Origin: a virus
IMG/VR virus record: IMGVR_UViG_3300046834_000025
Span: 1 to 64,000 of that record
Length of the DNA stretch: 64,000 nucleotides
Strand: one strand, 5' to 3'
Shown here: in pieces, positions 1-64,000 of the stretch
Numbering within the stretch: position 1 is the first letter of the stretch
How the letters are laid out: each line of letters begins with the position of its first letter
Notes under the pieces: model-generated
The model's input: the letters and a program-made list of their open reading frames with translations, nothing else
Told to the model about the DNA's origin: nothing
The model's database searches: none
Position numbers and translations under genes: made by a program

Positions 1-82
1 CGAGAGTGTCATCTCCGACTTCGACTTCGTCCCACTTCTTCCATCCATCACGCGTCAGGATGCGTGAGCGGAGAGGTGTGCA
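1..82 (-). mobile_element. Intein/Hint domain N-terminus (block A), partial
   Basis: CTPLRSRILTRDGWKKWDEVEVGDDTL starting at Cys840 matches the C-x-P-xxx-ILT-xx-GWK...VGD intein start pattern. Confidence 0.75.
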
Positions 83-2599
83 GTACCCGCCGACATCGAT
101 GTTCGCGTGAACCTTGATGCGCTCGATGCCATTGTCAGAGTACCAGGACTCGAGGGTACTGGCGAGTTCTGTTGCCAGCCCACCACCCTGGAAGTTCTCT
201 TCGACGACAAAGTACACGTTGTCGAGTTCCCTGTCCCCCAAGCGGAATGTGCGATCGATGCTGCCGTACATCTTGCTGTCGCCGAATGACCAGCCGATCT
301 CGATGTTGCCGTAGTTGTCGACAGAGAAGTTCTTGAGCTGAGCCTCGAAGGGAAGGTTCAGTTCCTCCATGACGGCGTTGATGCGCGCGTTCATCCCCAG
401 CTTGAACTCATGCGTCAGCTTGGGATCAAGCTTGCCGGTCGACTCGTAGCCGTCCATCAAGTCTCGCAGGATGTTCTCTGTCGCAGCGATGATCTCTTCC
501 CGCGAGCGAATGTCGGACGCGTCCAGCGGGTCGATAGAGAGCATCTTAGAGTGGTAGTGCACCTTCTCGAACGCCTCGTCCAGAGACGCGATGTCCCACT
601 CCACCGGGTCATTGGCCGGGTCATAGATCGCATACTGCCCGCCTTCCTCGAAGATGCGATAGCCCTTCTCGTCGGCGTAGGCTGGGTCATCGCTGTTCGG
701 GTCCGTGATGACCTTCCAGCCTGCGGGCATCTTGGGGAGTTCCAGGTCTCCGAACCCGATGTCTGACTCTTCCTTCTTGGTCAGGTCAGTTTCCTCGTTG
801 AACAAGCTCCAGTCCCTACTCCCCAAGTCGCTGATGCGATCTGCAGCATCGCGGAGCAGGTACCAGGCATCCGAGCCACCATCCACACGTCCCTTGGCCG
901 TGTCCAGGTCGTAGCGCATCTCATCCAGCTCAACGCCAGCCTGGTCCGAGTCCTTCGCCGGATCGAAGAGCTCAGCAGCCTTGCGCGCGGTGCCGACAGG
1001 GCCATCAACCCGGTCGGCATCCTCGTAGTATGTCATCCCTAGCTTCTCGATCAGGTCGTCCATGATCTTGAGCGGGCTGTCCGTCCACCTACCGGAGAAA
1101 TCGCCGTTGCCGCGCGGGATGCGAATCTGGCCCTCGTCGAACCCGCTTGCGCGGAGAGAGGTTGCACCCAGAGGCCACTCCTGGCGCTCGTCTCCCCACC
1201 AGAGGCCGATACGGTCGAAGGGAACGCTCTTGACCTCGTTGATGGACGAGATCATGTCGCCGCTCGCCGGAACGTCGTATCCGATCGTGGTATGCGGCAG
1301 GTACTCTGGGTACTTGGTGAAGGTGCCCTGCTCGATCAGCGCGGCCACTTCGGGATCGTTGACCAGGGCTGAATTCACCTTTGCAAGACTGCCCTGCGGC
1401 TTGAAGAACCACACCAAGGCATTGTCGTCGCCTAGGCTGCCAACCTTGTCGACGACGGCCCGGAACGGTCGCGTGGACTCGGCTGTACGCTCGCAGAGAC
1501 CAGCCAGGTACGGTCGCATGTCGGCAAGCGCCGGAGCGCCGTCGCCGTCCATGTGACCCAGGTAGGCTAGCGTTGCGTGCGTCTCCTCCATCGACTTTCG
1601 GTCTGCGGGTGAGCCTGCCTCTGGCAGCATCACGATACAGACACTCGTGTCCAGGTCGTCGTGCGGGTTGCCCGCTGCCGTCAGGGTCTTGGGGTCGTCA
1701 GCACCCACAATGGTGCAACGACACGAAATCACCTCGTGTGCCGGACCTGCCGGGTCACCAGGGAACTGCAGCATGGACTCGCCGACCTTGAACGGGTGGA
1801 ACAGCGGCACTACCTGCCCGTCTGCTTCTCTATGGCTGTCTCTGGTTCGGCTATCCTTAGTAGCCATCCACCTCTTGTGAGTGCGGCCTTCGGCACCAAG
1901 CGCGGCAAGAGAACCCGAATTCCATGCCGAAGTACTTTCCGTCCTAGCTATGCGAGTTGCCCTTGTCTTCCAGTCACCCTGGTGCTCCATGATCTTGTCG
2001 ACGGCATCGGCACGAACAGACTGCCAGATCTTCACTGCCGGATCGTTGTCGCGGGCACGGTCGCGGTTCGGGCTGCCAGGCTTGCCGAGTGGATCGAGGA
2101 TCTTATCGATCTCGTCTTCAGCAAGCTGCTTCTGCTTGCGCCAGTACTCCTTGTCCGGCTCCCAGGATAGCCGCTCTGCGATGTCGCGGGCCTGCTCCTC
2201 GATCGTCCACCCTCCAAGCGCGCCTGCACTCAGAGTGTGTCGAATCTGTTCGAAGGCAGCCTCGGGAATCTCGGGCAGAGACGCGCGGCTCAAGCGGTCG
2301 CGAACTCGTGAGATGTGGGTCGCCATTGCCTCAGAACGAGCGATCATGCTCACATCGTTCGGGTTGCCGCCGTAGGCTGCTTTCCAAGTGCTCTCGATGT
2401 GTTCGGTAAGCTCCTGGTTGACCTCCTCCGACCACCAGTTCAACAGAACGCCGAGAGCCAGAACAGGTTGTGCGTTGTCGGTGCGACCGGAGCGCATCGC
2501 AGCGAGCACAGCATCCAGGACGCGGACCAGGAAGTCTTTGGTACTCTCATCAACGACAGTCGAGAGGTCCTTCTCGGCGGCATCAAGATTGGATGGCAT
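1..2599 (-). CDS. MuF-like minor head protein fused to 2H phosphoesterase, GNAT and intein (runs off window start)
   Basis: Hand-translated open frame from ATG 2599 to position 1, absent from the ORF track because it has no stop. MuF motif KRWMATKDSRTRDSH...FPGDPAGPAHEVISCRC; HAT and HTT motifs; FQGGGLATEL...HANIDVGGY; then CTPLRSRILTRDGWK. Confidence 0.85.
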   Translation of the reverse strand, partial: MPSNLDAAEKDLSTVVDESTKDFLVRVLDAVLAAMRSGRTDNAQPVLALGVLLNWWSEEVNQELTEHIESTWKAAYGGNPNDVSMIARSEAMATHISRVRDRLSRASLPEIPEAAFEQIRHTLSAGALGGWTIEEQARDIAERLSWEPDKEYWRKQKQLAEDEIDKILDPLGKPGSPNRDRARDNDPAVKIWQSVRADAVDKIMEHQGDWKTRATRIARTESTSAWNSGSLAALGAEGRTHKRWMATKDSRTRDSHREADGQVVPLFHPFKVGESMLQFPGDPAGPAHEVISCRCTIVGADDPKTLTAAGNPHDDLDTSVCIVMLPEAGSPADRKSMEETHATLAYLGHMDGDGAPALADMRPYLAGLCERTAESTRPFRAVVDKVGSLGDDNALVWFFKPQGSLAKVNSALVNDPEVAALIEQGTFTKYPEYLPHTTIGYDVPASGDMISSINEVKSVPFDRIGLWWGDERQEWPLGATSLRASGFDEGQIRIPRGNGDFSGRWTDSPLKIMDDLIEKLGMTYYEDADRVDGPVGTARKAAELFDPAKDSDQAGVELDEMRYDLDTAKGRVDGGSDAWYLLRDAADRISDLGSRDWSLFNEETDLTKKEESDIGFGDLELPKMPAGWKVITDPNSDDPAYADEKGYRIFEEGGQYAIYDPANDPVEWDIASLDEAFEKVHYHSKMLSIDPLDASDIRSREEIIAATENILRDLMDGYESTGKLDPKLTHEFKLGMNARINAVMEELNLPFEAQLKNFSVDNYGNIEIGWSFGDSKMYGSIDRTFRLGDRELDNVYFVVEENFQGGGLATELASTLESWYSDNGIERIKVHANIDVGGYCTPLRSRILTRDGWKKWDEVEVGDDTL

Positions 2600-2966
2600 C
2601 TCTGATCCGCCTCTCGAGTTCTTCGAACTTGTGTGGCTGCATCGAGAATACGAGTTCTCTTACGTAGCCATCGAGTAGGAGAGTCAACTTGCGTTCCTGC
2701 AGGGAGCAACAACCATGCTCGTTGACCATGCGAGGGAGGACGTTCCAGGCTCCCGCCAGGGCTGCTTCGACGTGATGCGGTTCTGGCTTCCAGACCGTAT
2801 GTACGTCGCTCCAGTCCATGCCACTGCGTTGCATCGCACCGAACCGGGCGCGGCCATCTCTAGCAACACGTTTCCCGATGAGCTCTAGTGCTCTCATCAC
2901 AGCCATGTCCGCTGCAGCACACAAGGCTGCAGCGTCATTGTTAGCCGTTGACCGGGCCAGAGCCAC
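2583..2966 (-). CDS. Hypothetical head-module protein
   Basis: GTG with AAGGAG RBS overlapping the portal end; VMRALELIGKR segment. Confidence 0.7.
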   Translation of the reverse strand: MALARSTANNDAAALCAAADMAVMRALELIGKRVARDGRARFGAMQRSGMDWSDVHTVWKPEPHHVEAALAGAWNVLPRMVNEHGCCSLQERKLTLLLDGYVRELVFSMQPHKFEELERRIRDAIQS

Positions 2967-4653
2967 TGGGTGCTCCTTCCGCCGCAACCGGTGGTCTCGC
3001 ACCGTTGGTGGGTCTGGCGGGAGCAGGCGTGCCAGCGACTGCAGGTCGGGCGCCAGGGACGGCAGGTGCACCGTTGGCTGACGCCTGTGGCGGTGGTGCC
3101 TGCGGGGTATTGCCTGGTGCCAGCGGCTTCAGAGTGTCCGGCACGCGCTGACTGCTGACCACATCTGCGCCAGACTCCGGCGTGCCGTCCAGAACTGCCA
3201 TGACGGATCTCACGATCTCTGGCATATTGTCGATCAGTTGCGGGTTACCCTGCGCGATGCTGAGCGCGATCTCGATTGCCTGTGCTGCGCTGTTCGGCGC
3301 ATCCGTCTCTTCGAAGCCCGCCGCCTCTCGGAGAGCCTTGTCGCTGATCGCGCCGACCGCGTGAAGGGTGCTGGCATCCTCGAGACGGTTTGGCCGCTGG
3401 ACCAGGTGAGAGACATCGAACTTGAGGGTGTAGCTGTCCGGGTCAGGATCGCCCTGCTGCTTCTTGATAGGCCGGTAGAAGCCGTGGGTGAGAGCATCCG
3501 CGATCAGGTCGAGACGCGGGACGACGTGGGTCTGAATGACTTCGTCGCGGACTAACCACATTCCCCAGTGGTTTGCGTCTCCCATGCCTTGCAAGAGTTC
3601 GGGAGGAGCGTCCAGACCCAGGCCAAGACGCCTGATCGCTTCCTCCCGAAGGCCGTGTGTCTCCTTGTCGAATGGCGTCGAGAACGTGTCGTAGCGAATC
3701 TTGGAGATTGAGTCGTCGGGTGCGCCCATCAAGACCGGCACGATCGCAGAAGCGTTGCTACGGTCCTCGATCGGAAGCAACATGCCCTGCATGATCGCGT
3801 TCAGAACAGGGTTCTCGGCGAAGGACTGCTGTTCGGCGGAGGATGGTGCGACCTTGGCGCTGTTCAGGATTGAGTTCGGAATCCAGTACACACCTGCTCC
3901 GGCCAACCGAGAGTCGATCTGCGCACTCACGTGCTGCGTGAGACCGACAAGCTCTCGCAGGACCGGCAAGCAGGAGATGACCGGACTGTCAGCCTGTTCC
4001 CACTCGGCAGGATGCGGATCCCAGATACGCTCGAGGTAGATCTTGTCCTCTTCGTACTCTTCGCCGCGAATCTGGACCCTGCCGTTGGTGGCCTTGACCT
4101 CGAGCTTGGAGGCGATGAACCAGATCGTGTCTTCGCCGGTCGCCGCGCCTGCGTCCGGCGCAATGGTCGAGCCGTCCAAGATCTCCTTGAGTTCCTTGCC
4201 GACCGGCACGCCGACCAGGTAGCCAGAGCCTGCCACGTAGATGTTGAGGCTCAAGCGTTCCACCATCTGCGGCGTGATGAGCGCGATGAGCGGGTCTTCG
4301 TCCTCGCTGTCGTCGACGCGTGCGCCGTCCTTCTCCACGTAGAGGATGGCCTGCGCGCATCGACCGGAGATCGCGTTGGCGATGTAGCGTAGCTCGCCAA
4401 CCTCGTTGTACATCCGCCAGACTTCCTCGTCAGCGGACGTAGAGGTTGTCGTCTGCATGGCGGAGACGGCACCTTTGGCCGTGCGCTTAGCCTTGCCCGT
4501 CACCACGCGGACAGCGGCACCTACGAGGGAGGGTGGAGGCGAGATGGCGGTGTTGTCACTGGTCGGCGCGTTGTACGACCAGGCTGGCGGGTTGACGTGT
4601 ACAGGTTGAGGCTGTGTGCGCGCCCGTCGGCGCTGCTCGAACCAACTCGCCAT
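2941..4653 (-). CDS. Portal protein
   Basis: 570 aa between terminase and MuF; RIWDPHP, SRLAGAG, IRRLGLGLDAPPELL, NHWGMW motifs of actinophage portals. Confidence 0.88.
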   Translation of the reverse strand: MASWFEQRRRARTQPQPVHVNPPAWSYNAPTSDNTAISPPPSLVGAAVRVVTGKAKRTAKGAVSAMQTTTSTSADEEVWRMYNEVGELRYIANAISGRCAQAILYVEKDGARVDDSEDEDPLIALITPQMVERLSLNIYVAGSGYLVGVPVGKELKEILDGSTIAPDAGAATGEDTIWFIASKLEVKATNGRVQIRGEEYEEDKIYLERIWDPHPAEWEQADSPVISCLPVLRELVGLTQHVSAQIDSRLAGAGVYWIPNSILNSAKVAPSSAEQQSFAENPVLNAIMQGMLLPIEDRSNASAIVPVLMGAPDDSISKIRYDTFSTPFDKETHGLREEAIRRLGLGLDAPPELLQGMGDANHWGMWLVRDEVIQTHVVPRLDLIADALTHGFYRPIKKQQGDPDPDSYTLKFDVSHLVQRPNRLEDASTLHAVGAISDKALREAAGFEETDAPNSAAQAIEIALSIAQGNPQLIDNMPEIVRSVMAVLDGTPESGADVVSSQRVPDTLKPLAPGNTPQAPPPQASANGAPAVPGARPAVAGTPAPARPTNGARPPVAAEGAPSGSGPVNG

Positions 4654-4656
4654 GTC

Positions 4657-5406
4657 TCATATTACCACGGCATCTGCCAGTTGAGTGCGAGTGGCAAGGT
4701 CGAAGATCGTACTGTCTACACGGTTGCTCTTTCTGATGTTGCAGCGGAGGTGTGCTAGCTGTACGTTTGCAAGGATGTCAGGACCATCGAGGCTGATCGG
4801 TAGAACGTGATCGATCGAGGGTGAGGCAGGATCAGGATGCTTGAGCTTGAGATCGACCGGCTCACCACAGAGACCGCAGTCGAGGCCATCTCGATCAATG
4901 ATGTCTTGCCTCGTGTAAGGCTCAGTCGGAACGGCTGCCTTGTTGGCTCTGCGCTTTGCCCTCCAGGATCGCACCTTGTCGGGATTCGCTAGCTTGTATC
5001 GCTTCTGTTGTGCCAGCGCCTGCTCTTTGTTTGCAGCGTACCATGCCTGAGCTTGTACAAGTAGGCGATCTGCATTCAGTGCGTAGTAGGCTCTCTTGCA
5101 CGGTATGCACTCACCATTGGTATTACGCTCGTTCATACCACATCGGTCACAAGGTTGTGACTTCCGACATGGTATGCAAGTTCCAGCTACAGTGCGTTCT
5201 GTTGCACCGCATGTCTTGCAAGGTCGAGCCTGCAGGCAGGATACACACTTGCCATCTGACAGTCGTTCAGTTGAGCCACATTGCTTGCAAGGAGGGGGGT
5301 TGAGCCTCATCTGCTCTCGGTACGCACGATTGAAGGCTAGCTTGCAGCTTCGACATTCACCGCTCTTGTACCATTCCGTTCCCTTGCAGCGCAAACACTC
5401 TTTCAT
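4657..5406 (-). CDS. HNH endonuclease with CxxC repeats
   Basis: CGLCGE...SIDHVLP...NVQLAHLRCNIRK; ATG overlaps the terminase stop. Confidence 0.88.
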   Translation of the reverse strand: MKECLRCKGTEWYKSGECRSCKLAFNRAYREQMRLNPPPCKQCGSTERLSDGKCVSCLQARPCKTCGATERTVAGTCIPCRKSQPCDRCGMNERNTNGECIPCKRAYYALNADRLLVQAQAWYAANKEQALAQQKRYKLANPDKVRSWRAKRRANKAAVPTEPYTRQDIIDRDGLDCGLCGEPVDLKLKHPDPASPSIDHVLPISLDGPDILANVQLAHLRCNIRKSNRVDSTIFDLATRTQLADAVVI

Positions 5407-7007
5407 CCGCGCCTCGTGAACCGAGGAATCGTGGGGTGCCTGGACGGGCCGTACCGACCACGGCTGCGCTGAGGCGTGCCCGCCGTGGGAGGTGCCGCGT
5501 AGGACCTCGAGACATGTCCCTGCGGGACGAACGGAGTCGTGGTGCCGGTGCTCCACATCCGGCGCAGGGCTTGAGCGGTGCAGTCGATCTGGTCGTCGTG
5601 GGCCGAGTTCGGGAAGTTGCGAGCCTCGCTGAGGAAGTCCGGCAACCAGTCTGCCTCTGCCGGGAGGAAGACGTGCTTGCTCTCCACGGTCGGACTGATC
5701 GAACGGGCTCGTGCTTCCTTGGATTCAGTGGGGTTGATGGCGATCAGGCCGGGAATCTCAGTGGTGAGGGTGTCGATGACGGCGGTCCCGTTCGCCTTGT
5801 CCTCGATCAGGTGCTCATGCACGCCGACGCCTTCGGGCAGCCAGAGGTTGCAGGAGTTGACGAATGAGCGCATCTCGGCAATCGACTCCGTGAACGTGAG
5901 CCTCTTCCTGATCTGGCGGAGCAGGAATCGGTCGGGTCCGGCGCTAGCCCAGAGTTGGCCGACCACGTAGTCGCTCGAGGACAAGTTCTTGAATGCCATG
6001 TCCCAACTCGTGAGCACGCGGTCGAACTCTGGCAAGTCGTTCTGTGTGCGCCAGAACTGCCACCAGTCGTTCGAGAAGATGTTCCCTGATGCAGGAGAAG
6101 GAGACTGCTGAAAAAGTGCGGACCACGCGTAGCTGCCGACTGCCTGCCGGATGTCGGCCCACCGTGCGAGGGCTTCCTGCGCCGTCTCGATCACGATCGG
6201 GGACAGTAGAGGCTCACCCTCCTTGCGGCCCAACACATCGTCACCTTCGGCCAGGGCTGGAAAGCTGATAACCTCCCACTGTGCGGGGTCGCCGTCATAC
6301 TCAGGGGAGAGAAGCCTGCCCACGAAATCGTCTTCGTGCCAACGAGTCTGAATAGCGATGACCAGCGACGGCGGGTGAAGACGGGTACGAGAGTTTGCAG
6401 TCCACCAGTCCCAGACGAAGTTTCGGATCGTCGGGCTGTGCGCATCAGCGAAGTCTTTCGTGATATCGTCGAGCACCATTACCTTTGCACCACGACCAGT
6501 GACACTCTCTCGGATTGAGCGACTCAAGACGACACCACGACGGTCGATGGTTTGGCCGTCCTTGACGCCCTTCAAGGCCGGTCGCTGGACCTCCCACTCT
6601 TTTGCTGCGCCTGCGTCCTTGGCGACTTGTAGGTCGAGGGAAGGCCCGTTGACGTCGATTGCGTTTCTGATCTGTCTGCCCCACCCTGCAGCAAGAGACG
6701 GATCGTGGGACAGCAGCATGATCTCCCAGGACGGGTGCTTGTGCAGCACCCATAAAGGTAGGTACACACTGGTAAGCATGGACTTGCCCGTCCTCGGGGG
6801 GAGACTCACTGCAAGATAACGACTCTTGCCTTGCTCGACATCGTGAAGCGCTGCGGCCAGCCGGTCAGACAAGTACTTGAGATGGTCGCGAACGACGTAG
6901 CCGCTGTCCAAGGACAGGGCTAGCTCGAGGGGGTTGGACCAGGTTTGCTTGGTTCCCAACTGAGAGAAGATCTCCTCTTGGAGGGAATCGATCCAATCAG
7001 CGCTCAC
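5403..7007 (-). CDS. terL: Terminase large subunit
   Basis: PPRTGKS Walker A, VLDD Walker B, TRWHEDD, SWDMAFK, IEDKANG, HDDQID nuclease motifs. Confidence 0.93.
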   Translation of the reverse strand: MSADWIDSLQEEIFSQLGTKQTWSNPLELALSLDSGYVVRDHLKYLSDRLAAALHDVEQGKSRYLAVSLPPRTGKSMLTSVYLPLWVLHKHPSWEIMLLSHDPSLAAGWGRQIRNAIDVNGPSLDLQVAKDAGAAKEWEVQRPALKGVKDGQTIDRRGVVLSRSIRESVTGRGAKVMVLDDITKDFADAHSPTIRNFVWDWWTANSRTRLHPPSLVIAIQTRWHEDDFVGRLLSPEYDGDPAQWEVISFPALAEGDDVLGRKEGEPLLSPIVIETAQEALARWADIRQAVGSYAWSALFQQSPSPASGNIFSNDWWQFWRTQNDLPEFDRVLTSWDMAFKNLSSSDYVVGQLWASAGPDRFLLRQIRKRLTFTESIAEMRSFVNSCNLWLPEGVGVHEHLIEDKANGTAVIDTLTTEIPGLIAINPTESKEARARSISPTVESKHVFLPAEADWLPDFLSEARNFPNSAHDDQIDCTAQALRRMWSTGTTTPFVPQGHVSRSYAAPPTAGTPQRSRGRYGPSRHPTIPRFTRRG

Positions 7008-7209
7008 GGATCATCCTCTTCAAGCGCCAGTGCCACCAGCAAACCGGGGACCAGACGGTGTTGAAGCCGAAGGCAGCGTAGAAGTCTGTGCGCCACCACC
7101 ACTGGTGACAGGTGGAGCACTGCGCTAGGGTTCGGTACGGGTACTCGTCGGGGTTGGGCAGGTCACAGCGCGAGTGCGGGCCGACTCGGGGAGTGATGAT
7201 GGCGCTCAT
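6997..7209 (-). CDS. Hypothetical Zn-ribbon protein
   Basis: MSAIITPR..., CSTC; packed into the operon. Confidence 0.55.
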   Translation of the reverse strand: MSAIITPRVGPHSRCDLPNPDEYPYRTLAQCSTCHQWWWRTDFYAAFGFNTVWSPVCWWHWRLKRMIRER

Positions 7210-7270
7210 GACCGTGGCCACCAGACCACCCAGAGGATCAGGAGCACGAGGCAGATGATGATGAGCATCT

Positions 7271-7510
7271 TCACAGGCGCACCTCAAGCTGCAAGATCTC
7301 CCACAGCACCTCGTCGTGGAACCGCTCTCCCGTGGACTGCACGATGAGGTCGATGAACTGTCGGCCCATGCCTTCAACCTCGACCTCCAGCGCAAGCTCA
7401 ACAGGCACGTGGGGTTTGATCCACGTGCCCAGGTCCATGCTCAGGCCCTCGACCAGGACACGCGGGCACTTGGCTCGAACATGCGGGGCGGCAGCCAGCA
7501 AGACCTTCAT
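7271..7510 (-). CDS. Hypothetical protein
   Basis: 79 aa, coupled start and stop. Confidence 0.55.
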   Translation of the reverse strand: MKVLLAAAPHVRAKCPRVLVEGLSMDLGTWIKPHVPVELALEVEVEGMGRQFIDLIVQSTGERFHDEVLWEILQLEVRL

Positions 7511-7704
7511 TGGTCCTCCGGTGGTGGGAGAGATGGCAACCAGTCCTCTGCGAAGTGTTCGAGTTGAACGATAGCGTTCAGGCGAGCATCGATACGTTCC
7601 GGTCCTTCGTGATCGTCCTTTCGAGCGCGAGTCTCAATGCGGTAATTCACCTTGTGAGGCCGTCCGTAGACCGGCAGGGTTCCCCAGGACAACTCAGTGC
7701 TCAT
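7507..7704 (-). CDS. Hypothetical protein
   Basis: 65 aa, ATGA overlap. Confidence 0.55.
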   Translation of the reverse strand: MSTELSWGTLPVYGRPHKVNYRIETRARKDDHEGPERIDARLNAIVQLEHFAEDWLPSLPPPEDQ

Positions 7705-7921
7705 GGTGAGTGCCCACCTTCACACCCATGCGGAAGCCCAGCAGTCCGACCAGGCCGGTGATGGCGACTGTGAGCACCTTCGAGCCGGTCGCACTGAGGC
7801 TGTCGTTGCCGATCGCGGCGGCGACCAGGACGGCGACCGCCAGAAGAACGATCGTGAGCGAAAGGCCAACGGCCAGGATGAGGCTCACCAGATCGCTCCT
7901 CTCGCGCAGACGCTGCATCAT
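7694..7921 (-). CDS. Small two-TM membrane protein
   Basis: Two hydrophobic helices; GGAGG RBS. Confidence 0.6.
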   Translation of the reverse strand: MMQRLRERSDLVSLILAVGLSLTIVLLAVAVLVAAAIGNDSLSATGSKVLTVAITGLVGLLGFRMGVKVGTHHEH

Positions 7922-7996
7922 GGTGAGCCTATCCTCCCAGGTCCCACCCTGGTTCCATTCTACCGCCTCAACAGTGCAAACTGGTGTGGGTGGCGG

Positions 7997-8002
7997 TACA
8001 AT
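7997..8002 (+). promoter_or_regulatory. -10 box TACAAT, probable leaderless start
   Basis: TACAAT ends 6 nt before ATG 8009; no RBS. Confidence 0.5.
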
Positions 8003-8008
8003 GATCGT

Positions 8009-8206
8009 ATGGACACACTCTACCTGGTGCTCTACATCGCCGCAGCGTTGTGCTTCGCCGTCGCTGCCTTCGTCGCCTCCGTGGTGACGCGAACGGACGG
8101 CACCGTCCGTTCCTCTGCCCTGACGGCGCGGGTCAACTTCGTGGCTCTCGGGCTGCTGCTCTGGGTGCTCGTGCCTCTGATCCACCTCATCGACACGATG
8201 GACTAG
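8009..8206 (+). CDS. Small two-TM membrane protein (only plus-strand gene in the left arm)
   Basis: MDTLYLVLYIAAALCF...NFVALGLLLWVLVPLI. Confidence 0.7.
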   Translation: MDTLYLVLYIAAALCFAVAAFVASVVTRTDGTVRSSALTARVNFVALGLLLWVLVPLIHLIDTMD

Positions 8207-8221
8207 TACCACAGACCCTGC

Positions 8222-8563
8222 TCACGTTGGGATGCTGCCGTCCTCCTCGAATCGCTTCTCTAGCATGAGGCAGAGGCTGTACATCGCGTGAGCGGGGTCT
8301 TGTCCTGTCGCCTCGAGGTCAAGGGCTGTTGCCGCCCACGGCGGGTGGATGCCTTCGAGCCGGAAGTCCTCTGTGGCGCGCAGATCGCCGATCAGTTCGA
8401 CTGAGGCGTCGTCGCCGAGAGCTCGTGAGACCTTGGTCGCAAGGCGGGACAGGGCAGCGAGAGGTGTCGGGGCACTAGCCTCGAAGCCCTCCATCGAAGC
8501 TTCCCAACTCCCAGTCTCGTCTTGAGCGTACAGGTCGCGGGACACCTTGTACACGAGGATCAT
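8222..8563 (-). CDS. Hypothetical protein
   Basis: 113 aa; two similar W-x-A...A.G/A..P..A half-repeats. Confidence 0.6.
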   Translation of the reverse strand: MILVYKVSRDLYAQDETGSWEASMEGFEASAPTPLAALSRLATKVSRALGDDASVELIGDLRATEDFRLEGIHPPWAATALDLEATGQDPAHAMYSLCLMLEKRFEEDGSIPT

Positions 8564-9198
8564 GACGCAAGCCAGACGATGTGGTGGGATGCCTCAGCCA
8601 GTTCCCTGCGGAGCCTCGTGAGTTCCTGCACGCGGAACGCTGCGTAGTCGCCATCGTTCTCGTGGTACGCGCTGGTGCCGTCGTCGAAGGCTACGCCGTG
8701 GCCCACCGTGGTGTCGTCTGCATCCAGAACAGCGAAGACGGCGGGGTCGTCATGCCTGCGCTCCGGTGGCTTGGCAGTGTGGCAAGGACAGGCACAGTCT
8801 CCCTCGCCTGCGTGGCGCTGAGAGCACTCGTCATGGTAGCCGATCGAGCACTGCCTGTACCTCGGGTGGTCGTAGGGTCGGCGGTCTGTCCGGTCGGCAC
8901 CCGTGAGGCGGTCGGTGTACTGCGCGTCCGTCTCGCCAGGTAGAGCAGGCGGCATCTCGGGGTAGTACCTGCCCTTGGCAGGCAAGAGGGTCACGACCAG
9001 GTGGTCGATGAGGGACTGCTCTGTGACCTTCGTGACCACGTTGTCACCCGGCCAGGACTGCACGGCTGCAGTGATCGCAGCGGCAGTGAGGTGGCCTGCA
9101 AGGGTCTCGGTGCGATCTTTCCAGAACTCGACCTCTGCCTGAAGTCGCTGCACCTCTTCGAGGGTGGGTGTGTAGGGTGCGCTCTCGTTGTGGGTCAC
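8560..9198 (-). CDS. Hypothetical protein
   Basis: GTG start; CSIGYHDEC...CACPCH metal motif. Confidence 0.6.
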   Translation of the reverse strand: MTHNESAPYTPTLEEVQRLQAEVEFWKDRTETLAGHLTAAAITAAVQSWPGDNVVTKVTEQSLIDHLVVTLLPAKGRYYPEMPPALPGETDAQYTDRLTGADRTDRRPYDHPRYRQCSIGYHDECSQRHAGEGDCACPCHTAKPPERRHDDPAVFAVLDADDTTVGHGVAFDDGTSAYHENDGDYAAFRVQELTRLRRELAEASHHIVWLAS

Positions 9199-9326
9199 AG
9201 ATTGCCTCTCGTCTCTGCCAGGGCTTCGCCGATCATGTGTGCGAGCTCGAGGCCGGTGACTGGGAGGTCGCCGACCTCGACCAAGCGTTCTTGCAGGTGT
9301 TCGAGGGCTGTTGTGCCGAGGCTCAT
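9195..9326 (-). CDS. Hypothetical protein
   Basis: 43 aa, coupled. Confidence 0.45.
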   Translation of the reverse strand: MSLGTTALEHLQERLVEVGDLPVTGLELAHMIGEALAETRGNL

Positions 9327-9505
9327 CGAGGCCACCACCAGTGACGGCGCTTGGTTCGTAGGACCTGTTGCGCTGCGAAGCCTCTCCTGGTGAGCACGTC
9401 CCACTCCTCAAGCGGGACGCGCTCGCCAGTGTTGTGCCTGCGCCAGAGGATCGCTGCCTCAGCTTGGATGTTGGCAAGCTCTTGTCGTGCCTCAGCCTTT
9501 GTCAC
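9323..9505 (-). CDS. Hypothetical protein
   Basis: 60 aa, coupled. Confidence 0.45.
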   Translation of the reverse strand: MTKAEARQELANIQAEAAILWRRHNTGERVPLEEWDVLTRRGFAAQQVLRTKRRHWWWPR

Positions 9506-9902
9506 GGGCGATCCATCGCTGCAGGCGAACGGCTTCGATCCCACGCCGGACGGCTCCACCTTGCGGGCCAGCCCACGTAGCGTAGTCGTCGTTGAGGCCG
9601 AAGTGGTTGTAGAGCCTCTGTTCCTGCGCAGCCTTGAGCGGGCTGTCAGGATCGAAGTTCGGCGCGTCCGTCACCTGCTCCTTGGTGTACGGGACCTCGA
9701 TGCCGGTCTCCGTGAGGACGGCATGGCTGGTGGGGATGACGTTCTCGTTGAGGCCGAACAGGCCGGTGTGCACGCCGATCCACTGCGGCTCGCCGGACTC
9801 GCTGTCCAGGTAGACCTCTCCTGCCTTGCCGATCTTCGCACCGTCGACCGTGCTGAACACGTCGGTGCCCTTGACCCTGGTGATCTGATCCTTGAGAAAC
9901 AT
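9492..9902 (-). CDS. PRC-barrel domain protein
   Basis: DGAKIGKAGEVYLDSESGEPQWIGVHTGLFG...VPYTKEQVTDAP...LYNHFGL; AAGGAGG RBS. Confidence 0.85.
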   Translation of the reverse strand: MFLKDQITRVKGTDVFSTVDGAKIGKAGEVYLDSESGEPQWIGVHTGLFGLNENVIPTSHAVLTETGIEVPYTKEQVTDAPNFDPDSPLKAAQEQRLYNHFGLNDDYATWAGPQGGAVRRGIEAVRLQRWIARDKG

Positions 9903-9932
9903 GGCGTTCCCTCCTTGGTTGGTATGTTGAAG

Positions 9933-9958
9933 GTACCCAAGAGAAGGTAGTTTGAAAC
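9933..9958 (-). promoter_or_regulatory. SigB/SigF-type stress promoter
   Basis: GTTT-N16-GGGTAC on the minus strand, 30 nt upstream of the PRC ATG. Confidence 0.65.
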
Positions 9959-10053
9959 GGGCTGGTGTGGGTAAGACGTTGGTGTCAGGAGTCCTCTCAA
10001 AGCCTGCCTCTCGCTCGCCCCCCTTCTTCGGGAGGAGGGCGAGCGTTGTGTTG

Positions 10054-10233
10054 TCAGGCATCATCTGCGCCACCCTTGTGTTGCTGCGCAGTCGCCTCAC
10101 GAACCATCTGTCCGACCAGGTAGAGTGCCTGGCTCTGCGTGAAGCCTGCCGCAACGTAGGCAAGGAAGATCTCGTGCAGGCTGACGGCCATCTCTGCCAT
10201 CGCGGTCATGGGGTCTTCTGGCTTCTGCTGCAT
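10054..10233 (-). CDS. Hypothetical protein
   Basis: AVSLHEIFLAYVAAGFTQSQAL resembles a common small actinophage protein family. Confidence 0.7.
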   Translation of the reverse strand: MQQKPEDPMTAMAEMAVSLHEIFLAYVAAGFTQSQALYLVGQMVREATAQQHKGGADDA

Positions 10234-10481
10234 CACGGGGTCCACCCATTCACTCGTGCGGAGAGACGGTATCGCGGGACGGTCGCGCGGACGAACGCAT
10301 CGAAGTACTCCTCGCTCAGACCGTGTTCGGTGAGTGCCCGCTTCAGGTCGTTGTAGGTGATGCTGCTGCCGTACTTCCGGTTTGCCCTGGTCGCGCTCTC
10401 GAAGACGACACGGAGCGCGGCATCCTGCTTGTCCTTGAAGAAGAACCCAAGCCGCTCAAGCTGCTTCTCAAGATCGCTCAT
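10233..10481 (-). CDS. Hypothetical protein
   Basis: 82 aa, coupled. Confidence 0.6.
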   Translation of the reverse strand: MSDLEKQLERLGFFFKDKQDAALRVVFESATRANRKYGSSITYNDLKRALTEHGLSEEYFDAFVRATVPRYRLSARVNGWTP

Positions 10482-10597
10482 CGACCCACCCAGTCCTTCC
10501 CGCAGGAGCAGTAGTACGCTCGCTTCCGAGAGTGGCCGTAGATGTCCGGCAACACGGCTGCGCGGTGTCCTCTCAGACGGTGCCACCAGGTCTTCAT
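10478..10597 (-). CDS. Hypothetical 39-aa protein
   Basis: MKTWWHRLRGH...YCSCGKDW; ATGA overlaps at both ends. Confidence 0.5.
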   Translation of the reverse strand: MKTWWHRLRGHRAAVLPDIYGHSRKRAYYCSCGKDWVGR

Positions 10598-10854
10598 GGC
10601 AGTGGGTAGTCGGGACCGGCGACGATCTCATACACGCCGTAGGTCCAGGAGTGCGAGCTACCCTGGTGGTCGCAGGACGCACCCATGAACCAGCCGTGAG
10701 CGTCGATCCAGGCGATGCGGTCTGCACGCTCGCTCTCGAGCAGGCAGGCACGCTGTGCGCTGGCTTTCTGTCGGGAGCGAACGAGAGAGCCCACGGGCGG
10801 CAGGATGATGGGCAGGTCGCCAGGAGTGCCCTTGCGCCGGTCGGTCGTGATCAT
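10594..10854 (-). CDS. Hypothetical protein
   Basis: 86 aa, GAAGGAAACC RBS. Confidence 0.55.
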   Translation of the reverse strand: MITTDRRKGTPGDLPIILPPVGSLVRSRQKASAQRACLLESERADRIAWIDAHGWFMGASCDHQGSSHSWTYGVYEIVAGPDYPLP

Positions 10855-10865
10855 GTTGGTTTCCT

Positions 10866-11363
10866 TCAGGGTCGACGGATGGTGACTGTGTCTGCCTCGT
10901 TGGAGAGGTAGTCTGAGAGAAAGCCTTCTGCGCGCTGCAGGCTCGCGAGGATGTGGTCACGGTCGGCAGGCTGCATCGTGACGCACACGTTGTACATCGC
11001 CTCGTAGCTGCAGAGCATCGCGGCTCGCAGGAGTTCCACGGCAAGCTCTTCGGTCGACGGCGGTCGTGGGACGTTGATGGAGGCCATCATCTGCCCGCGC
11101 TCGAGTTCCTTGATCTTGCGCTGCAGCCGCTCGACCTCCGGCTCCGGCATCTCCTCTGCTGCACGGCGGTTCTTGACAGTCTCCGGCTCGTTGGCCTCGA
11201 TCGATCCCATTGCGCTGGCACGTCCCTTCGGTGGCGGTGGTGGTGTGGTGATGTCGGTCGTGGGCTGCTTGTCGAGGATCCTTGCTGCCTGCCTGCGCAG
11301 CCTGCTGTTGAGCGTAGTCGGTTCCCCGTGCGGGTCACGCCAGTCCTGGTCGCCCCAGGCCAT
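10866..11363 (-). CDS. Hypothetical protein
   Basis: MAWGDQDW..., coiled segment. Confidence 0.6.
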   Translation of the reverse strand: MAWGDQDWRDPHGEPTTLNSRLRRQAARILDKQPTTDITTPPPPPKGRASAMGSIEANEPETVKNRRAAEEMPEPEVERLQRKIKELERGQMMASINVPRPPSTEELAVELLRAAMLCSYEAMYNVCVTMQPADRDHILASLQRAEGFLSDYLSNEADTVTIRRP

Positions 11364-11524
11364 CAGAGCCAGACCGGGTAGAACGACTGGACAACGGCGT
11401 TGCAGTCGATGCAGGCACGCGGCTCTGTGTTGGCGGGAAGCTGGACAGCGAACGTGCTGTTGCCTCTTGCCCTCCAACAGGTCGGGCAGAGCGCGTGCAG
11501 TTCGAGGTTGTTGCGCGGCTTCAC
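11363..11524 (-). CDS. Small Zn-ribbon protein
   Basis: CPTC...CIDC; GGAGGAG RBS. Confidence 0.55.
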   Translation of the reverse strand: MKPRNNLELHALCPTCWRARGNSTFAVQLPANTEPRACIDCNAVVQSFYPVWL

Positions 11525-11685
11525 TGCTCCTCCTTGATGATGCCGAGTAGCTTGAACAGACCAGCACGGCACCGTCTGCCTTCAGTGCCACGCTGCTTGT
11601 GGAACGGTGGTGGCGCGAGCAACCAGTTCTTCTGCCACCATTTCAACGGCGGCAACGGCTCTCCGCAGAATTGGCACTGCCTCAT
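11521..11685 (-). CDS. Small hypothetical protein
   Basis: MRQCQFCG...; coupled. Confidence 0.5.
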   Translation of the reverse strand: MRQCQFCGEPLPPLKWWQKNWLLAPPPFHKQRGTEGRRCRAGLFKLLGIIKEEQ

Positions 11686-11987
11686 CGGCCTTCCCTCCCA
11701 CTGTTGAAGCCTGCCTTGAACGCTTCGAAGACGGTCACAGGGTTCGTGAGCACGTCCTCTGTTCCCCAAGCTGCCCAAGCACGGTCGAACGCGCGGTCAG
11801 GACCAGAGCCGTCGCGGTTCACAACACGCTCGAGGTGGATGACCTCGATCACCTGCCACTTCAGGTCTGGTTTGCTGGCGTTCATCTCGTCGACGACAGC
11901 CCACGCGAACTCTGCCGTGCCGGTGACGGTGCCGTAGCTGATCCAGCCGTCGTTGGGGTCGAAGTACTCCAAGCGGTGTTGCTTCAT
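11682..11987 (-). CDS. Hypothetical protein
   Basis: MKQHRLEYF..., coupled. Confidence 0.55.
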   Translation of the reverse strand: MKQHRLEYFDPNDGWISYGTVTGTAEFAWAVVDEMNASKPDLKWQVIEVIHLERVVNRDGSGPDRAFDRAWAAWGTEDVLTNPVTVFEAFKAGFNSGREGR

Positions 11988-12078
11988 CGTGACAACCACC
12001 CACAACTCATCGCGTGACCCAGACCGAACCGCAATCGGAGACAGGCGGGACAGACGAACAGGTTCACCAACCAGGCCA

Positions 12079-12633
12079 TCAGAGGAGTTCCTGGTCTGGC
12101 GTGATCTCCAGCATGGTGACTTCCTCATCACTCTCGCCCGCCGCACGGAGAGCCGCGAGGAACGCCGTCGTCGCAGTACGCTTCTGGTCGTCGGTCGCCT
12201 CGATCGCGGACAGGGCTTGCACGAGCGCAACGGCCATGACACGGACTTTGGCTTGTTCTACCTCAACCAGCTTGCCACTGATCATGTCGGCGAAATCGAG
12301 TCCGAGAAGCCGTGCGCGGCGTTCCAGGACCTTGAGAGCGATCTCGACTGCACGCGGGTCGCCGGACAGTGCTCGTCCCCAGATGCCGTCCTGCAGGTCG
12401 TCGAGCCGCATCTCCTCGAGCCTGATCGCTTCTGCCCGCTTGAAACCGACGTTCTCAGGACGGCTGATCGCGCGGTGGAAGATCCTGCTGGCGTTCGAGA
12501 AGCCGTGTTCCTTCTCGATCTTGGTGAAGCTCTTGCCACGGATGCGCTCTTGCATCACAATCGCTTCGGCTTCGAGCATCGCCTTCTCTTGCTCAGCCGT
12601 CAGCGTTCTACCGAGGTTCTTCCTGGTCGCCAC
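12079..12633 (-). CDS. Putative terminase small subunit / HTH protein
   Basis: HTH-like GKSFTKIEKEHGF followed by RLDDLQDGIW...GDPRAVEIALKVLERRARLLGLD. Confidence 0.65.
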   Translation of the reverse strand: MATRKNLGRTLTAEQEKAMLEAEAIVMQERIRGKSFTKIEKEHGFSNASRIFHRAISRPENVGFKRAEAIRLEEMRLDDLQDGIWGRALSGDPRAVEIALKVLERRARLLGLDFADMISGKLVEVEQAKVRVMAVALVQALSAIEATDDQKRTATTAFLAALRAAGESDEEVTMLEITPDQELL

Positions 12634-12919
12634 CGTTGTCCTCTCCCAACAGACCGTCGATGAACGAGAGCAGGATGTCGGCAAGCTCAGGACAGTTGCC
12701 GAACGACGCACCAGGAATCCACGGGTGTCGCTTACCGTCGATGCCGATGTAGTCGAGGTTCGCTCGCGCGTGCCGAAGAGCCCATTCGAGTTTCGAGTGG
12801 TGGCCGATCGGAAAGAAGTCGGTCTCCAGGTCGAACGGTCCAGGTGCGACCGGCGTGCGGGTGATCAACAGACCGGGCTTGCCTTCGACGGTTGAGACAG
12901 ACCAGGAGTTCGCGCTCAT
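12608..12919 (-). CDS. Hypothetical protein
   Basis: Preceded by GAGAGGAAACCG start-associated sequence. Confidence 0.65.
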   Translation of the reverse strand: MSANSWSVSTVEGKPGLLITRTPVAPGPFDLETDFFPIGHHSKLEWALRHARANLDYIGIDGKRHPWIPGASFGNCPELADILLSFIDGLLGEDNGGDQEEPR

Positions 12920-12939
12920 CGGTTTCCTCTCAAGAGATG

Positions 12940-12978
12940 GCCGGTCCCCTGCCCTGTGACAGAGGGCAGGGGACCGGC
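12940..12978. terminator. GC-rich hairpin (terminator or processing site)
   Basis: GCCGGTCCCCTGCCCT / AGGGCAGGGGACCGGC 16-bp stem; no U-tract. Confidence 0.55.
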
Positions 12979-13037
12979 TCTGCAACCCGTGGTAGCTCAC
13001 CGCCTCTGTGTACGGACGGGCCTCACCGTGGGTTGTT

Positions 13038-13109
13038 CTAGAGGACGGCCACCAGCCACACGATCAGGCAGATGGCGACCAGGACGCCGACGATGGTCCA
13101 GATGTTCAT
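13038..13109 (-). CDS. 23-aa single-TM peptide
   Basis: MNIWTIVGVLVAICLIVWLVAVL; TGATG coupling. Confidence 0.5.
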   Translation of the reverse strand: MNIWTIVGVLVAICLIVWLVAVL

Positions 13110-13393
13110 CAGAGAACGTCGTCCTGCTGCTCCGCCGACTGGTCCGGCGAAACGAGGTCCGGGTGCGCCTGCAGGAACGCGACACGCTTCTCAGCGGCGG
13201 TGACGGCGGCGTCGGCGGAGATGACCTCGTCCTTCTTCTCGAGCAGGATGCGCTCGTACTTCTCGATCAGCGCGGGGTTCTCCGCGTCGATGCGCTCCTT
13301 GCGCTTGCGCGCCGTCTCGAGCACACGCTGCGCGGTCTCGAGCTCGTCCTGCGCGCGCTGCTGCGGGGTCCGGCGTTCCCTGGTGTTGGCCAC
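13109..13393 (-). CDS. Coiled-coil hypothetical protein, first gene of the leftward operon
   Basis: GTG with AGAGGAG RBS; TATGAT -10 at 13428-13433. Confidence 0.65.
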   Translation of the reverse strand: MANTRERRTPQQRAQDELETAQRVLETARKRKERIDAENPALIEKYERILLEKKDEVISADAAVTAAEKRVAFLQAHPDLVSPDQSAEQQDDVL

Positions 13394-13480
13394 CCTGATC
13401 TCTCCTCTGATTGATTCCGTTTGATACATCATACCGCGACCGGTGCGCTTTCGCTGCAGTTTCGCCGACCTCGATACACC

Positions 13481-13509
13481 TCGACAGTTCTTCCGGCTCA
13501 CGGTAGTTT
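13481..13509 (+). promoter_or_regulatory. SigA-like promoter of the ncRNA candidate
   Basis: TCGACA-N17-TAGTTT. Confidence 0.5.
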
Positions 13510-13515
13510 GCCGTC

Positions 13516-14075
13516 CTCGTGCCCGTAGGTGACGGTCTCTCTGCCGGTCTCCTGACGGTGGTGGTGGCCGGTCGCTACCGTCGGGCCGGGTCCAGAGATC
13601 GGCACGTAGGGCCAGACGGTAGGCTGGCACCTCTGTGCCTGGCCGCAACCTACTAAAGACCGCGTGCTCTGCGGGCTGCTCTCGCGACCGAGCACGGTCT
13701 GCTCTCGCTACCGGCAGGCCGGTCGCAAAGGCACCGCGCGGCGAAACGCCGCAGGCGTGCCGCTCTCGCGGGCGGGTGTACCCTGGTGCACGAAAGAACG
13801 ACTGACCGCTCTCTGGCAGAGACGGCAACCTCTGGCCACTCTGGGCCAGTTATGCCGTCTCGTCGAGAGGCCGGTCTGTATCAGCGACCGAGCACGGACG
13901 CCGTTGATCTTGAGCGCGGGCTCCTGGTACAGAGTGGCCGTAGGCGGGCATCTCTGGACCTGGACGGTTCGCGCGGTGTGCAAAGACGCGGCATGCCCGA
14001 GGCACGGCAGCCCGACCAGGTGCCACCACCGGTGGACAGAGGTGCAACTCGGCACGGTGACAGTCTGTGCCGAAG
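13516..14075 (+). ncRNA. Candidate large structured RNA (~560 nt), unknown family
   Basis: Nested long-range helices and local hairpins with G-U pairs on the plus strand; no credible CDS. Confidence 0.5.
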
Positions 14076-14137
14076 TACCGGCTGTTCGGCCTCAGTGTCG
14101 AGGCACAAGGTTGCGGAACTTGTTTCCTCGCGCCGAG

Positions 14138-14548
14138 ACCCGTTGTCCAGCTTTCAGTTTGGTTGTTGTTGGCGCGCAACGCCGTCCCGACCAGGTGGGA
14201 GTCCCGTGGGAGTGGGAAGACACTGGGAACAGTCCCGACCGTTCCAAATCGATTCTTATTCTTATCGATGAAAATTTAAATCGAATCTGCGTCCAACCAA
14301 TCTAATCCCACACACTCCCCACTCCCACCACCCATTTCCAGGACAAACCAGGACAAAACGGATCGTTTACTTTTCGATGGTGTACCGCCGTCGAAAGTTA
14401 TTGCACCGCAGTGAAATATACGCGCGGCGAAATCGGCTGCGACAGAAGCGACCGGCGCTTGATTCTAAGCGACCGGCGCTTGATTCTAAGCGACCGGCGC
14501 TTAAACCCGTTGTCCAGCATCCAGTTTGGTGGTTGTTGGCGCGCAACG
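14138..14548. repeat. Origin-like region: 44-bp direct repeat, GTGGGAGT inverted motifs, AT-rich core, 21-bp tandem repeats
   Basis: 14138-14181 vs 14505-14548 (41/44 identical); AT-rich 14247-14288; AAGCGACCGGCGCTT at 14446, 14467 and 14488. Confidence 0.7.
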
Positions 14549-14777
14549 GCTCTCGCCGTCGAGGTTTCTTCGCGAGTGGCGGTGGTCCGGCTGGCTGGCG
14601 GCGTGCTGATTTTGGGGGCTCTGCCAGGTTCTCGGCAGTCCGGTTCACTCCCCCACAGTCAACCACGGTGGGAGTCGATGGAAGTCCTTTGCAACCGAAC
14701 CACCCTCAAACCGTCATTTCACGGTTGTTAGTCCCGCAACCCCGCGAGCCCCGAACCACTCCCACACAAACCCCTGA

Positions 14778-17297
14778 TCAGAGCAACTTCGTGTTTGTGT
14801 CCACGATCTGCCACAGAGCCGTGTTCGACTTCTTCCCTGCATCTCGCACAGACAGCCCTCCGGCCCAACGGCCTTCACGGTACCGGAACCACTTCCCCAA
14901 CGTCTTGGCTGTTGAGGTGTGGTTGCCTCGCTTCGCGAGCACGTCCTCCGGCAACGCTTCCTCCGGCAGACCGCCTTCCAACCCCACACTGTCGAGCAGC
15001 TTCGCGACAGTGAACGGCTTGTCTCCGCACACCAGGTACGCCGCCTGCAGGAAGCTGCCCCACTCTTCTTCGTCCTCGAGCCCGGTCTCCCGGATCGAGT
15101 CCGGGTGGTTGACCCGTCCAACAAGCCCCGCGTGCTGCAGGATCGAGTCGCAGACCTGCTGCCACACTGCAAACGAGTCCGACCGTGCCGCCTCCACGAG
15201 AGGCCGACCGGCCACGACCCAGTCAGACACCACACCGAGCAGCGCAGCGAGCAGCCGACCACGGTTCGCCTCGACCCAACCCTCAAGGTCCGGGTGCAGG
15301 AAGTCGACCCGTGTCTCCGGGTGTTCCATCCTGGGATCGATCGTGACCCAGATCGTCCGGCGTTTCAGGTCTCCCCCGAGAGCCAGGTTGTTGCCCGTGA
15401 TCGTCCAGAGCCGGTCGTTCCGCATCGTTCGGTCTTCCGTGCGACCGAGAATCCGGTCTGTCCACTCGCGTGACGTCAACAGGCCGTCCAGAACAGCCGA
15501 ACGCAGCACGCCTGCCATGTTGTCGAACGTCACGACCGGCGCAGAAGTTGTATCCAGGATGGCCGTGATCTGCTTTCTCAGTTCCGCAACGTCGCGCGGC
15601 ATCTCCGACCGAAACACGCCGCCGTGGATCAGCCGCATCACAGAGGTACAGAGCGACTTGCCAGCACCGGGCTGAGGTGCGCCGACAGCGATCAGCGGGT
15701 ACGGTGGAGGCACTAACAGCCGAAGAACAGGCGTCAACAACGCCGCCAAGTAGTTTGCCTTGTCGTGCTCCGTTTGGAACGGGAAGTCCACCACCAGTTC
15801 CTCGAGCAACCCTAAACCGCCGTGTCTCGCAAGGTCAACCTCGAGCCCTTCGGGCGGCAAGTACAGAGTCCGTGTGTCTTGGTCGTATCCCGGCTTGTCC
15901 AGGATCGAACCGTCCTTCCGCACCAACGGAGTGTGCGTGATCGCTTCGAGATCGCGAACGGCTCGAAGCTCATCCGGCGCAGCGAGGAACATCGAGAACA
16001 CTTGAGTGGGAAAGACCGCTCGAACACGCTCGCCGCCCTTCCGCATCCGATAGACCTTGATCTTCTTCGCGACGAAGCGTGCAGCAAGAGCAGCCTCGTT
16101 CAGCCGTCGAACCTGTGCTGGCCCGTCGTCGCCGTCCTTCGGTGGCTCGTATCCATTCTCGCCGACTCTCGGCGTGTGCACCAGATCGAACCCTCTTCGG
16201 AACACGCCACCGTGCCGTGATCCCGGCATCCCCAACGTCATGATCAGCCACTCGGCAGCGTCGACGGCGTTCGTGACATCGACCTCGTGCGGGTTCGGTC
16301 CCGTCCGAACCGTCGTCCCGTCTCCCTGATCCGCGTCATCGTCCCACGCCTCGAAATCGTTCTCGACCGTTGGGCGTCCAGGCCCGACCTCATCCGCCTT
16401 CCGGCGTGCGCGTTCCGTGACATACTGGTGCTCCGACCAAGTCCACGGCTCGTTGCCCTTGGCCCGCTGTGCCGCGTGCCACATCGGCGTTTCGACCTCT
16501 TGCAGATCGAGGCACCCGCCGTCGACCAACTGATACAGGGTCACCATCATCGCGAACAGAGCGGAGTTCCGTCCGGCGAACTCCTCGCCCGTGTCCTTGC
16601 GTTGCAATGTCTCAAGCTGCTTGATGTACTTCTTCAGGATGCCGTGCGCGCGTTCGACTTGCCTTTCTGTCGGTTCGCTGTCTTCGTCGAAGTCTGTCTC
16701 GAGGGCACTCTTGCCCGCCTGCACCGTTGCAAGCCGTTCCGTGATGCCTGTCGAGTCCGCGATCGCGAGCCAGTCGTCCGCAACCAGGTACGCGCCGTCG
16801 AAGACACGGTACTGGAACGCTGACTCGTTCGCTGCTGGCCCGTACATCATCCGTGCCGGTTCGGCGCACGAGAGATCGAACTGCCCGACACCATGTTGCT
16901 CCATGAGAGCCCACACGATCCGGGTGTACTCTCCTGGCTCAACGTCTCTGTCCAGGGGCAGATGGATTCGGTACCGAGGGTTGACATCTGTGTGCGAGAA
17001 GGTTGTGTGCCAGACGAAAGCTGTTCCGTCTCGTGCCCGTTCAAAACCCTCGATGAACTCGAGCCCTGCTCTGTCAGCGTCCAGGTGAACGATCGACCGT
17101 GAGCGAACATTCGCAACAAGTTTGCGAGGCCCGGACAGATCGCCACCGAAGAACCCGTCGCACTCTTTATCTGCGGCAGGCTGGTCAAGATGAAGTAGCT
17201 CGACAAACTCATTCCAGGACAGATCGTGCCCTATCCAGTTTTTCGAGATCGCCGCTGGTGCATCTGCCGTCGCGACGTGGAATAGCCTCGCACTCAT
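14778..17297 (-). CDS. DNA primase/helicase
   Basis: LDAD...HTTFSH...PRYRIHLPL primase-like N-terminus; C-terminal P-loop QPGAGKS and VTFDN. Confidence 0.8.
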   Translation of the reverse strand: MSARLFHVATADAPAAISKNWIGHDLSWNEFVELLHLDQPAADKECDGFFGGDLSGPRKLVANVRSRSIVHLDADRAGLEFIEGFERARDGTAFVWHTTFSHTDVNPRYRIHLPLDRDVEPGEYTRIVWALMEQHGVGQFDLSCAEPARMMYGPAANESAFQYRVFDGAYLVADDWLAIADSTGITERLATVQAGKSALETDFDEDSEPTERQVERAHGILKKYIKQLETLQRKDTGEEFAGRNSALFAMMVTLYQLVDGGCLDLQEVETPMWHAAQRAKGNEPWTWSEHQYVTERARRKADEVGPGRPTVENDFEAWDDDADQGDGTTVRTGPNPHEVDVTNAVDAAEWLIMTLGMPGSRHGGVFRRGFDLVHTPRVGENGYEPPKDGDDGPAQVRRLNEAALAARFVAKKIKVYRMRKGGERVRAVFPTQVFSMFLAAPDELRAVRDLEAITHTPLVRKDGSILDKPGYDQDTRTLYLPPEGLEVDLARHGGLGLLEELVVDFPFQTEHDKANYLAALLTPVLRLLVPPPYPLIAVGAPQPGAGKSLCTSVMRLIHGGVFRSEMPRDVAELRKQITAILDTTSAPVVTFDNMAGVLRSAVLDGLLTSREWTDRILGRTEDRTMRNDRLWTITGNNLALGGDLKRRTIWVTIDPRMEHPETRVDFLHPDLEGWVEANRGRLLAALLGVVSDWVVAGRPLVEAARSDSFAVWQQVCDSILQHAGLVGRVNHPDSIRETGLEDEEEWGSFLQAAYLVCGDKPFTVAKLLDSVGLEGGLPEEALPEDVLAKRGNHTSTAKTLGKWFRYREGRWAGGLSVRDAGKKSNTALWQIVDTNTKLL

Positions 17298-17326
17298 CGC
17301 GAGCGGCACAAGCAAATCGTGAGCAT
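17294..17326 (-). CDS. 10-aa leader ORF coupled to the primase gene
   Basis: MLTICLCRSR after AGAGGGAAACCGAA; its TGA overlaps the primase ATG. Confidence 0.4.
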   Translation of the reverse strand: MLTICLCRSR

Positions 17327-17504
17327 TTCGGTTTCCCTCTCGTTGACGGTCGGTTTACAGCGATCCTACCAGTATACCCCCGCCGTCCCCGAAATGCTGC
17401 AGTTCCCACAAACCTCGACTATTCGTTTTGCTGCGGAACCCGACCTCCACAGGTTACAATGGTCGAAGTACACCACACGCCGACCAGGAAGGCACGACCT
17501 CACG

Positions 17505-18440
17505 ATGCCAGACAACGACTACCCTCTTGCCGACAGCGGTGATCGCACACCGCTGCATGGAGGCGCGATGCGCGACCGGCCACGAGGCAAAGGTCGGTTC
17601 GACTTGATCAGCCCGATCTTCCTGCAGGACCTTGCTCTCCTGATGGAGAAGGGTGCCGACAAGTACGCCGTGCGGAACTGGGAGCGTGGGTACTCGATCT
17701 CGCTCTGTGCCGACAGCGCGATGCGCCACCTGACGCAGTTCCTCGCAGGTGACGACACCGAGGACCACGTCATCCAGGCCGCGTGGAACCTGATGGTGAT
17801 ACACGCGATTCGGCGCATGGTCGAGCAGGGCAAGCTCCCCAAAGAACTGGCGGAGGGGTATGTCCCGCTTCACGTCGTGAACCCGATCACCGGCTCCATT
17901 TCGCACGACGGCGAGACGTATTCCAACAATGCCGACATCCCCGGTATCGAAGAAGACCCGACTACCCTTCTGGTGACCGAGGGAACGCCTTCTCTCGACG
18001 GCAGATTCATCGAGCCGAACGCGGTTCTCTGGGACGGCAATGAGGTACCGATCATCGCCTACCAGGGTGGCCGCCAGTACAACATGGGCCGTGCGACCGA
18101 CATCCGGCGCACGCCGACCGGCGAGATTCGAGCCGTGATCTTGCTCAAGGACGAGCCTGCCGACACGCCGACCTATGGCGCGTACCTGACCGGCTTGACT
18201 ACGCACACGAACGCAGACAACGTGATCGTCATCGAGACTGCAACACTCTTTGCCGTCTCCATGACCCTTGCCCCGCGATACGGTGCGCAGTCGCAGTGTC
18301 GGCTCTGCAAGGACGCGATCGGCTGGAACGGCTCGAGGTGGGTCGACGCCAGTGGAGACGCCGACCAGGCAGGCTTCTGCCGGGAGAGCAACGACCCTGA
18401 CCCGCAACACATCCCGAACATCGACGCGGACGGAGTCTGA
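17505..18440 (+). CDS. DUF5664 (dATP/dGTP diphosphohydrolase-like) domain fusion
   Basis: GKGRFDLI...GADKYAVRNWERG...SAMRHL...EDHVIQAAWN; TACAAT at 17455. Confidence 0.8.
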   Translation: MPDNDYPLADSGDRTPLHGGAMRDRPRGKGRFDLISPIFLQDLALLMEKGADKYAVRNWERGYSISLCADSAMRHLTQFLAGDDTEDHVIQAAWNLMVIHAIRRMVEQGKLPKELAEGYVPLHVVNPITGSISHDGETYSNNADIPGIEEDPTTLLVTEGTPSLDGRFIEPNAVLWDGNEVPIIAYQGGRQYNMGRATDIRRTPTGEIRAVILLKDEPADTPTYGAYLTGLTTHTNADNVIVIETATLFAVSMTLAPRYGAQSQCRLCKDAIGWNGSRWVDASGDADQAGFCRESNDPDPQHIPNIDADGV

Positions 18441-18444
18441 CAAG

Positions 18445-18675
18445 ATGAAGGTTCATATCGGATCTCGTGGCGGAACTTTCGACCAGAGATGCGACATGCC
18501 TGCAGTTCCGCATGTCGGAGATAAGATCATTCTGCCCGACGATGTAGGAACCGTGTTCGAAGTTACTTGGGCTCCGTTCCAAACGCACACGGAAGAGATC
18601 TTCGTGCATGTTGATCTGACGAAACCCGAGTACAACCCGCCTTCACCCAGGTGGGCAGGGTGGCCCGATGTCTGA
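18445..18675 (+). CDS. Hypothetical protein
   Basis: PAVPHVGDKI...VFEVTW beta-barrel-like segment. Confidence 0.6.
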   Translation: MKVHIGSRGGTFDQRCDMPAVPHVGDKIILPDDVGTVFEVTWAPFQTHTEEIFVHVDLTKPEYNPPSPRWAGWPDV

Positions 18676-18761
18676 CTGGGTGATCGTGAAGCGCAAGGGA
18701 AACAAGGTGCGCTACTTCAACACCAAGACCGCTGTCTGGACCGGCTGGATGCGAGAGACCG

Positions 18762-19028
18762 ATGGCTGAGACTCCTCGACGCAGTACCGTCACCTCCACC
18801 GAGACACACGTCTCGCACACCGCCAAGCCACTCGGCAGGTCCCGAGAGAACCCGCCACACCTCGGCGATCTTCGAGCGTTCGTGGCCGCGTGCGAGGGTC
18901 TGCCGGACGACCTATCTGTCTACATCAACAACGGCTCTCTGGACGAGGGTGGACGGCGTAACATCACCTTCTTTGTCCGGCATCGAGTCACGGACGGCAC
19001 CGAGGAAGCGGAGCCGGTCGATGTCTAG
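18762..19028 (+). CDS. Hypothetical protein
   Basis: 88 aa, in operon. Confidence 0.6.
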   Translation: MAETPRRSTVTSTETHVSHTAKPLGRSRENPPHLGDLRAFVAACEGLPDDLSVYINNGSLDEGGRRNITFFVRHRVTDGTEEAEPVDV

Positions 19029-19284
19029 CTTGCAGTACCTCACCGTGTTCGGGTGGGTGGTCGGCCACGGCAACATGGCCTTGCCAGAGCCGAAGAAGTA
19101 CCTCGACAAGCTGTACGCTGGCAAGGGCATCTACGGGCGGTTCGTCGACGACGGCGGTGTCCCAACATACCCAACAAACCCACGACCTGACCCGATACCG
19201 AGAGGAAAGGTCCCGATCACCCGCATCGCGGCCTGCATCCATTGCAACCAACCGCACTCGAAACCGTTCGAGTGCCTTCTGTAA
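19021..19284 (+). CDS. Hypothetical protein
   Basis: C-terminal CIHCNQPH. Confidence 0.55.
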   Translation: MSSLQYLTVFGWVVGHGNMALPEPKKYLDKLYAGKGIYGRFVDDGGVPTYPTNPRPDPIPRGKVPITRIAACIHCNQPHSKPFECLL

Positions 19285-19297
19285 GGAGAACCCTACC

Positions 19298-19525
19298 GTG
19301 GCTACGCCCGCGAACCCTGTCATGATGGCTGTCGGCAAGCTTGCTCTCGCGCAACGGCGAGACCGCTACGACCCTGCCAAGGTCGCCGACGCTCGAAACG
19401 AGTTGGTGGCTGTCAAGCTCGAGCGAGAGATCTTGCGCGCCATCAATCCCGAATCCAGTTCCGACTACGAGCCGCTGCGCCAGGAGGACCGGGCACGGCT
19501 TGCCGACATTCTGTTGAACGGCTGA
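19298..19525 (+). CDS. Small helical protein
   Basis: AAGGAG RBS; VADARNELVAVKLE...PLRQEDRARLADILL. Confidence 0.65.
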   Translation: MATPANPVMMAVGKLALAQRRDRYDPAKVADARNELVAVKLEREILRAINPESSSDYEPLRQEDRARLADILLNG

Positions 19526-19528
19526 ACC

Positions 19529-19801
19529 GTGCTGACGCACCTGGTCGATCGCACGACCCGCGAGCCGTGCCCAACCAACGACAATGCGCTCTGCACGATC
19601 ACCGATGAGGGACATCGGCACGTGTTCGCGTCAAACTGCCCGTGCGAACGGCACGAGAATACGAACGCACGCTGCACGTGCTTCTGTCCTCCGAAGGAGC
19701 ACGTACCGGAGCTATGCCGGAGATGTGGTGGTCGCGTAGAGACCATGATCCGGCGTGGTACCGGCGTCTGCTCCGGCCCGTGTGCAGACACAGTACCCTG
19801 A
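19529..19801 (+). CDS. Cys-rich Zn-finger protein
   Basis: Many C/H pairs, CRRCG. Confidence 0.55.
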   Translation: MLTHLVDRTTREPCPTNDNALCTITDEGHRHVFASNCPCERHENTNARCTCFCPPKEHVPELCRRCGGRVETMIRRGTGVCSGPCADTVP

Positions 19802-19971
19802 AGAACTTGCCGTGAAGGCGTCAACGCGTACGAATCGAGGTCAATCATGGAGGGACCGCGCGAAGGACGCCCACAAGGGAGCACGACAAAAGGGCCTGGA
19901 TCTCGAGCCTGCCTTCCGTGCATCATCCCGGCGTACCTGCGCCTTCACGGCCACCTATCCCAGAGTGGCCA

Positions 19972-20072
19972 GAGGTTGCCACCTCTGGACCTCGTGGGCC
20001 TTTCTGGTACCCTGACCATAGGGTGCCCTCGTTCGGTCGACTCCGGCAAAACGACAGGTCGCGTGGAAGGAA
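19972..20072. repeat. 101-bp intergenic repeat, copy A
   Basis: 85/101 identical to 31395-31495; internal hairpins. Confidence 0.9.
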
Positions 20073-20146
20073 GCTTTCGGTGCCCTCTGTCGCCCTGTCC
20101 CGCAACCCCGATTTTGATCATGAAAAAGTGCCCCTGATCAGCGGAG

Positions 20147-20175
20147 TTGCGTACTTTCCAAGTACATGGTATACT
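20147..20175 (+). promoter_or_regulatory. SigA-type promoter
   Basis: TTGCGT-N17-TATACT with extended TG; GTACTT/AAGTAC inverted repeat in the spacer. Confidence 0.75.
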
Positions 20176-20354
20176 GAGAACTCGACACCACACCTGCCGC
20201 TGCTCAGCGTGCACTGATCTCCGCTGCCGTTTGAGTGATCTTCTGGCCGGAGGGTACAGAAAGCCCTCCGGCCAGCCGATAGGAGGATCATGACCACCTC
20301 GCAGCGCCACCCGCGCATCTCGTCCGGCAAGACCTGGCAGTAAGGGAGAGCATC

Positions 20355-20585
20355 ATGGAACTGTTTGCGATCATCCGTCTCGACACCAACAAGCTGGTGT
20401 GGGCATCGTACACCTCTCAGGAGGTGGCCGACGACCACGCCGTTCGTTGGGCCGTGTCCGTGGGCATGATCAGCCTGCTGTCCGGCCAGGAACTCGTTGA
20501 CCACCTGGTCGACAACATGGACGAGTACGCGGGCCACCACGGTAGCCCGAAGAACGTCTACGGCGACCTGGACGTGACCCTGTGA
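20355..20585 (+). CDS. Hypothetical protein
   Basis: 76 aa, RBS present. Confidence 0.65.
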   Translation: MELFAIIRLDTNKLVWASYTSQEVADDHAVRWAVSVGMISLLSGQELVDHLVDNMDEYAGHHGSPKNVYGDLDVTL

Positions 20586-20833
20586 GCCGCTACCCGTGGG
20601 AGCAGGTCAGGTACGCCGAAGAGGCTCTGCAGGAGCAGGCCGAAGAAGACGCCGCCAAGGAAGAGGCCGTCCTGTACGCCGACAAGGCGTGCGAGGCCGG
20701 GGACCGCTGCCCCGCCTGCGGAGAGCTCATCGCCTTCTGCACCGGTCACGGCGAGATCGGCGACCCTACCGGATTCGCGATCATCGAGAAGCACGACAAT
20801 GACGACCACACCGATTGCTACGGAGACCTCTGA
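20582..20833 (+). CDS. Acidic Zn-finger protein
   Basis: CPACGELIAFCTGHGE...HTDC. Confidence 0.65.
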   Translation: MSRYPWEQVRYAEEALQEQAEEDAAKEEAVLYADKACEAGDRCPACGELIAFCTGHGEIGDPTGFAIIEKHDNDDHTDCYGDL

Positions 20834-21153
20834 TGTCCTACACCGCCCGCGTTCGCTGGACTGACACCAGGACGAACCGCACCGTCAACAACGCCGTCCA
20901 GATCATCACTGGCCACACCACGACCGACGACATTCCCGCGATTCTCTCGTTCAGGTACGGCGTGCCTGTCGAGAACATTGCCCTGGTCGAGGTGTCTCAG
21001 CCGCCGAAGAGCCGTCCGAAGCAGTTCCAGTTCTACGTCAACGGTGTTTGCCGGTCGTACTCCATGCTCGGGGCTGCGATGGCTCAGCGGACAATGGTCA
21101 TGGAGAACGACAACACCGCTGTTGTCTCGCCGGTCTACACGGTGGTGCTCTGA
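20833..21153 (+). CDS. Hypothetical protein
   Basis: TGATG coupling. Confidence 0.65.
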   Translation: MSYTARVRWTDTRTNRTVNNAVQIITGHTTTDDIPAILSFRYGVPVENIALVEVSQPPKSRPKQFQFYVNGVCRSYSMLGAAMAQRTMVMENDNTAVVSPVYTVVL

Positions 21154-21545
21154 TGAAGTATGAACTCAACCTGGACGGCGCGCGCAAGATCCTGCCGGTC
21201 GACGGCGACCTGACGACCGGCTTCTGGCAGCTAGCTGAGGCACTTCCGATCCACTCCATCGTGGCTCTCGGCTGGCCGGACGAGCTCTCCTACTGGGTCA
21301 AGGGAAGCAACGTCTCGTTCCACTGGATGCTCGCTCAGAGCGACAACCCGGACATGCTGGTCGGCTACGTCGAGACGGCAGACCCGGACACGCTGGTCGC
21401 TGGTGGTGACATCGAGGTTGCCTACCTGGTGGTGCCGCCCAACAGGATCGGTGGAGTCTCGCTGACCCTGGAAGACGTACTCGGAGAGGACGGTCTCTCG
21501 CACACCGATATCGCCGCGATCCTGGACAGGACGGAGGCACTGTGA
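21153..21545 (+). CDS. Hypothetical protein
   Basis: TGATG coupling. Confidence 0.65.
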   Translation: MKYELNLDGARKILPVDGDLTTGFWQLAEALPIHSIVALGWPDELSYWVKGSNVSFHWMLAQSDNPDMLVGYVETADPDTLVAGGDIEVAYLVVPPNRIGGVSLTLEDVLGEDGLSHTDIAAILDRTEAL

Positions 21546-21955
21546 GCCGCGAACTGGTTGTCAAGGCAACCGCTGTCGAGCCAGGCAAGATGTTGGGCCT
21601 GCGCACCAACTGGATCAGTGGCAAGGGCAAGGGTGTCACCTTCGACCTGAACTCCGGTGCGGGTGTGGGCAACTCGGCTCTCAGCCTCACTGTCCGGCGT
21701 GACGGAGAGGTCATCGCCAGAGAGGTCATCGACATGGCGGTCATGGTCGAGGACTGGATCAGGAACATCCTGCGCTGGTCCCTCTTGGGACCAGACACCT
21801 GGAAGAACAACGAGACTGGTTTCACCGTTGCCAGCTTCGCCGATGACTACCTCGTGTACGACGCCGACGATGAGATTCGCGCAGACGGCGGGTTCACCTC
21901 CCTGCTCGACGCCCAAGCTGCCGCAGACGCATTCGCAAAGGAGATCAAGAAGTGA
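21542..21955 (+). CDS. Hypothetical protein
   Basis: GTGA coupling. Confidence 0.65.
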   Translation: MSRELVVKATAVEPGKMLGLRTNWISGKGKGVTFDLNSGAGVGNSALSLTVRRDGEVIAREVIDMAVMVEDWIRNILRWSLLGPDTWKNNETGFTVASFADDYLVYDADDEIRADGGFTSLLDAQAAADAFAKEIKK

Positions 21956-22692
21956 GCATCGAAGACACCAAGAAGAAGATTGCGTTCCTGCTCAACAAGG
22001 CAGAGAACACCGACAACGAGCACGAGCGCGACACGTTCAACGCCGCTGCCGAGAAGATGATGCTGCGCTTGGGCATCGACCGGGCCGAACTCGAGTCCGT
22101 TGGGGAGGCGAAGCCGGAAGACATCGTGAAGCAGTTCCGCACCTGGACGACCATCTACGCTCCGGCCATGAACACGTTCACGTGCTGGATCGCGGACGGC
22201 TACGGTGACCTGACGTGCTTGCAGACCCGTCGAGGCAAGGACCTGATCCTCACGCACATCATCGGCCACGAGAGCGATGTGGCAGAGTTCCTGGTCCTCC
22301 TGGACAGCCTCAACCTGCAGGTCTGGGAGGCCGTGCGACGGTTCCGCAAGGAGTACGCGGAGCTTCGTCGGTTCCACACGATCCACGAAAACTTCGTGGC
22401 CGACCGCTCGTTCATCCAGAGTTTTGCGCTGGCCGTCTCCAACAGGCTCGCTGCGGAACGCAAGGAGGTGTCCGAGGACATCACGCCAGGGACGGCGCTC
22501 GTGCTGGCCAGCAAGCAGTCTCGCGTCGACGCTCAGGTCGCACTCTGGCACCCAACCATGAAGAAGTCGAACAAGGGTCGTTCGAGCCAGTGGAACGGTC
22601 TCGGTTCGCAGGCTGGGCACGAGGCTGGCAAGAAGGCGAAGCTCAAGGAAGACAAGGCCATTACCGGTGCACGTCGAGCGATCGGAGGATGA
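21952..22692 (+). CDS. DUF2786 domain protein
   Basis: KIAFLLNKAENT-NEHERDTFNAAAEKMM; IIGHESD; GHEAGKKA. Confidence 0.82.
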   Translation: MSIEDTKKKIAFLLNKAENTDNEHERDTFNAAAEKMMLRLGIDRAELESVGEAKPEDIVKQFRTWTTIYAPAMNTFTCWIADGYGDLTCLQTRRGKDLILTHIIGHESDVAEFLVLLDSLNLQVWEAVRRFRKEYAELRRFHTIHENFVADRSFIQSFALAVSNRLAAERKEVSEDITPGTALVLASKQSRVDAQVALWHPTMKKSNKGRSSQWNGLGSQAGHEAGKKAKLKEDKAITGARRAIGG

Positions 22693-22694
22693 TC

Positions 22695-23174
22695 ATGGAT
22701 ATGGAGTTCGTCAGAGACGACCACAACCAGATCTACAAGGTGGAGGAGGTGATGTTCGAAGGCAAGGTGGTTTCGGTGCGTAATGTGCACACCGGAGAGC
22801 CGTCAACCTTTGCCGTCGACACCGTCGAAGTGCTGGACGGTGAAGCACTGCACTACTGGCAGAGTCAATTCCCTCTCATGGAGGGTGGTGACCCGACCAG
22901 GTTCAAGAGCCGTGTGGTCGTGGAGAGCCCGGACGGCTGGTCCGACGAAGAGATCATCGCGAGTGTCGGTGCACAGTTCTCGGCACAGACGTTCGTCAAC
23001 GAGATCTCCGTTGCAGCCCTTGGCTCTCGACTCACGATTACCACAATCTACCAGGCCGACGACCTGGACCAGGCTCGTGAGATTGCCGACCAGGTGTTCT
23101 CCGGCTTCACCGTCGTCCATCGAGCGGACATGCAGCGTACCAACAAGCGCGGGATGTTCGAGGTGGCACGATGA
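22695..23174 (+). CDS. Hypothetical protein
   Basis: GGAGG RBS, 159 aa. Confidence 0.65.
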   Translation: MDMEFVRDDHNQIYKVEEVMFEGKVVSVRNVHTGEPSTFAVDTVEVLDGEALHYWQSQFPLMEGGDPTRFKSRVVVESPDGWSDEEIIASVGAQFSAQTFVNEISVAALGSRLTITTIYQADDLDQAREIADQVFSGFTVVHRADMQRTNKRGMFEVAR

Positions 23175-23410
23175 AGATGTACCCACAGTTCCGCATCGTG
23201 ATCACACCGCAAGACCCGTTCGGCGACCGTTGGGTCAATGTGGAGCGCAAGCTCGAGTTCGCCCGCATCCAGAACTCGATGCCGACCGAACAGGTCATCA
23301 TCCAGTGGGAACTCATTGAGGGAGAGGTGGTGAAGGGTGGTGACATCGACCAGGCTGTCGCAATTGCTCAGGAACGGCTCACAGAGATCAACTCCGGTGA
23401 CTACACGTGA
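23171..23410 (+). CDS. Hypothetical protein
   Basis: ATGA coupling. Confidence 0.6.
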   Translation: MKMYPQFRIVITPQDPFGDRWVNVERKLEFARIQNSMPTEQVIIQWELIEGEVVKGGDIDQAVAIAQERLTEINSGDYT

Positions 23411-23666
23411 TGCGCGGATCAGCGAACACGCGCGGCAACGGTGTCGCGAGATGGGCATTAGTACGAAGGTGGCTAAGCGCATCGCTCGCAACCCAACGAT
23501 GGTGCTACCAGACTTCGGCGGCATCACGACTCGCCGCTTCATCTACTCCTCTGATGAGCCGCTGTATGCGATCGTCATTGCAGAGATCGACAACGATCGA
23601 CCGCTCGTTGTCACCGTCCTGCACTACTCCCAGACCTACACACCCCGAAGGAACTCCAATGTTTGA
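23397..23666 (+). CDS. DUF4258-like (RelE/BrnT-fold) protein
   Basis: ISEHARQRCREMGIS...PLVVTVL. Confidence 0.6.
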   Translation: MTTRDARISEHARQRCREMGISTKVAKRIARNPTMVLPDFGGITTRRFIYSSDEPLYAIVIAEIDNDRPLVVTVLHYSQTYTPRRNSNV

Positions 23667-23865
23667 GGCTCTGTACCAGCTTCACAGGACCGTCTACAAC
23701 ACCGACTACGATCCCAACGAGCCGGAGTACCCCGGCAACTTCTCCTACCCGATGCCGAGTGAAGAGAAGGCAGGCCGAATCGTGGCCGTTGACTGGTCCA
23801 CGCCCGGACAGGTCACCGTGACCCGCCTCACCGTCAACAGCGTTGCCGTGGGTATCAGGTCATGA
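23659..23865 (+). CDS. Hypothetical protein
   Basis: GAAGGA RBS. Confidence 0.6.
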   Translation: MFEALYQLHRTVYNTDYDPNEPEYPGNFSYPMPSEEKAGRIVAVDWSTPGQVTVTRLTVNSVAVGIRS

Positions 23866-24224
23866 CCATCTACGAGTACCGGCTTGGCCTGCAGGGACCG
23901 TGGACACAGGTCGCTGCCGACACCATCGCGTTCGTCCACAGTGGTCACGTGGTGTTCTCCGATCAGCGCGATAGGCTGATCCTGGCCGTCGACCGACCGG
24001 CGAACGTCCGACTGGCACCCGACCAGACACCACAGGACACGCCGGAATCGGAGTCGCTACCGATGGCAGAGGAGGAGAACGTCAACCTGGACTTCTACGA
24101 GAAGCGCCTTGAGAAGGGCATTACCCCACCGTGGGAGATCTGGTACAAGCGTGACGTTCCGCGTCTGATCGCAGAGATCAGACTTCTTCGCCAGCACATC
24201 CGCTTCCTCAAGGGGGGTCTCTGA
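23862..24224 (+). CDS. Hypothetical protein
   Basis: DVPRLIAEIRLLR C-terminus. Confidence 0.6.
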   Translation: MTIYEYRLGLQGPWTQVAADTIAFVHSGHVVFSDQRDRLILAVDRPANVRLAPDQTPQDTPESESLPMAEEENVNLDFYEKRLEKGITPPWEIWYKRDVPRLIAEIRLLRQHIRFLKGGL

Positions 24225-24619
24225 TGCTGAACCGCCTCGAGCACCGCTTCAACGAGCCCGTCTTTCTCACCGGCTGGTATCCGTTCTTCGAGGAGGGTTC
24301 GCACATCATCCGGCCACTCCTGTTCGGTGTCCTGGTCGAACTGGCCGAAGGCAAGCTGCAGGAGTTCCGTGGCGACCTGTTCCACGATGCCAAGTGGCTC
24401 GAGGAGAACGTCAACGGGCCAATCAAGTTCCCATTCATGGTCCGGCACTCTGGCACGCACATCGGTGACCAGGACGTGCAGACCGCGATCGATATCAAGA
24501 GCCCTGGCATGATCTACGACATCGAGCTCACGTGCAGGCGTGGAGCCTACTACGTCACCGTGACGGAGCGCACGAGGGAGAGCGAGACCGTATCAGCGCA
24601 ATGGGCTACCGTAGCCTGA
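24224..24619 (+). CDS. Hypothetical protein
   Basis: 131 aa, coupled. Confidence 0.65.
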   Translation: MLNRLEHRFNEPVFLTGWYPFFEEGSHIIRPLLFGVLVELAEGKLQEFRGDLFHDAKWLEENVNGPIKFPFMVRHSGTHIGDQDVQTAIDIKSPGMIYDIELTCRRGAYYVTVTERTRESETVSAQWATVA

Positions 24620-24634
24620 AGGAGTACAAGAGCG

Positions 24635-24934
24635 ATGACTGAGATCGAGAGACTGCGTGCCTGGATTCGGCTCTCCAACAAGGCCGGTCTGCGCACCGAG
24701 CACGTCAGGGATGTCGAGACCGTTGTCGACCACCTGGAAAGTGCGCGCGACACCATGAGCCGCATGGCAGATACCATGACCGAGATCTGTCAGGCTCTCG
24801 GCTTGCCGGAAGCCACACATGTCAACGAGCTACCGGCTGCCGTCACCAAGGCTCTCAAGGAGTCCTACGACAAGGGCTACGCGCAGGCCGAATCAGGTGG
24901 CCGGATCGATCTAGGGAGAGACACCGATGACTAA
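24635..24934 (+). CDS. Hypothetical protein
   Basis: AAGGAG RBS. Confidence 0.65.
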   Translation: MTEIERLRAWIRLSNKAGLRTEHVRDVETVVDHLESARDTMSRMADTMTEICQALGLPEATHVNELPAAVTKALKESYDKGYAQAESGGRIDLGRDTDD

Positions 24935-25139
24935 GATCGGGACGAAGGACCTGACGAAGTGGGCGGTTGTATCGTCATCACCGTTCCTCACCGCCAGTGG
25001 GTTGACCGAGGTGGTTGCCTTCACGGTGACAAAAGCTCAGGCCGAGTCGTTCATCGCTCTCCTTGAGCCGAACCGCAAACACCGACGTGAATGGAAGGCT
25101 GTGCGTAAAGACGACCTAGGGAGAAACACCGATGGGTGA
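24927..25139 (+). CDS. Hypothetical protein
   Basis: 70 aa; flanked by duplicated DLGR-TD ends. Confidence 0.55.
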   Translation: MTKIGTKDLTKWAVVSSSPFLTASGLTEVVAFTVTKAQAESFIALLEPNRKHRREWKAVRKDDLGRNTDG

Positions 25140-25515
25140 GATCATCCACAACAGGGAGTTCTGCCGTGGCTTCTCAAGCCCGGATGAATGTTGCGGCTGC
25201 CCGAACTGCACGGCAACGGAACACGTGCCTGGCTGCCACTTCGCTCTCGAGCGCGGAGGCATCACGATCACGGTCAACAGCCTTCTGTCGATCCTGACCG
25301 ATATCCGCAAGGGTCTCCTTCTGCCAGGGACCACGCCCGTCGACACGCTACCGACTGCTGTTCGCGAAGCAATGCAGGCAGCCTACACGAAGGGTCGGCT
25401 GGAAGGCTTCGCAGAGGCGAACACTCTGTGGCAGACTGGCCGTGCTGGTCGCTCTGAGAACGAGCCGGACTACCAGGCATGGCTCGCCCAAGCCAAGAGG
25501 GAAGGCTGGCTCTGA
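25132..25515 (+). CDS. Hypothetical protein
   Basis: Cys/His-rich N-terminus. Confidence 0.6.
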   Translation: MGEIIHNREFCRGFSSPDECCGCPNCTATEHVPGCHFALERGGITITVNSLLSILTDIRKGLLLPGTTPVDTLPTAVREAMQAAYTKGRLEGFAEANTLWQTGRAGRSENEPDYQAWLAQAKREGWL

Positions 25516-25516
25516 G

Positions 25517-25804
25517 ATGGACACCCGCACCTGGACAATGGGTTACTATCCCATGCCTGCAAAGAAGCCCTACTCTGATGCCGATCTGGTTGCACGAGCA
25601 AGGATGTTCAACCACAACGACATCGCCGATCGCTTAGAGGCTCTGATCTACAAGGACTTGTGCCTCTGCAACATTGGTGTGCAGGCGTGTCCGGTGCATC
25701 CCGGCAACCTCCGCACCAAGGAGGAGAAGATCTCGTTCCGCAAGAGGTGGGACGAGGATGTGGAAAGGGCTGCGCAGGCCGCACATTCAAGGGATAATGA
25801 GTAA
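25517..25804 (+). CDS. Hypothetical protein
   Basis: CLC...CPVH. Confidence 0.55.
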   Translation: MDTRTWTMGYYPMPAKKPYSDADLVARARMFNHNDIADRLEALIYKDLCLCNIGVQACPVHPGNLRTKEEKISFRKRWDEDVERAAQAAHSRDNE

Positions 25805-25884
25805 TGGGCAAAGCACAACAGTACCAGATGCCGAACGCTACAGGACCGAGGCCCGTCCGCGTGCCTCCCAAAAGAGGGAAACCG

Positions 25885-26499
25885 ATGAGCAACAACACTG
25901 TGCCCGCCGACGGGCGAGAGATCTGCCCTGGCGACCCGGAGCACTACAAGGACGCCCACGGACCTGGCCAGGTCTGGTGGGGCGTCCCATTCAGCCACGA
26001 GGGCAAGGATGGTGGCAAGGACTACTCGGAGTGGGTGATCTCAAAGCACGACGCCGCGCCGTCTGCCCTGGTCGAGGACGTTCTGCCGGACTGGCTGAAG
26101 GTCGATCCGCGTGCGTGGGTGTACTACAACCGCGAACTCGATGTCGTGCAGGCCGCGAAGGAGAAGTGCACCGAGTGGTCCTTTGATCAGGACTCTCACG
26201 GCTACTGCCACGACCGTGTCGTCCTGCAGGGTCTCCTGCGCAAGATCGAGACCGTCAACGGTCTGCTGGCCGACCTGCCCGACAGCGTACCACCTCCCGT
26301 CTGGACTGACGGATACCGGGAACTGGCCGATGCCATCCCGTCTGTCCATGATCTAGCTCATCAACTTCTGCGCGCAGCGATGCGCGGCGACAAGGGTGAG
26401 ACGGCTCGCATCGTGCGAACCCTGGACCGCGAGACCAGGGACCACTTCCGTGCGAGCTTCGACCGGGTGATCGAGGCGATCGACCACGAGGACATGTGA
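25885..26499 (+). CDS. Hypothetical protein
   Basis: AGAGGGAAACCGATG start. Confidence 0.7.
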   Translation: MSNNTVPADGREICPGDPEHYKDAHGPGQVWWGVPFSHEGKDGGKDYSEWVISKHDAAPSALVEDVLPDWLKVDPRAWVYYNRELDVVQAAKEKCTEWSFDQDSHGYCHDRVVLQGLLRKIETVNGLLADLPDSVPPPVWTDGYRELADAIPSVHDLAHQLLRAAMRGDKGETARIVRTLDRETRDHFRASFDRVIEAIDHEDM

Positions 26500-26541
26500 T
26501 GAGTGCCATCGTTGCCGAGAACTATGGCAGGGGGAGACCAC

Positions 26542-26946
26542 GTGGCAAGGTGTGAAGGCTCTGGCGACCTGGTTGACCTCGCTTGGGTGCCGGACGACAA
26601 GGGCTATCCTGGTGCCGCTGTCTGTCTGCATTGCAGTGGCGGCATACAGGTCCGCAAGGGCTCTGCCAAGCTGTACACGCTCGAGGACGGTCGAGAGGTC
26701 TGGGCCGGAATCCTCAAGGTGCACACCTTCCCGAAGGCGTGGAAGGACGCCGATGAGCACTTGGAGAAGCACGAGTCTCCGCCGATCGAGTGCTCTGAGC
26801 CGGATTGCCCTGAGACTATCCCGAACCACATGTGGGGTAAGGTCAAGAGCAACTGGTTCTTTCAGAAGGACGGTAAGCAGTACTGCCCCAAGCACACACC
26901 GGCTTGGGTCGCAGGTTGGCGTGCACGGAAAGCAAAACGCAAGTAG
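26542..26946 (+). CDS. Zn-finger hypothetical protein
   Basis: CEGSG, CLHC, CSEPDC, YCPKH. Confidence 0.6.
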   Translation: MARCEGSGDLVDLAWVPDDKGYPGAAVCLHCSGGIQVRKGSAKLYTLEDGREVWAGILKVHTFPKAWKDADEHLEKHESPPIECSEPDCPETIPNHMWGKVKSNWFFQKDGKQYCPKHTPAWVAGWRARKAKRK

Positions 26947-26989
26947 AGCTTTCGAGACATCCGGTCTCGGAGAAACAAAGGAGAGTAAC

Positions 26990-27175
26990 ATGGCAAAGGG
27001 TTCCAGCAGTGGTAGTCGCAGCAGTGGTGGCGGCTCGCACTCCTACGGCGGCAAGAGCTACCCCAACACGGGTGCCAGTCCCGCCCGTCAGAGCCAGCCG
27101 TCCGGCACCACGGTCGGCGGGTACACGAAGGTCGCGAACCCGGACGGTACGTACCGGATGAAGCCGAGCAAGTAG
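26990..27175 (+). CDS. Gly/Ser-rich basic 61-aa protein
   Basis: AAGGAG RBS; followed by hairpin 27186-27213. Confidence 0.6.
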   Translation: MAKGSSSGSRSSGGGSHSYGGKSYPNTGASPARQSQPSGTTVGGYTKVANPDGTYRMKPSK

Positions 27176-27240
27176 CAGTTCCGATGGGGGAGAGGCAACA
27201 CGGCCTCTCCCCACTGCGCCTGGAAGGAGGTGATGCCACG

Positions 27241-28594
27241 ATGACCTATGATCCCCGCTTGCACGAATATCAGTTGCGAGCGATCGAACATCTGCTTGGA
27301 ACCGGCGAACGCGGTTCAGCGTTGTTACTTGACATGGGCCTCGGTTGAAGGCAAGACCGCTACCGTCTTGCAGGCGATCGACGAGCGCCACCTTCCGATG
27401 CTTGTGTTGGCACCCAAGAGGGTTGCCGAAGAAGTGTGGCTGGAACAGCGTGACCTCTGGCGACCTGGTCTGGACATGGTCGTGGCGACCGGCAGCCCGA
27501 CCACGCGGGCCAACAAGCGTGCCAGAGACGCCGATGTCGTCGTCATGACCCGCGACAACGTGGGTGACTTCGGAGACCGGAAGCACCCGTTCCGCACTGT
27601 CGTCCTGGACGAGTCGTCCGGCTACAAGGACAAAGGTACCGCCCGTTGGAGGGCGACTAACAAGGTAGTCAACAAGAGTCACTTCACTTGGGCATTGACT
27701 GGCACACCTGCGCCGAACAGCTACATGGACCTCTGGGCACAGATGTACCTGCTCGACCACGGCAAGCGACTTGAGACCACGTTGGGGGCGTATAGGAACC
27801 GCTACTTCGACGCTGGACGCCGGACGAAGATCACCAACATCGTCTACGAGTGGTTGCTCAAGCCTGGTGCCAAGGACTCGATCAACAAGAGGCTTGAGGA
27901 CCTTTGCCTCTCAATGAGAGCCGAAGACTACCTGACGCTTCCAGAGCTCACCTTCAACGAGGTACGGGTCAAGATACCGCCCGTGGCGAAGCGAGCTTAT
28001 GAAGACCTGCATAAGGTCTTGGTCGCCGACCTGACGCTCATGGGAGGGTATGTCCACACTGCAGCGAACGCGGCTGTCCTCTCGAACCGTCTGCGTCAGG
28101 TGTGTGCCGGATTCCTCTACGAGGACGGCAACACGGACAACCACACCTGGTTGCACGACGAGAAGATGCGTGCGTTGCAGGAGATCGTCGATGGTACTGG
28201 CTCGCCGGTCCTGGTCTTCTACCAGTTCAAGGAGGAAGAGCGAAAGATCCTCTCTGTCATCGATGGTGCCGTCTCGATCCGCGAGCCAGGCATCATTCCT
28301 GCCTGGAACCGTGGAGAGGTACGAGCCCTGGTCGCACACCCGCAGTCAGCCGGTCACGGTCTCAACCTGCAGCACGGCGGTCACACGATCGTCTACACCA
28401 CCTTGCCGTGGTCTGGTGAGGAGTGGGAGCAGTCCGTTCACCGCCTGCACCGCCAGGGACAGCGCAACGCTGTTGTCGTCCACTGGCTCTGGGCAGGCCC
28501 GATCGACCGTACCGCCTTCAACACGGTGCAAGACAAGAAGTCCGTACAGGACGGGCTCAAGTCGTACCTCCGAGAGACAGACCTGTGGCTATGA
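27241..28594 (+). CDS. SNF2-family DNA helicase, interrupted in Walker A
   Basis: Frame from 27241 gives MTYDPRLHEYQ...LLDMGLG-stop; +1 frame resumes GKT...VLDESS...LTGTP...SAGHGLNLQHGG...RLHRQGQ. Confidence 0.85.
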
Positions 28595-29130
28595 ACTACG
28601 ATGCAGCACACTATAGTCTTCGCAAGGCGCGAGGACTCGCTTCCGCATACGCGTGCGTGAACTGCGATGCGCAGGCACGCGACTGGTCATACCAGTACAA
28701 CGCAGGGGCAGATGAGCTTACAGAAGGTCGGAGACGATACTCAGCCAACCCGGATCACTACGTGCCGATGTGTCGGCGCTGCCACAAGGCTTTCGATGCA
28801 GAGCATGATCCCTCGATCACAGAAGCTCTAGCAGCCAGTGGGCGGAGAAACATCGTACACTGCCTAGAGGTGAAGGCTGAACGGTTAGCGACTGACCCTG
28901 AATACGCTGCACGAGTTGCCGACCATGCGCGTACCATGTGGACACCAGAAGGCAGCCTGGCAGGTGGGCTGGCCGTCATGGAGAAGATCGGTCCAGAACA
29001 GTGGAGCGAGAACGCAAGTCGAGGAGGTACAACCGTCAGCAAGCAAACACGAGAGTGCGAGTGCGGGTTAATCAGCAACCCCGGAGCAGTTGGAAGACAT
29101 CTGAGTGCAACAGGGCACTCACTGAAGTGA
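28591..29130 (+). CDS. HNH-like (His-Me finger) endonuclease
   Basis: CVNC..ARDWSY...YVPMCRRCH; paralog of 45075. Confidence 0.75.
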   Translation: MNYDAAHYSLRKARGLASAYACVNCDAQARDWSYQYNAGADELTEGRRRYSANPDHYVPMCRRCHKAFDAEHDPSITEALAASGRRNIVHCLEVKAERLATDPEYAARVADHARTMWTPEGSLAGGLAVMEKIGPEQWSENASRGGTTVSKQTRECECGLISNPGAVGRHLSATGHSLK

Positions 29131-29149
29131 AGGAGACTGATCTATGGCT

Positions 29150-29377
29150 ATGAAGCTCAAGACGATCTGGACCATGCCTGCGATGAGCTTGCGAGAGCGG
29201 TTCGGTCGCACCTACGACCTGGTGCTGATCAAGCTGGCGCACCATCTGCCTGCCTCTCTCAAGTACCGCGTCTTCCTGGATGTCGGGGCAGCCAACATCC
29301 GGCCCGACGAGACCGTGCCCAGCGTGTACTATTTCGATATCCTGCAGCGCATGGAGGTTGGTCGCCGTGGCGAGTGA
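29150..29377 (+). CDS. Hypothetical protein
   Basis: AAGGAG RBS. Confidence 0.55.
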   Translation: MKLKTIWTMPAMSLRERFGRTYDLVLIKLAHHLPASLKYRVFLDVGAANIRPDETVPSVYYFDILQRMEVGRRGE

Positions 29378-29467
29378 GTGTCCATACTGCCAGTACCGCT
29401 TCGAGACGGAAGCCGAGCTCGCAGAACACGTTCCTTGTCCTGAAACGATCGGTGACCTGGAGGTTCC

Positions 29468-29620
29468 ATGCTAAGAGCCTGGCGAGGGCTAGTAGACGCC
29501 TTCAAAGGGGTGCTCAACGGCTTTGTCCGAGCTATTTCCATCGAACCACCGTGGGCACTGCTCTACTGCGTGATGGCGCTCGCGTTCGTTTTCGTTGTGG
29601 TGTTTGGAGGCAAACGATGA
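29468..29620 (+). CDS. Small membrane protein
   Basis: 50 aa with C-terminal TM; GGAGG RBS. Confidence 0.5.
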   Translation: MLRAWRGLVDAFKGVLNGFVRAISIEPPWALLYCVMALAFVFVVVFGGKR

Positions 29621-30330
29621 CCAAGAAGTGTAATGCGATCATGACCAGCGAAGGTGGTGTCTGCGAGCTTCACGGCGCTGCCTGGTCGAAGGACGGCTGT
29701 ACGACAGCCGTTGTACTGGAAGATGTGCGCGAGCACCGGCAGTGGCAGTTCGACCACCACGGCTCGAACCGGAATGTGCCGGATGGCACTGGTCCGCAGG
29801 TCGAGTGGCTGATGCCAGTCCTCGGTGCAGACGGCGCAAAGCAGGCATACGTCGGCTCTGTCGGTGCAGCCACGATCGAAGCCCTGTTCCGCGAGGACTG
29901 GGACTGGCCGAAGGACGGCACCGACCAGGAGAAGGCCGATGCCTACGCGGCAATGACCTGGTTGGGTCTTGTGCGCGAGGAGACCGCAGAAGCGTTTGCC
30001 AAGGAAGACCAGGACGAGCTCTACGGTGAGCTCAAGCAGCTTGCCTCACTTGCGATCTCCTGGATGGAGAAAATCCGTGAGCGCAAGCAGTGGCAGTACG
30101 GCCAGCTTCATGACGACGGCACCGTCTACAGCCTGCCCTACTGGCACTCTCCCGACCAGGTGATCGCTGCACAGCATGGTCTGATGCCGGTCCCTGGCAT
30201 GCAAGTCATGGTCGTTCGTCGTCGCCCTGGTCAGCCGTGGGAGCCGATGCCGGACACCTACTGGGGAGGAAAGCATGAGCCGCCTGATCTGCCCGGTCTG
30301 CACAGCACCACACGGCACGCCGCATCGTAA
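29617..30330 (+). CDS. MazG-like nucleotide pyrophosphohydrolase-fold protein
   Basis: VLEDVREHRQWQ...PDGTG...TWLGLVREETAEA...LYGELKQLASLAISWME. Confidence 0.6.
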   Translation: MTKKCNAIMTSEGGVCELHGAAWSKDGCTTAVVLEDVREHRQWQFDHHGSNRNVPDGTGPQVEWLMPVLGADGAKQAYVGSVGAATIEALFREDWDWPKDGTDQEKADAYAAMTWLGLVREETAEAFAKEDQDELYGELKQLASLAISWMEKIRERKQWQYGQLHDDGTVYSLPYWHSPDQVIAAQHGLMPVPGMQVMVVRRRPGQPWEPMPDTYWGGKHEPPDLPGLHSTTRHAAS

Positions 30331-30457
30331 GACCTGCGCTGAAGAGGCACGCAGGATGGTCGATCACCTGACCACCGAACTCGAGAGGCTGCGAGCGCAA
30401 AACGAGCAGCTACACATCGAGATCCAGAACCCAGAGATGAGGATCGATTGGAACTGA
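30275..30457 (+). CDS. Small hypothetical protein
   Basis: CPVC...H...C followed by a coil. Confidence 0.5.
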   Translation: MSRLICPVCTAPHGTPHRKTCAEEARRMVDHLTTELERLRAQNEQLHIEIQNPEMRIDWN

Positions 30458-31005
30458 TCAAGCCGTGTCGTCGAGGTCTCCACGATCTCGCCGATACGGT
30501 CAACGTCTACGTGCAGCCAAGTACCGGCAAGCCGCAATGCAAGCGGTGCATGGCTGACCGGCGCAAGAGGAACAGGCAGCGCAAGGCAGATCAGTATGCA
30601 GCAGTTACCAAAGCCTGGAGAGAACAGAACAAAGAGAGGAATGCTGCAGTACGACGCGCCAACAAGGAGGGTGTAGCTAAGTGGAACAAGACGTATCGCC
30701 AGAACAACCCGGAGAAGTTCCAAGGGTACCAACGAAAGAGACGTGCGCTGAAGGCTAGCCTGCCTTCGGAGCCGTACACCAGGCAGGACATCATCGATCG
30801 TGATGGAACGGACTGTGGTCTCTGTGGAGAGCCTGTCGATCTTGAGCTCAAGTACCCAGATCATCTGTCGCCGTCGATCGACCACGTCATCCCGATCACC
30901 AGGCAAGGACCAGATACCCTTGCGAACGTGCAACTCGCGCACCTGATTTGCAACATACGCAAGCACAACCACCTGGAGGAGAAGGACCTTGAACGAGCGT
31001 CCTGA
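30448..31005 (+). CDS. HNH endonuclease
   Basis: CRRGLH...CKRC; nuclease domain near-identical to 4657-5406. Confidence 0.88.
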   Translation: MELIKPCRRGLHDLADTVNVYVQPSTGKPQCKRCMADRRKRNRQRKADQYAAVTKAWREQNKERNAAVRRANKEGVAKWNKTYRQNNPEKFQGYQRKRRALKASLPSEPYTRQDIIDRDGTDCGLCGEPVDLELKYPDHLSPSIDHVIPITRQGPDTLANVQLAHLICNIRKHNHLEEKDLERAS

Positions 31006-31387
31006 TTGGCATAGCTATTTCTTGATCATCGCTCAAGCCGTCGCGACCCGTGGCGAGTGCGTCAGGAGCAAGGTAGGTGCCGTGATCGTTCGCGATCAGC
31101 GCATCCTCGCGACAGGCTACAATGGCGTGGCCGCAGGAGAGCCGTCGTGCCTGGATGGCATCTGTCCGCGTGCTCAGAACCGAGTACCACACGGTACTCC
31201 TTATACTGGCGCTGGTGCCTGCATCGCCAAGCACGCCGAGATGAACGCGATCGAGGACGCAGAGCGCAGAGAGATCGATATCGAAGGTGCCTGGATGTAC
31301 CTCACGAAGGAGCCCTGTGAGCAGTGTGTCGGCCAGCTTGACGCCTACAGGCTCTCCGTCATGTGGCCGGACGACCCTACATCCTAG
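30989..31387 (+). CDS. dCMP deaminase
   Basis: RPDW-YF, VGAVIV, ATGYNG, HAEMNAI, PCEQC. Confidence 0.9.
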   Translation: MNERPDWHSYFLIIAQAVATRGECVRSKVGAVIVRDQRILATGYNGVAAGEPSCLDGICPRAQNRVPHGTPYTGAGACIAKHAEMNAIEDAERREIDIEGAWMYLTKEPCEQCVGQLDAYRLSVMWPDDPTS

Positions 31388-31394
31388 CTTGCTG

Positions 31395-31495
31395 GAGGTT
31401 GCCACCTCTGGACCTCGAGGCCCACTTGAGTACCCTCACCATAGGGTGCCCTCGTTCGGGCCACTCTGGCGTTTTGACAGGTCGCGTGGAAGGAA
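31395..31495. repeat. 101-bp intergenic repeat, copy B
   Basis: 85/101 identical to 19972-20072. Confidence 0.9.
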
Positions 31496-31666
31496 CTCCG
31501 GCAGGCCGTGCTCCCCCGTGCCCATGTTGATCATGGAAAGGGGCCAAATGGGTGATCTTCCGCCGAAAGACGCGAGGATGCTCGTGCTCTGGCCGATGAG
31601 GTAAGTGCAAGCACACACCGAGGAAGGGAGGTCGCCAGGTCACTGACCTGGTAAAACACCTGAAAG

Positions 31667-31695
31667 TTGCATTTGAGCGAGATTCATGCTATGAT
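31667..31695 (+). promoter_or_regulatory. SigA-type promoter
   Basis: TTGCAT-N17-TATGAT with extended TG; followed by GAGAACTCGA as at 20176. Confidence 0.75.
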
Positions 31696-31756
31696 GAGAA
31701 CTCGAACAAGACGTGCCCGCCACCAGGGTCGGCACACCGAGGAAGGGAAGCCCACC

Positions 31757-32797
31757 GTGGCCCACGAAATCACCGACACCGACACCGTCATCTCCGTCCG
31801 TGACGCAGGCTGGCACGGCCTGGCCAAGGTGCTCGACGACTACGTCACGCCGGAAGAGGCTCGCAAGGCTGCCTTCGACTGGGAGCCGATCACCACGCCT
31901 CTCTACCGTGGCGTTCCGGTCATTGGTGACGACGGCTATGTCAGCCGGGGATACGAGCTCATCGAGGGCACTGTCGGCGTGGAGCGCAGCGACAACGGCG
32001 TCTTCTTCGGCGCTGTCAGCAAGGAACTCGGCGAGACGCTGGAGCACACCAACAACAAGACCCTGACCGAGGTGGCCGAAGCCGTCGAGGGCATCGCCGC
32101 TGGTGATGTCCGGGTCGAGACCGCTGGCAGCCTCAAGGGTGGCCGGAAGGTCTGGATGCTCCTCCGCCTCAACGAGCCGATTGCCATCAAGGGTGACCCG
32201 CACGGCGACACGATCCCCTACTTCGCGCTCCAGACCTCCCACGACGGCACCGGCTCGTTCCGTGGGCAGGCTCTGTTCACCCGCGTGATCTGCGACAACA
32301 CCGCTCAGATGGCCGACCTCGAGGCCGCGAAGCGCGGCACGGAGTTCACCTTCCGCCACACCTCCGGCATCAAGGACCGAATCGAAGAGGCGAAGGCTGC
32401 CGTCGCCATGTGGCGCAAGAGCGTGGAGGACTGGAACACGCTCATGGGCAACCTGATGGATCTCAAGATCACCGTGAAGCAGCAGGAACTCTTCGTCGAC
32501 CAGTGGCAGCCGCTGATGCTGCCGGAGGGTCTGGCCGTCAGCCAGCGCGTGCAGAACAACATCGAGACTGCTCGCGGTGAGTTCTGGGGCATCATGAACG
32601 GCGTCACCACGGAGGGCATCGACCTCACGGCCTACGGACTGGTGCAGGCCGCGATTGAACACCAGCAACATGTTCGGAGCGTCCGCGCTGACTCGGATCT
32701 CGCTCGTGCTGAAAGCCGCTTCAACCGTGCCTACCTGCAGCGCGATAGCCTGACCACCCTCGCCGTGAAGCTCGCTCGTGAGGTTGCGGCAGCCTGA
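31757..32797 (+). CDS. DUF932 family protein
   Basis: AGWHGL, ETAGSLKGGRKVW, TSHDGTG, RVICDNT, FRHT. Confidence 0.88.
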   Translation: MAHEITDTDTVISVRDAGWHGLAKVLDDYVTPEEARKAAFDWEPITTPLYRGVPVIGDDGYVSRGYELIEGTVGVERSDNGVFFGAVSKELGETLEHTNNKTLTEVAEAVEGIAAGDVRVETAGSLKGGRKVWMLLRLNEPIAIKGDPHGDTIPYFALQTSHDGTGSFRGQALFTRVICDNTAQMADLEAAKRGTEFTFRHTSGIKDRIEEAKAAVAMWRKSVEDWNTLMGNLMDLKITVKQQELFVDQWQPLMLPEGLAVSQRVQNNIETARGEFWGIMNGVTTEGIDLTAYGLVQAAIEHQQHVRSVRADSDLARAESRFNRAYLQRDSLTTLAVKLAREVAAA

Positions 32798-33306
32798 TGA
32801 ACTCCGGCGTGCCGACCCTGGCCAACCTGCTCAGCAAGTTCGAGCAGGTCGGCTCGGGGTGCTGGGAGTGGGTCAACCCGACTCACAAGCAGGGCTACGG
32901 TACGATCAGGTGGGACGGGCGAACGGTCTTCGCTCACCGGCTGATGGTGGCTGCAGTCTACGGCGTAACGCTCGAACAGATCCGAGAAGATGTAGTCCGG
33001 CACTCATGTGACAACACGTCGTGTGTCAACCCGCTTCATCTGCTCGTAGGAACACAACAGCAGAACTGTTTCGATCGGCTAATCCGTGGCCGACGCGTCG
33101 AACGACTAAACAACACAAGGCGTCTCTCCGTCGACATCGTTACGGAGATGCGACGTCGAGCACGGCAAGGCGAACGAGGTGTTGCTTTGGCACACGAGTT
33201 CGGAATTTCGAAGAGCAGCACCTATCAAGCAATCCGAGGCTACACATGGTCATGGATTGAAGAACCACCCGTCACAACACTGAGAGGAAACCGACATGAA
33301 CAGTAA
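32797..33306 (+). CDS. HNH endonuclease with C-terminal HTH
   Basis: CWEW...GYG...AHR...VRHSCDNTSCVNPLHL. Confidence 0.88.
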   Translation: MNSGVPTLANLLSKFEQVGSGCWEWVNPTHKQGYGTIRWDGRTVFAHRLMVAAVYGVTLEQIREDVVRHSCDNTSCVNPLHLLVGTQQQNCFDRLIRGRRVERLNNTRRLSVDIVTEMRRRARQGERGVALAHEFGISKSSTYQAIRGYTWSWIEEPPVTTLRGNRHEQ

Positions 33307-33640
33307 GAACACCGGCGCAGTCAAGATGGTCACGGACCTGTTGAAGCACGAGTGGGCATCAAGGGAGGTTGGTAAAAGCGTTCTCATCAATCCCGTCATC
33401 TTCGCAGCAAAGAACAATCTCTCAGCAGAGGTAGTCACGGGTGCCTTGCAGGATATCGCTCGCCCCGGTGCACCTCACACCTGGATCACCCGTGTTGCAA
33501 AGGGTGTCTATGAGATCGTAAGCGAGCCCATGAGTGCGCGTGAAGCGAGCGGTAATACCTCGCATCACTCGCGTATCAGTGCGCTCGAAGCTGAAGTCGC
33601 AGATCTCCGTGACATCCTTAAGCGTGCTGGACTCATCTGA
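33296..33640 (+). CDS. Winged-helix-like hypothetical protein (array unit 1)
   Basis: ITRVAKGVYE wing plus coil; start-associated sequence. Confidence 0.6.
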   Translation: MNSKNTGAVKMVTDLLKHEWASREVGKSVLINPVIFAAKNNLSAEVVTGALQDIARPGAPHTWITRVAKGVYEIVSEPMSAREASGNTSHHSRISALEAEVADLRDILKRAGLI

Positions 33641-33702
33641 TCCTGCCGACCAGGATGGTGCCGGTCTTCGGAGAGACCGGCGCTGTCTGGGCCGACTGGC
33701 TC
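33636..33702. repeat. Gene-boundary hairpin repeat R1
   Basis: TCTGATCCTGCCGACCAGGATGGTGCCGGTC..GACCGGCGCTGTCTGGGCCGACTGGCTC. Confidence 0.95.
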
Positions 33703-33728
33703 ACCACCGCCAAGAAGGGAAACCGACC

Positions 33729-34250
33729 ATGAGCAACGCCGACCGGACTCGCGAAGCGAAGCCAGCCTGCCCGTTCGACGGCGCGACCGTCCGTGACAGC
33801 AACGGACAGTGCCACTGCAGGAACGTCCTGTACCGTGAGTGGCAGAAGGACCTCTCCATCAAGGACGACATGACCCTGATCTTCAACAAGGCTCTCCTGG
33901 ACGGCGACTCGATCGAGACCGCTCTCGCTGCCGTGCGCGCCGAATTCCCTCACCTGGTTCGCACCCGGAAGATCAACGCGACGCCCACGCCCGCTGCCCC
34001 GCCTGCCGTGGTCGAGACGCCTGCCGTGGTCGAGGACGAGAAGAAGCCGACGACCGCCGAGATCATCAAGGACGAGGTGGCCGTGGAGAAGGCGGAGAAG
34101 CCTCGCTACGTCCTCGCGTTCGTGCCGTCCGGCCAGACCACGGAGTACGCTCGCAAGGACGCCGCCATCAAGGCTGGTGTGCGCTCTGGTGGCGAGTGGA
34201 CCGTCAGCTACAAGGGCAAGAAGGTCGCTCAGTCCGATGAACTGCTCTGA
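33729..34250 (+). CDS. Hypothetical protein (array unit 2)
   Basis: 173 aa with Pro/Ala linker. Confidence 0.7.
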   Translation: MSNADRTREAKPACPFDGATVRDSNGQCHCRNVLYREWQKDLSIKDDMTLIFNKALLDGDSIETALAAVRAEFPHLVRTRKINATPTPAAPPAVVETPAVVEDEKKPTTAEIIKDEVAVEKAEKPRYVLAFVPSGQTTEYARKDAAIKAGVRSGGEWTVSYKGKKVAQSDELL

Positions 34251-34307
34251 TCCTGCCGACCAGGATGGTGCCGGTCTCCGACCGGCGCTGTCTGGGCCGA
34301 CTGGCTC
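34246..34307. repeat. Gene-boundary hairpin repeat R2
   Basis: Identical to R3; differs from R1 only in the apical loop. Confidence 0.95.
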
Positions 34308-34335
34308 GATTCGAACCGAGAGAAGGAAACTTACT

Positions 34336-34647
34336 ATGAGCACCATCACCACCACCGTTCTCCCCGCCAAGCAGTCCCGTGGCACCGTTGCGATCCTCAA
34401 CACCGTGCGCTGGATCGGCACCGGCTTCCACCTCCTGATCGCCGCGATCCTCCTGCTCATGTCCCTGGTCGCGATGTTCACGGCTGACAACGGCTTCCTG
34501 GTCTTCCTCGGTGGCCTCCTCGGTGTCGGCATGACCCTCGTGTTCGGCGCGCTGTTCTACGCGACCGTGGGTTGGTTCGTCGACACGCTGAGCCAGCTCA
34601 ACCAGATCGCTGCCAACACTGCTCCCACCAGCATCACCGCTCTCTGA
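34336..34647 (+). CDS. Membrane protein (array unit 3)
   Basis: Two long hydrophobic helices. Confidence 0.75.
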   Translation: MSTITTTVLPAKQSRGTVAILNTVRWIGTGFHLLIAAILLLMSLVAMFTADNGFLVFLGGLLGVGMTLVFGALFYATVGWFVDTLSQLNQIAANTAPTSITAL

Positions 34648-34704
34648 TCCTGCCGACCAGGATGGTGCCGGTCTCCGACCGGCGCTGTCTGGGCCGACTG
34701 GCTC
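34643..34704. repeat. Gene-boundary hairpin repeat R3
   Basis: Identical to R2. Confidence 0.95.
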
Positions 34705-34738
34705 GTGATTGCACCACTCACCTCACGGAAGAGAGACC

Positions 34739-36061
34739 ATGACTAGGTTCAGAATCGCAACGATCGCCATCCTGGCGGTGGTGATCGCTTGCTTCGCATG
34801 GAACTTGACTGCTCCTGCGCAGGCAACCAGCACGGACTGCGTGCCGCAGGCTGCCTACGACGAGACCGTCGTGGACAAGGCTGCCTGGGACGAGACCGTC
34901 ACCGACAAGGCTGCCTGGGACGAGACCGTCATCGACACGGCTGCCATCGATCGGTGGTACTCCTGGACGGGTGGTCCCTCCGACTCGCACCCTGCTCCGC
35001 CTGCAGGCTCGTGGCAGGTGGACAACGGTAGCCACGACGGCTTCGACCAGAGCCCTGGTTTGCTGCAGCGGGACAAGGGCAACAGTGGCAACAGCGACTG
35101 GTTCTACCACCTGGTCGTTGCGGAGGTGTCTCACGTCGTCCACCACGCCGCTGAGACTCACGTCGTCCACCACGCCGCTGAGACTCACGTCGTCCACCAC
35201 GATGCTGTGACGTGCCCGCCTCCGGCGACCACCACGATCACCACACCTCCGGGTGACGACGAGGAGACGACCACGCCTCCGGTCACCACCACGCCGACCG
35301 GCCACAAGTACTACGTCTGCAAGTACGTTGGCACGCCTGGTGAGGACGAGCGTCCTCAGCCGAGTGACCAGAACCCGATCTTCGTCGACGAGCACTCCAT
35401 CGCCTCGTTCCCGAACATCGTCATCGGCGCGTTCTTCGCTGACGCACAGGGTCGCTCGAAGGTGATCGCTGGTCCGTACGACAAGAAGCTCGATGTCGAG
35501 CCTGGCATCGAGGCATGTGGCGGAACGACAACCACCACGACCACACCGCCGACCACCACCACGCCGAACGGCTTCCCGGTTCCGGCTCTGTTCAACGCTG
35601 CGCCGACTCCGGCAACGTGTGTCTCTGCCGGAGTGTTCAACGATGGCGCTCTCGGTGGTGTCCTGATCGACACCTCTCCCTCGGGTCTGACCAAGGTGTA
35701 CTCCTTCGCGGACGACGCCTTCCGGCTCGTGGTCAGCCGCGAGACTGCCGGAGAGGTGGGCCTGTGGCTGGTGCCGTTCGAAGAGGGCCTTACGTTCTCG
35801 GGTCTGTCCGATGCCTGGACCGACAACGGTGACGGAACATTCTCTCGCACCATCATTCTCCCCGCTCAGTTGAGCGGTGAGGACTGCCCGACGACCACGA
35901 CCACGCCGCCGACGACGACCACCACGGTCCCGCCGACGACGACCACGACCGTGCCGCCGACGACGGTGACCACGACCGTGCCACCGACGGAGAAGCCGAA
36001 GCCTGCTCCCAAGCCGGTCACGCCCAAGCCGTCTCGTTCCGTTCTGTCGCACACCCTCTGA
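34739..36061 (+). CDS. Secreted Pro/Thr-rich surface-type protein (array unit 4)
   Basis: Signal peptide ending AQA; AAWDETV and HVVHHAAET repeats; PT linkers; ends VLSHTL. Confidence 0.8.
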   Translation: MTRFRIATIAILAVVIACFAWNLTAPAQATSTDCVPQAAYDETVVDKAAWDETVTDKAAWDETVIDTAAIDRWYSWTGGPSDSHPAPPAGSWQVDNGSHDGFDQSPGLLQRDKGNSGNSDWFYHLVVAEVSHVVHHAAETHVVHHAAETHVVHHDAVTCPPPATTTITTPPGDDEETTTPPVTTTPTGHKYYVCKYVGTPGEDERPQPSDQNPIFVDEHSIASFPNIVIGAFFADAQGRSKVIAGPYDKKLDVEPGIEACGGTTTTTTTPPTTTTPNGFPVPALFNAAPTPATCVSAGVFNDGALGGVLIDTSPSGLTKVYSFADDAFRLVVSRETAGEVGLWLVPFEEGLTFSGLSDAWTDNGDGTFSRTIILPAQLSGEDCPTTTTTPPTTTTTVPPTTTTTVPPTTVTTTVPPTEKPKPAPKPVTPKPSRSVLSHTL

Positions 36062-36086
36062 TCCACTAGCCCGAAGGGAGAGCACG

Positions 36087-36719
36087 ATGAAGACAACTGC
36101 AGCAGCGATCACCGTGCTCTCCCTTCTGGCCGGAGGAGCTACCCTCTTCAGTCTTGACCAGCAGGCACCGCCTGCGCGGCGCACTCTGCCCGTTTCTGCA
36201 CCGCTCTCGGTACCAGCACCCGTCACCATCACCGTGCCGACCACGGCACACACGACCACGACCAGGGCCGTCTCTGTGCCGAAGGTGAAGGTTGGGCAGC
36301 GCATGGCTGTCCTCGACCTCCCTCATGCCGGAAAGATCACGATCAAACAGGGCACCAACAACCTGGACCGCGAGACCTCGATCCTCAACACTGGCGCAGC
36401 AGTTCACTACGTGGACAGCGCGAAGTGGTTCGGAGACGGCGTGTTCGCGATGTCCGGCCACCGAACGACCTACGGTGCCGTCTTCAACAAGCTAGACAAG
36501 ATGAAGAAGGGAGACATCGCCACTGTCACGACCAAGGACGGCGTCTTCAAGTACCGCTACCTGGACACCCGAATCGTGACGCCGGACAAGATGTGGGTGC
36601 TCGATCCCACCGAGAAGAAGGAGTACCGACACCTCAAGGATGGTGGTCTCGTGATGACTGCCTGCCACCCGAAGCACTCAGCCCGTCAGAGGATCGTTGT
36701 CCTCTGGAAGGAGATCTGA
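36087..36719 (+). CDS. Sortase, class E-like
   Basis: N-terminal anchor; HY, FAMSGHRTTYGAVF, MTACHPKHSARQRIVV (His/Cys/Arg triad). Confidence 0.88.
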   Translation: MKTTAAAITVLSLLAGGATLFSLDQQAPPARRTLPVSAPLSVPAPVTITVPTTAHTTTTRAVSVPKVKVGQRMAVLDLPHAGKITIKQGTNNLDRETSILNTGAAVHYVDSAKWFGDGVFAMSGHRTTYGAVFNKLDKMKKGDIATVTTKDGVFKYRYLDTRIVTPDKMWVLDPTEKKEYRHLKDGGLVMTACHPKHSARQRIVVLWKEI

Positions 36720-36862
36720 TGCACGTCAACGGCCAGGAGGCGACCCGCTGCGAGCGGTGCAGTCACCCGCAGGGTGCCTGGGCCACCTACATCCCCACGG
36801 ACGAGTGGGAAGCACACGTTCAGTGGCACAAGGAAACTGACGCAAAGGAGAAAGAAGCATGA
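36719..36862 (+). CDS. Small Zn-finger protein
   Basis: CERC...H...H. Confidence 0.5.
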   Translation: MHVNGQEATRCERCSHPQGAWATYIPTDEWEAHVQWHKETDAKEKEA

Positions 36863-37089
36863 GCGCGCCAGGAGTGCTCCGCACCAAGAAGAAGCGGTGC
36901 GTCTGGTGCGCCAATGAGAAGGCTCGCACGTCGAAGACGGCCTGGCCGATTGTCGACACGACCGGCGTGGTCATCAGGTGGATCACGCTTTGGGCCTGCC
37001 AGCCGTGCCTGTGGGTCAACATGGAGAAGCGAGAGTGGCTGACTGCGCGTGAGCTACGAATCGCCGAAAGAATGAGGGTACCAGCATGA
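36859..37089 (+). CDS. Zn-ribbon protein
   Basis: CVWC...CQPC. Confidence 0.55.
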   Translation: MSAPGVLRTKKKRCVWCANEKARTSKTAWPIVDTTGVVIRWITLWACQPCLWVNMEKREWLTARELRIAERMRVPA

Positions 37090-37400
37090 GTGACAACGTG
37101 ATTCGGATGGACCGGCTCTCGATCCCGCCGACTCCTGAGCTCGACAAGCGCAACAAGATCCTGCACAGTAACGCTCACCCGCAGGATACGCTCACGGACT
37201 TCTGGGACTGGATGGAGGGACAGGGCTGGCACGTGTGTGAACTGGTCGTGCGCAACCCCGAGGTCTCCGACACGCGAGAGTTCGTGCCGGTCAGGGAACG
37301 CGTCGAGAGCATGTTCGAGCGGTTCTTCGGCCTGGACGGCGCGAAGATGGAGCAGGAGAAGCGCGCGATCCTGGCGCACTTGAGGGAGCAGCAGGGATGA
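37086..37400 (+). CDS. Hypothetical protein
   Basis: 104 aa, coupled. Confidence 0.65.
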   Translation: MSDNVIRMDRLSIPPTPELDKRNKILHSNAHPQDTLTDFWDWMEGQGWHVCELVVRNPEVSDTREFVPVRERVESMFERFFGLDGAKMEQEKRAILAHLREQQG

Positions 37401-37485
37401 GCCCACAGTGGAGACGGCGCATCATCGCTGTCGACCTCGTGATCATCGTGTTCGGCCTGTCCTACATCGCGTACAGGCTGTTCTC

Positions 37486-37671
37486 GTGAAGCCGGTCAGG
37501 GCTGAGGCTGCAGTTCTCCACTGTCCCAACTGTGGTGCCAAGCCGAACCGTCCATGCACCAAGGCCGCTGAGCGCGGTCGGCGTCCGATTCCCTGGTTGC
37601 ACCTAGGCAGAGAGCTTGCCGCTGACCGGCTGTTGGAGCCTGATGACCTCTGGAAGGAGCCAGAGCGGTGA
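37486..37671 (+). CDS. Zn-finger protein
   Basis: CPNCGAKPNRPC...H. Confidence 0.55.
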   Translation: MKPVRAEAAVLHCPNCGAKPNRPCTKAAERGRRPIPWLHLGRELAADRLLEPDDLWKEPER

Positions 37672-38117
37672 TCCCTGGTCTGGGTGAGCCAGAATGCGAG
37701 CTCACGTACAAGGAGATTGACGCGCGGTTCGTCAGCATCCCTGAGCTCGCTCAGCTAACCGGCTTCTCTGCCAGGCAGATTGACTACCTCATCCGGTCGG
37801 ATCGGCTCTACCCAACGCACTACACGTGGAGCAATCTGCACCTCAAGGCACCCGTGTGGGTTTGGTTGCCAGGCACCGAGATCAGCAGCGGGTACCGCCG
37901 CATCTGGGAGCGAGGCAGCGACCGGCTGAGGTACGTGCTCCTGCTTTCCGCCTGGGTGAAGATGGGCATGAGCACTGCGTCAGCCGTTGCTCTGGCCAAG
38001 CACCATGTCTTTGGAACGGAACTGCCAGTATTCCTTCTCCCGCTGGCGGATGTGGAACTGAGAGAGGAAACCGATGAACGACGCAATGAAGCGAGTCAAG
38101 AAGGCTCTCAAGGGTGA
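37668..38117 (+). CDS. MerR-like HTH DNA-binding protein
   Basis: SIPELAQLTGFSARQIDYL...SGYRRIW. Confidence 0.6.
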   Translation: MIPGLGEPECELTYKEIDARFVSIPELAQLTGFSARQIDYLIRSDRLYPTHYTWSNLHLKAPVWVWLPGTEISSGYRRIWERGSDRLRYVLLLSAWVKMGMSTASAVALAKHHVFGTELPVFLLPLADVELREETDERRNEASQEGSQG

Positions 38118-38349
38118 TCTGGCCGACTTCGAGGTTGGCACGATCATCACCTGGACACGTGTTGTGGAGAAAGAGCCGTTCCCCTACGCGGCGATCAGAA
38201 CGCCGCGAGCCTGGCTCACGACGGCTCCCAACGATCTCATCGTGAAGCGGGTCTACTCCTTCGACAATCTGCTCGAGGTGCTGTCCCGTGAAGGTATCGC
38301 TGACGTGCGGGTCATCGGTCGAGACGATGGCACGAAGGTCGAGCCGTGA
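38074..38349 (+). CDS. Hypothetical protein
   Basis: Exact start-associated sequence. Confidence 0.7.
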   Translation: MNDAMKRVKKALKGDLADFEVGTIITWTRVVEKEPFPYAAIRTPRAWLTTAPNDLIVKRVYSFDNLLEVLSREGIADVRVIGRDDGTKVEP

Positions 38350-38699
38350 GTAGCCTCTACCAGACCGAGACCTGGACGGACAAGGACGGCAACGTCTTCC
38401 GGCTCAAGGACATGGACGCGCGCTACTGTGCCGGTCTGCTGATGTTCCTCGAGCGCAACGCAAGAGCGTTGATGTGGAACGAGTACCAGCACGCTGACGC
38501 TGATGTTGTGCTGCACGACGGTGGAGACATGGCGCACGCTGCCTTGGAGCGAATCGCTGATGAGCTCCTGGACGGATTCTTGGAGGGTGCGTGGGACGAG
38601 TGGCTGGCCGAGTTGCCGTTCGTCATCGCGCTCAAGAAGGCTCTCAAGAAGAAGCGCAAGAAGCTGAACAAGGCGTTCAAGAAGGAGCTAGTGCGATGA
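38346..38699 (+). CDS. Hypothetical protein
   Basis: WTDKDG..RLKDMD; basic C-terminus. Confidence 0.7.
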   Translation: MSSLYQTETWTDKDGNVFRLKDMDARYCAGLLMFLERNARALMWNEYQHADADVVLHDGGDMAHAALERIADELLDGFLEGAWDEWLAELPFVIALKKALKKKRKKLNKAFKKELVR

Positions 38700-38971
38700 C
38701 AACTACGCACGTCGACTGGATGGAGAGTGGTCTGTGCCGCCAGGTCGATGTGTCAGATGCCATGTTCGTCTCTGGCAAAGACCAGGCGAAGGCAAAGGTG
38801 TTGTGTCGGACGTGTCCTGTCGCACTTCTCTGTCTGGCTGATGCCCTGGACAACAAGACTGAGTTCGGTGTCTGGGGAGGGTTGACGGAGCGCGAGCGTC
38901 GTCGGCTTCTCAAGCAGCATCCGAACGTCACGTCCTGGAGGCGAGTCTTGGAGAGGAAGTTCGGTGGGTAA
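38696..38971 (+). CDS. whiB: WhiB-family transcription factor
   Basis: C...CRTCPVALLC...FGVWGGLTERERR; close to host WhiB4-type sequences. Confidence 0.92.
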   Translation: MTTTHVDWMESGLCRQVDVSDAMFVSGKDQAKAKVLCRTCPVALLCLADALDNKTEFGVWGGLTERERRRLLKQHPNVTSWRRVLERKFGG

Positions 38972-39245
38972 GTACGGGTCTGCAACCTGTCAGACATGCC
39001 GCAAGCCCTGCGCGCTGCGCTGGAACGGCAGGCTGTACACGCACCGCGCACCGAACGGGCGCGTCTGTGACGGCGTCAACCAGATGAGCGGGTTGCCAAC
39101 TCTCAACGGACACACGGCAACAGTACTTGCCAATGGCTCCATCGACTGCAGTTGCGGAGAGGTCTCGCCAGTCTTCTCCGCCGCGAGGTTTCGCGAACGC
39201 TGGTGGGGCTGGCACGTAGGTGATACAATCACAAAAGACGGCTGA
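38964..39245 (+). CDS. Zn-finger protein
   Basis: CQTC...H...C; CSCG. Confidence 0.55.
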   Translation: MGKYGSATCQTCRKPCALRWNGRLYTHRAPNGRVCDGVNQMSGLPTLNGHTATVLANGSIDCSCGEVSPVFSAARFRERWWGWHVGDTITKDG

Positions 39246-39370
39246 CGGCGGTTTTCTCGAACGACTCCGACCGGCGTCAGAAGCGCGAAGGGCTTTTCGC
39301 GCTGGCCCGGACCCTGCTGTCTTCCCTGGAGCAGGGTCCGGGTCCTCCCCCTTCCGAGAGAGGAAAACCG

Positions 39371-39508
39371 ATGGCAGGCAAACACGCAGCACTCGGCGTT
39401 CTCACACACGACCGCACTGAGCCTGGCAAGCATGTCGACACGACCAAGCCAGTGGAAGAGGAACCCGCTTGGCTCGACCCGGACGACTGGGCCGACCTGG
39501 ACGACTGA
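39371..39508 (+). CDS. 45-aa acidic peptide
   Basis: Start-associated sequence variant; ends WLDPDDWADLDD. Confidence 0.5.
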   Translation: MAGKHAALGVLTHDRTEPGKHVDTTKPVEEEPAWLDPDDWADLDD

Positions 39509-39548
39509 GCCTACCTGGTTCAGTTCCAACAAGAGAAAGAGGAAACCG

Positions 39549-40310
39549 ATGGATCACATCTCTGTCAAGGGAAGCGAGCTCCGTATCGACCCCGATGCGC
39601 AGCGTCTCTTCGAGCAGCACCGCGCCAACAAGATCGCAGAGGAGTGGGACGAGCGTTCTGTCGGCGCGATCACCGTTTCCCTCCGGGACGATGGCGGCAT
39701 GTACATCCTCGATGGGATGCACCGCGTTGCTGCCGGTCTCCTGGTCGACCCCGACATGATGTTCTTCTGCATCATCCACAAGAACATGTCGGCAGAGGAC
39801 GAAGCGACCCTGTTCCTGCGCTCAAACAACGAGCGCAAGAGCGTCAACAGGTTCGACACCTACCGGATGTACCTCCGGGCGAACGACGAAGTCGCACTCC
39901 GCATTCAGGCGGAGGTGATGGCTGCCGGACTGTCGGTCGGACGCAGGGCATCTACCAACCAGGTATCTGCCGTCGTTACCCTCCGGCGCTGGGCAGAGAA
40001 GGACGTACCTCCGTACGGTCTGATCACCCGCGCACTCAACATCAACGAGGTTGCATGGGGGCGCACCGCTGAGGCATGGGACAACACCGTCATCGCCGCA
40101 GTCTGCGAAGTCTTGCACAAGAACCCGCACATCCAGATCAACCGGCTGGTGCATACCCTTCAGAAGTTCGTCGTGGCTCAGTGGGCTGCAAAGGGTGTGG
40201 AGCGCATCGGCGGTAGCGGTGGTTCCGCGTCACGTCCGAGCAGCACTGCAGCCTGCATCTGCGACGAGTACAACAAGAGGCTGAGCTTGGCCAAGCGCAT
40301 CGGTCTCTGA
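39549..40310 (+). CDS. ParB-like (DUF6551-type) protein
   Basis: LRIDPDAQR...ITVSLRDDG-MYILDGMHR...EATLF. Confidence 0.75.
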   Translation: MDHISVKGSELRIDPDAQRLFEQHRANKIAEEWDERSVGAITVSLRDDGGMYILDGMHRVAAGLLVDPDMMFFCIIHKNMSAEDEATLFLRSNNERKSVNRFDTYRMYLRANDEVALRIQAEVMAAGLSVGRRASTNQVSAVVTLRRWAEKDVPPYGLITRALNINEVAWGRTAEAWDNTVIAAVCEVLHKNPHIQINRLVHTLQKFVVAQWAAKGVERIGGSGGSASRPSSTAACICDEYNKRLSLAKRIGL

Positions 40311-40313
40311 CTC

Positions 40314-40619
40314 ATGAGGGAGACGGCTGTCGAGAAGCGACTCATCAAGAAGGTCAAGGAAGCTGGCGGGGCGTGCATGAAGATCATGCCCGTCGTCGCC
40401 GGTTACCCCGACCGGCTCGTGTTGCTTCCCGGTGGCCGTCTCTTCCTCGTGGAGACCAAAGCTCCGAAGGGTGCGCTCCGACCAGCGCAAGTTGTCTTCA
40501 TCGCTCGCGCTGAGGCGATGGGCATCCCAGTCGCAGTCTTGTACACGAGCAACGAGGTTGACAACTGGGTGAACGAGGTTTCACGTTTGTCAGCGGACCC
40601 CCCGCTCGACCAGGTATGA
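40314..40619 (+). CDS. VRR-NUC endonuclease
   Basis: E..VE...GYPDRLVLLPGG..LVETKAP. Confidence 0.9.
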   Translation: MRETAVEKRLIKKVKEAGGACMKIMPVVAGYPDRLVLLPGGRLFLVETKAPKGALRPAQVVFIARAEAMGIPVAVLYTSNEVDNWVNEVSRLSADPPLDQV

Positions 40620-40671
40620 TGATTCTTGTCAGCAAGCCTGACCCCCAAGATTCATCGTTGAGAGGAAACCG

Positions 40672-41058
40672 ATGATCATCACCATCGACACGAGCCAGCC
40701 TCTGTCTCAGATCGACTTGGACGCGCTCATGGCGCTCACGGGTGTCGTCGCCCCTTCGCCGAACGGCCAGGAACCGCCGTCTGCGCCGGTCTCCGTCGTG
40801 CCCACCAAGAAGGCTGCGCCTGCCAAGAAGGCCGCTGCACCGAAGGCTGAGCCGAAGCCGGAGACGCCCGCAGAACTCGCTGCGGACGAGGACGAGGCTG
40901 CCAAGCTGCAGGAGACCGCTCACGCCAAGGCGAGTGGCCTTCTCGCCGATGGTCAGCGTGACCGCGTGATCGCGGCTCTCAAGGAGATCGGCGCTGCACG
41001 TGTCGCCGAAGTCCCGGCTGACAAGCTGCAGGAGTTCATCGACGCTCTGGGTGAGTGA
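40672..41058 (+). CDS. Hypothetical protein typical upstream of DUF2800
   Basis: Ala/Lys linker and LKEIGAARVAEVP C-terminal domain; exact start-associated sequence. Confidence 0.7.
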   Translation: MIITIDTSQPLSQIDLDALMALTGVVAPSPNGQEPPSAPVSVVPTKKAAPAKKAAAPKAEPKPETPAELAADEDEAAKLQETAHAKASGLLADGQRDRVIAALKEIGAARVAEVPADKLQEFIDALGE

Positions 41059-41064
41059 TCTCCG

Positions 41065-41319
41065 ATGGAGGAGTTCACTCCCTTCGCGCGGAAGTGTCCT
41101 TCCTGCGGAGGCCAGATGCGCCTACGTCGGCAGGCACAGATTCATGATGCCTGTCTTTCCCGTCCGTCACAGACGCCGTGGTACCGGCCACAGAAGTGGG
41201 TCGGTGGGGACGACACTTGTGCTGTCTGCCAAGAGGCACTAGCTGACACACTCTACACATGTGTCCACGGCGACTGTGCCGACTACCTTGCACGGCGTCG
41301 ACAGTCGGTGCGAACATGA
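41065..41319 (+). CDS. Zn-finger protein
   Basis: CPSC, CAVC, HGDC. Confidence 0.55.
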   Translation: MEEFTPFARKCPSCGGQMRLRRQAQIHDACLSRPSQTPWYRPQKWVGGDDTCAVCQEALADTLYTCVHGDCADYLARRRQSVRT

Positions 41320-42509
41320 GCGAGCACATGCGGCTTCACGCAACGCTCTCACCTTCAAGTGCAGAGCGGTGGCTGGAGTGTCCGGCATCAATCCGGCTCA
41401 TCAGTACTCTCGAGCGCGGTGAAGACAGCAGTACCGTCTACGCCGAAGAGGGTACGCGGGCACACAACCTGGCCGAGATCGAAGCCTCCTACCAGTTCGA
41501 CATGATCACGGTGGAAGACTACCGGACTCGCCGGACAGCCTGGTTGCGAATCGCCGAGACACACGGTGACGATGTGGAGGAAATGGATCGGCACGTTCGC
41601 GTGTACGTCCGTCTCCTGCAGGACATTATGGCTAGCAGGCCGCACGCCACCCTACGCCTGGAACAGCGGGTGCAGACCGGCGTTCCTGGTTGTTGGGGAA
41701 CGGGAGACGCAATCATCATCGCGCCGACCACGATCGATGTCGTCGACTTCAAGTACGGCCAGGGCGTCGGCGTCATCGCACACGAGAACCCGCAACTCAT
41801 GCTCTACGGCCTCGGTGCGCTCGAGATGTTCGATGGTGTGATCGGAGACACGCAGTCTGTCACCGTTCATATCTGTCAGCCACGGGTCGGAGGGATGTCA
41901 CACTATACCATCGGTGCGAAGGAACTTCGAGCCTGGCGCGACGATGCCGTCATGCCGATCGCACGAGAGACGCAGCACCCTGATGCCCGATTCGGGCCGT
42001 CCGAGGTTGCCTGTCGCTGGTGTCCGGCATCAGGTATCTGCAAGGCACGAGCGCGCTACATCACGGAGCGTGACTTCGGCAGTCCTGACGTGCTGTCGAT
42101 GGACGAGCTCGCGGAAGCCTTCAAGACACTCACCGACATCCGAGACTGGTGCAATGCCGTTGAGGCAGAAGCCTTGAAGCAGGCGTACAGCGAGGGTGAA
42201 GAACTGCCTGGACTGAAGGTCGTGATGTCGGGCGGCAAGCGGTCGATCCCTGATCCTCCGGCTGCCATCAAGAAACTGCAGGCAGCAGGCTTCTCGCTCG
42301 AACAGGTGAGCCGTCTCTCCATGAAGACATTGGGAGACTTGGAGCGCCTGGTCGGCAAGGACAAGCTACCCAACGTGCTAGGTCCCTTGCTAGTCAAGAG
42401 CCCTGGCAAACCTGCTCTCGTGCCTGAGAGCGACAATCGGCCAGCCGTCACCGCACTAACGGCTGCCGCAGAAGACTTCCAGAGTCCTCTGGAGGATGAG
42501 CAAGGATGA
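41316..42509 (+). CDS. Cas4-like exonuclease (DUF2800)
   Basis: HATLSPSSAERWLEC, GTGD, VVDFKYG, NPQLMLYGLG, CRWCP..C. Confidence 0.88.
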   Translation: MSEHMRLHATLSPSSAERWLECPASIRLISTLERGEDSSTVYAEEGTRAHNLAEIEASYQFDMITVEDYRTRRTAWLRIAETHGDDVEEMDRHVRVYVRLLQDIMASRPHATLRLEQRVQTGVPGCWGTGDAIIIAPTTIDVVDFKYGQGVGVIAHENPQLMLYGLGALEMFDGVIGDTQSVTVHICQPRVGGMSHYTIGAKELRAWRDDAVMPIARETQHPDARFGPSEVACRWCPASGICKARARYITERDFGSPDVLSMDELAEAFKTLTDIRDWCNAVEAEALKQAYSEGEELPGLKVVMSGGKRSIPDPPAAIKKLQAAGFSLEQVSRLSMKTLGDLERLVGKDKLPNVLGPLLVKSPGKPALVPESDNRPAVTALTAAAEDFQSPLEDEQG

Positions 42510-42525
42510 GAGAGATGAGAACGCT

Positions 42526-43119
42526 ATGGCAGAGAACGACACCACCGAGGCACGCCGTGTCATCACGGGCCGTGTCCGGCTGAGCTTCCCGTACCTGTTC
42601 AAGCCGCGACCCCCGATGGCTGGCCAGGAGGGAGAGCCGAAGTACAGCGTGATGCTGTTGATCCCCAAGAGCGACACCGTCACGATGGAAAAGCTCCGCA
42701 AGGCCGAGAAGCTTGCCCTCGAACAGGGCAAGGCCGGAACGTTCGGCTCGAACTTCAAGATGTCCTCTCTTGCACCGTCCATCATCAAGGACGCCGACGA
42801 GGACGGCACTGCGGAGGACTACCCGGAGCGTGAGGGCATGTACTACATGACCGTCAACGCTCAGGAAGCCTTCAAGCCGCAGGTGGTCGACAAGAACCTC
42901 AACCCGATCATCGACCAGAGCGAGGTCTACTCCGGCGTCTGGGCCAGGGTCTCCGTCTCCGCGTTCCCGTACAAGTACGGGGACATGAAGCGGGGCATCT
43001 CCTTCGGCCTCAACAACGTCCAGGTTCTCGGCTACGGTGAGAGCCTGCGCGGTGGCAAGAGCGCCGACCAGGACTTCGACGCGGTCGAGATCGCGGAAGA
43101 GGACGCGAGTCTGCTCTGA
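42526..43119 (+). CDS. ssDNA-binding protein (DUF2815)
   Basis: VRLSFPYLF, KYSVMLLIPK, VYSG, GISFGLNNVQ, acidic tail. Confidence 0.88.
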   Translation: MAENDTTEARRVITGRVRLSFPYLFKPRPPMAGQEGEPKYSVMLLIPKSDTVTMEKLRKAEKLALEQGKAGTFGSNFKMSSLAPSIIKDADEDGTAEDYPEREGMYYMTVNAQEAFKPQVVDKNLNPIIDQSEVYSGVWARVSVSAFPYKYGDMKRGISFGLNNVQVLGYGESLRGGKSADQDFDAVEIAEEDASLL

Positions 43120-43146
43120 TTCACCCCCACGTCGGGCTCGACGTGG

Positions 43147-43236
43147 TAAGATAGGTGTGGTGCCGCGCGGCGGTTGGGTTATGTCGGTTTCCTCTCCCTC
43201 GCGCGGCACTACTCCCTCCCTGAGAGGAAACCGATG
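43147..43236 (+). promoter_or_regulatory. Extended -10 promoter plus hairpin carrying an anti-SD/anti-SAS loop
   Basis: TGG-TAAGAT; stem 43157-43170/43199-43212; loop ATGTCGGTTTCCTCTC. Confidence 0.6.
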
Positions 43237-43461
43237 ACGCAGTACGTGAAGGTCGAAATCGACGAGGGTCGTGCCTACACCTACGGGTGGGACGGCGAAG
43301 AGCCTCTCAAGCCTGGCGACCAGGTGGTGCTTCCTAGCAACATGGTCCGCAATCGGACCTTCTCCGGACGAGTTCTGCGAATTCTGGCAGAGTCGGATTT
43401 CAAGGGGCCGATCAAGAACATCCTCTCGAAGGTCAATGACGACTTGGAAAGCCTTCTGTAG
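43234..43461 (+). CDS. Hypothetical protein
   Basis: YTYGW..PLKPGDQVVLP. Confidence 0.7.
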   Translation: MTQYVKVEIDEGRAYTYGWDGEEPLKPGDQVVLPSNMVRNRTFSGRVLRILAESDFKGPIKNILSKVNDDLESLL

Positions 43462-43464
43462 AGG

Positions 43465-43493
43465 TTGCGTTGTAGCATCAAACATGCTACAAT
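43465..43493 (+). promoter_or_regulatory. SigA promoter overlapped by a palindromic operator
   Basis: TTGCGT-N17-TACAAT with extended TG; TTGTAGCAT-N5-ATGCTACAA. Confidence 0.75.
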
Positions 43494-43542
43494 GATCGAA
43501 CGTACCAGTCGACCGGCTGGACGAGTAGTGGAAGGAATCACA

Positions 43543-44823
43543 GTGTTCAAGAAGAGCCTGCTCTGTCTGTGTTCGAGCGTTGCGCTCATTCTCGGCATGG
43601 GCCTCATCGCCTCTCCGGCTGAGGCTGCTCCGGGTGACGAGTTCATCGTCAACGGCGACTTCAGCGACTACGACCCGGCGACTGGCGCGATCACGGACGG
43701 CGTGACGACGACCGACTTCTCGCTCACCACCTCTCTCGCTGAGGCATCTTCGCCTGGCAACGGGGACATGTACGACCCCGGCGTGTACGCCGTCTCGACC
43801 AACGCGGGCGCGCTCCACAACCAGTGGATCGAGCAGGCGGGCGACAACCCCAAGATGGTCCTCAACGGCTTCACCGAAGGCGTGCAGACCGTCTGGCAGC
43901 AGACCGCTGACGGCGTCACCTGCGACACGCCCGGATCGACCATCGGGTTCGAGTTCACCGCTGATGTCGCCAACGTCCTTCCGCTCGACCAGTACAGCGA
44001 CGGCGGAGCGAACATTTCGGTCTACATCAACGACCAGCTCATCGGCTCCGCCGACCTCACATCCAACGACGGTACGCCCGTGTCGATCTCGAGCGCGATG
44101 GTTCCGGCTGCTGATGCGTTCGTCATCGAGGTTCGGAACAGCGCGACCGTCTATGTCGGCAACGACTTCTCGCTCGACAACCTGTCGCTGGTCCAGACCG
44201 GCGATTGCACCGCTCCGGTGGCCGTCCTGTTCGATGTCGCGCCGACCGACCCGACGTGTGAAGCCGATGGCTCGCTCGACACCTCGCTGTTCCCGATCGT
44301 CCGCGAGGGCTACACCCTCACCGTCGACCGGGCCTTCGACGGTCCCGGCGACTACGTGATCACTGCCACCGCTGCTGACGGCTTCTTCTTCTCCGGCGAC
44401 GGCGACCCGTTCGTCCGCTCCGTGACTGTCACCGTGGGCGAACGTCTGCCCGCTGCGGAGTGCCGTGTTGGTGGGCTCACGATCGGCTACTACAAGAACC
44501 ACGCCGTCTCCGAGGCTACCTGGGATGCGGCACGCGCCGGTCTGAACACCCTGTTCGGGGCGTACCCGAACTGGAACAACGCGCTCGCGGTGCTGAACGC
44601 CAAGCCGACCAATGACGGCTCGGTGCAGTTGCTCCGTCAGGCAATCGCGTTCGCTCTGAACGTCGAGACCATCGACGGCTTCGCTGAGAACATCATGCCG
44701 AACGGCATGACCGCCGAGGCGTACCTCGACTACCTGAACGCCACGCCGACAGCGTGGGACACCAGGTCGGAACGGCTCGCGATCGCTGCGATCCTCGACG
44801 CTGCCAACCAGCACGTCGTCTGA
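43543..44823 (+). CDS. Secreted acidic protein (moron)
   Basis: Signal peptide ending AEA; IVNGDF jelly-roll-like domain, PTDPTC domain, GLTIGYYKNH domain. Confidence 0.8.
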   Translation: MFKKSLLCLCSSVALILGMGLIASPAEAAPGDEFIVNGDFSDYDPATGAITDGVTTTDFSLTTSLAEASSPGNGDMYDPGVYAVSTNAGALHNQWIEQAGDNPKMVLNGFTEGVQTVWQQTADGVTCDTPGSTIGFEFTADVANVLPLDQYSDGGANISVYINDQLIGSADLTSNDGTPVSISSAMVPAADAFVIEVRNSATVYVGNDFSLDNLSLVQTGDCTAPVAVLFDVAPTDPTCEADGSLDTSLFPIVREGYTLTVDRAFDGPGDYVITATAADGFFFSGDGDPFVRSVTVTVGERLPAAECRVGGLTIGYYKNHAVSEATWDAARAGLNTLFGAYPNWNNALAVLNAKPTNDGSVQLLRQAIAFALNVETIDGFAENIMPNGMTAEAYLDYLNATPTAWDTRSERLAIAAILDAANQHVV

Positions 44824-44831
44824 CCCGAACT

Positions 44832-44864
44832 GGGCCGGAGCATCCCACGGGGGTGCTCCGGCCC
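44832..44864 (+). terminator. Hairpin after the moron gene
   Basis: GGGCCGGAGCATCCC / GGGGTGCTCCGGCCC. Confidence 0.6.
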
Positions 44865-44885
44865 TACACCATTGAGAGGAAACCG

Positions 44886-45071
44886 ATGAGCTACCTCGAT
44901 AGACTCCTGACAGAGCCTGCCGTCAAGTGTCAGTGCCCGTCCCGCGACTCTGGTGCTGCAGCCTTCCACGGCGGCAAGCCGGACGGCTGCCCACGGGATG
45001 CCCTGGTGCCACGCGGAGTGGTCACCAGTCCAGCACTCTGTGCCGCCTGCCTGCACGGCTGCATGGACTGA
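44886..45071 (+). CDS. Small Cys-rich protein
   Basis: Exact start-associated sequence; CQC, CAAC. Confidence 0.6.
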   Translation: MSYLDRLLTEPAVKCQCPSRDSGAAAFHGGKPDGCPRDALVPRGVVTSPALCAACLHGCMD

Positions 45072-45074
45072 CCG

Positions 45075-45614
45075 ATGGACCTCACCCCGGCAAAGACCTA
45101 CGAACAGATGCACAGTGGTCTTCACTGGGCCTTTGGACGGGCGAAGGACTACGTGTGCATCGAGTGTGGCCAGCAGGCTGAAGATTGGGCGTACCAGTAT
45201 ACTTCCATTGATCCTCAAATAGATACGAAGAACAGAGTCTACAGCGAGTCTTTCGATGATTACGCGCCCATGTGCCGTAGCTGCCATCGTCGGTTCGACA
45301 TGCTCAGACCCGAACGGCGCGAAGCTCAGCTAGCCCACCTAGCTCGAGTGCATGCTGCGATCGCAGCCGATCCTGTTGCGCAAGAACGACGCCGCGAAGC
45401 AGGAGTCAAGGGACGACAGGTAATAGCTGAAATGCGGGCACAAGGGGTGCCTATGGCTAGAGGACGGAGAACGGACACTGCAAACCTACGCGTACTAGGG
45501 AAGATGGTTGGGAGTATACGACGACGTTGCAACACTTGTGGACTAGAGACGGCGGCAGGCCCGCTAGCGCGTCATCAGACTAAGTCTGGACATACAGGCT
45601 GGACGGTAGCATAA
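45075..45614 (+). CDS. HNH-like endonuclease
   Basis: CIECG..AEDWAY...YAPMCRSCH. Confidence 0.75.
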   Translation: MDLTPAKTYEQMHSGLHWAFGRAKDYVCIECGQQAEDWAYQYTSIDPQIDTKNRVYSESFDDYAPMCRSCHRRFDMLRPERREAQLAHLARVHAAIAADPVAQERRREAGVKGRQVIAEMRAQGVPMARGRRTDTANLRVLGKMVGSIRRRCNTCGLETAAGPLARHQTKSGHTGWTVA

Positions 45615-47404
45615 TGGATCTACTAGATTGTGACGTGGAGACTTTCAGTACCGTCAACATCAAAAAGACGAACCCGTATGCTTACGTAGAGTGTCCGTCG
45701 TTCGAGGTGTTGATGTGCGCGTGGAGTCTCAATGATTCGCCGATTGAGATCGCCGTGGGCGAAGCTGCAATACGAAAGATTCCGGGACTGCTTGACCCCG
45801 AAGTGAAAAAATGTAGCTTTAACGCGGGCTTCGAGCGGATCGTTTTCTCTGCCATGAGCGGTATGCCAGTCGGCTCGTATCTTCCTCCTGAGATGTGGTT
45901 CGACCCGGCTGCTGTCGCTGCGGAGTATGGACTACCGCGCTCTCTCGAAAAGGTAACGGAAGCATTGAACCTCGAGCGCAAGGATTCAGCAGGCACCAGA
46001 CTGATCAACCTGTTCTGCTCTCCCTACCGTGGTCGGCGGGTGTTCGGCCACGAGCGACCGGAAGAATGGGCTCGCTTCCAAGCCTACTGCATCCAAGATG
46101 TTGTCGCACTTCAGGATGTCCGGCGCAAGCTGAAAGGCTGGCCGTCTACCTTCGAGCGGGACCTCTGGTACGTCGACCAGCGCATCAACGATCGTGGCTT
46201 GAGGGTCGACCTGGACATGGCTCGTGCAGCCGTCAAGGCAGCGCAGGCCAACGCCGAAGAAGCCGAACACGAGCTCATCGAACTAACCGGCGTCAAGAAT
46301 CCCAACAGCATTCAGCAACTCATGAAGTGGCTCATCGACAACGACTGTCCTCTTGCAGACCTGAAGGCTGAGACGGTCGCTATTGCCCTGGAAGCACCGT
46401 TCCCAAAGACGATCATCCGTGTGTTGGAGCTTCGCCAAGAGCTAGCCCTGGTCGCGTCGAACAAGTACATCGCGGCTCTGCGTAGCGTCTCGACGGACGG
46501 CAGGCTTCGTGGGCAGTTCAAGTTCCACGGGGCTCATACTGGGCGATGGAGTTCCAGTGGAGTACAGTTGCATAATCTTCCTCGACAGTCCGATCCCCGT
46601 GAGGCAGAAGCGATTCTCGATCTGGCGCTAGGTCTTGGTGCCCCACCTGAGATGCTGAAGTCTCTCGTGCGACCGATGTTCCTCGGACCCTTCACGATCT
46701 CCGACCTTGCCGGAATCGAGGCCCGCATCCTGGCTTGGCTGGCCGGACAGCAGTGGGTGCTCGATGCGGTTGCAGCCGGTCGAGACATCTACGAGGAAAC
46801 CGCCAAGCGTATGGGGGGCATGACCAGGCAGCAGGGTAAGGTTGCCGTCCTGGCACTCGGCTACCAGGGTGCCGTAGGGTCGATGCGGAACATGGGCTAC
46901 GGTGGTCGAGCCGATCCCAAGAGTGACGCTCAGATCAGGATCATTGTCGATCGCTGGCGAGAGGCAAACCCGAAGATCGTGCAGTTCTGGTACAACCTCG
47001 AGCGCGCGTTCCGTAGTGGTGGCAAGGCGGGTCGCATCATCGTTGAGGCACAGGACAAGGAGCGCCGGATTCTCCTGCCGTCCGGTAGGAAGCTCTACTA
47101 CCACAATGTGACTGCGGGGCAGCGTCTGACGTACCGCCACATCCGTGGGTACCAGGAGGAGACCTACGGTGGTCGGCTGACAGAGAACGTCACGCAGGCG
47201 GTTGCACGAGACGTGTTGGCTGACGCGATGATCCGGCTCGACCGAGAGGGCTACCCGATCGTGGCCCACATCCACGACGAAGCCGTGGTCGAGAGCGATG
47301 CCGTGGAAGAGATTCGAGCCATCATGAAAAAAGTGCCGGACTGGGCAGAGGGTCTTCCTCTGGACGCGTCAGCCGATTACGTTCAACGCTACACGAAGGG
47401 ATAA
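45614..47404 (+). CDS. DNA polymerase, family A
   Basis: DVETFS and FNAGFE exonuclease motifs; HTGRWSS, DLAGIEAR, KVAVLALGY, HIHDE. Confidence 0.92.
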   Translation: MDLLDCDVETFSTVNIKKTNPYAYVECPSFEVLMCAWSLNDSPIEIAVGEAAIRKIPGLLDPEVKKCSFNAGFERIVFSAMSGMPVGSYLPPEMWFDPAAVAAEYGLPRSLEKVTEALNLERKDSAGTRLINLFCSPYRGRRVFGHERPEEWARFQAYCIQDVVALQDVRRKLKGWPSTFERDLWYVDQRINDRGLRVDLDMARAAVKAAQANAEEAEHELIELTGVKNPNSIQQLMKWLIDNDCPLADLKAETVAIALEAPFPKTIIRVLELRQELALVASNKYIAALRSVSTDGRLRGQFKFHGAHTGRWSSSGVQLHNLPRQSDPREAEAILDLALGLGAPPEMLKSLVRPMFLGPFTISDLAGIEARILAWLAGQQWVLDAVAAGRDIYEETAKRMGGMTRQQGKVAVLALGYQGAVGSMRNMGYGGRADPKSDAQIRIIVDRWREANPKIVQFWYNLERAFRSGGKAGRIIVEAQDKERRILLPSGRKLYYHNVTAGQRLTYRHIRGYQEETYGGRLTENVTQAVARDVLADAMIRLDREGYPIVAHIHDEAVVESDAVEEIRAIMKKVPDWAEGLPLDASADYVQRYTKG

Positions 47405-47478
47405 CTGATGAAGCTCATCATGTTCGCGTTCCTGGTCGGCGCGATTCTTTCTGTCAGTATCACACCGAGAGGAAACTG

Positions 47479-47646
47479 ATGAGAGTTGCAGCGCGGGTCA
47501 CCATCGTCATGCCGGACGGCACTACCTACGACTACGCTCCTGGTGAGGCACAGGTCCAACTAGTTGACACCGTCGTTGAGGACAAGAACACCAAGAAGAA
47601 GTCGCCGGTCAGGTACTTCAACATCGTTGCGCCGGTTGTGCCATGA
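47479..47646 (+). CDS. 55-aa hypothetical protein
   Basis: GAGAGGAAACTGATG start. Confidence 0.55.
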   Translation: MRVAARVTIVMPDGTTYDYAPGEAQVQLVDTVVEDKNTKKKSPVRYFNIVAPVVP

Positions 47647-47864
47647 AGGAGTTATGGCCACGACCAGCTAAGCCAGTGAAGGCTCAGGTCTGGCGGAAGT
47701 GGCGGGTCGACTATCAGCTTGCTTACGACGGTGGAGAACTGGCGATGTTCTCCACCTACCACCGGACGAAGTTCGGTGCCTACGTTGCTGCCTGGTGGCA
47801 CTACAACATCGCTTCCTACGGTGGGACAGCGACTCTCTTTCTGAATCAGGAGGACCGGGCATGA
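47643..47864 (+). CDS. Hypothetical protein
   Basis: Coupled. Confidence 0.55.
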   Translation: MKELWPRPAKPVKAQVWRKWRVDYQLAYDGGELAMFSTYHRTKFGAYVAAWWHYNIASYGGTATLFLNQEDRA

Positions 47865-48049
47865 GCTACCAGTTCACCTCTATCGAACGGAGGCATGTGC
47901 TTCCAGACATCTCAGTGCGCGATGGCAAGGCGTACTGGGCCGACACGGACACGCTTATCAACTGGGAGGAACTGAAGACTCTCGGATACGTCATCGAGAT
48001 TGCGGACTGCCCGACATGCGGACAGCCGTTGCCGCAGAAGGAGGAGTGA
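47861..48049 (+). CDS. Hypothetical protein
   Basis: AGGAGG RBS; CPTCGQ. Confidence 0.55.
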   Translation: MSYQFTSIERRHVLPDISVRDGKAYWADTDTLINWEELKTLGYVIEIADCPTCGQPLPQKEE

Positions 48050-48408
48050 TGCCGTCTCGCGCTGAGCTCGCATTGACGGTGCGGTGTCCGTTCTGCCGTG
48101 CCCGACCAGGTGCGCCATGCCTGTACTCCGATGTCAAGCCGAACAAGTACCGCTACGACTGGAAGAAGGACCGGGAAGCTCTCAACGGCACGCCGACCAA
48201 GATGCCTCACCAGCAACGCTTCCATGCTCTCTTTGACAAGGAGACTCGAGATGCGATGCGAGAGCGGTACAGAGACGTGATGGCTATTCGGATGCTGCCC
48301 TACCAGGTGGCCAACATCCGGGCCTTGCGTGAGTTCGATCGGCATGAGGCAGAACAGCTTGCGACCTGGTTCCGTACCTACGGCAGCATCTTCGAGGAGA
48401 TCCGATGA
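48049..48408 (+). CDS. Zn-finger protein
   Basis: CPFCRARPGAPC...PH. Confidence 0.6.
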   Translation: MPSRAELALTVRCPFCRARPGAPCLYSDVKPNKYRYDWKKDREALNGTPTKMPHQQRFHALFDKETRDAMRERYRDVMAIRMLPYQVANIRALREFDRHEAEQLATWFRTYGSIFEEIR

Positions 48409-48423
48409 CCAAGAGAGTGCTTC

Positions 48424-48897
48424 ATGGCTAAGAAGGGCGAGCGGACTGCTGACCGGGTGCAGGTCACCTGTCCGTGTGGCACAGAGTTCGAAGTCACCAG
48501 ACGCCGGTTCGAGGAAGGCCGTGGTCGGCGGTGCTCCAAGCCGTGTACCTACAAGTACATGGAACGCCCAAGTGGTTTGACGTACAACATCGTTCAGGAG
48601 AACGCAGCCTGGAAGAAGCCTGGCGATGAGCCCTGGAACAAGGGCATGGTCATGAAGGACGAGATCACCTACAAGGAGCTTCACAAGTGGGTTGCACGAC
48701 ACCGTGAGAAGACTGGTGTGTGCGAGCACTGTGGAGAAACACGCAAGACCGAGTGGGCAAACAAGAGTCATACGTACCAACGCGACCTGGCCGACTGGCT
48801 TGAGTTGTGTAAGAAATGTCATGGCAAGCATGACAGCGGAGAGAATCGAGGCAAAGCCGTGGAAAAGTTCGGAGTGAAGCAGGTGGCTTGCAGATGA
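48424..48897 (+). CDS. HNH-like endonuclease
   Basis: YKELHKWV...CEHCG..EWAN...WLELCKKCH. Confidence 0.75.
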   Translation: MAKKGERTADRVQVTCPCGTEFEVTRRRFEEGRGRRCSKPCTYKYMERPSGLTYNIVQENAAWKKPGDEPWNKGMVMKDEITYKELHKWVARHREKTGVCEHCGETRKTEWANKSHTYQRDLADWLELCKKCHGKHDSGENRGKAVEKFGVKQVACR

Positions 48898-49988
48898 CCA
48901 AGCGCGTACTCCTCAGCGGAGCGGGTGGCTTCGCTGGCTCGCACGCTCTGCGGCACATCCTGGCGACGACAGACTGGGATGTCGTTGCGCCGGTCACGTT
49001 CTCTCACAAGGGTCTCAGCGACCGTATCCGACTTGCGATGGACGACATGCCGGAAGCCGCCACACGAGTCAAGGTCCTACGCTGCGACCTGGCCGCGTCG
49101 ATCAGTCCCGTGACGGACGACGCCTTCGGCCACATCGACTACGTGCTGAACTTCGCCTCTGAGTCGCACGTCGATCGCTCCATCCGGCAGCCTGGTCCGT
49201 TCATCCGCAACAACGTTGCACTCATGACGCACCTGCTCGACTGGGCGGCCAGCCGTTCAGAGCTCCAGGCTTTCATCCAGATCTCGACGGACGAGGTGTA
49301 CGGTCCCGCGCCAGTCGGCTACAACCACCACGAGTGGCACGACCAGCACTTGCCGTCGAACCCGTACAGTGCGAGCAAGGCTGCGATGGAGGACATCGCC
49401 TTCGCGTACTGGCGCACCTACGATCTGCCGATCGTGATCACGAACACGATGAACCTCGTCGGCGAGACGCAGGATGCCGAGAAGTTCGTGCCGATGACGA
49501 TCAGCAAGGTTCTCAACGGCAAGCCGATGACCATCCACGCCAGCAGGTCCGGCAAGCCTGGCAGTAGGTTCTACCTCCACGCTCGCAACCAGGCTGACGG
49601 CGTGCTGCACGTCCTAAAGTACCTCACGCAGGCAAGGACGGTCGAGTTCCAGGGCAGCACCCGCCTCTCGTGGGATCACGTCACCGACCAGGAGACCGGC
49701 GAAAGCCTGCTCCATAGCGAGGGTGGCACCAAGCCGTTCCGCTACCACATCGTTGGTGAGCGCGAGGTTGACAACCTCGAGATGGCACAGATGATCGCTC
49801 AGGCAGTTGGAAAGCCGCTGCAGTATGACCTCGTGGACTTCCATTCGAGTCGTCCTGGACACGATCTTCGCTACGGGTTGGACGGCGAGAAACTGGCAGG
49901 CATCGACTGGGCACCTCCGGTGCCGCTGGACGAGAGCCTGCAGCGCATGGTGAAGTGGACCCTCGATCACCCGGAATGGCTGCTATGA
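48894..49988 (+). CDS. dTDP-glucose 4,6-dehydratase-like (RmlB) NAD-dependent enzyme
   Basis: GAGGFAG, ASESHVDRSI, ISTDEVYG, PSNPYSASK, RPGHDLRY. Confidence 0.9.
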   Translation: MTKRVLLSGAGGFAGSHALRHILATTDWDVVAPVTFSHKGLSDRIRLAMDDMPEAATRVKVLRCDLAASISPVTDDAFGHIDYVLNFASESHVDRSIRQPGPFIRNNVALMTHLLDWAASRSELQAFIQISTDEVYGPAPVGYNHHEWHDQHLPSNPYSASKAAMEDIAFAYWRTYDLPIVITNTMNLVGETQDAEKFVPMTISKVLNGKPMTIHASRSGKPGSRFYLHARNQADGVLHVLKYLTQARTVEFQGSTRLSWDHVTDQETGESLLHSEGGTKPFRYHIVGEREVDNLEMAQMIAQAVGKPLQYDLVDFHSSRPGHDLRYGLDGEKLAGIDWAPPVPLDESLQRMVKWTLDHPEWLL

Positions 49989-50504
49989 CCAAACGGTGTC
50001 CCCGGTGTACGCGAGATCTTCCACACTCTGAGTTCGGAAGGGATAGCTGGAAACGAGACGGCCTTCAAACCTACTGCCGGACATGTTGTTCAGCGAGAAT
50101 GCAAGAGCACAAGATTCGGACAAACAAGCGTTGTCCAGACTGTGAGGCTCTCATCAGCCCCTATCGAGATCGTTGCCGCAAATGTTCTACTCTGGGTGAG
50201 AGAAGTGCTCGTTGGATCAGTGGACGGCAGAGGGATCGGAAGGGCTACGTTATCCTCAGCATAGCACAAGCACCGGGTGCTCTCAAGACACGACAGGGGG
50301 GGACAGATAGCTGAGCACCGATACGTCATGGAGCAGATCCTTGGTCGCGCTCTCCTCCCAACAGAAACCGTCCACCACAAGAACGGGGTCCGGGATGACA
50401 ACCGACCTGAGAACCTCGAGCTCTGGTCTACCAGTCAGCCACCAGGCCAGCGAATCGAGGACAAGCTCCAATGGGCTCGTGAGTTCATCCGGCTGTACGG
50501 TTGA
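49985..50504 (+). pseudogene. HNH endonuclease frameshifted at a G7 tract
   Basis: N-terminal part stops at 50314; EHRYVME...VHHKNGVRDDNRPENL lies in the +1 frame; G6 at 50296-50302 would fuse them. Confidence 0.75.
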
Positions 50505-50517
50505 TCACCCGGAATGG

Positions 50518-50547
50518 TTGCGTTGAGGCAGGTCACCGCGTTATGAT
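50518..50547 (+). promoter_or_regulatory. SigA-type promoter
   Basis: TTGCGT-N18-TATGAT. Confidence 0.6.
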
Positions 50548-50661
50548 GACGAACAGCAGGGTCCGTGGTGGCCCGGAGGCAACGAAGACTACGAGCACTA
50601 GAGGTACACGTAGCTCGCTTCCCCTGTTACTAGTCTCCCTTTCAAAGACGAGAGGAAACCG

Positions 50662-50964
50662 ATGTCAACTGCCTCAATCTCAGGCACCATCGCCGGTTCC
50701 CGTCCTCTGTCACTAGGTTTCAACGTCGCCACTCCTCCACTTCTCATGGGTCGCAGCGTACTTCCGTGCGCCGGTCGTGCGAGCTTGTTCTTCCCCGCCA
50801 CCTACCGAAACTGGGCACGAGTCCGAGAGGCTTGTGCCCTCTGTGACACTTGTCCTGTAGTTCGCGAATGTCTGGCATGGGCCGTCGCCAGACCTGACCT
50901 CGACGGTATCTGGGGCGGGACCACACCGCCTCAACGTCGCCGAATACGAACAGGGAAAATCTGA
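50662..50964 (+). CDS. whiB: Second WhiB-family protein
   Basis: C...LFFP...CDTCPVVREC...GIWGGTT. Confidence 0.85.
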   Translation: MSTASISGTIAGSRPLSLGFNVATPPLLMGRSVLPCAGRASLFFPATYRNWARVREACALCDTCPVVRECLAWAVARPDLDGIWGGTTPPQRRRIRTGKI

Positions 50965-52040
50965 TGCCAAAGCACGTCGTTGTGATCCCTGCCGACCACG
51001 GCGGATGCGGCCAGTACCGGCTTGTCTGGCCAGCACAGGCAGTCGCACACGCCCGACCAGACTGGCACGTCACGGTTCTTGAGCCAGATGGAATCCAGGC
51101 AGGCTTTCGCGACGGCATGTTCACTGGTGTTCGAGGCTTTCCGAACCCGCAGCCAGACTTGCTCGTAATGCAGAGAGTTGGCACGCCTGCGCAGTTCCAC
51201 ATCTTCAAGTGGGCGAGCGAGCAGGGTATCGCTACCGTGGTGGACTTCGATGACGCTATGTGGTGCATCGACAAGGACAACCTCGCGTGGAGAGCGTGGA
51301 ACGTCCGCAACCCTTACAACCAGCACTGGCGCACCTGTGAGGACGCCGCGAGGATCGCGGACCTGGTGACCGTAACAACTGTTGCACTGGCACAGCGGTA
51401 TGGCAAGAACCACCATCGTACCGAGGTCATCCCGAACAGGGTGCCGATCGCGGCGACCGGTCTTCCTCGCCACGAGGACAACGAGGTCTTCACGGCAGGG
51501 TGGTGCGGGTACACCAAGACGCACCCTGGCGACTGTACGGTGAGCGCGCCTGCAGCCCACGCCGTCTTGGACGACGGCGGTGCTCTCCGGGTCGTGGCCG
51601 ACCCCCTTGGTGCCGCGACCGAGTGGGGCATCGATCCGGCCAGGGTCGACCCCATCGGGCCGCAGAAGTTCGGGCCGGAGTACTACCGTTCGATCTCGAG
51701 GCTCGACCTCATGTTGGTGGGCCTCAAGGACACACCCTTCAACAGAGCCAAGAGCTTCCTCAAGGTACTTGAGGCTGGTGCCGTAGGCACGCCGTCGATT
51801 GCACCGGACAACCACCCGCACCGAGCCCTTGCCGCCACGGGTTACCCTGTCATTCTTGCGAGCTCACCGAGTGAGTGGGCCGATGCTGCAAAGCAGATCA
51901 AGGGCATCTGGGAGGCAGACGGACCAGAGTATATGCGCGAGCTTGTGTCTGACGCAACCGCCGCCAACTGGACGATCGAAGGCAACGCTGAACACTGGGC
52001 ACAAGCTTGGGAGCGCGCGATGCAAAGGAAGCACGGATGA
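50964..52040 (+). CDS. Glycosyltransferase (GT-B-like)
   Basis: GCGQYRL, VVDFDD, ADLVTVTT, FNRAKSFLKVLE. Confidence 0.8.
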   Translation: MPKHVVVIPADHGGCGQYRLVWPAQAVAHARPDWHVTVLEPDGIQAGFRDGMFTGVRGFPNPQPDLLVMQRVGTPAQFHIFKWASEQGIATVVDFDDAMWCIDKDNLAWRAWNVRNPYNQHWRTCEDAARIADLVTVTTVALAQRYGKNHHRTEVIPNRVPIAATGLPRHEDNEVFTAGWCGYTKTHPGDCTVSAPAAHAVLDDGGALRVVADPLGAATEWGIDPARVDPIGPQKFGPEYYRSISRLDLMLVGLKDTPFNRAKSFLKVLEAGAVGTPSIAPDNHPHRALAATGYPVILASSPSEWADAAKQIKGIWEADGPEYMRELVSDATAANWTIEGNAEHWAQAWERAMQRKHG

Positions 52041-52621
52041 AGAGACTGAAGTTCGCTGTCATCACAACGCACAACCGGCCAAGAGACTACCGGGACTGCT
52101 TGGCAGCGATTCGACCTCAAGTCGACCAGGTCTACACCGTCAGCCACCATGCGCCGTACACCAAGAAGTACCACGACCAGACAGCGGTGATCACGTTCCC
52201 GGATGCCCTGATCAACATCTCTGAGGCATGGAATCTCGGCTTGCGCGCGGCTGCTGTCAGAGCCAACTCTCATCCCTACGATGTTGCCGTCCTGAACGAC
52301 GATGCGATCGTGCCGGAGACTTGGTTCGAGACTGTAACAGCCTCAATGCGTAGGCTCAAAGCTTCTGCCGGTGCAGCACGTCGTAGGGACGATCCTCGCA
52401 TGGCAGGCTTCGCCTTCATCCTGGACGGCGGAGCAGGCATCTACGCCGACGAGCAGTTCCAGTGGTGGTATGGCGACACTGACATCGAGCGCCGTGTCGG
52501 CACGGTCGCTCAGCCCAACGGACTCGTGGTCGAACACCGGCATCCGAACTCGACCACGATCGGTGCCCTGGCCGAGATCGCCAAAGCAGATGCCCGTCGC
52601 TACGATCGGAAGTGGGCCTGA
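52037..52621 (+). CDS. Glycosyltransferase (GT2-like)
   Basis: VITTHNR, WNLGL, VLNDD, WWYGD. Confidence 0.8.
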   Translation: MKRLKFAVITTHNRPRDYRDCLAAIRPQVDQVYTVSHHAPYTKKYHDQTAVITFPDALINISEAWNLGLRAAAVRANSHPYDVAVLNDDAIVPETWFETVTASMRRLKASAGAARRRDDPRMAGFAFILDGGAGIYADEQFQWWYGDTDIERRVGTVAQPNGLVVEHRHPNSTTIGALAEIAKADARRYDRKWA

Positions 52622-53121
52622 TGCACCCTGAAGCGCGAGAGGGCTTCGCACGGATGCTGGTGGATTCCGGCATCGATCCGTCCGACCGGATGCAAGTTCT
52701 CGATCTCGGTGGCCAGAACGTCAATGGGACGGTTCACGACCTGTTCACGCACCCTGGCACTGTCGTCACTACACTCGACCTGGAGAACGCCGACATCATC
52801 GCTGACGCGACGAGGTGGTCATCCGGCAAGCGGTACGACCTGGTGATGGCGACAGAGGTCTTCGAACACGTCAAGAACTGGCGTGCCGTGATTGAGACGG
52901 CATGGTCTGCACTGCGACCGGCTGGTGTCCTGATCGCCACCTGCGCCTCGACCAACCGGCCAGTCCACGGTGCGACCGGCGCACCGGCTCCGGCACCAGG
53001 GGAGTGGTACGAGAACGTCACGCCGGACGAACTGTCCGATGTGCTTGTCTACCTGTTCCACCGCTACAACATCGAGTACCGTTATCCTCCTGGCGATGCG
53101 TACATGTGGGGTGTCAAGTGA
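52621..53121 (+). CDS. SAM-dependent methyltransferase
   Basis: VLDLGG, YDLVMATEVFEH, LRPAG. Confidence 0.85.
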   Translation: MHPEAREGFARMLVDSGIDPSDRMQVLDLGGQNVNGTVHDLFTHPGTVVTTLDLENADIIADATRWSSGKRYDLVMATEVFEHVKNWRAVIETAWSALRPAGVLIATCASTNRPVHGATGAPAPAPGEWYENVTPDELSDVLVYLFHRYNIEYRYPPGDAYMWGVK

Positions 53122-53318
53122 GCGTTCAAGAGTCGATCGTTCGCGTCCAGAACCACGTCTGGACTCTCGACCTGGCCACGAACATGTGGAGCCTGTACGA
53201 CATGACTTTGCACCAAGTCAATCACTACTGGTGGTTGACGTGTGGCGATGGCTCGCAGTACAACTGTGGACCGGAGTCCGGTCCTGCATTCGAGCGAGCA
53301 ACCCGCTATGCACAGTGA
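53118..53318 (+). CDS. Hypothetical protein
   Basis: GTGA coupling. Confidence 0.5.
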   Translation: MSVQESIVRVQNHVWTLDLATNMWSLYDMTLHQVNHYWWLTCGDGSQYNCGPESGPAFERATRYAQ

Positions 53319-53889
53319 CGTGACGGTTGTCATACCGACCATCGCACCTCGTGCGCACATGCTCGAGCGCGCGCTGAGAAGCGTTGACATCCAAACCTAC
53401 TCTCAGCTAGGTACCATCGTGGAGACCGACACGCAGCATCTCGGCGCAGCCATGACCAGGCAGCGCGGACTCGAACAGGTGCATACCAAGTGGGTTGCGT
53501 TCCTGGATGACGACGACGAGTTTGAGCCGTATCACGTTGAGTCCCTTCTCGAACACGCTTGGAAGACAGACGCAGACTTCGTCTTCTCTTGGTACCGTGT
53601 AATCGGCGGAACCGACCCTCGTGCAGACGAGTTCGGCAAGCCGTGGGACGAGTACAACCCCCGCCAGACCACGATCACGACCCTCGTTCGCACGGAACTC
53701 GCTCTGGCCGTTGGAGGATTCGTCGACCCGGACGACGATCTGCTGTCACCTGGTCGGCAATGTGCCGGAGAAGACTTCCGATTCACTAAGCGGATCAACA
53801 AGGCGGGCAAGATCGTTCATTTGCCAGAGAAGACATGGCGCTGGTACCACCACAGTTCGAACACGAGCGGTCTACCAACTCGCTGGTAG
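53308..53889 (+). CDS. Glycosyltransferase (GT2)
   Basis: VTVVIPT, WVAFLDDDD, GEDF. Confidence 0.88.
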   Translation: MHSDVTVVIPTIAPRAHMLERALRSVDIQTYSQLGTIVETDTQHLGAAMTRQRGLEQVHTKWVAFLDDDDEFEPYHVESLLEHAWKTDADFVFSWYRVIGGTDPRADEFGKPWDEYNPRQTTITTLVRTELALAVGGFVDPDDDLLSPGRQCAGEDFRFTKRINKAGKIVHLPEKTWRWYHHSSNTSGLPTRW

Positions 53890-53922
53890 TCTGTGTTACA
53901 ATGGAAGCGAAGGGAGACCGAC

Positions 53923-54201
53923 ATGATCTTACGCCCGCACCCACGGTTCACCACAGCGCGCTTCCGCGCGATTCAAGAGGTAGAGGAGGGCCGAGTCACG
54001 TACTGGCATGGCATGATCTCCGAACACGAGCACCAGGAAAACTGGCTCGTGGATGGCCAGCGAGTCAACCCGACGGCATACAACTGGTTGCGCGAGTTGG
54101 ATCTTGTCAAGCGCGTTCCAGGTATCGGCCAGCCGCACGCGATGATGCTCACCCCGCGCGGCCTAGAAGCCCTCGAACGAGAGACGGTGCGTACCGCATG
54201 A
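53923..54201 (+). CDS. Winged-helix-like hypothetical protein
   Basis: LTPRGLEAL; upstream TG-TACAAT. Confidence 0.55.
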   Translation: MILRPHPRFTTARFRAIQEVEEGRVTYWHGMISEHEHQENWLVDGQRVNPTAYNWLRELDLVKRVPGIGQPHAMMLTPRGLEALERETVRTA

Positions 54202-54560
54202 TCCAGTACAAGACAATCAATCTCGGTGAGATGGTTGCTGCGTTGCAGGCATTGCCTGCCGATGCAGTGATCCTCGACACTGATGGTACCATGTTCTCCT
54301 ACCGTGGCTACTACGATCAGTTGGCACTCAATCTCGCCCCTGGTGAGCAGGCCGACAAGGACGTGCTGTTGACCTTCGCCACGGCGGCTCTCGCCGGACA
54401 GACCTTCCACGGGTACCGAGGTGGTGAGTACTTGGCAACTGACACCACCGCTGTCTTCGTGGCTGCATTCGGTGAGACGAGCGACCTGCGGCTGATGGGC
54501 TTCCGCCCGTCAAATGCAGCCTACGAAATCGAGGTAGTCAGCGTGGTACCGATCTTCTAG
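54198..54560 (+). CDS. Hypothetical protein
   Basis: SYRGYYDQLA...FHGYRGG, a recurrent phage family. Confidence 0.7.
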   Translation: MIQYKTINLGEMVAALQALPADAVILDTDGTMFSYRGYYDQLALNLAPGEQADKDVLLTFATAALAGQTFHGYRGGEYLATDTTAVFVAAFGETSDLRLMGFRPSNAAYEIEVVSVVPIF

Positions 54561-54766
54561 AGGCTACCACGACGGCGTAGCTGCATCAGCGACAGCACCA
54601 GAGTGGCCACCAGGGCAGCCGCCACCGTCCTGACGGCACCGGCATAGACTGCGCTGGCCGCGATCAGACCGACCACCAGGGCGACCGCCAGGAGCCGTCC
54701 GACCAGGGTGCTGATGACTTCGCGTGTCGTCAGTGCCTCTCGCCAGCCTCGAAGTTCGTCGCGCAT
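54557..54766 (-). CDS. Small membrane protein (holin-like)
   Basis: Two TM segments at the end of the tail operon. Confidence 0.55.
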   Translation of the reverse strand: MRDELRGWREALTTREVISTLVGRLLAVALVVGLIAASAVYAGAVRTVAAALVATLVLSLMQLRRRGSL

Positions 54767-54768
54767 GA

Positions 54769-55089
54769 TCAGTCCAACCTAGAACCGATATGTCCCGTGA
54801 TGTAGTTCAGCGCGAAGACGCCGGTCATCCACCGCCACCACTCGGCAGCCTCACCAGGACCGCCGACCAGCCAGAGCGAGATGCAGGCGGCAACGCCGAT
54901 CCAGAAGCCGACGCAGAAGGGACACTGCAACCCTTCAACGTACTTGGCCCACCGTGACTCCTTGCCTCGGTAGGCTCTCTTGGCTATCGGCTTGTAGAGC
55001 CACCACTGGCCGATACTGTCCGTGGTCACGACTCGCGTGAGGCGAAGCGTGACAAGGACCAGGAGCACAAGGTCTAGTGCGATGAACAT
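54769..55089 (-). CDS. DUF1360-like membrane protein
   Basis: RLTRVVTTDSI...LQCPFCVGFW. Confidence 0.8.
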   Translation of the reverse strand: MFIALDLVLLVLVTLRLTRVVTTDSIGQWWLYKPIAKRAYRGKESRWAKYVEGLQCPFCVGFWIGVAACISLWLVGGPGEAAEWWRWMTGVFALNYITGHIGSRLD

Positions 55090-55098
55090 GTTCCCACC

Positions 55099-56958
55099 CT
55101 ATATCTTGATGATGTACTGCACCGCTCCAGATGGCTGGAACGAGTTCTGGCTGTCAGTGTTGCCCATCAGGCCGATGCCGAACGAGTGTGTAACATTCGA
55201 AACCGTTCTGGTGGCTGCATAGAACACTTCGGAAGTCCATGAGCCAGTAGCCGCACCGCTCTGTACGCGGAAGCCGGAAGTCGTGTTCGATGCGAGCTTG
55301 GCTGCACCGTCGTCGGATAGCGGATGCGTGTGTGTCTTGGTGCCATAGTACTTGCCAACTGCCGGAAACTCTGTGGAGCCATCGAAACCGACAGCGGTAC
55401 GACCTCTGAAGTTCGGCAGGCGGAACTGATCGGCTGTTTCACCACTAGTATTCCAGAGAGTCCCGATCACACCGAACAGATCTGGATAGGCCTTACGGCT
55501 TAGAACGGTACCATCGCAGAGGAGCCAGCCTGCTGGAGCCGTGATCCCGCCGAACATGGTGATCGAGCCAATCGGCGGAAGCACACCGACCGGGGCCGTT
55601 TCAGTCTTGCCTGTTGAGAGGTCGAGCCGCACAAGACGAATGCGCTCACGCAATGTGTTCGGGTTGCCGACCGTTTCGACCAAGGCGGAGACAGACCACG
55701 GACTCCAGTCTACGTGAGCACCCTTGGTTCGCACCTGCCATTCGATCTCGCTGTTGTCAGGGAACGTGTTCGCGGCCATGCTTGCTGATGCCGACGAGGA
55801 CGCAATCTCTGCCTCGATCGTCCAGGCTGGTGCACCGACGACACGCCACTGTATCTGTTCCTTCGTCTGTGCCGTGGTGTCCGAGGTGTTGTACTTCCAG
55901 GAGAATGTGTTCGCCGTGGTCGGACTGATGATCGAGCCATTCGGCGCGAGATTCGTTGGAGCGAATGGCGCAGAGGTGATGCCAGCCGTTTCTGTTGTCT
56001 CACCCGTATAGGCACTGTAGAGTGTGCCCTGGATACCAGTAGTTGTCTTGGCTCGAAGCTTGTACTTAGTCTTCTTGGCGGCGTTGGCCGTTGTGTCGAT
56101 GTAACTCTGAGAAGAACCAAGGCCAGTGTGCGCGATCGTGGCCAAGAGTGCGTACACGCCGTCCTGTGCTCGCCACACCTCGATAGAGAACTCATCGTAG
56201 CCACCGGACTTGTTCTTCCACGAGACGGTCTGTTGTGCGCCAGATGGCCCGTCATAGCGAGCTGGTCCCAACGGAGGAGCTGGAGCAGTGTAGATGTAGC
56301 TCGTGTAGTCCCAGGCCGATGATCCCTTGCTGTTGGATGATCTGACTGCGTACCTGTACTTGCGATCCTCGAGAACACTGTCGGTGATCGATGTGCTGGA
56401 GCCGCTTGTCGTACCGAGATCGACGTAGTCGCCGTCGAGTGTCTGAACACGGGTAAGAACTGACTCCCACGGCCTCTCGGGAATGCTCTTGTTCGACCAG
56501 GTGATCTTGTGAGCGGTCGAGGAAACACGAGCCACTTCACCGTTGGTCGGCGGGTTCGGTGCCGCGATCGGACGGGCCGGAATCGTCGTGGTGACAGAGA
56601 TCGTCGGCGTGACGCCATTGAATGCACCACTCAGTGTTGCAACGAGAGTCCATGTGCCAGGAGACTCACCGTAGGAACTATCAGAGTAGTCACGGAAGAA
56701 GGAAACTAGGTCTCGCTGAACCGCTGCAGTGCCATCGTTATTGGTGAACGAGATCGATGAGCGGCCCTGGAAGTTGTTGTCCAACTGGTTCGAGTAGTTG
56801 ATGACCTGGCTGTCGTTGTACGGGTCTGTGTTCTGCGAGTAGATCTTTACGATGAGGTGGGCCTCGTCGTCCGAGGTCTGGACTGCATCCCATGCGACAT
56901 CGAGCCCAAGGCGGATACCGATGCCGCTGGACTCGTAGCTGCCCCACTGGATAGCCAT
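55099..56958 (-). CDS. Minor tail protein with FN3-like and tail-collar domains
   Basis: PIGSITMFGG..PAGWLLCDG...F.LPNFRGR. Confidence 0.85.
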   Translation of the reverse strand: MAIQWGSYESSGIGIRLGLDVAWDAVQTSDDEAHLIVKIYSQNTDPYNDSQVINYSNQLDNNFQGRSSISFTNNDGTAAVQRDLVSFFRDYSDSSYGESPGTWTLVATLSGAFNGVTPTISVTTTIPARPIAAPNPPTNGEVARVSSTAHKITWSNKSIPERPWESVLTRVQTLDGDYVDLGTTSGSSTSITDSVLEDRKYRYAVRSSNSKGSSAWDYTSYIYTAPAPPLGPARYDGPSGAQQTVSWKNKSGGYDEFSIEVWRAQDGVYALLATIAHTGLGSSQSYIDTTANAAKKTKYKLRAKTTTGIQGTLYSAYTGETTETAGITSAPFAPTNLAPNGSIISPTTANTFSWKYNTSDTTAQTKEQIQWRVVGAPAWTIEAEIASSSASASMAANTFPDNSEIEWQVRTKGAHVDWSPWSVSALVETVGNPNTLRERIRLVRLDLSTGKTETAPVGVLPPIGSITMFGGITAPAGWLLCDGTVLSRKAYPDLFGVIGTLWNTSGETADQFRLPNFRGRTAVGFDGSTEFPAVGKYYGTKTHTHPLSDDGAAKLASNTTSGFRVQSGAATGSWTSEVFYAATRTVSNVTHSFGIGLMGNTDSQNSFQPSGAVQYIIKI

Positions 56959-56961
56959 GCG

Positions 56962-59900
56962 TCACCTCAGAAGGTAGGACTGTTGCGGATGGAAGTGGAA
57001 TGTCGTTTCGTCAGAAGCAAAGCCGACCTGTTGGACGATCTGCCCGACTGCATTGGGGTTCTTCGTACCGATCTGGCCGGGTTGTGTCTGGAGGAATTGC
57101 AGACCGGGCTGCAGTCCGACCAGGGCTGGAACGTAGCCAAGAGTGAAGACTGGGACGGCATCTCCTGGCTCGGCATCCTCCAAGACGAAGCCGTGGGCCT
57201 CATGCGGTTCGATGGTTCCGGCATGATAGGGTGAGAGGACCGAACTTGCTTCCACCATCAGCGCATCCCAGTACACGAGCTCTGTGGGGATGTTGGATCC
57301 ATTGAAGATTCGAATCAGCGCACTTGTCGTGTCTCCCGGCAGAGTTACAGTTACGGAGACTCTATAGGTGCCTACAGCATTGGCTGCAGCGACCCCCGGT
57401 ACAGTGTACTGCACACCGCCGTTGTTTGATGGAGACGTGATGTATACCCAGATGTTTCGTGCTGCCGCACTGAGAGACCCAGTCTGGACGTTCGCCACTC
57501 TGATAGTGCCAGAGATAGTATACGTTCTGCCTGGAACCAGGAAGGAGGGCATGCCAGCAGAGACACCGATGTAGGCACTGCTGTTGACAGTCGCGCCATT
57601 CGGCGTGATCAGCAATGAGGCGACTCCATCAGCCGCAAAGCTAGTCGACCTGGCTATGGTTGCGTTGCTAGCGATGTATCCACTGGCGTCTGTTTCGATC
57701 GATGGGTTCGGAAGCAGGTTCATGGCACCCGCCTGCGCTGGTCGAACGAAGAACACTCCGTTGTTGTCCCATGTGTTCACAAGCATACCATACCGAACGG
57801 CGTCACTGACCCGCATCGAGTTCGTCAGGAGCTTGTACGGCGGCAGGCTGTTGTATGCGATGCGATCTGGGTCCAGAATGCCGGTCGTCAGGTCGCTTGC
57901 GTCAGAGTCATACTGCGTGGAGCCCGTGAAGTCTAGTGGGAGCCAAGCACCGTCGTAGAGCTCGTAGACAGCGGTGATCTTCCCGCCGACCAAATGGGAT
58001 GTCGAGGCGTGCGGTGCGCCGTCCCACACGGCATCGTAGGAGTCGCCATCGAAGTACCGACCAGTGGCCTCTTCCTGCTCGATCAGGGCAGCGTTGATGC
58101 GCCAGACGGCGCTTGCATTCGGGTTGACAACCTGGATACCACCGAGATATGCTACAATGCCGCCACTGGGAACCGGCGCTGCGACTTTCAGTTCCACCCA
58201 TTCATCTGTCAGCAGAGTGACTGGTGGGCTGTTGAAGTGCTCTACGAGGCCTGCAGCGGCATCGTAGTAGCGAAGGCTGACATAGGACCCCACGCCAGAG
58301 CCGGACTCGAGACGGGCAAAGACGGTGATCGCCCACGACTGTCCCTCGCTCACCGGGAAGCCAGGAATGCCGCCGTCCCACGAAATCGAATGCAACTCAG
58401 CGGCAGCCGTGTTCAGCGCCCGCGCGTCATGGGTGCCCGTGCCAGGAATCGGCACGGAGACATCAGTGAGTTCTCGTGTGAAGGTACCTGTGCCGGTCGA
58501 TGTCCAGCCTGCCAGGTCGAGTTCGAACGACGGGTTGGAGCAGTGGTTCTGCCTCGCACGGGTACGAGTGTACCACATCGAGCCTGGCTCGCGACCCTTG
58601 ATGAGCGTGTTGGCTCCGACACCATCAACAGCGTGGGCCGGGTCGGCAGCCTCAGCGATGTGATACGAAACTGTCCACGGCGCAACCTCACTGAATGACG
58701 AGACCGTCCAGGTGCCGTCGTAGGGTGCCCCTACGCGGGTAACGACGATCAGGCCACCGATCGGCATTGTCATGCCGCCCACGTCGTCCAGGGTCAGCCT
58801 GGCGACACCGCCTGTGGATGTGCCCTCGATGTACGTGTCCAGGCCGGGAGCTACCTCGAGCAGGGCTGCATCCACCTGCCAGACATCTGCGTTGGCTACA
58901 CTCGGAGAGGAGACACCTGGTGCCACCGTCACGGCAGTGGCCGGGACTACTGCCGTGACGTATGGTCGCACCCAGGTACCATCAGCGGGTAGCTGAACCG
59001 GCGCACCGGAGATACTAACGCCGCCAACGATTGCGCCGACTGAGTCGTAGAACCACACCGTCGCAGTGTAGTCGGCTCCACCGATACCAGACATCAGTCT
59101 AGCGTAGGCAGAGAACGTGATTGTCTGGCCGACTGTAACTGGGATGCGATTTGCAGTTGCAAGAGTAAGATAGTGCGTGTTGGCAGTTCCGTCGTTAGTC
59201 AGTTGTGCTACGGCAGTACCAGACTGCATGCGCGCCGAAGGCGTTCGGACCACGGGTGGTATCACCCTGGTCAAGGCTGCACGCACGCCCGACCAGCCCG
59301 CTGTGTCGATCTCGAAAGACGGATTGGGGAACAGGTTGGACCTAGAGCCTAGAATCTCTGCCTGCACGATCCGCCACAAGCCATCCGGCAGAAGGTTGCC
59401 ACCATCGGAGCTCGCGTAGTAGAGAACGTCCTCTGCCGTAGGCTCGTAGTCAGAGATCGAGATTCGACCATCAGCCGTGTTAGCGAGGTTGTGTGCGTCA
59501 ATCGCCGTCACACCAGAGATCGCGGCCTTAATCGCAATCTCGTTCAGGGTCGAGTCACCGACCACGAGATCGCCTGCGTTCTCAATGATCTCATCAACCT
59601 TTGGGTCTGAGGCATCGACCCAGATCATGTTGTCGGCGTCCCAGACCCACGGTTTCATGTTGTCGTTCGTGTCATACCAAAGATCGTTGTCTGGCATATC
59701 CGGTGTGCCGTCCGGCCACGGCGGCTCGTCCTGGCGATAGATGTCATTGCCACCATCACCGCCAGATGGTGTGGGTGCGGGTGGCAAGGAGTCAGGCGGG
59801 ATGTACTCACCAGAGATAACCGGCTGCGCACCAGGGAGATCGATCACACGCTGATAGTCATCGCTGATCAGAATGGTGACTGGCTGCTCATACGGGCCTT

Positions 59901-60252
59901 CAGGCATGACAGCGAGATCGTGGATCGTAAGCGGAACCTCGATCGGTTCCTCTGCATCGATGATCGTGACCTCTGCGACCCATCGCTTTCCGGGTGCGCC
60001 ACCGATGTCGGGAGAGACGTTGGTGCTCTCCTCCCAGGTCTCGATGAGCGGTGACTCGATGGTGATGGTGACGGCTTCGTCGTCGTTCTCTGTGACGATG
60101 AATGGACCTTCACTGCCAACCCAGACACGCTCACCAGCAGAGATTTCTGCGAAGTCTAGCTCGAGGATCGTTGAACCAGAGGGCATGTCTACTGCCAGTG
60201 TGGGACCGATGTACTCCCACCTGACCTCGTTGAGAAGCCCTTCGATCGCCAC
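56962..60252 (-). CDS. Minor tail/receptor-binding protein with three carbohydrate-binding-like modules
   Basis: NLFPNPSFE, NHCSNPSFE and NLLPNPSIE repeats; DLWYDT motif. Confidence 0.8.
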   Translation of the reverse strand: MAIEGLLNEVRWEYIGPTLAVDMPSGSTILELDFAEISAGERVWVGSEGPFIVTENDDEAVTITIESPLIETWEESTNVSPDIGGAPGKRWVAEVTIIDAEEPIEVPLTIHDLAVMPEGPYEQPVTILISDDYQRVIDLPGAQPVISGEYIPPDSLPPAPTPSGGDGGNDIYRQDEPPWPDGTPDMPDNDLWYDTNDNMKPWVWDADNMIWVDASDPKVDEIIENAGDLVVGDSTLNEIAIKAAISGVTAIDAHNLANTADGRISISDYEPTAEDVLYYASSDGGNLLPDGLWRIVQAEILGSRSNLFPNPSFEIDTAGWSGVRAALTRVIPPVVRTPSARMQSGTAVAQLTNDGTANTHYLTLATANRIPVTVGQTITFSAYARLMSGIGGADYTATVWFYDSVGAIVGGVSISGAPVQLPADGTWVRPYVTAVVPATAVTVAPGVSSPSVANADVWQVDAALLEVAPGLDTYIEGTSTGGVARLTLDDVGGMTMPIGGLIVVTRVGAPYDGTWTVSSFSEVAPWTVSYHIAEAADPAHAVDGVGANTLIKGREPGSMWYTRTRARQNHCSNPSFELDLAGWTSTGTGTFTRELTDVSVPIPGTGTHDARALNTAAAELHSISWDGGIPGFPVSEGQSWAITVFARLESGSGVGSYVSLRYYDAAAGLVEHFNSPPVTLLTDEWVELKVAAPVPSGGIVAYLGGIQVVNPNASAVWRINAALIEQEEATGRYFDGDSYDAVWDGAPHASTSHLVGGKITAVYELYDGAWLPLDFTGSTQYDSDASDLTTGILDPDRIAYNSLPPYKLLTNSMRVSDAVRYGMLVNTWDNNGVFFVRPAQAGAMNLLPNPSIETDASGYIASNATIARSTSFAADGVASLLITPNGATVNSSAYIGVSAGMPSFLVPGRTYTISGTIRVANVQTGSLSAAARNIWVYITSPSNNGGVQYTVPGVAAANAVGTYRVSVTVTLPGDTTSALIRIFNGSNIPTELVYWDALMVEASSVLSPYHAGTIEPHEAHGFVLEDAEPGDAVPVFTLGYVPALVGLQPGLQFLQTQPGQIGTKNPNAVGQIVQQVGFASDETTFHFHPQQSYLLR

Positions 60253-61499
60253 TAGACAGCCGCACCTCCAGCCGTCTTCTCCCTGATCTTCGATCCGGCA
60301 TATGTGGCCTTCTGGACCGTGACGCCTGCGCTCACGATATTGGTGCGACCAATGGTCATGTTCCCGCCTGTGCCGAGTGGGATGCTGATGTTGTCGAACA
60401 GCACCTCACCGACACCCTGCGGGAGAACAAACTTGTCGTACACGTCCATGTGGAAGAACGGGATGATCTCGTAGGACTGGTCACCCTTGATGCCGGACGA
60501 GCCTTTCAGCGTGGAGATTGCGCGCTTGGTGAGCTCAGACGGCGTGTCCAGGTTGTCATCTTGAACCACGATCGGCAGATAGCGGTACTTCCCGTTGCGC
60601 CGGAGCGCGTACGCGCTCAACGGGTGAGAGCTAACGAGTTGCGCCGTCGATACGCGTAGGGTTGAAAACGTGTAGTCGTCTGCGATCTTCTTCTCTGCCT
60701 TGGTGAGGTTGCGTTCCTCGATCTGGCGCTTCGAGGTTACTTTTGCGTAGTTCGAGAAGTCGGTGAATGATGTACTCGCACTAGGAAGAGCCAGCAAAGA
60801 GTTGACCACGACGGGATACTTCGCGGTGTTGGTCGGCTCACACGTTGCATAACCGTCTGCGGAGTAGTACGACCGCCAGCCCATCTCGCTACCTGCGATA
60901 CGCCGGAACAGCTTCCACGGCGTCAGTGCGTCGTCGCCCATGCCCATCGCGTATACCTTGGAGGTTCGCTTGGTGGTCGTGGGGATACGAAACTTCTTCT
61001 CTCCCGTGGAACCGAGAATATCCAGGAGAGCAGAGCGGACGTTCGTACCAGCCTTGTAGGACTTCGGTAGTGTCCCGTGATGGGAGACAGCGGACTTGTC
61101 GTTGAGTTCGAGACCAACCTCTGCGCCTTCACGGCTTACGGCAGTCGGCAGGCCGACGAATACGGTCGTGTAGATGTTCTTGTTCAGCTTGGGGACAAAG
61201 ATCATGTGCATGATGCGCAACAGGCGGTTCACCCACAGCACGCCATCGTCGTCTGTGGTGTAGCTGTTGCCGTAGCTGAGCCGACCCTCCGGGTCGCTGA
61301 TCGTGATGCTGGCCGTTCGCAGCGGGCCGTCCTCACCAATCGTGAGGTTTACCTGTCCGTCCAGGAGCTCGAGCGTATCGACTTCTACCTCTTCGAGAGT
61401 CAGCACCTCCACCCACACCTTGAAGTCGTGGTCCGACTGCAAACGCTCATGATACGCCGCGCGCTCTGCGGCGTCCTTGAGAACGGGATAGGTCTGCAT
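60252..61499 (-). CDS. Minor tail (baseplate hub-like) protein
   Basis: LLDGQVNL...RTASITISDP; second gene after the tape measure. Confidence 0.75.
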   Translation of the reverse strand: MQTYPVLKDAAERAAYHERLQSDHDFKVWVEVLTLEEVEVDTLELLDGQVNLTIGEDGPLRTASITISDPEGRLSYGNSYTTDDDGVLWVNRLLRIMHMIFVPKLNKNIYTTVFVGLPTAVSREGAEVGLELNDKSAVSHHGTLPKSYKAGTNVRSALLDILGSTGEKKFRIPTTTKRTSKVYAMGMGDDALTPWKLFRRIAGSEMGWRSYYSADGYATCEPTNTAKYPVVVNSLLALPSASTSFTDFSNYAKVTSKRQIEERNLTKAEKKIADDYTFSTLRVSTAQLVSSHPLSAYALRRNGKYRYLPIVVQDDNLDTPSELTKRAISTLKGSSGIKGDQSYEIIPFFHMDVYDKFVLPQGVGEVLFDNISIPLGTGGNMTIGRTNIVSAGVTVQKATYAGSKIREKTAGGAAV

Positions 61500-63304
61500 T
61501 AGGAGTTCGACAACCTCTCCCACCAGTTGAAGCTGATCAAGAGTCGGTCAGGACCGCAGTTCTCCGAGTAGAAGTCATCCACAGGTGAGTAGTCTCCGAT
61601 GATGACTGACATGTTCACCTTGCCGAAGATGAGGCGGTACTTGCGTCCGCTGTCAGCCCGTGTCCAGTCGTCCAGAGTCTGCTCGTCCTGATCGAATACC
61701 AGGCCGGTGACGCTGCCAGCCCTGGTGGTACGCATCAGCCTACGCCGGACGACCTCGATGCGGAGATCGCCGTGAACTGGTGCATGGAGAATCGCGCCTT
61801 CTTGTGTCTCCTGTTCGACAGTGGGGACATCGCCTGCGCCGAAGATCTCGATCTTCCTGCCATCGGTCGGATCAACAATCCAGACGCTCTGAGTCCATAG
61901 CTTCGCTGTCACGGTCGGGCCGTCGCCATCTACGATGCCCGCGTTGCGAACCTTGACACGCCATGTGTGTTCGTGCCGGAGGTCTGCCGTGAAATCTGCG
62001 ATGTTGGCGAAGTTCACGTTGTCCGGGAAGAAAACCGAGCCAGGCGCCCACTTGTAGTTGACACCGGTTTCTGGATCCCAGATGTCTACCTGTACGTTGT
62101 CACGGAACAGGCTGATCTCGTCCGGGATGCCTTGTGTGCGTGTTCCTCTGAACACCGGGATAGGATCATTGAAGTCCATCGCGAGTGTCGAGACAGCGAG
62201 ACCAGTTGTCGCGGAGATCGTTGTGAAGTCGTGCGAGACAGTAACCTCAGTCGGTGCATCATTGGCTGCGACCCGTGGAGCTACGTTGTCACGCACCCGG
62301 ACTGTAACCCTGCCGATGCCGCCGGGAACCTTAATGCCCTTCTGAGGATCCCATTCCTTGTCCGTGCCGCTCTTCAAGCCGCTGATGTCCTTGCGGACAG
62401 CACCCTCGTAAAGGGCTGCCTCCCATGCAGTCTGGGTGTCCGGCGTGACCGTCCAACGCACCGTGGGTTCGCCGTCCTGAGAGGTAGCAAGCGGAGAAGT
62501 GATCACGACAGCAGGCAGGCTCTTGTACGAGTAGTCGGCAAACTCGCTCCACTTGCTCTCACCCTCTGGTCCGTTGGTCATGGCACGCCAGAAGATGCCA
62601 GGCCCGCCGTCGATCAGGGCAGGGTTGGCACCAGGGTCCAGCACTGGGTCGTACATGCCGTCTGTGGCAGCCAGGAAGCCGGTGTCGTAGGTGATGTCCG
62701 CTGCGCTGCCCGTGGGGGAGAACTGGATGCGCTGCTGTGTCATGTCCTGGTCGCCTGCGAACTGCAGGACCGGCTCTGGCACGGAGACCGCTCCGCCGTC
62801 CGGCTTCAGACTCGTGGGCACCTTCGGGATGATGGTGTAGGTGACCTCGACATACGGCTTGTTGACCGAGGCTGCAGAGCCCTTGATCCAGCCGTAGGAG
62901 TTCGTGTTGGTGCTGACGCGCAGGCCGTACCGTGGCCGAGTCTTCACCCAGTTGGTGATGTTGAGCGCGATCGCTGTTCCACTGACCGGACTCGGAATGG
63001 TGATGCCAGTGAGCTGAGAACCGTAGGTCGGCTGCGTCTTCCAGGTGACCTTACTGTTCCACGTCTTCGTGATCGGAAATGCATTGATGTGAAAAGGGTT
63101 CGCTGCAGCCTTGTGGAACCACATGCGCAAGATAGCTGACGTGATCGTCGCGTCGGCAGGAATCACGTTGGTATCGAACTTGACCGACACCAAAATACGG
63201 TGCGTGTTGACCTTGTTCGGAAGCGCACCAGGAGAGCCGAAGGCGTAGGTAGGCTTGGGTGACTGGATGGAGTACGTAGAGACTGGAACTCGCACTACGG
63301 CCAT
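61499..63304 (-). CDS. Minor tail protein with DNRLRE/CBM-like N-terminal domain
   Basis: IPADATITSAILR...TWNSKVTWKTQP; immediately after the tape measure. Confidence 0.75.
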   Translation of the reverse strand: MAVVRVPVSTYSIQSPKPTYAFGSPGALPNKVNTHRILVSVKFDTNVIPADATITSAILRMWFHKAAANPFHINAFPITKTWNSKVTWKTQPTYGSQLTGITIPSPVSGTAIALNITNWVKTRPRYGLRVSTNTNSYGWIKGSAASVNKPYVEVTYTIIPKVPTSLKPDGGAVSVPEPVLQFAGDQDMTQQRIQFSPTGSAADITYDTGFLAATDGMYDPVLDPGANPALIDGGPGIFWRAMTNGPEGESKWSEFADYSYKSLPAVVITSPLATSQDGEPTVRWTVTPDTQTAWEAALYEGAVRKDISGLKSGTDKEWDPQKGIKVPGGIGRVTVRVRDNVAPRVAANDAPTEVTVSHDFTTISATTGLAVSTLAMDFNDPIPVFRGTRTQGIPDEISLFRDNVQVDIWDPETGVNYKWAPGSVFFPDNVNFANIADFTADLRHEHTWRVKVRNAGIVDGDGPTVTAKLWTQSVWIVDPTDGRKIEIFGAGDVPTVEQETQEGAILHAPVHGDLRIEVVRRRLMRTTRAGSVTGLVFDQDEQTLDDWTRADSGRKYRLIFGKVNMSVIIGDYSPVDDFYSENCGPDRLLISFNWWERLSNS

Positions 63305-63305
63305 G

Positions 63306-64000
63306 TCAGAACCCCCGCCATTCGAGCGAGTCTCGCGCACTGATTCGCTTGTCTGCAACCTCAGTGACATACGCCACGAAGTCTCTCGCACCGATGCGCA
63401 GGATCACAGTCTTCGGCAGTCTGCTTTCGTTCTGCGCCATGCCCCTACTCTCCTGATTGGAGTGGACACGGCTGCCACGTGGCAAGGTCACGATCTCTGG
63501 CCCCTTCTCTCCGACCAGGGCTGCGCCACCTGGAGCCACACCACCAGTGGCGAACGAGGGGATCGTGAACTTGAGCGGTCCCTTGCCGATGGTTCGAGGC
63601 AGGCCCAGCATGCTGTTGATGGCACTGCGGATCTTGCCCACGATGTCAGAGGCGAAACCGCCTGCGGCAGAGAAGCCGTCCTTGATCCCCTGGATCACCT
63701 TGCCGCCCAGTTCAGTCCCAGCATGGAGGAAAGATGATGCCATGCCAGCGATCTTACCAGGTAGGCCCTTGATGAAGTTCACGACCGTGCGAATGCCATT
63801 CTGTACCGTTCGACTCAGACCGCTGATAGCGAATCGTGCGCCAGCCACCAGGTTGGTCCAGACAGTAGAGACAAAGCTTTGGATGGCCCTGAAGCCGTTA
63901 CGGAAGAGGCCACGTATGAAACTGATGCCGCCGCTGATAACTCGCCGGATGACCGACCAAGCAACGCGGATCACTCGCACGATCACATTGAAGACAGTCG
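63306..64000 (-). CDS. Tape measure protein, C-terminal part
   Basis: Amphipathic W/F repeats; IPSFATGG...ALVGEKGPEIVTLPRGSRV. Confidence 0.88.
   Translation of the reverse strand, partial: TVFNVIVRVIRVAWSVIRRVISGGISFIRGLFRNGFRAIQSFVSTVWTNLVAGARFAISGLSRTVQNGIRTVVNFIKGLPGKIAGMASSFLHAGTELGGKVIQGIKDGFSAAGGFASDIVGKIRSAINSMLGLPRTIGKGPLKFTIPSFATGGVAPGGAALVGEKGPEIVTLPRGSRVHSNQESRGMAQNESRLPKTVILRIGARDFVAYVTEVADKRISARDSLEWRGF

Follow-up and report, generated by a model that had tools for sequence, protein, structure and literature searches.

A conserved hairpin after the SSB gene of a soil phage carries a loop antisense to a start-associated motif and is a candidate regulator of translation

In this study, we report a hairpin located after the gene for a single-stranded DNA-binding protein in a phage genome recovered from soil, conserved in relatives of this phage, whose apical loop, predicted to be largely open, is exactly complementary over 13 to 16 nt to seven gene start regions of the same genome. 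The explanation that we favour, although tentatively and with a confidence slightly short of even, is that a leader RNA, or an RNA processed from it, pairs with initiation regions bearing a shared 13-nt motif, in cis and probably also in trans. There are good grounds for proposing an antisense role of the loop, and its action in trans is plausible. If confirmed, the element would be a regulator of translation in Actinobacteria that is encoded by a phage and has multiple targets; if control in cis alone holds, it would still be a new conserved leader element not represented in Rfam.

Genomic setting and the start-associated motif

The stretch of DNA analysed, referred to below as the window, comprises the first 64 kb (64,000 nucleotides) of the 77.8-kb IMG/VR record IMGVR_UViG_3300046834_000025, which is 94% complete according to CheckV and has a G+C content of 60.6%. 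The sequence of the window was present in soil and rhizosphere metagenomes, with no RNA run among the runs listed as containing it, and four soil DNA runs contained near-identical contigs, the listed differences being confined to positions 43239-43244 and 43393. Head, packaging and tail genes occupy the minus strand at both ends of the window. A plus-strand block located at about 33-54 kb holds small early genes together with genes for a ParB-like protein, an exonuclease, a Gp2.5-like ssDNA-binding/annealing protein (SSB), a family-A DNA polymerase and a WhiB protein. Given the presence of the WhiB gene, the sequence points to an actinobacterial host. Among cultured phages, no megablast match to positions 42000-45000 of the window was found, nor any tblastn match to the 75-aa protein encoded downstream of the hairpin, while all matches to the SSB were below 60% identity and came from unrelated phages.

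The 13-mer GAGAGGAAACCGA occurs in eight exact copies in the whole 77.8-kb record. Seven of them abut the ATG of a gene and the eighth is the reversed copy in the loop of the hairpin (hairpin 2 in Table 1). In the start-linked copies, the last A of the motif is either the A of the ATG or lies 2 nt ahead of it (0-2 nt from the ATG). From base composition, only about 0.001 exact copies per strand are expected in 64 kb. When up to two mismatches were allowed, 13 matches were obtained against 1.9 expected, and none of 100 shuffled sequences reached that number. Together with the seven exact copies, two copies with one mismatch and at least one with two mismatches (at 33714, abutting an ATG) are start-linked. 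The dozen target genes proposed in a previous reading of the sequence without database searches (hereafter, the sequence-only reading) is thus a generous count. The motif contains the Shine-Dalgarno core, whereas its other half, AAACCGA, is not accounted for by rRNA pairing.

The motif is also present in a related complete IMG/VR genome of 80.8 kb (G002), with nine exact forward copies and 14 copies with up to two mismatches, located 0-6 nt from start codons. Several of the G002 copies lie 25-45 nt downstream of repeated promoter or GTGnTAnnAT sites, and motif-bearing leaders are preceded by three near-identical promoters of the form TTGCAT-N18-TGTTATGAT. These three promoters are located at 68,636-68,701, 70,840-70,919 and 74,571-74,652 in record coordinates (L311), and each is followed by a short leader hairpin, ACC, the 13-mer and the start codon, an arrangement that resembles ESAS (extended SAS) plus SAS, the start-associated sequences of other actinophages considered below. 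The pattern from promoter to motif is less regular in the window than in G002. The motif would accordingly appear to serve as the ribosome-binding site (RBS) of promoter-proximal leaders, and the element after the SSB gene seems to be one such promoter-leader unit, distinguished by a much larger hairpin that contains the motif antisense.

As a separate observation, the 10-mer CGACCAGGTG was found 12 times on both strands against about 0.2 occurrences expected from composition, at 8994, 14013, 14188, 23087, 30153, 43317, 48103 and 56494 on the plus strand and at 19538, 20502, 35108 and 53747 on the minus strand. Its copies are mostly intragenic with dissimilar flanks, and it is possibly a recognition or modification site.

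Table 1. Positions of the start-motif copies, of the element after the SSB gene and of the Cluster K hairpin. Positions are those of the window unless a phage is named.
Feature	Position	Strand	Remarks
Motif copy, start of 103-aa gene upstream of minus-strand head/packaging genes	12919-12931	-	Exact
Motif copy, start of 114-aa gene	33282-33294	+	Exact; complementary to the loop over 16 nt (33282-33297)
Motif copy, start of 91-aa gene	38062-38074	+	Exact; overlaps the stop codon of the gene upstream
Motif copy, start of ParB-like / DUF6551 gene	39537-39549	+	One mismatch
Motif copy, first gene of the exonuclease-SSB operon	40660-40672	+	Exact
Gp2.5-like ssDNA-binding/annealing protein (SSB) gene	42496-43119	+	PHROG 112, E 5e-50; homologues 57-72% identity
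Hairpin 1	43127-43146	+	Predicted fold: 8-bp stem with a 4-nt loop; lacks a U-tract; 3' arm finishes with the TG of the extended −10
Extended −10, TGG (43144-43146) plus TAAGAT (43147-43152)	43144-43152	+	Conserved in relatives
Hairpin 2	43157-43212	+	14-bp GC-rich lower stem, 43157-43170 / 43199-43212
Reversed exact copy of the motif, in the loop	43184-43196	-	Plus-strand RNA is antisense of the motif
UCGGUUU, proposed seed	43184-43190	+	Complementary to AAACCGA
Motif copy (cis), RBS of 75-aa gene	43222-43234	+	Exact; 9 nt past hairpin 2
75-aa gene	43234-43461	+	Located 3' of the element at six of the eight loci; not assigned to any Pfam or PHROG family
Motif copy, start of 61-aa gene upstream of DNA polymerase	44874-44886	+	Exact
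Motif copy, start of 55-aa gene	47467-47479	+	One mismatch
Motif copy, start of WhiB-family gene	50650-50662	+	Exact; Pfam PF02467, E 3e-15
Cluster K hairpin	Anaya L173 39851-39902 (record ~59,850-59,901); Adephagia L174 358-415		

Anatomy and conservation of the element

Direct reading of the DNA bore out the parts of the element that the sequence-only reading had described: the TGG-TAAGAT box at 43147, the 14-bp stem of hairpin 2 at the positions given in Table 1, the loop antisense to the motif (the exact reversed 13-mer, extended to 16 nt against 33282-33297, of which 43181-43196 is the reverse complement), its exact cis partner downstream of the hairpin, and the fact that the minus-strand copy in the loop leads to ATA. 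The element begins with hairpin 1, which may be a weak terminator or insulator for the SSB operon. A two-hexamer promoter scan returned nothing at the element and no −35 box was found, so that the candidate promoter rests on the extended −10 and on its conservation. The TG-TA--AT of the extended −10 is invariant in all eight loci known (see below) between varying flanks. From its position, transcription is predicted to start at about 43157-43161, the foot of hairpin 2. The annotated neighbours, exonuclease and SSB upstream and DNA polymerase downstream, are all encoded on the plus strand; hence, the loop would be made as antisense RNA whichever promoter drives it.

In the predicted fold of hairpin 2, the CCU and CC of the loop are engaged with conserved Gs in two short upper helices, and the apical loop is left open. 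The region 43155-43245 folds with a minimum free energy of −40.8 kcal/mol (z = −2.7), and 2 of 200 shuffled sequences folded at least as stably. Duplexes predicted between the loop and the consensus motif ranged from −19.5 to −25.5 kcal/mol in every relative. A scan for intrinsic terminators over 42000-45500 found none, the stem of hairpin 2 being followed by a mixed C/U tail with no U-tract. Since there is neither a U-tract nor a terminator-like site after the hairpin, the discrete RNA of about 60 nt proposed in the sequence-only reading is unsupported, and it is more probable that the hairpin belongs to the 5' leader with which the downstream mRNA begins, or to a piece processed from that leader in the manner of c4 of phage P1.

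No Rfam family reached its gathering score in the window, C4 antisense RNA and 6C included, and only chance-level matches (E up to 10) were obtained around the element; the tRNA search also found none. The conserved 5' part of the loop, GGTTGGGTTAGTC (43172-43186 in the window, and likewise in the loops of the relatives), seems to resemble a universal stretch of 16S rRNA at about position 1090, possibly by chance. An ORF of 18 codons (43181-43237) that runs from an ATG in the loop at 43181 to a TGA at 43235, overlapping the ATG of the 75-aa gene, was dropped from consideration; the loop ATG is absent in the relatives and the ORF is probably non-functional. The 75-aa protein itself is predicted to form a small beta-barrel (pLDDT 71). 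It was considered as an Hfq-like protein and rejected as such, the PriA helicase (3'-DNA-binding domain) giving the best, though weak, structural matches (Foldseek E 0.14, TM 0.55-0.60).

Relatives were collected by an SSB protein search followed by alignment-based retrieval, which yielded the complete G002 genome (locus L112) and 60 metagenome contigs. The unit after the SSB gene recurs in seven of the contigs so obtained (L112, L114-L117, L119 and L120), that is, in eight loci when the window is included, and the SSB proteins of the contigs bearing it are 53-86% identical to one another. At the site of hairpin 1, most of the eight loci have a hairpin of differing sequence, and RNAalifold returned just six largely conserved pairs, beside the −10. 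In the alignment of hairpin 2 (A2), the 11 aligned pairs of the lower stem were 100% paired, with three compensatory changes, and the whole structure outscored all slid controls. Conservation of the loop equals that of the stem. None of the eight loci departs from the columns UCGG-UU-C, in contrast to the drift of the remaining loop, and L120 has an A inserted within the U run of UCGGUUU. In ensemble folding, UCGGUUU was largely unpaired in all eight hairpins, with a weak 2-bp helix in the window and in L116, and the CCUC(U)C half of the loop was held by conserved Gs in two weak helices of 2-3 bp. This predicted anatomy suits an antisense pairing seeded in the loop that then opens the weak helices.

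The eight loci were used to build a covariance model (R1), which detected exactly one copy per locus and none in the other metagenome contigs. A structured pattern scan of genomic and viral contigs, of which 83 listed loci were rescanned, provided no R1 match besides G002, and no host or prophage was found among the matches listed. Similarly, the matches listed in an exact 15-mer scan of IMG/VR were, apart from G002, single-copy only, i.e., attributable to chance. IMG/VR peptide-pattern scans with the SSB, a 452-aa protein and the polymerase returned nothing; the single match for the 75-aa protein (L009) was discarded, as it was an AT-rich unrelated contig without the motif.

The sequence-only reading had suggested checking whether loop and motif co-vary in related phages. 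Both were nearly constant in the eight loci, and matching changes were observed in one distant contig (L121, SSB 46% identical). This contig has another start motif, GAAAGGAACCG, in five forward copies, and the hairpin after its SSB gene has an apical loop with an 8-nt Watson-Crick complement of GAAAGGAACCG, a match whose probability by chance we estimate at about 1 in 1000 and which was noticed post hoc. It can be added that two of the L121 motif copies (17,990-18,030 and 18,855-18,895) each follow the same small hairpin (TTGGGGT / ACCCCAA) and AACCGG, the start motif of this contig being part of a longer repeated leader.

Pairing in cis, pairing in trans and other explanations

In the mechanism that we propose, the stem-loop would be transcribed on the plus strand from its own extended −10, in addition to any read-through from the SSB operon. 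The strong GC stem would display an apical loop antisense to the start-associated RBS motif. Contact would begin between the open UCGGUUU and the AAACCGA half, and the duplex would then extend into the Shine-Dalgarno half and displace the two weak upper helices. The non-Shine-Dalgarno half of the motif could be important here, as it is the half opposite the open stretch of the loop. With 13-16 bp formed over the RBS and the start codon, initiation would be blocked or the mRNA would become open to cleavage. The nearest target would be the RBS of the adjacent gene where it bears the motif, and about ten targets are proposed in trans: small early genes, the ParB-like and WhiB genes, and the genes that open the exonuclease-SSB block and the minus-strand block preceding the head genes. 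We infer transcription and where it starts, the occurrence of pairing in vivo and the sign of the effect, as well as the role of the hairpin as a global switch advanced in the sequence-only reading.

The position of the exact 13-nt partner, only 9 nt past the hairpin and with a predicted duplex of −29 kcal/mol in the window, also fits a narrower explanation. According to it, the loop would have a single partner, the RBS of the next gene; the lower stem would persist in the resulting pseudoknot, which would tune the translation of that gene, and the likeness to the other copies would arise because the local RBS is itself a copy of the motif. Across the eight loci, 80.8% of the loop:RBS cells were paired against 40-57% when the partner was slid, and the loops of L121 and L113 are also complementary to their own adjacent RBS. 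In the window and in L114, a copy of the motif serves as the adjacent RBS, and the RBS of L117 and L120 comes close to one. As a motif-type RBS is thus located 9-25 nt downstream of the hairpin in four of the eight loci, action in cis could give much of the signal, which counts against pairing in trans. However, the CGG:CCG pairs between loop and RBS are broken in three of the eight loci while UCGG is still invariant, and the variation is nearly one-sided, the changes falling almost entirely on the RBS with the loop constant. Specifically, the adjacent RBS in L112, L116 and L119 has lost the AAACCGA half and the loop is still antisense to the motif. L112 and L116 belong to one SSB lineage and L119 groups with L117 (86% SSB identity); therefore, the loop has been kept at least twice without its cis partner. 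Between L117 and L119, moreover, the downstream gene and its RBS have been swapped with the loop core unchanged, from which the loop would seem to travel with the SSB end and not with the downstream gene. In addition, both helices of the pseudoknot would exceed one turn, and fitting a 13-bp helix into a loop of 28 nt, with a linker of 9 nt to span the 14-bp stem, would be sterically strained. Considering all of this, we regard control exclusively in cis as somewhat unlikely.

The joint between L117 and L119 is itself mosaic: right after the element, one carries a zinc-finger-like ORF and the other a homologue of the 75-aa gene.

Returning to pairing with dispersed start regions, none of the nine exact motif copies of G002 is within reach downstream of the hairpin, and the partners of its loop could only be those nine copies elsewhere in the genome. 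The persistence of the loop antisense next to an altered RBS is what a trans-acting partner would predict. On the other hand, all eight instances of the unit share one origin and the covariation of loop and motif comes from one distant contig, both of which count against the trans model, and any RBS rich in purines would be a possible partner for the part of the loop that faces the Shine-Dalgarno core. It must also be considered that the promoter of the element is of the same class as those preceding the proposed targets (GTGnTAnnAT in G002), so that no temporal logic is visible.

The position of hairpin 2, which begins at about the predicted +1, is typical of 5' stabilisers, and a purely structural hairpin has also to be weighed. 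Its loop would be read by a protein or would have no pairing role, the complementarity to the motif being secondary, and the hairpin would act as a 5' stabiliser, as a processing site (e.g., for RNase III), as a pause or antitermination signal, or as a second weak terminator of the SSB operon. The leaders of same-class promoters in G002 also open with a small hairpin, two more distant relatives (L122 and L123) have a plain hairpin alone after the SSB gene, and the total pairing of about 20 bp is near the size of an RNase III substrate. Nevertheless, such a hairpin leaves unexplained the exact 13-mer antisense match, its retention across contigs whose SSB proteins have diverged as far as 53-86% identity, and the matching change in L121, and it has no Rfam family to which it could be assigned. 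We consider this explanation improbable.

Finally, the element might operate as DNA, either with the motif as an asymmetric protein-binding site comparable to stoperators or with a single-stranded DNA hairpin as a replication or primosome signal. Its location between the SSB and the replication genes is in line with this, the weak likeness of the 75-aa product to the PriA domain keeps a replication role in view, and compensatory changes would preserve hairpins in DNA as well as in RNA. There is also a precedent in the stoperators of Cluster A phages, which are 13-bp asymmetric sites scattered near gene boundaries (PMC3203893). Nonetheless, the Shine-Dalgarno core of the motif and its gene-oriented lock to the ATG (0-5 nt) point to mRNA, the inverted pair of copies is not conserved, with the forward copy lost in three of the eight loci, and the PriA fold match is weak. 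A role at the DNA level is, in our opinion, very improbable.

Comparison with start-associated sequences and with other antisense RNAs

SAS were first described in 2011, and their role was still called unknown in papers from 2024-25. The original authors asked whether they are bound by a host or phage product, "either RNA or protein" (PMC3203893). Like the SAS of the Cluster K mycobacteriophages and the Cluster EF Microbacterium phages (PMC3203893, PMC7302621, PMC11373665), the motif described here is an asymmetric 13-nt sequence with about 10-19 copies, gene-oriented and abutting start codons, which contains a Shine-Dalgarno core with conservation well beyond it and is associated mostly with non-structural genes, as has been reported for Cluster K (PMC3203893). 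As with ESAS before SAS, a repeated promoter often precedes it, as seen in G002. In contrast, GAGAGGAAACCGA is unrelated to GGGATAGGAGCCC or GGGAAAGGACCCC, and the phages share no DNA similarity. The motif in the window is therefore best seen as an analogue of the SAS of Clusters K and EF and not as a homologue. In this context, an open loop holding the exact antisense of the motif would be a concrete candidate for an RNA answer to the question raised by the SAS authors.

A parallel was found in Cluster K itself. Phages of subcluster K1 have a single SAS copy in opposite orientation that is not at a gene start (PMC3203893); in the literature on SAS, we found no paper that places this reversed copy in a hairpin or calls it antisense. 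In the K1 phages, the reversed SAS forms the 10-12-nt apical loop of a conserved two-tier hairpin (alignments A3 and A5). In Anaya, it has one mismatch, is the sole reversed match with up to two mismatches in the 40.8 kb scanned, and corresponds to CCUCCUAUCC, the apical loop of an inner hairpin enclosed by an outer stem of 10 bp (z = −4.0). The surroundings of the hairpin (170 nt, within a structured leader of about 290 nt) are conserved in 142 Cluster K phages; the hairpin lies downstream of an invariant TAGACT block and its fold is kept with compensatory changes. In Adephagia, the hairpin is located between genes 92 and 93, the intergenic region in which late transcription has been reported to initiate (PMC11373665), which means that the SAS antisense sits in the late leader. 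The right arm of Cluster K genomes has been described as carrying early lytic genes.

It was also proposed in the sequence-only reading that silencing by the loop would explain why the motif is conserved. The comparison speaks against this. Amgine keeps 16 SAS copies with a drifted loop and shows no covariation between SAS and loop; the loop has also drifted in Ekdilam and TClif and is absent in Yuna and SirPhilip, and the SAS is unchanged in Amgine, Yuna and SirPhilip. Similarly, no reversed SAS with up to two mismatches was found in the 48.7 kb scanned of AnnaSerena, a Microbacterium phage of Cluster EF that does have a SAS. Since the SAS is kept without an intact loop in some phages, antisense pairing cannot be the reason for which these motifs are conserved, and the antisense hairpin would be, at most, a regulator that exploits them. 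A broader proposal is that antisense-SAS hairpin RNAs are the missing phage-encoded partner of SAS and have arisen independently in at least two unrelated lineages of actinophages. In this proposal, the hairpin would lead the transcript of the replication genes in the soil clade and the late operon in Cluster K, where it could shut off the SAS-bearing early genes at the onset of late expression. If this is true, translation across an entire phage regulon would be governed by a single small RNA loop; we consider the proposal possible although doubtful.

Among antisense RNAs in general, the c4 RNA of phage P1 is made from the same transcript as its target, and its loops pair with downstream sequences that include the RBS, acting both in cis and in trans. 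Within its operon, C4 antisense RNA acts as a repressor of the icd-ant genes (PMC8198154). The element has no sequence or Rfam relationship with the c4 of the P1/P7 immI operon. Moreover, RNase P releases c4, which acts on a single target operon, while the element has about ten dispersed candidate targets. A second comparison is provided by the 6C sRNA of Actinobacteria, whose C-rich loops bind many mRNAs without a chaperone (PMC6486639). Both have a pyrimidine- or C-rich loop that faces G-rich initiation regions in high-GC Gram-positive hosts. Unlike the element, which is phage-encoded and has a single loop with an exact 13-nt match and no Rfam match, 6C is encoded by the host, carries two C-rich loops and recognises degenerate targets.

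Leaders with an anti-Shine-Dalgarno sequence that act in cis, such as RNA thermometers and riboswitch platforms, occlude the RBS of the next gene from within its 5' leader. In hairpins of the thermometer type, the Shine-Dalgarno sequence is one strand of the hairpin, whereas the RBS adjacent to the element lies outside hairpin 2, so that a pseudoknot would be needed; and, unlike in the thermometer type, the anti-RBS loop persists where the RBS in cis has changed. With respect to these systems, the element thus appears to be a new, conserved leader RNA outside the families of Rfam.
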